The notes under the pieces: model-generated
Told to the model about the DNA's origin: nothing
Seen by the model: the letters and a program-made list of their open reading frames with translations, nothing else
Database searches by the model: none
Origin: Aplysia californica
Lineage: Eukaryota
Direction of reading: 5' to 3'
Length of the DNA: 64,000 nt
Assembly (NCBI RefSeq): GCF_000002075.1
Contig: NW_004797685.1
Location: 115,492 to 179,491, forward strand
Position numbers and translations under genes: made by a program
In this document: in pieces, positions 1 through 64,000 of the stretch
How positions within the stretch are numbered: the first letter of the stretch is position 1
Layout: each line of letters starts with the position of its first letter

Positions 1-72
1 AACTTGTGTTTCGCACGCTCATATGACCTTAGCAGTTGCGAGCGCCGTAAAACCTTATACTACTACTACTAC
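1..72 (+). mobile_element. 3' tail of I/Nimb-like LINE with (TAC)n end
   Basis: Near-identical to 11372-11440 (CGCTCATATGACCTTAGCAGTTGCGAGCGCCGTAAAACC); related tails follow ORF2 ends at ~23430, ~39690 and ~57890. Confidence 0.65.
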
Positions 73-734
73 ACCCTGTAATACTCCGTGTCTCTTTTCT
101 CATGCATTCTTTCTTTGTTTCTCCTTGCTGTTTATACCAGCTACCATGTCCCTGTTCAAGAGGATCATCGGAAGAGGTCATTTGTTTTTTAGGGAGTTTT
201 GCCTTTCTTTATATTTCTCATTTGTCACTCTTTTATGACAAAAAAGGTCCTCCTATAGGCTTGATGATTGGCAAGTCCTTATAGTTTCGATCTTGCATAG
301 GAAACGCCAGATCAACTTCTGTGTGGGTGAATTTTTGTCGAACGTTTTCATCTTTCTGCTGGTATAGGATGTGTCAAAACAGCCCGTCGCCTGAGCAACT
401 TAAATGTGTCGTTGCGTACGCAAATATTCAATGTAAAACTACATTCTTCTTCTAAAATCCGAGTCTGTGCTCTTCACTTTTGAACGAAAAAGATGAGGGT
501 CTGATTCCCACATTGGGAAGTCTACTGTATCGAGTGTGCTCGTAATGTCCTGTCCTGAGCTGCATCCTAATGAGCCGGACATGTTGCACTCAGCCCGGGT
601 TGGCCCTGGTAAGCAGGGTCGAAGAAGGTAAGGTCCTTCCTTGTCGAGGCGTGTGGCGATTTATTATTGCTGAGCTCTGACCCACCGTGACGTTTTTGGC
701 TGCCACTGGCCATGCGTGGTTTTAGGTCAGAGCT

Positions 735-1358
735 GATAGTGTCAACAGTCTCAGACAGGTTCAAGAATTTAAGTACCTCAGAAGTATATTCACAGAGGAT
801 GGGCGACTGAACAGAGAAATTGAAACACGAGTACAAAAGGCCAATAATGTTAGTTACCAACTTACTCCACTAACGAAACATCCTAACATCCCCATGACAA
901 CAAAACTCAAAATGATCATCAAAATATTCATCCCAACACTCACCTATCAATACCAAACATGGACCACGAACAAGACATTAGAGCAACGAATTACATGTGA
1001 AATGCGATGCCTTAGAAAAGCAGTAAACAAGACCAGGCGAGACAAAATTAGAAATTCTTTTAATCCGAGAGATGGTGGACACAAATGATGTCATGATTCA
1101 CATCCAGCACCAAAGAATCAAATGGTTCGTACATCTTCTACGATTACCAACACACCATCTTGCACAACATGCCTACATCCAAAAATTCGATGGCAACAAG
1201 GCTAGAGGGCGACCGAGAAAGACCTGGATAGATGGAGTCAGGGAAACATTAACCACCCACATCGTCCCCCTGACCCAAGCTCTCCGGCTGGCGACAGAGA
1301 GACGTTTCTTTCTTCCCGCGACACTCAAAAGGGTATAAGCGGCGGATAAAAGTAAAAA
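735..1358 (+). mobile_element. 5'-truncated RTE-clade LINE (RT C-terminal region), decayed
   Basis: Fragments EFKYL, IPTLTYQYQTW, CEMRCLRK, GNKARGRPRKTW; AAAGTAAAAAG tail; related to 46749-47617. Confidence 0.8.
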
Positions 1359-2289
1359 GCTGAGAATGTTGTGTGGATTCGTTGTAGACTCACTAAGACC
1401 TGAAGATGTAATATATAGGGATGAAAAAATGGGCAGAGTGCCGATACTGTTAAGCGAGTGAAAAGTAAGCTAAGGTTCATTGACAGTGTTATGCTTGGTG
1501 CTACGAAGCGCTGGTCGACAATTTTCGAAAAATGTTAATAGTGTTGTTTAAAAAATCGCTACCTCTTAATTTCAAAGTTCTCTCAGCTCATTGCCTAGTT
1601 TTGAGAAATTTGAGCTCAAATATTTTGAGTTTCACAACATGTCAAGCTTTTTCGAATGCTATTCTTTGAATATCTTGATGACGACTCCGATTAATTTCAC
1701 GATTTTGATACAGGAGATAGAACATTTGGTTTCTGAACCGAAACAGCCAAAATTGTCTGATAGAACTTAATAATTTTGAGGTAGTTTAAGGTGAAGGCAT
1801 GCTTTTAAAACGATTTTTTTTACTATGCGTTTTTAAATACTTCTACCATTATGACTTGTAAAATAAAACCAAGACGTGCTGTGAACTGACATGAAAACAA
1901 CCAACTTGTGCTCTGCGCGACTGCGCGCTCGTGTGACATTAAAATGCAGTTGCGAATGCCATTAAACTTTTACGAAAACGAAGGTGTGCTCCTTTCGGTG
2001 AAAGATGAAGTCTTTAAGATTCGTTGAGTGATCTACCCTTACATCAGTGACTTCGTGCGTTCGCTATTCTTTTACGTAGATGACGCCCTCTTTGCTCCAA
2101 CTGTGGGCGACTCCCAACAGCAGATAGTTCCCCGCCGTCAGAACTTCTGTGACACGAAGTGAAGTATTCTTTGGCTTGTGACGGTTCCTCAAAATACGCA
2201 CTTTTTAATGTTTTTGAAACAAATTTCACAGTACAGTCACATCATAATGTCCTATTTTTAAAAGCGAACTTCAGACACCATTCAAAAAA

Positions 2290-2693
2290 GTATTTAAAAT
2301 AGTTTTTTAATGTCTTTGTTGATGCACAAACACCATCCAAAATGTTCAGAACATCAGAAACACAGGTAAACATCGCAAACACAATAGCTACATCGCTCTC
2401 CAAGAACTCATCCAAAGCAAACTACAACACCACTTTCCAAAACATCAAAACTAACAGAACAACAACACCTAAACTTTCACTCAAACAAAAACATTGAAAC
2501 CTACAACGAAGACCTCATACTAGACGAATGAGCATAATGCATCTCAGCCAGGGCAATTCAGCTCACGTTCCAGATGGCATCCCCAATCAGATTATTAGAC
2601 ACCTACCCACAGAAACATACACACTTCTTCTAAACGTATACAATGAGTGTCTTTCAGGAGTCATGGCGACTTTCCTTTGTCATTCCAATTCCC
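2290..2693 (+). mobile_element. I/Nimb-like LINE ORF2 internal fragment running into a gap
   Basis: IANTIA..SKNSS..NY..TFQ and PDGIPNQIIRHLP..W..S.VIPIP, the region just before the RT domain. Confidence 0.65.
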
Positions 2694-2854
2694 NNNNNNN
2701 NNNNNNNNNNNNNNNNNNNNNNNNNNNNNNNNNNNNNNNNNNNNNNNNNNNNNNNNNNNNNNNNNNNNNNNNNNNNNNNNNNNNNNNNNNNNNNNNNNNN
2801 NNNNNNNNNNNNNNNNNNNNNNNNNNNNNNNNNNNNNNNNNTGAAAAGTTATTT

Positions 2855-3669
2855 TTACTCCTTGTTCAAAAATGTTTTCATGAACACTGCTCGATATTTC
2901 GAACTCATTTTCAGATATACAAATATGTTCACGCTTGAGTTGACAGTTTCTGCTAGGTATGATGAAGACCAAATGACAAGATAGAGATTAGGATAGGCAC
3001 CATCAATACGGAAATTTGTGTCAAACAGCATATAGAAAAACAGGATCGTAGGAGGTAAGGAACACACGATGAAAATGACGGCAATGAAGGTCACCATCTT
3101 GACAACCTTTTGATCCTTGACCCCAACTCCTTCCGCTGCACGGTCACCCTTGGCAACAGTTGCCTGCCGCCATTTTGTTTTACTATTGAGTTTGACGACA
3201 AGCACGATGGTACAGCAGATGACGAAGACGAAAGAAAGCGTCGTAGTAAATACGCCTTGGGTGAGATACGTAATGGCTTCCAGCAGTTCTCTCTCGGCCG
3301 TGTACGTAGTTTTTAATACAGTAGCATTCACGGTGAAATCGAAAACCCATTCAAGTCTGCTTCCAAGGCAGAAGGGAATAAGTAAAATGGACATGGTGAT
3401 GTAGATGGAGATAATGATTATCTTTGTCCTTACAGGTGTAATGATCGTCTTCACCTTCAGAGGGGCAGCGATACACAGACATCGCTCGAAGGTGATAAAG
3501 GCGGTGATAAAAGTCGCGATTTTGACAAAGAGGTAATGGGGCATGGCTCCTGTGAGGTGCATGATATCTCTGGGTTCAAAGGGTAACTTAGAGAGGTAAA
3601 ACAGAGGGTTCACGCAAATGCTTATCCATATCATGGTCACCAGGGAGCACAGGTCAGACAGAGCGAGCC
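2855..3669 (-). CDS. Chemosensory-type GPCR gene 1, exon 2 (TM2-TM7, short C-tail)
   Basis: Acceptor TTTCAG|GG restores Gly and gives GLALSDL (TM2 LAxxD); FERC at end of TM3; NSSVNIFVY in TM7; open to TAA at 2855. Confidence 0.92.
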
Positions 3670-3831
3670 CTGAAATGATAAACAGTTCTAGGGATGGAAA
3701 AATGCAATACATAATTTTGACCCCCCCCCCCCCCCCGCTTTTTCCCTTGCAGGTTGGATAGCATGGCTGTGGAAACCTTCTGACATGAAAAGAGGCAAAC
3801 TAAGTTTGAATTTTTTTTTTTAAATTTCAGT

Positions 3832-3834
<3 letters not shown>

Positions 3835-3894
<60 letters not shown>

Positions 3895-4470
3895 AGGGCC
3901 AGTTCTATGACTGACATCGGCGATCATGGTTCTCCATTCTTTCTTTTACTCGGATGTTCTAAAAAAAAAACTACACAACCCTGATGTTTCCAAGTCACCC
4001 ATCTGTTTAGGCTCTCCAAGTAGGTTGCTCTGGATCTACCACTGCCTCGTTTGCCTTCAATATTTTCAGTGAACGCTAAGTGTTCAGGCCTTTATGTCTA
4101 TTCAAGTGTCCTAGAAACTGCATTAGAATGTGTCTTTTCCTGATTATTTTTATCAGCGAGGAGCTCACATGGGCTTCTTCGAGTGCTGCCTATTTTGATT
4201 TTTTTTCACCCCAAGTTTTCAGTGCTCTCTTAAGAAATCATATTTCTATTGCTTCTATTTTTTCACTGTCTGTAGTTATTGTCCAGCATTCACCGTCGTT
4301 TGGGGCCTTCATCATACATAGCATTTCAGAACTTTTATTTTGGTAGTCATTGAGGTGTTTATATTTTTCGGGATTGGGCTCATTCTACTAAAACTATCTT
4401 TAGCTATTGCAATTCTTCTACCTCGTTTTATTTTTGTGAAACATTGGCATTATGTGTAATTGTATCCCAA
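3835..4470 (-). mobile_element. RTE LINE 3' remnant with (ATG)n tail, present near the acceptor in all four introns
   Basis: Minus strand encodes IEGKRGSGRSRATYLESLNRW; trinucleotide tail 3835-3893; paralogous remnants at ~16250+21154, ~38170, ~38540 and ~54600. Confidence 0.75.
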
Positions 4471-4913
4471 TTTGGTTTGCAAATTCTTAGCAACAGCTAA
4501 CCTTTATGTCTGGAGGCATTTCCCCAATCCACCAACCGCGGAGCGCTGGGTTGGGTGTGAAGACCCAGTACTGTTTCAGTAAATTGTGTGTAATCAAGTT
4601 TAATAAGACGATATATATTTTTTGTTAACCTGCTTTTCAACTTGCTACATTAACCCGCTTACGAAGATCCCAACATACCTACCAAAGTACTGTCTACCTG
4701 CTTATGTCCCCTCGTTACTTTTTTTAGCCCGATAAATTCATAGGCTAAAACTAACCTTAACAAAGACTGTTCCCAAGATTTCGTAACTGCACGGTGACAT
4801 TAAATACGGTTCCAGTAAGGAACGGGAGAAGGGGTGCCACGTCCCTCATGACTCATTGGAGCTGAGGAAGATAGGACTGACGCGTACATTACATACACAC
4901 CATCATACATCAT

Positions 4914-5813
4914 TCACCGTTCCTCTTCATATTGGCAATCGACTGGCTGATGAAGGAAACCACCAGACGACACAAAAATGGTATACAGTGGACACCATGG
5001 ACACAGTTGGACGATCTGGATTTTGCAGACGACTTGGCGCTCTGTCGCACACCCAGGAACAGATGCAAGCAACGACTTCAGTATTAAACAGCCTATCGGA
5101 GTCTGTTGGATTGAGGATCCACCCCGGAAAGTCAAAAGTCCTAAGGACAGATGCACAACAAAAGGAGCAGGTCACAATAGAAGGAAAGGCCCTAGAAAAC
5201 GTTGAATCCTTCTGCTATCTTGGGAGCATAATTGACAGAGAGGGAGGAACAGGTGCTGAAATTAAGTCCCGCATTGGAAAAGCACAGGCTGCTTTCATAT
5301 CTTTGGATAGGATTTGGAAGACCGGAGATATCTCACTTCGAACAAAGCTGGGGATTTTCAACTCAAACGTGAAGTCGGTCCCGTTGTATGGATGTGAGGC
5401 ATGGAACGCATCACAGACTTGTGTAAAGAGAATCCAGGTTTTCTTGAACAGGTGTCTAAGAAAGTTACTGAGGATCAGATGGACAGACAGGGTTACCAAT
5501 GTGGAAGTGTTAAGGAAAACAAGATAGATCCCAGTCAGAGATGAGACAGGAAGAAGGCGGTGGCGATGGATTGGACATACTCTCAGGAAGTCAGACAGCT
5601 GCATAACAAAGAAAGTTTTGGATTGGAACCCACAGGGCAAGAGATCAAGGGGAAGACCTCGTGGAACCTGGAGAAGAATCACAGAAATCGATGTACAGAA
5701 AAGTGGGAAGACATGGAACAACATCAAGAGGCTAGCCCAGGATAGAGAAAAGTGGAGGGTGGTTGTCCGTGGCCTATTCCCTGGTGCAGGGTGAGAAAGG
5801 CAATGACGATGAT
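4914..5813 (+). mobile_element. Young 5'-truncated RTE-clade LINE in the gene 1 intron
   Basis: SPFLFILAIDW..DLDFADDL..FCYLGS..LYGCEAW..WRWIGHTLRK..RGRPRGTW, with one frameshift and one stop; 13-bp TSD CATCATA(C/G)ATCAT at 4901-4913 and 5814-5826. Confidence 0.88.
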
Positions 5814-5847
5814 CATCATAGATCATCACTCACCTCCACCATCATAT

Positions 5848-6283
5848 GTGTGAGGCAGCGTGGTGGAATCAGGCTCTCGTCAAAATAATCAAAGTGAAAA
5901 AACTTTCATTTTTCTGCAGGTTTGTGAATTTTTTATCAAATTTTTGTTTTTTGGCTCGACACCTTTCATGCTCATTAAAGAACTCATTTCTGTGTGAATT
6001 TTTCTGAAAAACGCTAACTAAAGGTTCAAAAAATGTAAATTTTCAGTTACCACGGACTCAAAAGTTAAGGAAATAACTAATCTTTGGCGGCCATTTTCTC
6101 ATTAACTTTCCCTGAAAACAAGTGACCTCCACCTCCTTCATTTGCAAATATCTCGACTTGTATTCAAGATAAATGGATATTTTTAAAATCCAAATAAAGA
6201 CAAGTGAACAAGCTTTCAGATTTCACCAATAACTCCACATGCCCCAAAATTGACGAGAGCCTGATTCCACCATGCTGCCTCAC
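5848..6283 (+). mobile_element. ~435-bp MITE, family A, copy 1
   Basis: TIR GTGAGGCAGCGTGGTGGAATCAGGCTCTCGTCAA; ATAT on both sides. Confidence 0.9.
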
Positions 6284-7132
6284 ATATTTAAAAATCAGCT
6301 TTGCTCTCAGATCCTTGACATACATTTATATTCCTTAACTCTTTTATCTATAACAGTTAGAGGTTATAATAATTACGTACTATTTGACACTATCAAACCC
6401 ACCTTTTCCCACTATTCAAATGACCTCAATCTCACAGAATGGGCAAGGGACAAAGAATAGGTCTGCAATCTTCACCGCTTTGAGATATTCGATCACCAAA
6501 CTTGTTATATAGCAACTGTGTGTTTTGTTGTTCAGTTTTGAAACTGCACAGTGGTATGGAATTGGATTACCAGTCTTTTAAACACTTTTCACTTTTTGGG
6601 AAACTCACTTCTTTAGTATGGCGGTTAGGCGCTTCTCTGTGGCTCGAACAAAATGGGAGTTTGATTCATGTGTGGGGAGGACTTTTTATCAAGTATCTTC
6701 GTCTTCTTGCTTGGACGTTATATCCGTCTGAGCCCAGGCTGACCTCGACACTGTCAAATTATTCTGTTCCAATGCAGCAGCGCCCCTTTTAACAATTCAT
6801 AAACGATTAGAATTCTAAAATTTCTTCAAAAATGGGGAAAATCGGGAATCTAAATCGCACACGAAAACCCCCCTGGATACAATATTCACTTGTGTGGGTT
6901 ATTTAGGAGAGAAAGGTATTGTCGGCCGGCGATTTAGATGTACCAAACCCATGAATTTTGACCATTTTTAAAAAGCTGCAGCTACCTATTCTGTGGTACC
7001 GGTCATACGTGCTTGAGAAATAAATTGGTTGAAATGATATCCACTTCACTTAAGTGGGTAAGGTTTTTTCCAGGACTGTTAGAGAAACATATTAGTTGTA
7101 AGTAACTGTTGATCGGATTATTTTTGTCTCAC

Positions 7133-7379
7133 CCATGAGGCTGATGTTCATGCTGTCTTGAAAGCCTTGTCTGACAAACACAACGATGTTGATGATGTTG
7201 GAGGCCACGCCAAACAGACTAACGAGACCACAGAGGACGACCCCGTTGACCACTTGGACAATGTACCACTGCTCGTCGCTTACGATGTCATAATGTGAAG
7301 GAGAAGGCGACGTCGTTATAGGCAAGCTGTCGTCGCGAGAGTCAGTCGAATTGTTTACCCACAGGTTTGAAAACGACAT
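7133..7379 (-). CDS. Chemosensory-type GPCR gene 1, exon 1 (N-terminus, TM1, start of TM2); CDS join(7379..7133,3669..2855), 353 aa
   Basis: ATG at 7379 (MSFSNLWVNNST) is shared by all four paralogs; TM1 VVLCGLVSLFGVASNIINIVVF; phase-1 donor ATG G|GTGAGA at 7133/7132. Extra in-frame upstream ATGs (e.g. 7415) occur only in this copy. Confidence 0.9.
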
Positions 7380-8360
7380 TCTGGGTAAGTGAGACGTTTG
7401 GGACATAGCTATCATTGTTACCTTTGCGCTGAGTTCATCCCCTATTTCAGACAGAGACCTTGATTTATATTCTCAGTACAAAGGAAACCAAAACTTAATC
7501 AAAGACAAAGAACCATCTTATAACAACATTCTTTCTTCGTGTTCATGGAATACACCCCGAACATTCCAACAGCTCTTTTTAATAAAGATGACGATTAAAC
7601 CATTAAAGTTGAATAAAATTGGATGCATTTATTGTTGTAATAATATCTATGTTAAGTAATTATATTGAAAACGACTGGCCATTTATCTCTTTTAGCCTAG
7701 TTGAATTTGTTCAATTTTACTGAACGTCAGTGCTGAAGGTCTATTATAATAGATAGCATTCGTATAGCGCTAATTCCCGCTCAACAGCAAGCTCTATGCG
7801 CTTTACAATCTATTATATACCATTACCCCTTTATTTTAACTATTTGAGTAAACTTTCAGCACAGACTTGTAAAGATGTGTCACAGTCATCGTATTGACAC
7901 TACTCCCTCCCTAAAAAAGGGGTAAATGCCTGGGTTTGACAGATTCAAATACTACGTTTTGTTATGTCTGGCTGCGTCCCCGTGCGTTTATTACCATAAC
8001 TTGGGGGGGGGGGGTGTTCTAATGCATCTTAACATGAGTTGACCTTTAGAAACATGCTAACGGATGTGTTAAATCTTTTGTCAATAAGTAGCCTAAGTCG
8101 ACCCGCAGTCGCTATGACAGACACAGCGTACGTTTGATCGTCGATTTGAGCTCACTTTGTCATGATCATTTGTCTGTCAATAATTATTCCTCTCGCGCGC
8201 TAAATTTGTCGGATTTTGTCTCGCTTAGTCGGATTTTTCTATTTTATTTTTTTGTGTTTTCATGATATTTCGATCCCGTAGGCCCTCGATTGTAGTCAGA
8301 CTCAGACGGGTGTTAAAATAGCGCGAAATGACATACATTATTAGTAGTTGTAAAAGATGG
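7380..8360 (-). promoter_or_regulatory. Conserved upstream region of the receptor genes (paralogs ~25100-26200, ~41515-42420, ~59135-60020), with a TATA-like box 70-90 nt before the ATG
   Basis: About 1 kb alignable in all four copies; minus-strand TATAAAT in genes 1 and 4, CATAAAT in gene 2 and TTTAAAT in gene 3 at the homologous position. Function inferred from position only. Confidence 0.45.
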
Positions 8361-8721
8361 ACCATTTGACAATGAGAATGACAATCTTTATTCATCTCAC
8401 AGAGAGGAATTTGTCTTGGTCGTTTACAGTGGCAGCGGACGATACAAAGGTAAGGTACACTCACGCATACGTACAACAAAACAGGACATTGGTAAATACA
8501 TATAGTCTGCATGTTTTACGAGCTGAAACAACCCCNNNNNNNNNNNNNNNNNNNNNNNNNNNNNNNNNNNNNNNNNNNNNNNNNNNNNNNNNNNNNNNNN
8601 NNNNNNNNNNNNNNNNNNNNNNNNNNNNNNNNNNNNNNNNNNNNNNNNNNNNNNNNNNNNNNNNNNNNNNNNNNNNNNNNNNNNNNNNNNNNNNNNNNNN
8701 NNNNNNNNNNNNNNNNNNNCG

Positions 8722-11445
8722 TTGATATATAAAGAGACCCACTACCCCGTCTGTAGGAGGTGAAACCTCCCCAATGACGAAGTGCCGCACACGCACCCCC
8801 TACCCTCTAGGATTCGGTTGCGACACCTAGATCTACTTTGGTGTATCATTCTCTTCTCCTTCCTTCTTTCTATTTCTATCTTTTCTTACACGCCAACCTC
8901 ATGTGGAGCCCCCCCCCCCCCCCCAGTGGGTCGGGGAGATATAAATAGACCCACTGCTTCGTCTGCAGAAGGTGCAACCCCTTCAAAGGCGGAGGGTCGC
9001 ACAAGGACCCCAACCCTCTGGGATCCGTGTGCGACACTCACTTTGGTGTATCTTCCTCTTCTCCTTCCTTCCTTCTTTCTTTCTTCTTCTATCTTTCCTA
9101 CCACCGCTGACCTCATGTGCAGCAAAAAGAGAGGTCACCCATCCCACAGAGTGGGCGCCTCGTTGACCATGAGGTGCGACCCGTGCGGAGGACTGTCCCT
9201 CGCCAACACACCTCTTTGGCCCTGGTTTTCCTCTTAGACGGGAGGGTGGCACGGCATGCCACTCAATCGGTTGAGAGCTGAAACCCCATCAAGCCCTGGG
9301 TCAATCTTGACGGGAGGCTCTCGTACTTTCTCGTTGAGAGTATAGCTCCGGGGTAGCCCTGGCACAGCTCTGGTTATCCGAGCTATGTGTCCCCTTGTTG
9401 GGCTCTGTGGCGGGCAGGGAGCCCCGGAGTCGAATCAAATAGAAAACTCTTATGGATTCAAAAAACCCAAAAGACCCTTCCCCAGCTCCCAACGTAAAGA
9501 AGTCTCGGCTCGCGGAAGCCGGTGCGGCCGCCGAGCCGAGCAAAAGCTCAAAAAAAGGTAAAAGGACCTTTACCGATGCCTCTTTCCTCCCTCCTCCCAA
9601 GGAGCTTCTGAGGCAACCGTACGTGGCCATCTCCAGTACCAAAGACGCACAGAGAAGAATTACCGATCTCAACCTCTTTAAGACGGGAGATGCACTACGG
9701 AAAGTTCTGGGATACATTCCCACATGTGTACAGAAACTTTCCTGTGGTACACTCCTTGTCAAGTGTGCAACCGAGATCGAAGTGACCAAACTCCTGGATA
9801 CCACGACCTTCGGCGGTATTCAATGTAAGTCAGAGCACTACCAAAAATTTAACCGCTCGAAGGGTGTGGTCCGCAGCCATGAGCATGGAAGAGATTGTGG
9901 AGCACTGTGAGGGAGTGGTCGAAGCCCCCCCGGATTACTCTTCGGCGGGGGGAGACTACTATCGAGACGAACACGATTGTCCTAACATTCGAATCGTGTC
10001 GCCCTCCAGCCACCATTCGGGCATCTTACTTGATACTCGACGTAAGACCCTATGTGCCGAACCCTCTGCGCTGTTTCAAGTGTCAGAAGTTCGGCCATAC
10101 CAGTCACGGTGCCGTCACGCAGCCGTGTGTCCTCGTTGTGGCAAGACCGGGCATCCTGAGAAGGAATGCAAGGCTAGTCCTTGTTGCCCCAATTGCCACG
10201 GCCAGCACACAGCTTTCAGCAAGGAGTGCCCGACTTGGCTCCAAGAACGCGCCATCCAAGAATACAAGGCGCGAAATGGCTGCTCCTTCCAAGAGGCCCG
10301 TAAGGTTGTCTGCCCGCCAATCACAACCCCAGTCATTGGCCGGTCATATTCAAAGGCAACCCAGATGGTCACGAGGTCGGCAAGTAATTCTACTGCCGAC
10401 CTCCCAAAGCCTGCGGTCAACAGGCAAGTCTCTGCGCCAAAGATCACCAAAAATAAAAAGCCCGCTACTATCCCTGTGCCCCTTTGAGGTGCCACTCTCT
10501 AACAGCTATGGGGTTCTAGGGGAGGACGGGGAGGACTCTTCCTCCGCCCCCTCTTCTCCCCCTCACCCCTCTTCTATCATTTCTTCTTCTTCTTCTTCTT
10601 CCACCTCTCAGCCCATCCCTCTGATGGAGTGTGAGGTGGGGGCCTTCTCCCCTCCCCCAGCCCCCTTCCCCCCTTCCCAGCCCCCTCGGTCTACTCCACC
10701 TCCCCCTACCCCTCCAGCAGACAAACCCCTGCCTATGGAGGAAGACAGCTCCGACCCCCCTCCCCGGCCTGACCCGGGGAGGGGCGGAGTCTGTCACTCT
10801 TCCAAATCCCCCACTAGACCGCCGTCCAATCCAGGACGGCAACCTAGAAAACACTCTGCCTCCCCCGTAAGGAGGAGTCAGAGTGCTTCTTCGAAGCCGG
10901 GGCCTTTGAGCTCCAAACAAAAACCTAAAAAATCATAATGGCGGTCCTGCAATGGAATGCCGGCGGAATCCGACCTTCCATTGCAGAATTGCAACATTTA
11001 CAGGCCACACTGTGCCCACGGGTGGCCTGTATTCAAGAAACAAAATTCGCCCCGGCTTCAACCATAGACTTAAGAGGATTTACTGCGTACCATCACATTC
11101 ACACGCAGAACCAGATTGCTTCCGGTGGTACCACCATCTACACCGACAACCACACACTCCACAGACAAGTACATCTTAAGACGACCCTCCAGGCTATTGC
11201 CGTACGGGTCACCCTGCACAGACCAATCATGATCTGCTCAGTTTACATCCCACCAACTTACCCCCTCAAAATAACCCAACTAAATGACTTAAAATCTCAG
11301 CTCCCAAAACTTTTTATTTTGCTAGGTGATTTAGTTAGCCAGTCGTGAAGTGAACTTTCGCAGAGGTGAACAACTTGTGTTTCGCGCGCTCATATGACCT
11401 TAGCAGTTGCGAGCGCCGTAAAACCTTATACTATACTTATACTAC
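8722..11445 (+). mobile_element. I/Nimb-like LINE: GC-rich 5'UTR, frameshifted ORF1 (~9452-10938), start of ORF2 APE (10938-11333), then 3' tail
   Basis: RPYVPNPLRCFKCQKFGH, CPRCGKTGH and CPNCHGQH zinc knuckles; MAVLQWN..CIQETK..CSVYIPP..LLGD endonuclease; ORF1 stop overlaps the ORF2 ATG (TAATG). Confidence 0.88.
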
Positions 11446-11448
11446 TTA

Positions 11449-11765
11449 CTTCATGTGGAGCAAAACTAGAGGTCAACCATCCCTCAGAGTGGGTGCCTCG
11501 TTGACCGTGAGGTGCGACCCGTGCGGAGGGAAACCGGGTACCTGGAGGTTGAGGTGAGATCAGTCTGCAGACTGTCCCTCGCCGACACACTTCTTTGGTC
11601 CAGGTTCCCCTTAGTCGGGAGGGTGGCACGGCCCAAGCCACTCTATCGGTTGGGAGCTGGAACCCGTTATTGCCATGGGTCAATCTTGACGGGAGGGTCT
11701 TGTACACTCTCGTGGAGAGTATAACTCCGGGTAGCCCTGGCACAGCTCCGGCTATCCGAGCAATG
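11449..11765 (+). mobile_element. Second copy of the same LINE 5'UTR directly after the 3' tail
   Basis: Collinear with 9110-9385. Confidence 0.8.
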
Positions 11766-11789
11766 AACTTCCGTCTTATCATCATTCAT

Positions 11790-25912: not shown

Positions 25913-27292
25913 TATAAGTCGACCCGCAGTCACTATGACAGACACAGCGCACGTTAGATCGTCGATTTGAGCTCACTTTATCATTATAAATAATTATTTG
26001 TCTGACTATAATATTTCCAATCGTGTGAACAGTCTTTCGCGCGCTAAATTTGCGGGAGTTTGTTTCACTATGTTGGACTTTTCTATTTTGAATGTTTAAT
26101 GTGGCTTTACGATACATCGATACTGTGTGTACTCAACCGCATTCAGACGGGTGTTGAAATGGCGCAAAATAACAAAAATTAACAGTTTTTGTAAAAGAGG
26201 TACTATTTGACAATGACAATCTTTAGACTCTACTCATCACACAGGGAGAAATTTGCCTTGGTCGTTTACAATGGCAGCGGTTGATACCAAGATAAGGTGT
26301 ACTCACACATATTCACAACAAGACAGGACATTAGTAAATACATGTCCCACGTGCTGAAANNNNNNNNNNNNNNNNNNNNNNNNNNNNNNNNNNNNNNNNN
26401 NNNNNNNNNNNNNNNNNNNNNNNNNNNNNNNNNNNNNNNNNNNNNNNNNNNNNNNNNNNNNNNNNNNNNNNNNNNNNNNNNNNNNNNNNNNNNNNNNNNN
26501 NNNNNNNNNNNNNNNNNNNNNNNNNNNNNNNNNNNNNNNNNNNNNNNNNNNNNNNNNNNNNNNNNNNNNNNNNNNNNNNNNNNNNNNNNNNNNNNNNNNN
26601 NNNNNNNNNNNNNNNNNNNNNNNNNNNNNNNNNNNNNNNNNNNNNNNNNNNNNNNNNNNNNNNNNNNNNNNNNNNNNNNNNNNNNNNNNNNNNNNNNNNN
26701 NNNNNNNNNNNNNNNNGCTCAGTAACCTGATCGGAGTTGGTTCAAATGAATTTCTATATCTGCCTGCCATTGTTTTCTGGGAAATATATCCTTTACTGCG
26801 AGTAAATAATTGAAATGTCAGTGGGTGGCTATATCGTCATTTAGCATTATTTCCGCCTTTTTAAGAAAGTTTGTCGTGTGTGAAAGTACAAAGTTACTTA
26901 GGTCTCTACCAATTGTTCTTTATGCCATTTTGATCAACTTGTTTATTTTTGTGGTGTGCAACCATAGCTAGAAATACCAAAATTTATCAAAGCTTCTATT
27001 GTGGAGGTGCACAATATCTGAAGGATGGATGGATTCAGATAGAAGGACCTGAGTTTTCTCAGAAAGTGCAGCCTCTGATTTATATTTTTAACGAGCTTGT
27101 TCACGTAATTTTGCCATGTAAATTTGTTGTCGATTGTGAGACCAAGATATTATGACAAAGTACTTTCAATTGTTTCTTGTTTGAATTACGAGAGTTGGGA
27201 TTGTTGGTTTTCCTCTTCTTAAGTCGAAAGTCTCTTCTTTTATTTTTGAAAGATTCAACTTTAGAAAATTTAAATTGCTCCATTTTAAAAAA

Positions 27293-30005
27293 CTACTGCT
27301 AGCAGCGTGATTCAACCACGTAAGTCCTTTAATAAACCTAATTTTTAAATCCCCAATTTGGAGGATTACTGCAAACTACAAAGGGTGTATTCCTTCAGTA
27401 TATCAATCGCCTATATCACACCATTCTCCAATTTCCACGTGATTCAATTGCCCATGTGCCAGTTTTGCAGCCAGCGGGGAATAGGCGGTTTGAATCACGC
27501 AGATTCAGCGGCTTGTTGAGGTGTTCACCTGTCGCTTGGGCGGACTGACCCACACGACTGTGGCTTTTGTCAAAACGGACTAGATTGTAAAATCAAAACA
27601 AATTGCCGCCTTTATTAACTTTGACTCAGATCGAACCCTATCGACAGCCTGAAGAGTTTGTCAAGGCAGTTTGCGTAATCTATCACTAAGTTCGGTAGCG
27701 GAGTTGAGAAAGGGAGAGATGACATCAAAGAATATGTTAATACAGACTCGACCCCAGTCGGTAAATTGTGGCAAAAGCTACTGACGAATGGACTTCTTAA
27801 AAGTCTATGATTGACAACAAAGGCTCGCTTATTTCACATTCGATACAATCATTAGTAAATAGTGACATTTGGCATTTTTAGTGCTCTTTGCTGCGTGTTG
27901 CATGTATGTATCATTTTTGAACAGTTGATCGGTTAACCGCTGCCGGGAAGATTATAATTTAACGTGTCACTCGGAAAAAAGCAGCTAATTAACACATTCA
28001 CAAAGAAGAATCTCTCTTCAACAGGCCTTCAACTTCAACTCTCCAGCTTTACACTCCTACTTGAAACAAATCTCCGGTGACATGCTACTTGAATCCAAAA
28101 CAATAAGTTTGTATACATCTGCCATTACACAGTGGTAATTCGTGACTGTTGCAAAAGACAGTTTATATGACTTGGAGATGGGAGCTCTACGATTGTCATA
28201 TTACCAGAGAACAGAAGAGAACAAGCATTTTTGAGATAAGTAATTCTTTGACAAACTTGACGAAATTGCATTCCCACTACTACAAACATAATACAGGCAA
28301 AATTCTATCTGGAATAAAATTTTAAAGCTTTGAAGGCCTTTATATGTAGTAGCAAAGATATTGTGAAGAGTCAAATCGGAACACATTGTCCCAGACGACT
28401 TTAGCTAGGCTAGATCTAGATATTCAAAAGAGCAACCTGTTGTTGCATGTATCTCGGAACTATCAATGTGATGTATGCAGGGTAGGAGAAAGAATCTAAA
28501 AGAAGCGTGCACAAAACCCTGTGGATGGGACCAGATTATATCCAGTGTGTTTGGGCTTCAAAGCAGATTTGTTAGTACAGCGTTGAACCCACAGGAGAAG
28601 GACCATTGATTGCCAATGAATTCTTGTGTCAGTAACTTTCTGGAGGAGCCTACTGACAACAAATCTTGGCATATGCAATCCGCGACATTTGTACTAGATA
28701 GAACAAAACTGTTGAACACAATTGCCTTGGAAAAGAACAAATGCAAATGGAAGTGGACAGCACCCACGTACCGTATAATCGAAAGCTCAGTGAAAAAAGG
28801 TCTGATCTATGTTCTCATAGATAATCTTGACAGCTTTTAAGAAAGCAAGACAGTGTACTCCCCCCCCCCCCCCCTTTTATATTCGATTTCTTGGCCATTC
28901 AGACCTGATCTGGCTGAAACAAAATCGACCCAGTTGTCACAAACGTTCGTTGCCTTTGATACACATTGAACAAAAACATCCAGTACAAATTGATCGTTAA
29001 GATGAATGGTCTTTGTTACCTACTCCAGGAGGCCAAAAAAAAGTTCTGCCCCAAAACACCCAACCACATTGTGTTTGGATCACCGGAATATTAAGCAATC
29101 AAATCAACTCATTAATAAACTCATAATTAAAGCATGATTATTTTTATGATAATCCCAGACGCTACCTGTCAATGAACCAAGATTATTTTTCTATGTAAGC
29201 AACAGTAACACTCACATTTTTCTTTATTGTTTGTAAATTATACTTGGACAGTTCCTACGTCTACCGTCAGTTTCTGAACGGGTCAGGGGGAGTTGTGTGT
29301 GTAAAAATAAGGACAAGAATAGAATGAGGTGGTATGAAGGTGTGTCGTGAAATTTTTACTGTGAACGCCCCATGACGGCGTAACCTGAAAGTAAATGATT
29401 GAATACCTTTAAAATGTAAATATTAGCACACAATTACTTGAAAGAATGTGTTTATAACTTATTTTGTTGGTTTTAAGCATTAATATCTTTACATATAAAG
29501 ACAATGAAAATTAGGAAGAATATTTAATTAATTTCAAATTACATGTAGTATATACCTTCTGTTTTCAAGCAACAAACTTTAACTATCTTTCTTACTTCAA
29601 ATATTACTCGCTTAATTTTTTGAAATTATATTCTATTTGCTCAGAAATAACTGAAATGAAAATGGAATGCTTTATAATTACTCTTAAAATGAACGATTAT
29701 AATTTGCTTTTGTCGATAATTCAGACGCCTAAGTGACTATCGGTGCTCGCCGAGTGGCGTAGATTAACGTGATTCAAACTCCAGGACGTCGTCATACTGC
29801 AGTTAGGCTGTTGAATCACGCAGATTTAAGGCAGATTTCGTCTACACCACTGTGTCCCGTAATTTTTGTAAGAAATAATTTTTTTATTAAATATCTGAAA
29901 GTCAGATTTATAGGTATGAGCTTACAGAAATAACTCAGGGGTTTTTTCCTCGCGTAAAATTTGTCCCTTGTCACTTAGGCGGTTGGATCACGCGACTAGA
30001 GGTAC
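27293..30005 (+). mobile_element. Sola1-like DNA transposon remnant inserted in a Rex1/Babar-like LINE (LINE pieces ~26720-27290 and ~30006-30470, minus strand)
   Basis: Imperfect TIR CTAGCAGCGTGATTCAACC / GGTTGGATCACGCGACTAG; subterminal CGTGATTCAA repeats; ATAT at the right end; decayed transposase. Superfamily call rests on recalled motifs. Confidence 0.65.
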
Positions 30006-30698
30006 ATATTTCTTTGAGATATTATTTTCCATCGAATTTTATTAATCCAATAATAATGGAGTCATCTGTGAACTTATTTAAGCGTGTTGTTTCATACTTA
30101 CGTCTATGATCGTTGGTATATTATTGTATACAAAACTGGTGACAAAACGCATCCTTGAGGACCGCCGGTGTTACAAAAGATTGTGTCAGATTTTTGCTGT
30201 TCAGCTTAACATATTATAACTGTGGTCTGCAAGTCAAAAATTCCAGGACCTATGCTTCGCTATAATGACTAACTCTAAGACTCAGAAGTTTTTCATGGCA
30301 ATATGCGGTTGAATTTTTATCAAATGCTGAGGAAAAAATCGACAAAAAGTACCATTGTACATGTATACATTTTTGATGTTTCAATGTGTTTCATAAAGAG
30401 TCACAAAAAACAAGCCTTTGTTTAAGTTCACATTGCCCTTTCTCAAAATCTATTAAAGTTGTTTAACTCATTAACATAGTCTTTCATTTTTTTACTTGCA
30501 CACTCTCTCTTACTGCAGTATAATACGTTATATTCTTTAAAGAGAAACGAACCACTTGTGCTCTCTATTTGGACGAAATAGCTGTACCTTACTTAAAATT
30601 ACGACTCTGATGGCATGTCTGAAAAAGGGCCATATTGTTTGGCTCTGCTCTAAATCTCTACTACACAGTAGTGTAATATGTAATATGTAGTTCTCCGA

Positions 30699-30898
30699 GC
30701 ATTGGAGAATATTGTAACAACAGGCAAGTTTGATGGGAAGAGAGGCAGAGGCAGACAGAGAGAAAGGATACTGGACAAGATGACAACATGGCTGGGAGCA
30801 GCAAGAACAATAGACACCATTGCTGCAACGCAAGACATAGTGAAGTGGAGGTACATGATCACCCACGCCAGTCGGCAAGGCACCGGATAATGATGAGG
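30699..30898 (+). mobile_element. 200-bp RTE LINE 3' end
   Basis: LENIVTTGKFDGKRGRGRQR..RQGTG-stop; TSD TCTCCGA at 30692-30698 and 30899-30905; absent from the paralog at ~46510. Confidence 0.8.
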
Positions 30899-31314
30899 TC
30901 TCCGAAGCGTGTCCGTCCTCCGCAACTTGTCTGAAGACTACAGGCAAAAAACGACTGTAGTCAAATAGTGAAAATGAGAAGGAACCAGTTTCGAATGCTT
31001 CTTGACTCATAACTGTGTTTCTTTTCAACTGCTGGTTGATTATTGTTGTTAGATTCCCCATTCAACAACACTTAGCAATAAACCACCAGTCAAACAACTA
31101 TGAAGTTGTGAGTCCTCATGCTTTTAAAATTGGCACCCTCACAATGTTTGTGACTACAGTCGTTCTTCCCCTGTGGTCTTCGTCTATTTCCGGGTGTTCT
31201 CCGCGGCGTGTCCTTTTCCTATTTTGCACACCCTTTATCCATGTTCCACGCGCATTCTTTCCCTTCAATGTTCACATTGCACACCGAAGCAATTGTGAAT
31301 TATGTGGGTCATAA

Positions 31315-31762
31315 TTATGAAATCAGGCTCTCGTCAACATAATGAAATCGAAGAAATTGGCATTTTCCGCTCTTTGGGAAATTTAAAAAGAATCATTATC
31401 TTTAGCCTCACCGCCTTTAATACCCATTTAAAAACTCGTTTCTGTTTGGAATTCACTGAAAAATGTTGATCAAAAGTACAAAAAATATGAAGTTTCAGTT
31501 TTCACGGACACTCAAGCTTTGGAAATCACCAAACTATGACGGCCATTTTCTCATCAATTTTTTTTCTGGCACCAGACTACCCACACTTTTTAAAATCGTA
31601 AATACCTCCGCTTCCATTTAAGATAAATGTGTACTTTTCAAATCAAAAGCAAGGCAAATGGACAAGCCTAAAGATTATCTCAATAGCTCTTAGGCTCCAA
31701 AAAAACTCTAGGCGCTTTACATAAATGCACGAACGCTTGATTCCACCACGTCTCCACACAGT
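31315..31762 (+). mobile_element. Older diverged MITE family A copy (paralog begins ~46680, split by an RTE)
   Basis: AATCAGGCTCTCGTCAA..GGCCATTTTCTC..TGATTCCACCACG collinear with family A. Confidence 0.7.
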
Positions 31763-31834
31763 ATAGTTCATACCACTTGTTTCACTTGACGTGCGCACTC
31801 TTTCGCTATACTTTTTGTATAATATGAAAAGGTG

Positions 31835-31845
31835 TAATAATAATG

Positions 31846-31915
<70 letters not shown>

Positions 31916-34900
31916 AGATCATTCCTATAACGCCCACTCCCGTGAAGACACATCTCTAGGCGCTTTACATAAATGCATGAACGAACAANNNNNNNNNNNN
32001 NNNNNNNNNNNNNNNNNNNNNNNNNNNNNNNNNNNNNNNNNNNNNNNNNNNNNNNNNNNNNNNNNNNNNNNNNNNNNNNNNNNNNNNNNNNNNNNNNNNN
32101 NNNNNNNNNNNNNNNNNNNNNNCTAACACATCGTTACGAAATGAGCACATACACATACATAATAAAATAATATACACAATGCAATTCACAAAATACATAA
32201 ATGGATACATAATCCTTTACATAACATTGTACTGAACATGAATCTACTGACATGAAAATGATGTCATTAATTAATGTGTCTTTAAAGATTTTAAAAAATC
32301 TCAGATTTTGTATGTCTCAAAGGTTGAGGAAGAGAGTTCCAAACTGATAGAGCAAGGTGGGCAAACGATCTTTCAGCTAATTTTTTACCCCCTTTTCTAA
32401 GAACTCTTAAAAGATTAGGATCGCCTGATCTTAGTGATCTAGATGGAACATAAATCTGGATGAGATCACTAAGGTATGAAGGAACTTTGTTATTGACACA
32501 TTTATGACCTAATATTGCAATTTTATATGACATTCTAGCTGACACGGGAAGCCAATGCAACGTTCTTAACATGGGAGTAATGTGATCCCTCTTCTTTTTC
32601 TTTAGTACAAACCTAGCAGCATGATTTTGAAAACGTTAAAACTTGTGAAGAGTGGTATTTGGTAAGTTGGCTAGTAAAGCATTGTAATAATCGAGGCGTG
32701 AAAACAAGAAAGATGACACGAGCGTTTTCAACAAGTGTTCTTTCAAAAACATAGACATATGACCAATTGTATGCAATTCACAAAATAAAATGGTACATAA
32801 ATAATCGATATGATGTTCCATTGACAATTTTGAATCAAAATACACTCTCAGATGTTTTGCTTTATCAGTAAAATACAGTTTTTCATTTTCAGTACAAATA
32901 TGATCAATGTCAATTGGGAGATGGCTTTTCTTTGGGTTACATAAAAAAATTCGGTTTTATTTTCATTAAGCTGGAGCTTATTATCAATTATCCATTTTTA
33001 TACATCATCAATGCACGGACCCATGGTGGTAAGCAAGGTTTTAACATCTGAAGGTGGAACAGATTTATATAACTCTGTGTGTCGTCTGCGTACATGTGAT
33101 AATTCATATTGTGCTTTCTGATCTCAGCTCCAATCGGCTGTGTATATAACGCATACAAGACTGACCCAATACTAAACCTCGAGGCTCTCCAAAGTCTAGT
33201 TTAAAAATTGACGAAAGAGAGTCGTGCACAACCACAGATTGTGTACGGCCCATCAGGTAGGACCTGAACCAGTCAAGAACCCTGCCAGGCAGGCCAAACG
33301 TGTTGAACCATCGTTCAATAAGAATAGTGTGATCTATAGTGTCAAAGGCAGCACTAAGATCAAGGAGAGAAAGAATTGATATTTTGTTCTCATCCGCCTC
33401 ACACTAGAGGTCGTTATATAATTTCAATAGCGCAGTTATTGTGTTATGAACTTGCTGATAAGCAGATTGATTTAATTAATATAAATTGTTTTCTTTTAAA
33501 CGATTCTTCAATTGAACCAAAACAACTTTCTCCATGATTTTTATTTTATAAAAAGGGAAGGCTGGGGACAGGTCTAAAATTCTTGAGCTCCTCCGGGAAA
33601 AGATGAGATTATTTGAGAACGGGAATAACTAAAGCATGCTTAAATAGTGATGGTACTACTCCAGACTGAAGAGACTCATTAATGATGGAAGTTATAACTT
33701 CAATGACACTATCAAGATGCGTGATGAGCAGTGGTGTTGGAATGGGATCAAGACTACATGTTTTATGGGGTGATGACATTATGATTGATCTTACATCTTC
33801 TTGTGTTACACGTAAAAATTCATTAAAGATTACCCCAGAGAATGTTTCAAAACAAGGTAGTTTATGGGGAGTCTTGTCAATTGTTTTCCTAATCGTGGAT
33901 ATCTTTTCTCTAAAGTAATGACCAAAAACATCAGGAAGGTCACTTTTAGGTACATTCGTGGGAAACTTGTTGCTGGCCTGATCTTTCTTCCCAGACAGCT
34001 GATTTGTTGTACAAAATAAAGCTTTAGAGGTGGTACATTCATTAATTGTTCTGTTATAATACATGAATTTGGCAGATGTTATTAACGATTTCACTTTGTT
34101 TTTACAGTGTCTATAAATGTCCTCATGAATTTTCAGCTTGGTTGACCTCCACTGTCTTTCAGCTCGTCTACGTTCCATTTTAGATTGTTTAATTTCCAAA
34201 GTCTTCCACGGGGCAGAAGGTCGATAAAACACTGTTCTGGATTTGACTGGTATATGTTTGTTTAGTAGTTGACACATCTTGGAGTTGAAAATGTCTACCT
34301 TCTCGGAGGTTGAACCGTGTATGAATTTCAGAAGCTGGCGAATGTCCGCTCCAAACTTTTCATTATCAATGTCCGTTTTTAGGGTTGTTATTTTGCGGTG
34401 TCTCAGTTTGGGCTTCCCTATACGAGTTATTTCAAAGGACACCACGTAGTGATCAGAAAAGCATTTGTTCTTTACTTGAATTTCACCGATTGTATTGACA
34501 CTGTCAGTAACCACCCTATCTAATGTGTGTTTTTTTTTATGTAAGTGGGGACATCAATGAGTTCTTAGAGACCACGAGTCTCTAGAATAGATTTGATAGA
34601 TTTGACATTAGTGTCTAAGGTATCTTCAAAATGTAAATTAAAGTCCCTTAAAATTATAGGCTGTGTCTTCTTGGTGGTATGCAGGTCTAGTAAATCCTGG
34701 AATTCAGTAATGAAATCTTTAATTTTCAGTTTGTTTTTCCTGCTGGGAGGTGGTCGATAGACACAGACAAAAATGACGGGACACCCTTCGATATGTAGAC
34801 TGATCTCACAACATTCGAACGTTTTAAAGGAGGGCATTTTCAGTGGAGTGATGTTTAGAGATCCTCTATAAATTACGCATATCCCTCCCCCACGACCATT

Positions 34901-35325
34901 TCTTGGGACGGAGATGGACTTGTATCCCGGTGGAGTTAGGCCGGCTATAATGATTTCATCTCCGACGTTCCGCTACCATGACTCCGTAAAAAGTACGATA
35001 TCGGAGTTAGACTCAAGTATTAAATCATTGAGTAAAACGGTCTTTTTTTAGGTTGACGGTGTGTTCAGTAGAGTAATTTTAAGATTACTTAACAAGTCAG
35101 TTAAGGTGTTTTTTTGTGTCAACGGCAATTAAATTCTCTGGAGTAATGACGTTTCGAGGTTCATTTAAACTAACACACTTATTCCCTGTGACAACAATGA
35201 TTGGTCTTTGTTTTCTTCTACCTCCTCGTTTCCCCCTCTTGTATTTCTTAACTTTGCTGGCTGAGTCTTTAGATATTTCAATGCCAATCTGAGACAAGTA
35301 AACGGCCGTTTCATATGAAATGTCA
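31835..35325 (-). mobile_element. Near full-length decayed L2/CR1-like LINE (APE + RT) with (ATT)n tail
   Basis: LFTESW, VYRPP, DFNLH, SDHY (APE); LDLSAAFDTIDH, YADD (RT); LHWLPV; tail repeat 31835-31913. Confidence 0.88.
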
Positions 35326-35328
35326 TAT

Positions 35329-35763
35329 GTGATGCAGCGTGGTGGAATCAGGCTCTCGTCAAAATAATCAATGTGAAAAAACTTGCATTTTTCCGCAGGT
35401 TTGTGAATTTTTATCAAATTTTTGTTTTTTGACTCAACACCTTTCATGCCCACGGAAGAACTCATTTCTGTGTGGATTTTTCAGAAAAACGTTGATAAAG
35501 GCATAAAAAATGTAAATTTTCAGTTACCACGTACTCTTAAGCTAAGGAAATAACTAATCTGTGGCAGGCATTTTCTCACTAATTTTACCTCTGAAAACAG
35601 GTGACCTCCACCTTCTTCTTTCGTAAATATCTCGACTTGTATTCAAGATAAATAGATATTTGTTTTCATCCAAATAAAGACAAGTGAACAAGCTTTAAGA
35701 TGGTACCAATAACTCTATATGCCCAAAAATTGACGAGAGCCTGATTCCACCACGCTGCCTCAC
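35329..35763 (+). mobile_element. MITE family A, copy 3, inserted in an L2/CR1-like LINE
   Basis: Same TIRs and ATAT flanks. Confidence 0.9.
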
Positions 35764-36175
35764 ATATGTCTTTTTGTTTACAGACAATTACTGGTTTCTA
35801 GTGTAGGACACCTGTGTAGATCCCGCACAGGGACTCACAACACACACCGGACTCACAAACTGACAGTTTTCACTTCCATTATTCAGAAAAATGTTGGCAT
35901 AGCTATTAGCATTAAAAACGTGGTGGGGTTGAGTGGTGAACACGGCTTTCCACAAAACCATAAATGTTGAAAATGGCCAAAGCGAAGGATAAAACTTCCA
36001 TAACGAAATATATTTCTTGCAAATAGTTGATAATTTGCGATCAAGCACTGATAGAAATAAAACAAAAAGCACAAAGGTTTCTTATTTATTCTGTATGCCA
36101 ACTTGAAGAGCCACAATCCATCCACAAGATACGAAAAAGACACAAAAATTACAGAGCAGAGTGTGTGTGTGCGTG

Positions 36176-36216
<41 letters not shown>

Positions 36217-36229
36217 GTGGGGGAGGGGG

Positions 36230-36885
36230 CGTGTGTTTGTCATCCATTGGTTTTATGACATTTGTTCATCTCCAAGGGCTCCCCATCCATCACCGCGTCC
36301 AACAAGAGGACACCGCTCGGAAGTCCACAGCTGGTGTCAGGGCTACCCTGAAGGTATACTGCCAATCAGACGTCAAGAAAGCCTTCCTTCTAACCACGAT
36401 TGACTAAAAACCAGTGTTACGAACCAGTCATAACCGATTGAGTATAGTAGGCCACTACAACGACCGTCTAGATCGAATCCAGGGCCAAAGAGGCGTGTTG
36501 GTGAAGGAAGCCACATATCAGCCACCAGGATCCTCTTCTCCGGTCGTACGGGTCGCACCCTTCCGTCAACAGGGTGCCTCACGTTGTGAGGGTTCGGGGT
36601 TTATTTTTTACTTGACCGGACCTTCAGTCGTCAGATTGGAAAGAGAGGTAGATGGACAAAAGATGCCACTCAACGTCAGAGAGCTAGTGGTATACGAGTG
36701 GCATCCCATCAGAAGGGGGGAATGGCAACCCCTTTTGATGGGATAGCTGACTGTCACCTCCGGGAAAGATGAAAGAAGGAGGAAAAAAAGAAGACAGAAG
36801 ACAGTAAATGTCGCCAATGCGCATCTCAGTGCTGATGTTCATGGTGCCAGCTCTGGTGTATGTGTCTTTGTGTGTGTTTTTTCTG
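36230..36885 (-). mobile_element. Older I/Nimb-like LINE 5'UTR remnant, downstream of gene 3
   Basis: Collinear with 14210-14805 and 53035-53313. Confidence 0.75.
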
Positions 36886-37121
36886 NNNNNNNNNNNNNNN
36901 NNNNNNNNNNNNNNNNNNNNNNNNNNNNNNNNNNNNNNNNNNNNNNNNNNNNNNNNNNNNNNNNNNNNNNNNNNNNNNNNNNNNNNNNNNNNNNNNNNNN
37001 NNNNNNNNNNNNNNNNNNNNNNNNNNNNNNNNNNNNNNNNNNNNGCGTGTAGTGAAACACAACACACACAATATGCCAGTATCAGGACAATAAACATATA
37101 AATTGTCTTATCTCATCTCAA

Positions 37122-37127
37122 TTTATT
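37122..37127 (-). terminator. Putative poly(A) signal AATAAA of gene 3 (homologous signal 53647-53652 for gene 4)
   Basis: AATAAA about 50 nt after the stop, followed by GT/T-rich sequence; gene 2 has an AATAAC variant there. Confidence 0.45.
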
Positions 37128-37176
37128 TCTTCTCTCATCATTAAAAAGACATTTTTCCTCTCCAGGTGAAAAGCAG

Positions 37177-37997
37177 CTATTTTTCCTGCTTGTTCAAAAA
37201 TGTTTTTATAAAGACTGCTCGGTATTTTGAACTCATTTTCAAATACACAAATATGTTCACGCTGGAGTTGACAGTTTCTGTTAGGAATGATAAACACCAT
37301 ATTGTAGAATAGAGATTGGGATAGGCACCATCAATACGGAAATTTGTGTCAAACAGCATATAGAAAAACAGGAGCGTCGGAGGTACGGCGCTGACGATGA
37401 AAATGACAGCAATGAAGGTCACCATTTTGACAACCTTTTGATCCTTGACCCCAACTCCTTCCGCTGCTCGGTCACCTTTGGCTGCAGTGGCCTGCCGCCA
37501 TTTTGTTTTACTATTGAGTTTGACGACAAGCACGATGGTACAGCAGATGACGAAGACGAAAGAAAGCGTCGTAGTAAATACGCCTTGGGTGAGATACGTA
37601 ATGGCTTCTAGCATTTCTCTCTCGGCCGTGAAGGTGGTTTTTAATACAGTAGCATTCAAGGTGAAATCGAAAACCCATTCAAGTCTGTGTCCAAGGCAGA
37701 AGGGAATAAGCAAAATGGACATGGTGATGTAGATGGAGATAATGATCATCTTTGTTCTTACCGGTGTGATGACCATCTTCACCTTCAGAGGGGCAGCGAT
37801 ACACAAACATCGCTCGAAGGTGATAAAGGCGGTGATAAAAGTGGCAATTTTGACAAAGAGGTAACGGGGCATTGATCCTGTAAGGTACATAATATCTCTG
37901 GGGTCAAAGGGCAGCTCAGAGAGGTAAAACAGTGGGTTCACGCAGATGCTTAGCCATATCGTTGTCACCAGGGAGCACAGGTCAGACACAGCGAGCC
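37177..37997 (-). CDS. Chemosensory-type GPCR gene 3, exon 2
   Basis: TTTCAG|GG acceptor; 821 nt intact frame ending NKQEK-TAG. Confidence 0.92.
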
Positions 37998-40958
37998 CTG
38001 AAATGATAAACAGTTTACGGAGTGGAAAATGATTTTATTTATTTATCCCCCCCCCCCCAAACCACCCCTTCCCTTGCATGTTTGGGGACATGGCTGTGGA
38101 AACCCTCTGATATGAAAAGAGTTACATCAAGCTAGAATAAAATTTCGGTTTTCTTCTTTAGTACCTTATCATCAAGTGCTAGATCTGCAACAGACATGGA
38201 CGATAATGCTTCTCCATTCATTCCGTTGGTCGAATGTTTTCAAAAAAGCTACATTGTCCTGGTCTTTCCTCGTCACCCGTCTGTCTAGGATCTCAGAAAT
38301 AGGTTGCTCTGAGTCTATTCCTGCCTTGTTTTCCTTCAATTTTTCCAGTGAGAGCTAAATGTTCACGGCCTTTATGTCCATTCAAGTTATCTTTTCTGAA
38401 ATGTTACTTTTTCCTAATTGTTTTTGTCACCACTTTCTTTTCCCTTACAAGTTGGGTAACATGGCTGTGGAAACCCTCTGACATGAAAAGAGCCAAGCCA
38501 AGCTAGAATAACATTTCCATTTTTTTTAAATCCAGTAAATCACCATCATCATTTGGGACAGACATCGACGATCGGGGCTCTCCATTCATTCCCTTGCTCG
38601 GATGTTTTCAAAACAAAAGCTACCTTATCCTGATCTTTCCAAGTCACCCATCTGTTTAGGCTCTCCAAGTAGGTTGTTCTGGGTCTACCCCGACCCCGTT
38701 TGCTCTCAATGTTGCCAGTGAGATGTAAGCGTTTAAGGCCTTTAGATTTATATCTATTCAAGTGTCCTAAAACTGCATTTCCCTTTTCCTGATTTTATTA
38801 ATCAGCGAGGAGCCCACATAGGCTTCTTAAAGTACTGCCTTACTTGATATCTCCCAACTCCAAGTTCTCAGCAGTCTCCTAAAAAACCACATTTCTATTG
38901 TTGCTTCTATTTTTTTCCACTGACTTTCGTGTTTGTCCAGCATGCACAGCCATACAGAAAGGTTGAGTATACATAGCATTTCATAAAATTTGTTTTGGTA
39001 ATCGTTGATATGTTTATATCTTTATGACTGGGCTCATTTAATTGAACATATCTTTACCCTGGCTATTCTTTGTTTTGTTTCACTGAAACATTTGGCATTA
39101 TATAATATATGCAATTGAATATCCTAGACATTTAAACTGTAGAACTTGTTTGATCTTTTCGCCTTTGCATATTAACATGTATTCTGGGTTTTTTCACAAT
39201 CAACGATAACCCTATACCTTAACTCTCCGTTACAACAATATCTAGAAACAAAGGTCCATCTAAGTTTAATCTGTTCTGCGCGCTTATGTGGCCTTATGCA
39301 GTTGCGAGTGCCGTAAAACACTTACCATATGGACTCACCTCCCTGACACATAAATACCTCTTCATGGAGATGAGAAACCGTTCTGTGTCGAATGTGACAC
39401 AGATTTCACCATTAGACACATTTTAACAGAATATTCAGAGTTTACAGAGACCCGAAGGAAGTATTTTAAATGCACAAAATCAGAAGATATATTCTCCGTC
39501 ATTGTTCCCAACAGAATTCTTGATTTTATAAAGGCCATTGGCTTTAACAATAAACTGTAAATACCGTTATTATGATATTTTTGTATGTTATTTTAAAACT
39601 AAGATTTTTCCTCATTTTTTAAATTTTTAATCGAAATATTGACAAAAATCAGGCCGTGCTGTTAACTGCTGTGAATGCAACCTACTTGTGTTTCATGCAC
39701 GCAGTTGCGAGCGTCGTAAAACTCTTACAAAACAAACAAGAATCTTTGTCTTCTTGCTTGGAAGTTGTATCCGTCTTAACCGGATTGACCTCGACAGGCA
39801 GGGCAAAAGCGGCCCGCCTCCTAAATGATCTAAACTGTCTGGATGAAGGCGTAAGGTATATACAATTACATACCATTACATTATTTTTGTTGACTTTTTC
39901 AATAGAACACCTATTTTGCTTCAAAACCCTTCAAAACAAAAAAGAGAGGGAAAACGTTGTTGTCAGAAGATGAACAATGGAAAGTGCCTAGACAACAACG
40001 ATTTTTAAAGGCTTTTCTATGCTTGTTTTATGCATCACTTTGTCTTAACTTAATTATATTTTTCCACAATGATTGAGTCTAGATTTTAAAAACTTTCCTT
40101 CTTGAATTTTTATAAAATATAAATTTCCGTAAACTTGTTCACAGCATTTCCCACTTCTTACACACATTTTGCACACCCATATAGCTTACGACACAGCTCA
40201 CCAAAGACACTTTTTTGTGGCAAATTTTGTTACAAGAAATTATTTTTATAGTGAACACATTTTTGCTGTAAAAGTTCTCTAAACATGTGTTCAATATGCA
40301 TAATATCGCAATTAGAAAAAAAATGACAATCTTGCTTTCAAGAACGATTTCGCCCCAGCTGTAAATCTTTTAAAATACCTACTTGGATTTTTATTTATAA
40401 AAAAGAATGTTCTAGAATACAGCCGACAGGTGTTTACAAAAATATTGATCTGTTAAGACAAATTGATACAAGTTATGGCGCAAAATGTGGAGAGTGATAA
40501 GTAATTCTTTGACAAACGAAATTGCATTCCCACCACTACAGACAAAATACCGACAAAATTCTATTTTGAATAAAATTTCAATGCCTTGGAGGCCTTTATA
40601 TGGAGTAGCAAAGAAAATCTGAAGAGTCAAATCGGGACCCCAGACGATTTTAGCGAGATATTCAAAAAGAGCAATCTGTTATTGTATGTATCTTACAAGA
40701 ATCTTGCACACAACCCAGTGGGTGAGACCATATTGTGTCAAATGTACATGGATTTGGAAGCAGATTTAATAGTAGGCGTACAGCGTTGAACGCATCTGCT
40801 GCACTTTATCGTAACCGAACCAAATTAGCTGTCTATATAATATATTTGTATAATTTTGTCACAAAAGATGTGATGGGAAACATTTGGCACGAAGGAGAAG
40901 GACCATTGATTGCCAGTGAATTCTCTTCTCATTTTTGACCATACAGCAGTTGTAAGTA

Positions 40959-41233
40959 CATGTGTATGTACTTGTAAAAGTAAAAAGTAAAGTTATTCCC
41001 GCATCCGATCTGGACATTAGGGATTGCTTTGTTAGTGAGACTACTTCCTGGGCCTTCGGCATAATATTGTTGTAGGGTGGCCAGCTCCGTTCCAGGTCGC
41101 TTTTACTTCAACAACTCGAAGTCAGGTACCCATCACTGCTGGGTAGGCAGGAGGGGGCTAAAATAACCAAGGCTCGAACCTAGATTTTCCGCTTAAGAGA
41201 CGAGCGCACTAACCGCTCCGCCATTGCACCCTC
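40959..41233 (-). mobile_element. tRNA-derived SINE inserted ~33 nt into the gene 3 intron
   Basis: A box TGGCGGAGCGG and B box GGTTCGAGCC on the minus strand; central CCCAGCAGTGATGGGTACCTG; (TTTAC)n tail; TSD AAGTA at 40954-40958 and 41234-41238; absent from genes 2 and 4. Confidence 0.8.
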
Positions 41234-41266
41234 AAGTAGCTGTAGATTTTATTATTTCCGTCTCAC

Positions 41267-41513
41267 CCATGAGGCTGATGTTCATGCTGTCTTGAAAGCC
41301 TTGCTTGGCAAACACCACGATGTTGATGATGTTGGAGACCACGCCGAACAGACTAACGAGACCACAGAGGACGACCCCGTTGACCACTTGGACAATGTAC
41401 CACTGCTCGTCGCTCATGATGTCATAATGTGAAGGAGAAGGCGACGTCGTTATAGGCACGCTGTCGTCGCGAGAGTCAGTCAAATTATTGACCCACAGGT
41501 TTGAAAACGACAT
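41267..41513 (-). CDS. Chemosensory-type GPCR gene 3, exon 1; CDS join(41513..41267,37997..37177), 355 aa
   Basis: 247-nt exon with the same ATG and donor G|GTGAGA at 41267/41266. Confidence 0.9.
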
Positions 41514-42422
41514 TCTGGCTTGAAGAAACGCAACGATGGTTACTTTTGCGCTAAGCTCCTCTCCGATTACAAAGAGAGACTGTGATTTAAACGCTCAGTT
41601 CACAGAAAACCAAGACTTAATAAAAGGCAAAGAACTATCTAATAACTTCGTTCTTTCTTTGTGATCACTGAGCAATACGCTCAACAGGTTAATTTTGCTT
41701 AAGATGTCGATTATACCATTAACGTTGTATGACAAGATGCTTAAATTGTTATAATGATATATTTTATGTCACATAGTTATTTTCCAAACGATAGGCTATT
41801 AATCCCGTTTGAAGTGAATTGGACTTGTTCAGTTATAATGAACGTCAATGCTGAAAGTCGATTATAATAGATAGCATTTGTAGAGCGCTGATTCCAGCTC
41901 AACAACTGTATTATGAGTTAACATTCAGCACAGACTTGCAAAGTTTTAAATGTCACAGTAATCGTATTGACACTATAACCCCTCCCTTAGAAAGGGGGTA
42001 AATATCTTCGTTTGTCAAATTCAAGTACAACGTTTTGTTTCGTCTGCCTGTGTCCCCGTGTCTTTATTATCATAACTGGGCTTTTTTTCTTATGCAGCTT
42101 ATCTTGAGTTGATCTTTAGAAACCTGCTGGCAGACGTGTTAAATCTTTTATCAATAAGTAAGACGACCCGCAGTCACTATGACAGACACAGCGTACGTTT
42201 GATCGTCGATTTGAGCTCACTTTATCATTATAATTATTTGTCTGACAATAATATTTCCAATCGTGTGAACAGTCTTTCACGCGCTAAATTTGCTGGAGTT
42301 TCTCTCACTTTGTTGGACTTTTCTATTTTGATTGTTTAATGTGGTTTTACGATACATCGATACTGTGTGTACTCAACTGTATTCAGACGGGTGTTGAAAT
42401 GGCGCGAAATAACAAAAATTAA

Positions 42423-42423
<1 letters not shown>

Positions 42424-42502
<79 letters not shown>
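42424..42502. repeat. (CT)n microsatellite; others: (GT)n 36160-36218, (GT)n(GA)n 47965-48037, (GA)n 51641-51685, (CA)n 63270-63340
   Basis: Directly visible dinucleotide runs. Confidence 0.95.
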
Positions 42503-42506
<4 letters not shown>

Positions 42507-42899
42507 ATATATATGGGTGGATATGGCAAAATGTCATAGTCACTTTCTCGCGCTGTTTCTGCAGCTTTTCTTGAAGTGTGTTCTGGCGCGTTATCATGAA
42601 GCACGAAAATGCCTTTTCGGATCTTTCCTCTGCGTTTCCTCAGCGGTTTTTTTTATAACCTCTTGTGATTTTTTTTAGCTGGTTAGAATAATGATATCCG
42701 TTGATCGTGTGTCCATTTTAGAGTTAGCTTGTCATAGCATGAGAGTCACTCCTTCTTGGTCCCAAAAAACAGATAGCATCACTTTTCCACTTAATGTCTG
42801 CACCATTGCCTTCTTTGGTGTTGGAGACTAGGGTGATTTCCTCTGCATTGATGCAGATTTTGACTCCGGGTCGTAGTGGTGGACCAATGTCTCATGTTA

Positions 42900-45866
42900 A
42901 GAGGAGTGACCCACACGGCCTTTGTCAAAACGGACTAGATCTAGATGGTAACATCAAAACAAATTACCGCCTTAGTTAACTTCGGCTCAGATCGAACCCT
43001 GTAGATAGCCAGAAGATTTTGCCAAGGCAGTTTGCGTAATCTATCACTAAGTTTGGTAGTGTAATTAAGAAAGGATAAGATGAAATCAAAGAATTTGTCA
43101 ATACAGACTCGTTATCCATGTAAATACAAACAATAAATTATGGCAAAAGCTACTGACTGTTTAAAAGTCTATGATTGTCAGCAAAAACGGGCTTATAATT
43201 TCACATTCTGTACAATCATTGGTAAATATTTTAATCGTGACATTTGGCGGGGGTTTTTTTTGCGTTCCTTTCTGTGTGAAAAGCAACTCATATACACACC
43301 GGCACCGAAAAATCTCTCTTCAACAAACCTTCAACTTCAACTCTCCAGCTCTACACACCCACTTTAAACAAATCTCCGGTGACATGCTACTTGAATCCAA
43401 AACAATACGATAGCATACATCTGCCATTACATAGAGGTAATTCGTGACTGAGCCAAAGACAGTTCATATGACTTGGAGATGGGAGCTCTATGATTGTCAT
43501 ATTACCAGAGAGCAGAAGAGGACAAGCATTTTAGTGATAAGTAATTCTTTGACAAACTTGACGAAATTGCATTCCCACTACTACTGTGAAAATACAGGCA
43601 AAAGTCTATTTTGAATAAAATTTCAAAGCCTTGGAGGCCTTTATATGGAGTAGCAAAGAAAATCTGAAGAGTCAAATCGGGACCCCAGACGACTTTAGCG
43701 AGATATTCAAAACGAGCAATCTGTTATTGTATGTATCTCGGAATGATGAATGTTATGTCTGCAAGGTAGGAGAAAGAATCTTACAAGAATCTTGCACACA
43801 ACCCAGTGGGTGAGACCATATTGTGTCAAATGTACATGGATTTGGAAGCAGATTTAATAGTAGGCGTACAGCGTTGAACGCATCTGCTGCACTTTATCGT
43901 AACCGAACCAAATTAGCTGTCTATATAATATATTTGTTTAATTTTGTCACAAAAGATGTGATGGGAAACATTTGGCACGAAGGAGAAGGACCATTGATTG
44001 CCAATGAATTCTCTTCTTGTGTCAGTAACATCCTTGCGGAACCTACTGACAATAAATATGTGAGGCAGCGTGGTGGAATCAGCCTCTCGTCAAAATAATC
44101 AAAGTGAAGAAACTTGCATTTTTCCACAGTCTTGTGAATTTTCATCAAATTTTTTTTTTGACACAACACCGTTCATGCCCATTAAAGAACTCATATATGT
44201 GTGGATTTTTCTGAAAAACGTTGATTAAAAGCATTTAAAAAATGAAAATTTCCAGTTACCACGGACTCTAAAGCTAAGGAAATAAGTAGTCTTTGGTAGC
44301 CATTTTCTCACTAATTTTACCTCTGAAAACAGGTGACCCACACCTCCTTCATTTGCAAATATCTCGACTTGCATTCAAGATAAATGGATATTTTTTTCAT
44401 CCAAATAAAGACATTTGAACAAACTTTACGATGATACCAATAAATCTACTTGCCCAAAAATTGACGAGACCCTGATTCCACCACGCTGCCTCACATATGC
44501 AATGTTCACTATATGCAGTGATAGCTGTACCTACCAGACCACAACGCTATCTTGTCAGATGCAATCAGTGGCATTTGTACCAGATAGGACAAAATGTTGA
44601 ACACAGTTACCTTGAAAAAGAACAAACTCAAATGGAAGTGGACAGCACACACTGTGTAATCGAAAAATCCCTGAAAAAAGGTCTGGTCTACGTGCTCATG
44701 GAAAATCTTGAAAGCTTTTAAGAAAGCAAGACAGTGTACTCCCTCCCCCCCCTGCCAACCCAATGATGTTTGATTTCTTGACCATTCAGACCTGACTGAA
44801 ACAAAGGCGACCCAGTTGTCACAAACGTTCGTTGCCTTTAATACATATTGAACAAAAACATCCAGTACAAGTTGAACGTTAAGATGAATGGTCTTTTTTA
44901 CCAACTCCATGAGGCCAAAAACAGTCCTGCCCCAGAAGACTCAACCACAATGTGTTTGGATCTCCGTAAAATTCAGCAATCAATTTTAATATAAACATCT
45001 ACAGAAACTCAGGAGCGTGATTATTCCATTGTAATCTCAGACACAAGGAGTCAATAAACCAAGAAAATGTATTACATTAACATCAGGAACGTTCACATTT
45101 TCTTTCTTGTTTGTAAAGTATACCAGGGCAGTTCCTACTTCTACAGTCAGTTTTTGAACGGGTCAGGGGGAATTTTGAGTGTAAAAATAAGAACAAGAAT
45201 AGAATGAGGTGGTATGAAGGTGTGTCGTGAATTTTTAATGTGGAAGCCTAATGACTGCCCTAACCTGTAAAACCTTATTGAATACCTTTAAGATAAAAAT
45301 TGTTGCACAAAATTTCATGAAAGAATGTCTTTATAATTTATTTTCGTGGTTTTAAACATTAACATCTTAACTTTTAAAAGACAGTGAAGGTTAGGAAGGA
45401 TATACATAAATTTCACATTACATGCATGTACTTTCTGTTTTCAAGGAATACACTTTAACTATCTTTCTTACTTAAATTACTACACGCTTAATTTTCTTAA
45501 AATTCTGTTTGGGCAGAAATAATTGAAAAGAGAATGGAATACTTGATAATTCCTCCTAAAACGATTATGATTATGCTTCTGTCGATAACTCAGACTCATA
45601 AACGACCATCGGCGCTCGCCGAATGGCGTTGGATAACGTGATTCAAACACCTAGACGCCGTCATACTGCCAGTAAGGCTGTTGAATCACGCAGATTTTGG
45701 CCGTCAAAACCGCCTATGTCTAGTAATTTATGTAAGAAAGCATTTTTTTTTTCAGCCGGTTACAGACCATCGTCTTACATGATATGGCAGAAATATTATT
45801 ATCTACATTTATATCTGCATGTCAGATTCATAGGAACTTAGGCGCTTGAATCACGCGTCTAGCGAT
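42900..45866 (+). mobile_element. Paralogous Sola1-like transposon remnant (left end lost), upstream of gene 3
   Basis: KLAVYIIYLFNFVTKDVMGNIWHEGEGPLIANEF..CSDSCTYQ..YLEKEQTQMEVDSTHCVIE; collinear with 27530-30005. Confidence 0.65.
44060..44494 (+). mobile_element. MITE family A, copy 4, inserted in the Sola1-like transposase remnant
   Basis: Same TIRs and ATAT flanks; absent from the paralogous position near 28660. Confidence 0.9.
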
Positions 45867-46748
45867 ATATATTTCTTCGAGATACTCTTTTCCATCTAAA
45901 TTTACTAATCCAATAATAGTGGAGTCATAACTGAACTTATTCAAGCGTGCTGTTTCATCCTTACGTCTATGATCGTTGGCATATTATTGTATACAAAACC
46001 TGTGACAAAACGCACCCTTGAGGATCGCCGGTGTTACAAACGTTTGTGTAAGATTTTTTGCTGTTCAGCTTAACATAATATTATTGTGGTCTTCATGTAA
46101 AAAATTTCAGGACCCATGCTGCGATAAAATGACTAACTCTTAGACTCAGAAGTTTTTCATGACAATAATATGTTGTTGAATAATATTAAATGCTGAGGAA
46201 AAAATCGACAAAAAGTACCCTCATATACGTTTTAGATGTTTCAAAGTGTTTCAGTATAGAGTCACAAAAAACAAGCTTCTGTTTAAGTATCACAAATAAA
46301 AGTAAAATTTGCTTAACTCATTTGCATCCTCTCTTACTGCAGAGTAACCAGTTATTTTTTCAAAGAGGACCTTGTCCTCTCTCTTTGGACGAAATAGCGG
46401 TACCTTACTTAAAATTACGACTCTGGTGGTATGTCTGAAAAAGGGCCATACTGTTTGGCTCTGCTCTAGATCTCTACAACTCAGTAGTGTCATAATCATG
46501 TAATATAAAGGTCTCCGTAGCGTGTCCGTCTTCCGAAACGTGTCTATTTTCGAGTATTCTCTGGTTTGTCCTTTTCCTATTTTGCCCACCCTTTATTCAT
46601 GTTCCATGCGCATTCTTTCCCTTCACTGTTCACATTGCACACACACCAAAGAAATTCTAAATTATGTGAGTCACAGTGGTTAATTGGGGATCTCGTCAAC
46701 ACATTGAAATAAAAGAAAATTGACATTTTCCGTTGGTTAGACAACTGT

Positions 46749-47617
46749 ACAACTGGGATGCGTTCTGTCTCCCCTCCTGTTTATAATATATATGGACACA
46801 ATAACGCAAGAAGCAAACCAAAGCCCAAAAATGAATTTCTGTCCGCAGACGACAAATGTCTTATTCATCATGACCAACAAAGCCTCCAAAACCACACTAC
46901 CGAACTCAACAACACGTGTGAGAAATTCAACATGAAAATAAGCACATCAAAAACAGAAGTTATGAAAGTGAACCGAAACCATAGTCCCTGAACATCCATG
47001 TCAATAGTAAACAACTGAAACAGGTGAAGGAGTTTAGATATCTTGGCAGCATGTTTTCTGAAAACGGGTCCATAGACAGAGAAATAGAAATGCGAACTCA
47101 AAAAGCCAACGCTGTCACCTACCAGCTCGCACCCCTCCTATCTCATCCAAACATCTCCATGAACACAAAGAAACAGCTTATAACCTCAATATTCATACCA
47201 ACATTATGTAAACAGTGCCAGACCTGGACCTTAAGCAAAACCCATGAAAGCAAAATCACCGCATACGAAATTAAATGTCTCCGCAAAACCCTTAACAGCA
47301 CAAGACGAGACAGGCAGAGAAATGAAGAAGTAAGAGCAGATATCAGCACTGCCTGCATTACATAGAAAGACAAAATAAAATAGTTTGGCCACCTGTTACG
47401 CACGTCACCTGACCAGACAGCCTCGAGAGCCTACAACACCAAACATTCAGGCTATAAAGGAAGAGGAAGGCCACGAAAAAGATAGATTGAGGGTGTCAAG
47501 GAAACCCTAAGAAAACACAACATCACAACTGAAAGAGCTGCAGAGCTGGCCTACCATAGGAAACTGCATCTCCCCTCGACACTTAACGGCAACAGAGGAT
47601 GAAAAAGTAAAAGTAAG
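46749..47617 (+). mobile_element. 5'-truncated RTE LINE inserted in an old family A MITE
   Basis: GCVLSPL, EFRYLGS, GRGRPRKR; (AAGT)n tail; 11-bp TSD TAGACAA(C/T)TGT at 46738-46748 and 47618-47628; empty site near 31370. Confidence 0.88.
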
Positions 47618-47962
47618 TAGACAATTGTTTTATATTTCTTTATCTTTTCCCCCACCGCCTTTGATACCCATTAAAATCATATTTCTGTTTGGAATTCACT
47701 GAATAATAAGATAAGATAAGATAAGATAGTACTTTATTATCCCAGAGGGAAATTTTCCTTGGCTGTACAGGACCATAAAAACACATGCAGGTATACATTA
47801 AAAATTTTTAATCATATATATTACTCTCATTAAAATGCAATATGAAAGGAGAAGTAAAGCTGACAAAATGTACATTTACATCAAATGCATCATTCAACCA
47901 CATGCAGGAATGTTGATCACAGGTACCAAAAAAAATGATGTGTCAGTTTTCACGGACACTCA

Positions 47963-48037
<75 letters not shown>

Positions 48038-48739
48038 GTTGAGAAGGCAAAACAGCACCTGGGCATGGATGGCTGGTGCCTCTATAAATATATCATTGAT
48101 GGTCGGTGTGTGTTAAGGGATTTTTATAAGGGTCTCAGATTCACATTGAACATTTTCTGTCTTTTAATTCGTTAACAATTGTATTGAATAATAATTCTAC
48201 ACTGTGAAGAGCTTAAAGCCATCTTAGAATTAGGCTTTATAAATTCCCATTATCGTTATCATAATTCATTACCACACCTCCAGTTTCATCATTTTGTGGG
48301 GTTTTGTTTAAATACGGTGCCTATCTTTCCCTTCCCGAAAAGATTCCTAGAGTACCACAGCTTGGTCCGACGTTGTGTCCTTTCGAAAAGCACTTTGCAC
48401 CAATTTCCCACAGCTCGGTCTTTTCGGAGATGCACTTTAACAAAACAAGACTGACTATTGAAAGTCTGGAATTAGATCTGGATCACAAAGGGTTAAACCT
48501 ATACATGAGAAGTTTATTTCAATGTCGAAGTGTTGGGGAAATGTCTTTTAAAATACTGGCGTTGTTTGGTTTTGGGTTTTTTTAAGAAATCTTCTAAGAT
48601 TTTACTTTTAATATAATTTGCTTTATTTCCCAAAAGAAGGCTATGAGCATTAAAATCGACTATGAAAGGTGGAAGGAGCTGTTTTCTGAGGTTTGATCAT
48701 TTTTTTTAAATACAAAAGTTTATCTTGAGGAATGTACAC

Positions 48740-50260
48740 TAGGACAGATAGTTACTGATCAACGTAGAGTAACTCTGACCGCAATTGCTTGAAATCTTGA
48801 ATTTATGTGCATTTGTCTGTGTAATGTTTGAAGTTTCCCCCAGAGGCAGGTTGGTAGTCGGTGTGGACTCGGTTCTAAGTTTGATCAGCTTTAAAATGTA
48901 AATTCGGATGTTGGTAATTTTGTTGCTGTTGTTGTTGGTTTGTAGGTAGATAGCATGTGCGATGTCCGAGGTCAAAAGAATGTAGAGCTGGTTTTCACGC
49001 GAACCACAAAATATCTTCCACTGAAGAACCGGCATTTCACTGACTTCTTTTTATTTTTAGAGCTTTTATGGCTTAAAGATTTTTATTGTTGTGAAATGAC
49101 AGTTGAGGGAGGACTGGTGACCTGGAGAGGGGTAGAGGCTGAAAAGGAGGAAGTTGAATGCAATGAAGAGGTCGTTGAGGATGAAGATGTACATGTCGTT
49201 GGGAAGAAAGACGAAGGGGGTGAGGATGAGGATGGTTGTGGAGATAAAGATTGCGGTGAAGATGAGGTGGTTGTGAAGATAAAGATATTGAGAAGATAAA
49301 AATGGTTGTGAACATAAAGCTGGTGATGAAGATGAGGATGTTGGTGAGGATGAGGATGGTTGTGGAGATAAAGATGATTGTGAAGATAAATATGGTGATG
49401 AAGATGAGGATGGTGGTGAGGATGATGATGGTTGTGGAGATAAAGATGGTTGTGAAGATAAATATGGTGGTGAAGATGAGGATGGTGGTGAGGATGATGA
49501 TGGCTGTGGAGATGAAGATTGCGGTGAAGATCAGGATGGTTGTGAAGATAAAGATAGTGGTGAGGATAAGAATGAGTGGGAGAATGAAGACGGTGGTGGA
49601 GATGAGGATTATGGTGAGGATGAAGGTAAAGATAACGTGGGTGGTGAGGATGAAAATGAAGATGAAAGAGATTTTGGAGGTGATGAGTTGAGGGAGGACT
49701 CCATGTCCTCCTCTTGGTTTTCGTGGCTTTTTTCAAATTAACATGTTTGTTGGTGGACGTATTTTGTGTCCTATCTTTGTTTCGGTGTCAGCTGGTCTGG
49801 AGCCTGCCTCGGCAGCGCCAGCGTATGACTTCTGTGTTGGATCTAAGGGGCCATACACATGTACGTTCTTGTATTTAGGCCATTTCCAAATGAGGGATAA
49901 AAACATGTTGCTTTTTTCTTTCCTCATCTTTTATACTATCCCCATTTTTCCTATACTTCTTTTGTATGTTTGTGATTCTCTTGTGATTTGCTATTTCTGG
50001 GGTGCCTTCATAGTCGAAGCAGACTTTGTGCTGTTGAGGCTAGAGAGGTGAGCAGAGTAACCCCATAGGATCACTGAGACGGACAAGGCCCGATCTTTTG
50101 TCGGGAGGAAGAAAATCGGTCGGGTCGTTTCTGTCTTGTGTGTCCACCAGTTCGGACAAGACACGTCTAGTCTGTTGGCCTACTGGCCGTATTATTCCAC
50201 ACACTGTGTCCCAAGGCTGTGTCCTCTGTACAGGGCTATAAATAGTCGAGGTCAATGAAC
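48740..50260 (-). mobile_element. Decayed LINE ORF1/ORF2 junction with a Ser/Pro-coding minisatellite
   Basis: MPVLQW at 49035 parallels the ORF2 start MAVLQW at 10938; preceded by a Lys-rich end and an S/P tract like the ORF1 tail at 10530-10930; KSYAGAA near 49820. Confidence 0.55.
49190..49690. repeat. Purine-rich minisatellite (18-nt subunits, ~66-nt higher-order unit)
   Basis: Recurring GATGAGGATGGTTGTGGA / GATAAAGATGGTTGTGAA units. Confidence 0.9.
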
Positions 50261-51024
50261 TCAAGGCAGAAATAATAAATAAATGGGGGTTTTAAAGGAA
50301 AATTGGTAAAATTGTTAATATTATGCATTTAAACCAGGTTGTTTGCTAGTAGACTTTGGTAATATTGAGGCGCTGATTACGGATATCACATTAAAATTTT
50401 AATTCTACACTCAAAATTAGAAATTTATTTTAGCTCCGGCGGGGCTCATGGCTCACGAGTCACAACCCTACCCGGCTAAAATTGTGCAAGCGGCTTTCCA
50501 ACAGACACGTCTTTTGTCTGGTTGTGTCGCGTCGTGTCTGTTGACACAGCCAAACGGACTTTTCCCTAATGTTTTAGTAAATAAACGGTGCTCCATTTCA
50601 ACTACCGACTTTCCGAGAGACGGACGGAATCGGGTCGCAGTGGACACGGGCCGTTAGCCAGATTCCCCGTTTGAAATTCTCTGTTGACATCCCCCCCCCC
50701 CCCCTTGGCGCTCATATGACCTTATGCAATTGCAAGAGCCGTTAAACTTTACAAAAACTAAATAAAAATATGTACGTTCCAGCCGGGCGGTTTTAACCAG
50801 ACTGGAAACCGTCGTTTGAACCGCCTCGCAAAACCGTCATTCGACGAGTCGGTGCGTCATCCACATCACGTGTGGTTTAGACACAGCGAGTGTACTGACA
50901 ACGACGATTTGCTTGCAGTTTATCTGCTGCTTATGGGGAAGAATTTGGTTTCTCTTTACTTATTGAAAAAACACAAACTCTGCTCGGATTTTGCCTTATA
51001 ATTAAGTCGCTCTTTTAAAATACG

Positions 51025-51635
51025 TAATCAGATTTTATGTGCGTTAAATCATTTTGAAGATATTGGCAGTGACAAGAAATGCGCCGCAACGTTACACAAC
51101 GGCTGTCATCAACGGAAAGCGTTGAACTGTATTCAGAAAATCCCCATGTTGAAACCGCCGCTTCGGCCTCCCGGTTTATCTTTTTTCTAGCAGTTTTTCG
51201 TTCACGTATGCGGTTCTGCCGCCAGGTTTTCCTTACCATTCCGAACCGGAAGTTTGGGACGTATATCTGCAGGGGGCCTAATCCCATCGAAAAGACGGCT
51301 GCCTCAGGTCGACCACACAGAGACAGCCTCTCGAGGTCGTACTTTTATCAGCCGCTCTGTCAGCCATTTAAGCTTTGGAAAGGGCCTGCCTGACCCAACA
51401 TACAGAACGCTGTTACACGCGGCCGTTTATCATCAAATGTATGCGTTCCTCACAGAGAGGGAAGGCGTTGCCCAAAATCTTACTAAAGGTGTCATTCCCG
51501 TGATCGGATGTGACATGGGAGCTTGCTGGTAGACCCATTAATAATGCTATAAGCATGAGAGACATGTTTACCTCATATTTCGCCCAGAACTCTTTAGTCT
51601 ATAACTAGATCACACTGGAAAAGTTAAGAGAGAAA

Positions 51636-51688
<53 letters not shown>

Positions 51689-53313
51689 GGCTGGTGGAAA
51701 GTTCGCGGTTCTATAATCGTCATCATCATCACCATCATCATCATCGTTATCATCATAATGTCATTTAGTGTTAAATGAACTGCATTCAATATCACTGTAT
51801 TCGTATCCTAACAAGAAAAAATACATACACACAATGTGGACTTTGTTACGTTTGTCCCAAATGGAAGTTCTAACGTACACTGATGATATGAGCGCATCAG
51901 TGTCCATGTTTGAATCATTTGCTACATCAAACTGTAGGCTTAAGTAGTTCCACTGCTTGGGTACAGCGGTAACGTGAAAACAAGGCCACAGACAGCTTTG
52001 GGCGACCTTGGAAAGAACGTAGTTTGGATTCCACGAGAAACGTCAGTGCCGCTCCTCACTGGCGCGTCCTCAATGACAGCAGGCAGCTTTATGTATGTGG
52101 GACGCAACGGTTTTCATTAGGGGATCCTTTTCATCTCATTGCCTCGGGCAGTGCGCTTACGTGAGCGTGAGTGAACGACTTTCTCTATGTGGTCGCCCTT
52201 AGCCTGGGCAAAAGTATCTGCGAACTTTGCTCGGTGGGTCAAGATGGTCTTTTCATGTGAATATTTGGAAAAGTTCTTTGAATTTGCTGAATGTTCTCCT
52301 TGCTGACAATTTGGGAACCGGGGAACTGACGAGCAGGATTCCTCTGAGTGACCCTCCTTACCACAGTGAGGGAAAACATAATTTCGCCCGCATTTTAGTT
52401 TTTTATGTCCGAAGTGCTGACAATTAAAGCAACACACCAGGTTTGGTATATACAATTTAACCTCGAGTTCTACGTGTTCAAGGGACAGTTTTGTCGAAGG
52501 TCTTGGACAATCAAAAACTAATGTCCAAATGTTGGTGTGGATTTCCTTTCCATCTTGCCACACTATGACAGAACGAGAGTGGGTGACACCTTCCGTACAG
52601 CAGTCCAGGTCACGCTTCTTTACAACATCCCTGGAAGTATTGAGACTCCTATGAGGCTCAACATTTACAGGGTTGCCCTCGAATGACCTACATTTCCGTA
52701 TCAAAAAGAAGTCGGCCACGTTGGCAAGATCCGCAAAGAAGTCACAAGACCCATGAGGGGAGACTTTCTTTGGTCTTGAGATGCTGCGTGCTCTAAATGC
52801 TTGACCTGTGGCAAAGACGCTTAGCAATGTTACTGTTTTTTGTTAGTTCAGCTGAGGAGATCACCAGGTAAGATGACCATCCTAGCGTCGTCCGTTTAGG
52901 TAGGTCCCAGACGCTCATATTTTCTCCCCTAAGTTTTTTTTTCGTTTAACCTGGCCAGGATTCGCACTCATTCCTCCTGAAAAATACTTGCTGGGAACTG
53001 GGGGGTGTGTTTTTCTTGGGGGGGGGGGGGGGGGGTATTTGTTATCCATAGGTTTTATCACATTTGTTCATCTCCAGGGGTCCCCACCCGCCACCACGTC
53101 CAAAAAGGGGACACCGCTCGGACCTGGTGTCAGGGCAACCCTGGAGGTATACTCCCAATCAGACGGCAAGAAATCTTGCCTTATAACGGAGATTGACCAA
53201 AGACCAGTTTTACGAACCGGTCATAACCGATTGAGTGTAGTAGGCCACTACACATATCTGTCTAGATCGAATCCAGGGCTAAAGTGGCATGTTGGTGAAG
53301 GAAATCACACCTT
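51025..53313 (-). mobile_element. Older I/Nimb-like LINE 5'UTR plus ORF1 remnant, downstream of gene 4
   Basis: ORF 52117-52827: VEPHRSLNTSR..YIPNLVCCFNCQHFGH..CGKEGH..PNCQQGEHSA; interrupted by simple repeats at ~51600-51900. Confidence 0.8.
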
Positions 53314-53717
53314 NNNNNNNNNNNNNNNNNNNNNNNNNNNNNNNNNNNNNNNNNNNNNNNNNNNNNNNNNNNNNNNNNNNNNNNNNNNNNNNNNNNNNNN
53401 NNNNNNNNNNNNNNNNNNNNNNNNNNNNNNNNNNNNNNNNNNNNNNNNNNNNNNNNNNNNNNNNNNNNNNNNNNNNNNNNNNNNNNNNNNNNNNNNNNNN
53501 NNNNNNNNNNNNNNNNNNNNNNNNNNNNNNNNNNNNNNNNNNNNNNNNNNNNNNNNNNNNNNNNNNNNNNNNNCAGTGGAACACCATACACATGTGCCAG
53601 CGTTAGGACAATAAACATATTATCTGATCTGATCTTAAATATGTATTTTATTTCTTCGTCAGTTATTAAAGAGAAAACATTTTCCTCTTTAGGTGAAAGG
53701 CTATTTTTCCTGCTGGT

Positions 53718-54520
53718 TCAAAAATGTTTTAAAAACACTGCTCGGTATTTCGAACTCATTTGCAGATACACAAATATGTTCACGCTAGAGTTGACAGTTT
53801 CTGTTAGGAATGATGAAGACCAAATGACAGAATAGAGATTCGGATAGGCGCCATCAACTCGGAAATCTGAGTCAAACAGCATATAGAAAAACAGGAGCGT
53901 AGAAGGTAAGGAACAGACGATGAAAATGACAGCAATGAAGGTCACCATTTTGACAACCTTTTGATCCTTGACCCCAACTCCTGCCGCTGCACGGTCACCC
54001 TTGACAGCAGTAGCCTGCCGCCATTTTGTTTTACTATTGAGTTTGACGACAAGCACGATGGTACAGCAGATGACGAAGACGAAAGAAAGCGTCGTAGTAA
54101 ATACGCCTTGGGTGAGATACGTAATGGCTTCCAGCAGTTCTCTCTCGGCCGTGTACGTAGTTTTTAATACAGTAGCATTCACCGTGAAATCGAAAACCCA
54201 CTCAAGTCTGTTTCCAAGGCAGAAGGGAATAAGTAAAATCGACATGGTGATGTAGATGGAGATAATGATTATCTTTGTTCTTACCGGTGTGATGATCGCC
54301 TTCACCTTCAGAGGAACAGCGATACACAAACATCGCTCGAAGGTGATAAAGGCGGTGATGAAAGTGGAGATTTTGACAAAGAGGTAACGAGGTATGGCTC
54401 CTGTAGGGAGCATGATATTCCTGGGGTCAAAGGGCAGCTCAGAGAGGTAGAACAGCGGGTTCACGCAGATGCTTATCCACATCATGGCCACCAGAGAGCA
54501 CAGGTCAGACACAGAGAGCC
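53718..54520 (-). CDS. Chemosensory-type GPCR gene 4, exon 2 (1-nt deletion shortens the C-tail)
   Basis: TTTCAG|GG acceptor; TM2-TM7 intact; ends FLKHF-TGA; adding one A near 53728 restores KTFLNQQEK-TAG at 53701, matching gene 3. Confidence 0.88.
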
Positions 54521-56242
54521 CTGAAATGATAAATAGTTTACGTGGTGGAAAAAATTAATACATAGTTATGTTCATTCCCTCCTTTTTTCAGTAAGTCACC
54601 ATTATCATCTGCGACAAACATTGACGATCATGGTTCTCCATTCATTCCCTTGCTCGGGTGTTTTACAAAAAGTTACCTTATCCTGATCTTTCCAAGTCAC
54701 CCATCTGTTTAGGCTCTCCAAGTAGGTTGCTCTGGGTCTACCCCTGCATCGCTTGCTTTCAATTTTGCAAGTGAGATATAAATGTTCAAGGACTTTAGAC
54801 TTTTATCCATCCAAGCGTCCTAAAAACTACATTTGCCTTTTCCTGATTGTTTTAACCAGCGAGAAGCCCACATAGGCTTCTTCAAGTACTGCCTTATTTG
54901 ATATCTCCCTACTCCAAGTTCTCAGCGGTCTCCTAAAAAAAACATGTCTATTGTTGCTTTTATTTCTTCCACTGTCTTCGCGATTGTCCAGCAGTCACAG
55001 CCGTAGAGAAGGGTTGACCATACAAAGTATTTCATAACATTTATTATGAAGTCATTGAGATGTTGGGCTCATTTAATTTGAAAGTATCTTTATAATGGTA
55101 ATTCTTTGTTTTGTTTCAGTGAAATGTTTGGTATCATATATTATATATTACATTTAACAATAGCCCTACACTTTCACTTTCCGTTACAACAATATCTAGA
55201 AGCGATTGAAGGTCTTTCTTCTGAATTTGCCTTTTTTATTTTGTTTAATTTCGCCATTCACTTTGAGACCTGGGCATTTTATATTTCTGAGGATAGTTTC
55301 ACTATATAGGTTAAAGAAGTGTGGGGACATAACACACTCCTTTTTTAATCTCCCTATGCAGGTATTTGTTGTATACTCAATCAATTATTACCGGAGCGGT
55401 CTGGTCCCTACTAATTCCTAATAATTCCTGTGGGAGACTCATAAGATGAAATAAGAAAAGATACATCTTTAATGTCCAGATCCTGGCACTTTGGTTTGNN
55501 NNNNNNNNNNNNNNNNNNNNNNNNNNNNNNNNNNNNNNNNNNNNNNNNNNNNNNNNNNNNNNNNNNNNNNNNNNNNNNNNNNNNNNNNNNNNNNNNNNNN
55601 NNNNNNNNNNNNNNNNNNNNNNNNNNNNNNNNNNNNNNNNNNNNNNNNNGTTTACAATCACATGCATAATATAAATGAGCAGCAATATAAATAATAATAA
55701 TCTTAAGCCAGATACACACCAATGTTATTCTGATGCCTGCTGTAAGATCGTATGAATACTTATACATGATGTTTAAAATGGAAGAATTTTGTTGGATGAC
55801 GGTAAAAATGACCTTCTCTATCTTTGTTTGGTACAGACCAGAAGCCTAGGTCTTTTACTTCCGACTGATATTTTTATTTGAGGAAACAAGGGATGTTTGT
55901 TGTCTAAAAAGATTGAATTATTTTTTTTTAGCGCAAGCTGATATGTAAAAACTCATCCAAGTAGGGAATGTAGATGCTGAAATTTTACATGCTTTCCGTA
56001 TTAATTGATTTAATTGTTCTTTATCTTGTTGCCTTGTGCTCATGGCCCATGCTGTTCATCAAAAATTGGTCATACTTTCCATGGTTGAATGAATGATAGA
56101 ATATGGACATCAATGTTTTATCAACTTTAAAACACATGAGCTTTCTTAGACAAAATAGTCTATAGTTCACTTTTTTATGCAAGAGAGAAGTGTGGACGCG
56201 CCAGTTGAGTTTGTTGTCTGTTGTAACACACTAATACTTATA

Positions 56243-56828
56243 CAGACTTCAACAAAAGTTAAGGGCCATTTGGAAACACTCTGTGTGGTTTTCTTTGGTC
56301 GACCTGCACTTTTGCGTTCTTGGACGGATCCAGTGGCGTGATGGTACAGTCTCAGGTGGACAATGACAGTGTGACACTGCAAGCCTTCTGGCAACTTCTC
56401 GGGCTCCAACTCCATCCTGCAGCCATGCAATAGATCTGGCATGATCAAAGTCTCTCAGCTATCATCTTGGAGGTATGTTGATGCGATACTGGATTTTGCG
56501 GAAACGGCGGCTTATATTGCCACTAAACTGAGCAAAGTTCGAGGCCGTACGTCTTATAAATACAAGAACCAGAAATTTTAACTGAGAAATGTCCGTGCTG
56601 TCGCACACAAGTCGATAAAAAACAGCAAATTTAGCTATAATTGCCCGAGGATTTCCGTGCTACACGTGGTGGTTTTGGTCCTTTAGGAAGCTTTGCAGTG
56701 CGCATTGGTAACCCATTAACACTTTCAGACTAAAATGTTGAAACATTCCTTGCTTTCTATTGTTCAGATTTATTTTTTTTAAATTAGGACTGTCTGTCAA
56801 GGTGGTCCTTAACTTTTGATGAAGTCTG
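56243..56828 (-). mobile_element. Internally deleted Tc1-family transposon in the gene 4 intron
   Basis: TIR CAGACTTCA(A/T)CAAAAGTTAAGG(G/A)CCA; TA flanks; transposase remnant ATGSVQERKSAGRPKKTT. Confidence 0.85.
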
Positions 56829-56849
56829 TATTAGTCTGACACTTGCTCG

Positions 56850-57400
56850 ATGTTTTCACATTTAATTTCTTGTGTCTACAGGAGCAGCTTTTTTATTTTT
56901 AATCAAAAAGTTCTTTAGTCTTTTTTACATTTAAAAGCACCTTACTTTCACACCCTTCAGAAAAGTTATGTACAAAATTCCGGTTAGCGGTTTCGTTATG
57001 GTCAGCCTGAATGAGCCCAATTATTAAGATTGAATCATCGACAAATTATTTCAACTTGATGTTACTGTTGCTTATTTGGCAGTCGTTCGTGTATAGTGGG
57101 AATAAAACTGGTGACAACACACGTCCTTGAGGGGCCCTTGTATTTGTTGTGAAGTATGTCGATGACGAATGTTTTAATTTTACATACTGGATTCTGTTGG
57201 TAAGAAAATTGCCTATCCTTGATTTTAAATTGATGATAACACCTATGTTTTCTAATTTCTTTAAAAGGATAGCTGGGTGGATAGTATTAAAAGCTGACCA
57301 AAAATCAACAAACAGGATCCTACAGTATACTCCTGTCTTGTCTAAGAGTCTATATGTTGTCAAGAAATAGTAAAATGGCGTCTTCCACACTTCTTCGATG
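56850..57400 (-). mobile_element. Rex1/Babar-like LINE RT fragment
   Basis: RILFVDFWSAFNTIHP..APQGRVLSPVLFPLYTNDC. Confidence 0.75.
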
Positions 57401-58887
57401 ACGATTTGCGAATTTTAGAGGGTCCTGGATGGGTTCTAAGTATGTTCGTAGTCTTTGTAGCGTTTCTCATTGGAGAACTAAAATAAACAGTAAACTTCAC
57501 AACATCCTTCTCAAAATTTGTCCACGAATATGGGCACACCTCCATGACACATAAATACCTCCTTCAGGGAGATGAGAAACCGTTCTGTGTCGGATGCGAC
57601 ACAGATTTCACTATTAGACACATTTTAACAGAATATCCAGACTTTGGAGAGACCCGAAGGAATTATTTTAAATGCAAAAAATTAGATCTATTCTCCGTCT
57701 TTGTTCCTGACAGAATTCTTGATTTTATAAAGGACACTGGTCTTAACAATAAACTGTAAATACCGTTTCTATAATACTATGATACGTTATTTTAAAACGA
57801 AGATTTTTCGTCAGATTTTTAACGTTTCAATCGAAATATTGACAAAAAAGCAAGCCGTGCTCTGAACTGTTGTGAATGCAACCAATTAGCGTTTCACACG
57901 CTCGTATGAATTTACGCAGTTGTCAGCATCGTAAAACTCTTACAAAACAAACAAGAACCTTTGTCTTCTTGCTTGGACGTTGTATCCGTATCAGCCCAGG
58001 TTGACCTCGACAGGCAGGGTCAAAGCAGTCTGCCTCCTAAATTATCTTAACTGCGTGGACGAAGGCGCATGGTATCTACAATTACATACAATTACATTAC
58101 TATTGTTGACTTTTTCAACAGAACACCTATTTTGCCACAAAGCATATCAAAACAAAAATTGCAATATCCTCCGTAAAGACAGGGAAAACGTTGTTGTCAG
58201 AAGTTGAACAAAGGAGAGTGCCTAGACTACAACGATTTTTGTTGTTGTTTTTTATGTTTGTTTGTTTGTTCTGTTTTTACGTATCACTGTGTCCTAACTT
58301 AAGCATATTTTTCCTCAATGATTGATGCTACACTTTTTTTTAAAAACTTTTCTTCATGAATTTATATAAAATACTATAAATCTCCGTCACGCGGTAAATG
58401 GGATGGTTCACAGCACTTCCCACTTCTCACACACATTTTGTACACGCATAATTATAGCTTACGTCACAGCTCACCAAAGACACTTTTTTGTGGCAACATT
58501 TGTTACAATAAATTAATTTTATAGTGAACACATTTCTGCTCTAAAAGTTCTCAAAACGCGTGTTTAATAAGCATAATGTCACAATTAGAAGAAAAAATGA
58601 TGGACTTGTTTGTAAGAACTATATTTCCCCAGCTGCAAACCTTTTAAAACATGTAGAAACTATCTACTTGGATTTTTATTAGTATTATCTATATAAGAAT
58701 TTTCTAGAATACAGCTAACAGGTGCATACGAAATTATTGATCTGTTAAGATAAATTGATACCGGTCATTGCGCAAAATCCACAGACTCTATGTTCGATAA
58801 TTTAGGAAATATTTGACAAATTGCGTCACGAATTTTTTACTACACTATAGTTGTAAGTAACAGTAGATTTGATTATTTTCATCTCAC

Positions 58888-59134
58888 CCATGAGGCTAAT
58901 GTTCATGCTGTCTTGAAAGCCTTGCTTGGCAAACACCACGATGTTGATGATGTTGGAGACCACGCCGAACAGACTGACGAGACCACAAAGGACCACCCCG
59001 TTGACCACTTGGACAATGTACCACTGCTCGTCGCTCACGATGTCATAATGTAAAGGAGAAGGCGACGCCGTTATAGGCACGCTGTCGTCGCGAGAGTCTG
59101 TCGAATTGTTTACCCACAGGTTTGAGAACGACAT
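58888..59134 (-). CDS. Chemosensory-type GPCR gene 4, exon 1; CDS join(59134..58888,54520..53718), 349 aa as assembled
   Basis: 247-nt exon with the same ATG and donor G|GTGAGA at 58888/58887. Confidence 0.9.
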
Positions 59135-60124
59135 TCTGGGTAGGAGAGACTCGACGATGGTTACTTTTGTGCCAAGCTACTCTCCTATTTCAGGGAGAGA
59201 CTTTGATTTATACGCTCAGCACACAGGATCAGGAAATCAAGACTTAATCAAAGACAAAGAACCATCATGTAGCATCGTTCTCTCTTTGTGCTCCTGCAAA
59301 ACGCTCAAACATTATAGCAGCTAATTTTGATTAAGATGTCGATTATACCAATAACGTTGCATAACAAGATGTATTAAATGTTATAATGAAGTTTATGTTA
59401 TATAATTATTTCTTAAAAGACAGGCTATGTATCCTTTTTTGTGTAATTGGATTTGTTCAGCTACACAGAAAATCAGTATAATAAAAGACAGCATTTGTAT
59501 ACTCCTAGTTCCCGCTGAAAGCAAACTCCCATAGCTTTACAATCTTTATATAATCACCCCATTATTTTAATTATTTTAGTAAACATTCAGCACAGAATGG
59601 TAAAGCTTTAAAATTTCACAGTCATCTTAGTGATTCAAAATACAACGTTTTGTTTCGTCTGGCTGTGCCTTTTTTTTTTATGCAACTATCATGAGTTGAC
59701 CTTTAGAAACCTGCAGATTGATGGACGAGTTAATTTTTTTTTGTCAGTAGATAAATCGACCAATAGTCATAATGGCAGACACTCGTCGATTTGAGCTCAT
59801 TTTTTCATTATAATTATTTGTCTAACAATGATATTTCCACTCGTGTAAACAGACTCTCGCGAGATAAATTTGTGAGAACTTGCTTTGTTGCACTGCTCTA
59901 ATTTTTTTTTTATTATGTGTTTTTACGACACATCGATGCCGTGTCTACTCGACTGTAGTAGTAAGACAGGTGTTAAAATGGCGCGAAGTAACAAAATTAA
60001 CAGTTGTTGTAAAAGATGGACTGTTTCATTGAAACGAATCACTTTTACTCTCCATTTGGAAAAAATAGCGGTACCTTACTTAGAATTCCGACTCTCATGA
60101 CATGTCTGGTAAAAGAGGCTATAT

Positions 60125-60360
60125 GTGAGGCGTGCTGACAAAATAAGTTACTTCTCATAATCCACAAATGGAGATATTAGCCCAAAATCAACACCAGGGC
60201 CAAATTTGCAGATTTTCTATATATGTCATATTCTTTAAGTAAAACATGCCTTATATTATTTCCTAGTTATAAATTGTAAAAACTTCACCTATAAGCGTGA
60301 TGTAACGATTTCCATAGGGCTCGAATCCGAGAAGTAACTCATTTAGTCAGCACCCTTCAC
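60125..60360. mobile_element. 236-bp MITE, family B
   Basis: Imperfect ~32-bp TIR GTGAGGCGTGCTGACAAAATAAGTTACTTCTC / GAGAAGTAACTCATTTAGTCAGCACCCTTCAC; ATAT flanks; empty site GGGCCATATTGTTT at ~30627. Confidence 0.85.
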
Positions 60361-62443
60361 ATATTGTTTAACTCTGTTCTAGATCTCTACAACAAAAAGT
60401 AAAACTCAGCATACAGGACAGCGGTGGTTCTATTGTCATAGCAGCGATCGTGTTTGTTTATTTATCTATTGTCTCCCTTGACACACAAGTATAAATGTAT
60501 ATTGATTGATTATGTCTTGCAACATCACACCCCCTTTCAACAGGGTTATAACTTCTGGTTATGACAGTAAAGTTTTAAAAATCAAGTGCTCCTGGCACAG
60601 GTATCATGTCTATCCGTTTCTCTAATGTAATTGAACACAATCGTTACAGAGCTCTGAAACAATCTCCACTAGTTCCTGCAATATGGACGGGAACTTCAAA
60701 CAACTTTGCTTTCTAATCACAGCTCCAAGCGGCTGTGTATACAACGTATACTTGATTGGAACAAATAAGACGTTAATCCAGAAAGGGATTAGAGGTTTTA
60801 AATGCTTGTACCTTTAAGAGAATAACTTTGGATTAATACACAACGTTAGAATCAAATAAAACTCGTAAGAGCAGAGACACGCCCACTCACATGTAAACAA
60901 ACTTTTTAGCCCCACAAAAATTGGCCGCCAACAAACTCAAACGTTTCCGTGTCACGTGAACTCGTACGGACTCTAGTTTAAAATGGAGTAACTCTATGGT
61001 TTTATGTTACAGGCTGTAAGATTTTGTTCTCTTGTTGACCAAAAATGATTATATAAAATTAATATCGCCAGAGTGCATGATGTTTGACCTTCCGATTCCC
61101 GCCGACAAAACAAGAAAAAGGAAGTAAAACCAAGGGAAGTTACTGTTGGAAAGTTTCACTAAGTCTTGACTGAAAAGTTGTTTAACTTGGTCTCATTTAA
61201 TTTTGAGAAACGCCTTATGGCCGCTGATATATACCGACGCGTATGGCTCACGTACTCATCTATAGATCTAGACCTTCTAATTTTTTGCATATTTCAAGAT
61301 TTATTGCCCCATTCCAGTAGAGCGTAAATATAAACGCCAATGACTTTCGGTTGAAGAAATGCACCAATCATTCATTTCATCGAAAGAGGGCCAAGCTAGT
61401 ATTGTCCCTACCGGTCAATATCAGTCATATGAAGGGAATTTCAAAACTGGGTTCATATTTTTTTTTTTAACTATCACCTTTTCCTTACAATTTAAAACAA
61501 GAATGAAGTAAATATGACCTTATTTGACGAAAATACAGAACTTTTAATTTTGCGAGGTGAGGAAACACGAAAAGGAGAAAATGGCCTCCGAAGTTGAGCA
61601 ACATAAATATTTTCATAGCTATGGGGGTCTTAGAATTTAGATAGAGACTTGAAATTTAGCAGTTATCTTGGCAATGCCACTACAAGGTAACATATATAAG
61701 TAAATAACAATTCATTTACAGAGAAAGAACTTATGGACAAAGCACAATTTTCACGAGAATGGACTTCACGTCAAATGCAAAAAAATATTAACATTATACT
61801 AGGTACCAAATACTATATTTTCAAAGTAGCTGTCTGTCAAATTCATCTGTTTCATATGAAAGGCCTATGTCTCCTGAGAATTTTGGTACCAGTACTTTTA
61901 CCTCTCAGTCAATGTTTAAGAGAATGGCTGCTGTTTCTATTTAACATATTATTATTATTGCTGAAGTCGCTAACTGTCTGCAACCCCATGATTGACGGAA
62001 AAATAAAAGAGTACCAAGTGCACCGACCATCTCTACATTAACAGAGTACAATCATTATAAATATGAATTGAAGCCTAATTTTTTCAAGACTGTGAGATCA
62101 TTGCAAATCAGTATTTTATTTGCCTCAAACACGATGATCTGTCTTTATTTCAATAAAAAGCCCGAGCGATGTCTCGGCCGGCGCCGCATCGGTCCCCCCG
62201 GCGAGCGAAACGGCTCTCTACTTAACTGTGGTATACTGAGTGCTCCCCGGAGCTTTGCGGAAGGATTAATGCAAAATGATTCCAAGCCGATGACTTTATT
62301 CTAATAGAAAAAGAACTGTTCTTTCTTTTGATCTTTTTTAGCTGGTATTTTACACATTTCGTGTTAACAATGATCTTTGACAACTTAGACGCTTTTTTTC
62401 CCAAAGTTTTCTATCCAAACGCCAAAGGCCACAAATAGCAATC

Positions 62444-62866
62444 GTGTCGACTTTAATTATGTCCGTGATAAATACTTTAAATGTAAAGATATTAAGACCC
62501 TTTTTAACATCATAGAACCTAGAAGAATTTTAAGTTTTATAAAAGAAATTGGACTGTTTAATAAAATGTGAAAATATATAGTTGTCGTTGTCGGTGTATA
62601 TATACATACGGTGTATATATACATACACTGAAATGTGTATTGTATATACAAATGTAAATAAGCCTTTTCCATATTTACAAAAAAATTTTTTTTATGTTTG
62701 TTCGTCCTTTTAGCATGATAGAAATAATGTGATCGTTTGCGGTTGCGAGCTCGGAAAGACTCTTTATTAAAAACACGTCTGATTTTGTAGCGGTGAAACC
62801 TGATGGCGCTTAAATGACCAAAATTGTTTCGATAGTGCCGTAAAACATCTACCCAATCAATCAAAA
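62444..62866 (+). mobile_element. 5'-truncated I/Nimb-like LINE 3' end
   Basis: ORF2 end RDKYFKCKDIKTLF..FIKEIGLFNKM-stop; perfect 13-bp TSD ACAAATAGCAATC at 62431-62443 and 62867-62879. Confidence 0.88.
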
Positions 62867-63268
62867 ACAAATAGCAATCACGGGAAACCACGCTCAAAGC
62901 TGTATAGTTGGCCGCCAACGAAAGGGCGGTATTTAATCATCAATCTTTCTGCAAAGCATTCGAATACAGGGAGTCAATTTTGAACGGGCCGACCGACCTC
63001 GCATTCCGATCGCGAGGGGCTTCCCTTTCCACGGCAGTTCTCTAGCTCCAAATAATCGGAAATACAAACAACTTCCACTATTGTAATGAAGAAAGTCTGG
63101 ATTTTTCAAAGCATTTGGTGTTTTATCTTTTTGCAAAAGAACAAAGAAACAGAGATCTGAATTAGCCTATTTTACCGAAACCACACCCTTGGAAGGCCGC
63201 CAGTCGGCCTACGTGCCGTGTTTACGCTACCTAATTATACGTTTGCTATAGCACCATAAACACACGAG

Positions 63269-63317
<49 letters not shown>

Positions 63318-64000
63318 ACATACAAACACACCACACACACGCACATAGACCGCCTCGGTGGCCTCTTGGTAAGGAGTCCCTTTTGAGAGCTCTAAAGGAA
63401 GGTGAATTAATCTTTTAAAAGCACTAAAACACAATAAAATTGAATTTTTAAAGTCAATCAAAGTGTAAAACTGAATGATCAACATACAATAACTGCTAGT
63501 AGGGCTCGCTCACACAGTCAGCTGTTTACGTAAACAGGCTTGAAGTGAGCTAGAAGTTACTATTGTTACTCCGTTTTACCTATCAGAGTTGTTTACAATT
63601 TTGACCAGTCGTGCCCGAAAAGGGGTCAAAATCTACAAATAGTTGCGAATGAAGAACGTTGAAGCAAAGATACTCCACTAGAGGAGAATCTTTGGTTGAA
63701 GCAAAGATGGCCATGAGGAAATGGTTCTAAAAATAATCTCACAGCTACACACTAGCAAGGTCCAAATTCCTTTACCTCGTCCCCCATGCTCACAACAAAC
63801 CACAGACACCTCCAAAATAAATTTTTTTAAATATATATCTATAGTCGATTACAGTTGTTTATTCTTATCTTAAATGAAGCAAACGACATCAAACTCTCTA
63901 TAGATTGAAAAAAAAAAAAATTCACGGAAAGTCACTTTTTTGTCTTTCGAGACTCGTAGCTGATAATAGCTCACTGCGTCGTACGACTGATATTAAGCGG

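What the first reader, a model, noticed from the sequence alone, without database searches (positions are those of the whole stretch)
9130..9430. Candidate conserved structured RNA in the 5'UTR of two divergent I/Nimb-like LINE families
Seen: the young LINE UTR (9130-9430, again at 11460-11765) and the older minus-strand family (14240-14520, 36265-36590, 53070-53310) have divergent ORF1s but keep collinear UTR blocks with covarying helices. Helix A has a 7-bp stem and 9-nt loop in both: GCGCCTC-gttgaccat-GAGGTGC (9155-9177) vs GCACCCT-gttgacgga-AGGGTGC (36577-36555), two fully compensatory pairs, shared GTTGAC loop, then GACCCGT. Helix B: GTGGCA/TGCCAC vs GTGTAG/CTACAC, then AATCGGTT. Closing helix C: CTCCGGGG/CCCCGGAG (9346-9353, 9422-9429) vs CTCCAGGG/CCCTGGAG (53146-53139, 53079-53072), enclosing GGCACA/TGTGTC vs GACACC/GGTGTC and ending ~22 nt before the ORF1 ATG. 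Inference: selection on RNA structure, such as a translation-initiation element, an ORF1p binding or packaging signal, or a ribozyme. HDV-like ribozymes are known at the 5' ends of R2, RTE and L1Tc/ingi elements, but I could not recognise an HDV or hammerhead core here. Whether this is already described needs a search.
Basis: partly seen in the sequence, partly recalled or inferred. Interest (0 to 1): 0.75.

Follow-up and report, generated by a model that had tools for sequence, protein, structure and literature searches.

The report
Conserved folded leader of snail LINEs
The flagged stretch is part of a long non-coding leader that several related jumping-gene (LINE) lineages in this mollusc genome keep far better than their first protein gene, probably because the RNA must fold, although what the fold does is still unknown.

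Summary
The interval is the downstream two thirds of a longer 5' leader. The element starts at about 8920, not 9130. The three "older" copies are probably one old insertion, copied along with a receptor gene.

Genome-wide, the leader occurs in at least three lineages (F1, F2, F3). F1 and F2 leaders are about 74% identical over 553 aligned columns. Their ORF1 proteins are only about 40% identical, and the ORF1 DNA is almost unalignable.

Between F1 and F2, 17 proposed base pairs changed on both sides and still pair. Twelve more alternate between G·U and Watson-Crick pairs, which points to the sense RNA. Column-shuffle nulls do not reach these counts.

Three results weaken the case:
- Folding-energy z-scores are no better than in ORF1 controls.
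- Effectively only two lineages are informative.
- F3 breaks 11 of the 18 pairs it changes.

No Rfam family matches, and that includes every ribozyme family.

My best reading is a selected, bipartite leader RNA. It has a duplicable 5' module and a multi-helix domain that ends 22 nt before the ORF1 AUG. That domain most plausibly serves non-scanning translation or RNP assembly. Interest is moderate: this looks like a new RNA family of a known general kind.

The parts
8724..8909 (+). Extra, diverged tandem copy of the 5' module ('monomer 1'). It begins right after an assembly gap.
   Evidence: About 75% identical to 8919-9123. Aligned.
8910..8924 (+). Run of C at the junction of the two 5' modules. 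The last five C are the normal start of the element.
8920..9123 (+). 5' module of the F1 leader. It contains an invariant 9-bp hairpin (8924-8932 / 8948-8956) with a GGGG..ATATAAATA loop, helix H2, and the long hairpin H3 (about 8996-9035).
   Evidence: Homology of 29 of 30 loci starts here. The terminus is sharp. H2 and H3 carry compensatory pairs at A1 columns 53/76, 90/120, 92/118, 93/117 and 102/109.
9124..9429 (+). It holds helix A (9155-9177), the long-range helix CCCGT 9180-9184 / ACGGG 9238-9242, helix B (9244-9264) and closing helix C (9346-9353 / 9422-9429) with its internal hairpins. The window copy lacks about 40 nt of the long-range arm.
9430..9451 (+). A-rich spacer, predicted unpaired, between the closing helix and the ORF1 start codon.
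   Evidence: Its composition, but not its sequence, is shared with F2.
9452..10937 (+). ORF1 of the window copy, frameshifted here. It is intact (about 493-503 aa) in other copies.
10938..11348 (+). Start of ORF2 (N-terminus of the endonuclease). The element is cut off here.
   Evidence: Weak Exo_endo_phos match, E 0.005, below the Pfam cut-off.
11445..11765 (+). Second F1-type leader fragment. It starts about 10 nt before the end of the 5' module and is cut off inside the closing domain.
14199..14805 (-). Old F2-type leader fragment with an internal deletion, followed by the start of a diverged ORF1.
36219..36859 (-). Old F2-type leader fragment, running into a microsatellite.
53021..53312 (-). 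Old F2-type leader fragment, cut by an assembly gap at its 5' side.

Best explanation
The interval is the core of a non-coding 5' leader, about 570 nt long in F1 and about 730 nt in F2. Several lineages of one LINE group in this genome share it.

The leader has two parts.
1. A 5' module of about 200 nt. It begins at a sharply defined terminus (A)CCCCCAGTGGGTC and contains an invariant hairpin with a TATA-like, A-rich loop. Occasionally it occurs in tandem. I infer that it acts as the promoter and 5'-end module.
2. A domain of about 340-380 nt. It contains helix A, a long-range arm, helix B and a closed three-way region. It ends 22 nt before the ORF1 AUG and is followed by an A-rich unpaired spacer.

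Shown: the sense-strand RNA fold of this leader has been kept between the F1 and F2 lineages by compensatory and wobble substitutions, while ORF1 diverged almost beyond alignment.

Inferred: the fold works in cis on the element's own RNA. The most plausible role is to bring ribosomes to the ORF1 AUG without scanning through 4-6 upstream AUGs and about -155 kcal/mol of structure (IRES- or shunt-like). Alternatively, or in addition, it nucleates the ORF1p/ORF2p particle. The confidence figure is for 'selected cis-acting leader RNA fold'. The translation mechanism alone I put at about 0.3.
For: - Collinear homology across the whole leader. 53 copies were aligned: 29 of 30 F1 loci and 24 of 30 F2 loci. 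There are 147 differences in 553 ungapped columns.
- ORF1p of F1 and F2 is 38-42% identical, and only 120 nt of ORF1 DNA align.
- Within F1, leaders differ by about 3-6%. ORF1 windows differ by 10-30% and ORF1p is 71% identical.
- For a 121-pair structure, 98.3% of 6349 cells pair. 18 pairs changed on both sides (388 cells), against 1-9 pairs (1-43 cells) when partners are slid.
- With the structure predicted from one family alone, pairs changed on both sides in the other family were kept/broken 7/2 and 11/7 (3' domain), and 6/1 and 6/1 (5' module).
- Column-shuffle nulls: 12 compensatory pairs against 5.2 expected (0 of 150 shuffles) in the 3' domain. Stems of 7 bp or more with a double change: 8 against 1.5 (0 of 200).
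- Twelve family-level G·U to Watson-Crick alternations occur. The consensus energy is better on the sense strand than on the antisense strand in the 3' domain.
- Among 100 listed genomic copies of helix A, the wobble class is common and the C·A class rare: 21 against 0 at pair 447/460, and 32 against 3 at pair 448/459 (my count).
- Stepwise series C-G, U·G, U-A are seen at pairs 578/590 and 448/459.
- Single-sequence MFE folds of F1 and F2 independently recover helix A, the CCCGU/ACGGG arm, helix B and the closing helix.
- There are 4 (F1) and 6 (F2) upstream ATGs. None is conserved, and indels are not multiples of three.
- Contigs of runs that are guessed to be RNA hold both the leader and ORF1.
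Against: - Only two lineages carry the signal, so each compensatory pair is a single event.
- The test structure was derived from the same two consensus sequences.
- A global RNAalifold run on the full alignment gave a partly different fold.
- Energy z-scores are not specific. The leader gives -2.96 (F1) and -5.22 (F2). Two ORF1 windows give -4.10 and -3.63. ORF1 windows also give column-shuffle z of -1.8 to -6.4.
- ORF1 controls show some excess of compensatory pairs too: 15 against 10.1 expected, compared with 17 against 5.9 in the leader. One ORF1 chunk rich in simple sequence also exceeds its shuffles.
- With strictly ungapped stems, only helix B has more than one double change.
- The third lineage, F3, makes up about 20% of intact copies. 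It shows 7 kept and 11 broken pairs among the 18 it changed, with no compensatory double change. It has a G·G mismatch inside helix B in all 9 F3-type rows seen, and a TTG where ORF1 starts.
- Paired columns are more conserved than unpaired ones (82% against 63%). The opposite pattern is the classic signature of a covarying RNA.
- Clustered compensatory changes, as in helix B, can arise in one template-switch mutation without selection. This point is recalled from the literature, not tested.
- Nothing here bears directly on translation or protein binding.
- The RNA status of the runs is a guess, and contigs show no transcript ends.
Confidence: 0.55

Rival explanations
1. The leader is conserved mainly as DNA, as an internal Pol II promoter or regulatory region with transcription-factor sites. 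The helices are incidental, or come from shared ancestry plus template-switch mutations in inverted repeats.
For: - LINE 5' UTRs are known to carry internal promoters (recalled; the L1Tc Pr77 abstract is in the listing).
- The 5' module occurs in tandem in at least two copies, as promoter monomers do.
- Paired columns are simply the best-conserved columns.
- The thermodynamic signal is not specific to the leader.
- F3 amplified in spite of broken pairs.
Against: - A promoter does not predict 17 double changes that all restore pairing, nor 12 G·U alternations confined to the sense strand.
- It does not predict the near absence of the C·A class in helix A among 100 copies.
- Stems kept with compensation exceed the shuffles.
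Confidence: 0.2
2. The fold is a binding or assembly platform for the element's own proteins. It would serve cis-preference, packaging, or the 5'-end step of integration, as the 5' RNA of R2 does, rather than translation.
For: - The same structural evidence as for the main reading.
- The loop of helix A (GTTGACCGT) and the block CAATCGGTTG are invariant between F1 and F2. They could pair with each other over 6-7 bp (seen by eye).
- The 5' ends are uniform.
- Head-to-tail junctions at the exact terminus occur in L009, L026 and L034.
- Precedent: an R2 protein binds a pseudoknotted RNA of its element (abstract of PMC12222951, listed). That 5' RNA governs R2's second-strand step is recalled.
Against: - ORF1p differs by 60% between F1 and F2 while the leader is kept. 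A co-evolving RNA-protein pair would be expected to drift together.
- There are no data on binding.
- The invariant blocks cannot be tested by covariation.
Confidence: 0.15
3. The leader contains a self-cleaving ribozyme that frees the element RNA from read-through transcripts.
For: - The 5' terminus is sharp and uniform in 41 of 46 copies.
- Ribozymes are known at LINE 5' ends: R2, L1Tc, and twister variants in Perere-3 (abstracts listed; outline).
- Contigs run from the terminus into unrelated flanks (table 7).
Against: - No match to any Rfam ribozyme family at E<=10 in F1 (window copy and a near-consensus copy) or in F2.
- The first 45 nt form a simple hairpin, or an H-type pseudoknot, whose strand order does not fit the HDV P1-P2-P3 order (by eye).
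Confidence: 0.04
4. No function. The leader looks conserved because it was recently exchanged between lineages by recombination or template switching, and the apparent covariation is chance.
For: - The leader is mosaic relative to ORF1. F2 leaders 85-94% alike are attached to bodies that are 86% or 67-72% alike.
- F1 leaders about 3% apart are attached to ORF1s 10-30% apart.
- F3 behaves neutrally.
- ORF1 controls also give some signal.
Against: - Exchange explains the identity but not why the 147 differences avoid breaking stems.
- 0 of 200 and 0 of 150 shuffles reach the observed counts.
- Repeated retention of one leader across lineages itself suggests it is advantageous.
Confidence: 0.1

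Closest known systems
Mouse L1 5' UTR: tandem promoter monomers followed by a non-monomeric 'tether' before ORF1 (recalled, no paper read here)
   Same: A 5' module of about 200 nt can occur in tandem. It is followed by a unique region that abuts ORF1.
   Different: Tandem modules were seen in only 2-3 copies. The unique region here is long (about 350 nt) and shows compensatory base-pair changes. There is no sequence relation.
R2 5' RNA: an HDV-like ribozyme plus a pseudoknotted RNA bound by the R2 protein (abstracts of PMC3774820 and PMC12222951, seen in the listing)
   Same: A structured cis-acting RNA at the 5' side of a non-LTR element, conserved by structure more than by sequence.
   Different: There is no HDV-like match. 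The element is not rDNA-specific and has two ORFs. Protein binding was not tested.
L1Tc/ingi Pr77: 77 nt shared by otherwise different elements, acting as both promoter and HDV-like ribozyme (abstracts of PMC3383444 and PMC3185411; discussed in PMC4758252 section 10, read)
   Same: A 5'-terminal cassette shared by lineages whose coding parts differ. A dual DNA/RNA role is conceivable.
   Different: Here the whole 570-730 nt is shared, not just the first 77 nt. No ribozyme signature was found.
The ~70-bp 5'-terminal domain shared by Nimb LINEs (locust, zebrafish), a turtle RTE and mollusc 'LP-SINEs' (PMC4758252, section 10 read)
   Same: It is found in molluscs and in Nimb-type LINEs, at the extreme 5' end. 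It is conserved across unrelated bodies and was proposed to be a promoter.
   Different: That paper reports that the roughly 300 nt following the domain are NOT conserved between Nimb families, whereas here they are. The sequences are only in figures and supplements that I could not see, so I could not test whether that domain is the same as our 5' module.
Twister-variant ribozymes at the 5' end of Perere-3 in Schistosoma (PMC8501958, abstract and outline read)
   Same: A lophotrochozoan LINE with a functional RNA at its 5' end that permits translation of the downstream ORF.
   Different: There is no twister match in Rfam. Nothing suggests that a target-site duplication contributes a P1 strand here.

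Membership tests
HDV-like self-cleaving ribozymes of LINEs | Match to the covariance models for the nested double-pseudoknot fold (HDV, CPEB3 and drz families in Rfam) | tested here: not met
   No such family at the gathering score in the window. None at E<=10 in window 8700-9600, L019 1300-1950 or L033 1150-1950.
HDV-like self-cleaving ribozymes of LINEs | The ribozyme begins at the first nucleotide of the element, so cleavage defines the 5' end | tested here: not met
The first 45 nt form a plain 9-bp hairpin whose strand order does not fit P1-P2-P3-P1 (by eye).
HDV-like self-cleaving ribozymes of LINEs | Self-cleavage activity | not testable with these tools
   This needs in vitro transcription and cleavage assays.
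Hammerhead, twister, twister-sister, hatchet, pistol and other Rfam ribozymes | Match to the family covariance model | tested here: not met
   The listed matches are miRNA, sRNA and lncRNA models far below their gathering scores. Divergent variants such as the Schistosoma T-variants might escape these models.
Monomer/tether-type LINE 5' UTR (mouse L1-like organisation) | A 5' unit of about 200 nt repeated head to tail upstream of a unique region | tested here: inconclusive
   Two units are present in the window copy (8724-8909 and 8920-9123). Two units lie about 300 nt apart on another contig. Most copies have a single unit.
Nimb / LP-SINE conserved 5' terminal domain (Matetovici et al. 2016) | Sequence homology to the first ~70 bp of Nimb-17_LMi, I-3_DR and the LP-SINE heads | not testable with these tools
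   The sequences are not in the text read. Supplements are closed and Repbase is not available. Pattern scans of viral and metagenome contigs gave 0 hits and 1 chance hit.
   No RT or RNase H sequence of this element is in the window or in the loci held. The only evidence is a weak Exo_endo_phos hit and cysteine-rich knuckles in ORF1 (by eye).
IRES-like or shunting leaders | Cap-independent or non-scanning initiation at the downstream AUG | not testable with these tools
   The evidence is circumstantial only: 4-6 non-conserved upstream ATGs, an MFE of -154 to -158 kcal/mol for about 330 nt, and an A-rich unpaired spacer before the AUG.
Structured RNA under selection (general criterion) | Statistically supported covariation across many independent lineages | tested here: inconclusive
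   F1 versus F2 is positive. Only about 2 informative lineages exist. F3 is negative. The ORF1 controls are partly positive.

The most novel reading that the evidence does not exclude
The leader is a previously undescribed, roughly 550-nt modular RNA 'cassette'. It is passed between LINE lineages that have very different ORF1 genes. Its 3' domain would be a retrotransposon IRES or ribosome-landing structure of a new architecture. Its invariant 5' terminus (C5 run, G6 run, A-rich loop and a 7-9 bp stem that can be drawn as an H-type pseudoknot) would be a 5'-end definition or protection element. That terminus might be the same deeply conserved head seen in Nimb LINEs and LP-SINEs across phyla.
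Probability: 0.2. Interest if true: 0.7.

Novelty: new member of a known kind. Interest (0 to 1): 0.45.

Why it matters
LINE 5' UTRs are usually the fastest-changing part of the element and are frequently replaced. Here the opposite holds: the leader is retained while ORF1 diverges or is swapped. If the fold is functional, it would give a tractable example of a cis-acting leader RNA in a two-ORF LINE outside mammals and insects. It would open the question of how ORF1 is translated behind a long, AUG-studded, structured leader. It would also offer a possible link to the unexplained 5' head shared by Nimb LINEs and mollusc LP-SINEs. If it is only a promoter, the finding is an ordinary, if unusually well-kept, LINE 5' UTR.

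Tried and rejected
Rfam. I searched at gathering scores on the whole window and at E<=10 on three leaders. Nothing relevant came up.

Older copies as further lineages. L061 and L064 looked like extra lineages, but their nearest relatives are ordinary F1 copies at about 80% identity. They are decayed singletons.

Cross-species homologues. Exact-pattern scans of viral contigs found nothing. On reading it was a chance match in unrelated sequence, and I did not use it.

Energy z-scores. I first took column-shuffle z-scores of -4 to -6 as evidence. ORF1 controls and dinucleotide-shuffle folds showed that the whole element scores like that, so I dropped the argument.

Global RNAalifold on the 826-column alignment. 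It gave a partly different long-range fold, so I used segment-wise folds instead. I treat the long-range pairs as uncertain.

Extra 5' module at 8724-8909. I examined it as a third lineage. It adds G-C at one H2 pair and U-A at another, but it is too decayed elsewhere to count.

Reads. All runs were kept as contigs and their RNA status was only guessed. They gave no transcript starts. They showed only that leader and ORF1 words of F1, and F2-type sequence at loose contig ends, are present in small assemblies, including runs labelled as two other organisms.

The search of earlier findings by place returned nothing.

Literature. Four full-text searches found no description of this leader. I read section 10 and passages of PMC4758252, and the abstract and outline of PMC8501958. 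For all other papers I saw only the listing and the start of the abstract. The figures and supplements of PMC4758252, which hold the LP-SINE and Nimb head sequences, could not be seen and may bear on the 5' module.
Full report
WHAT IS THERE

The closing helix ends 22 nt before an ATG at 9452. That ATG opens a LINE ORF1, and ORF2 (endonuclease N-terminus) follows at 10938.

The interval is not the whole leader. I fetched 30 genomic copies using window 9100-9460 as the query (557 first-look candidates, 40 scored). In 29 of them, homology to the window starts at 8911-8924. 46 fetched F1 or F2 copies contain the 5' hairpin. In 41 of these (25 of 28 F1, 16 of 18 F2) it is preceded by ACCCC and then by unrelated flanking DNA. 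The element therefore begins (A)CCCCCAGTGGGTC at about 8920.

Window 8724-8909 is an extra copy of the first ~200 nt, about 75% identical, joined through a run of 15 C. Another contig also carries two such modules close together.

The window copy lacks about 40 nt that the other copies carry in the long-range arm.

LINEAGES

The minus-strand "older family" (125 candidates) is a true LINE lineage, which I call F2. It has its own ORF1 and ORF2 start. Its leader is homologous to the F1 leader from the first nucleotide to the ATG, with an insertion of about 190 nt after the 5' module.

The three window copies of F2 lie at the same relative position, 3' of three paralogous 7TM-receptor genes that are 87-90% identical. 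They are most likely one old insertion multiplied by segmental duplication. They differ from each other by 17-31%, so they are poor witnesses of selection.

For that reason I worked from 53 genomic copies: 29 of 30 F1 loci and 24 of 30 F2 loci. The rows left out were truncated, or were the window's own copy.

A pattern search over helix A then revealed a third lineage, F3, in 19-21 of the 100 rows listed. In the helix B search it appears in 9 of the 44 rows that were shown.

CONSERVATION

F1 and F2 leaders differ at 147 of 553 ungapped columns. Their ORF1 proteins are 38-42% identical, and only 120 nt of ORF1 DNA align at all.

Within F1, leaders are about 3-6% apart, while ORF1 windows differ by 10-30% and ORF1p is 71% identical. 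Within F2, leaders 85-94% alike sit on bodies that are 86% or 67-72% alike.

So the leader is either much more constrained than ORF1 or is exchanged between lineages. Either way it is retained.

It is non-coding. There are 4 (F1) and 6 (F2) upstream ATGs, none of them conserved, and the indels are not multiples of three.

IS THERE A CONSERVED RNA FOLD?

Evidence for:
1. I predicted the structure from one family only and scored it in the other. Pairs that changed on both sides were kept/broken 7/2 and 11/7 in the 3' domain, and 6/1 and 6/1 in the 5' module.
2. A segment-wise consensus structure has 121 pairs. On the tool alignment, 98.3% of 6349 cells pair and 18 pairs changed on both sides (388 cells). 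Slid controls gave 1-9 pairs (1-43 cells). By my reading of that table, 17 pairs are family-level compensatory changes and 12 alternate between G·U and Watson-Crick. The latter fits the sense strand only.
3. Column shuffles that keep the conservation pattern gave 12 compensatory pairs against 5.2 expected (0 of 150) for the 3' domain. For the 5' module they gave 5 against 1.6 (7 of 300).
4. I enumerated all ungapped stems kept in both families, without using a folding program. Stems of 7 bp or more with a double change numbered 8 against 1.5 expected (0 of 200). Stems of 8 bp or more numbered 5 against 0.5 (0 of 200).
5. Among 100 listed genomic copies of helix A, I counted the following. Pair 447/460: U-A 64, U·G 21, C-G 15, C·A 0. 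Pair 448/459: C-G 62, U·G 32, U-A 3, C·A 3. Neutral transitions should give the U·G and C·A classes equally. These are subfamily variants, though, so they represent perhaps four independent events.
6. The stepwise series C-G, U·G, U-A occur at pairs 578/590 and 448/459.
7. Independent MFE folds of one F1 copy and one F2 copy recover the same architecture.

Evidence against, or limiting:
1. Energy z-scores are not specific. With dinucleotide shuffles the leader scores -2.96 (F1) and -5.22 (F2), and two ORF1 windows score -4.10 and -3.63. Column-shuffle z in ORF1 windows ranges from -1.8 to -6.4.
2. ORF1 controls also show some excess of compensatory pairs: 15 against 10.1 expected, compared with 17 against 5.9 in the leader. 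One ORF1 chunk rich in simple sequence exceeds its shuffles.
3. With strictly ungapped stems, only helix B has more than one double change.
4. The tool's global RNAalifold run gave a partly different fold.
5. In F3 (two copies, 77-78% identical to F1), 18 of the proposed pairs changed. 7 stay paired, 11 do not, and none is a compensatory double change. All 9 F3-type rows seen carry a G·G mismatch inside helix B. F3 also lacks about 55 nt of the 5' module and reads TTG where ORF1 starts. F3 may be a degenerate or trans-mobilised lineage. Taken at face value, though, it shows that copies can multiply with a damaged fold.
6. Paired columns are more conserved than unpaired ones (82% against 63% in the 3' domain).

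My weighing: a selected sense-strand fold is more likely than not, at about 0.55-0.65. It is not proven.

WHAT IT IS NOT

No Rfam family matches at gathering scores. No ribozyme family matches at E<=10 in three leaders. The interval lies about 210 nt inside the element, so a cleavage there would remove the 5' module that all full-length copies keep.

The first 45 nt form an invariant 9-bp hairpin with a G-rich and A/U-rich loop. It can also be drawn as an H-type pseudoknot, with the C5 run pairing with the G6 run. Because it never varies, this cannot be tested.

MECHANISM

Shown:
- The leader has a bipartite anatomy and a sharp terminus.
- It is retained while ORF1 diverges.
- Compensatory changes maintain the helices between F1 and F2.

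Inferred:
- The 5' module is the promoter and 5'-end module. The grounds are its position, its occasional tandem copies and its TATA-like motif.
- The 3' domain acts on the RNA. I favour non-scanning initiation at the ORF1 AUG. The grounds are a long leader of about -155 kcal/mol with 4-6 non-conserved upstream AUGs, and a closing helix followed by a 22-nt A-rich unpaired spacer in both families. Protein binding or RNP nucleation is the main alternative. A purely DNA-level promoter comes next.

EXPRESSION

Twenty runs from 6 studies hold at least half of the sampled words of a near-consensus copy. None is on record as RNA.

In four runs laid on the copy (contigs only), leader and ORF1 are both covered and the unique flank is not. 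F2-type sequence appears at loose contig ends. Some contigs run from the terminus into unrelated flanks. This cannot show a transcript start, a strand or an expression level. Two runs labelled as other organisms hold near-identical leader pieces. I did not pursue what they are.

COMPARISON WITH WHAT IS KNOWN

The organisation resembles the mouse L1 monomers plus tether (recalled). The idea of a structured 5' RNA resembles R2 and L1Tc Pr77 (abstracts).

The most relevant paper is Matetovici et al. 2016 (PMC4758252; section 10 read). It reports a 5'-terminal domain of about 70 bp shared by Nimb LINEs of locust and zebrafish, a turtle RTE and mollusc LP-SINEs. In those Nimb LINEs the following ~300 bp are not conserved between families. 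I could not compare sequences, because they are in figures and supplements that are not held here.

Four full-text searches found no description of the fold proposed here.

VERDICT

- This is a probable new cis-acting leader RNA of a LINE group, a new member of a known general kind.
- Its function is untested.
- The evidence is limited by the small number of informative lineages and by a non-supporting third lineage.

Noticed in passing
window 2855-3712, 15261-16169, 37177-37989, 53718-54512 (all minus strand): A tandem cluster of rhodopsin-type / Srw-like 7TM receptor paralogues, 87-92% identical in DNA. Three of them carry the same old LINE leader fragment about 300-400 nt beyond their 3' end, so the gene plus the fragment was duplicated as a unit.
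   Followed up: partly
window 8924-8956, and the same place in 46 fetched copies: An invariant 5'-terminal hairpin CAGTGGGTC / GACCCACTG whose loop reads GGGGGG-ATATAAATA, preceded by a C5 run. It can be drawn as an H-type pseudoknot with an A-rich third loop. The TATA-like motif lies about 20 nt INSIDE the element.
   Followed up: partly
L009, L026, L034; window 8900-8925; a second contig: Head-to-tail junctions in which a complete 5' terminus (ACCCCCAGTGGG) directly follows a partial leader or ORF sequence of another copy. This is consistent with end-to-end template jumping or tandem module gain.
   Followed up: no
L092, L093 (third lineage F3): Both copies read TTG where F1 and F2 have the ORF1 ATG. 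Both lack about 55 nt of the 5' module (helix H2 and half of H3). Even so, this haplotype makes up about a fifth of the copies seen in pattern searches.
   Followed up: partly
A1 columns 451-457 and 599-605 (window about 9164-9170 and 9268-9274): The invariant loop of helix A (UUGACCG) is complementary over 6-7 bp to the invariant block CGGUUGA just after helix B. This is a possible loop-to-strand tertiary contact. Neither side varies, so it cannot be tested by covariation.
   Followed up: no
L019:1324-2500, run X20 (table 2): In one run of unknown type, labelled as another organism, summed word depth over the leader is 100-1000 times that over ORF1. The assembly's first-look candidate counts are similar for the 5' module, the 3' domain and ORF1 (599, 557 and 446).
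   Followed up: no
window 4856-5527 (+): An ORF with a DUF6451 match (E 1.7e-12). It was not examined further.
   Followed up: no
L032:1-1506 (minus strand): The apparently intact 502-codon F2 ORF1 is an artefact. After 76 codons it runs into an assembly gap.
   Followed up: yes
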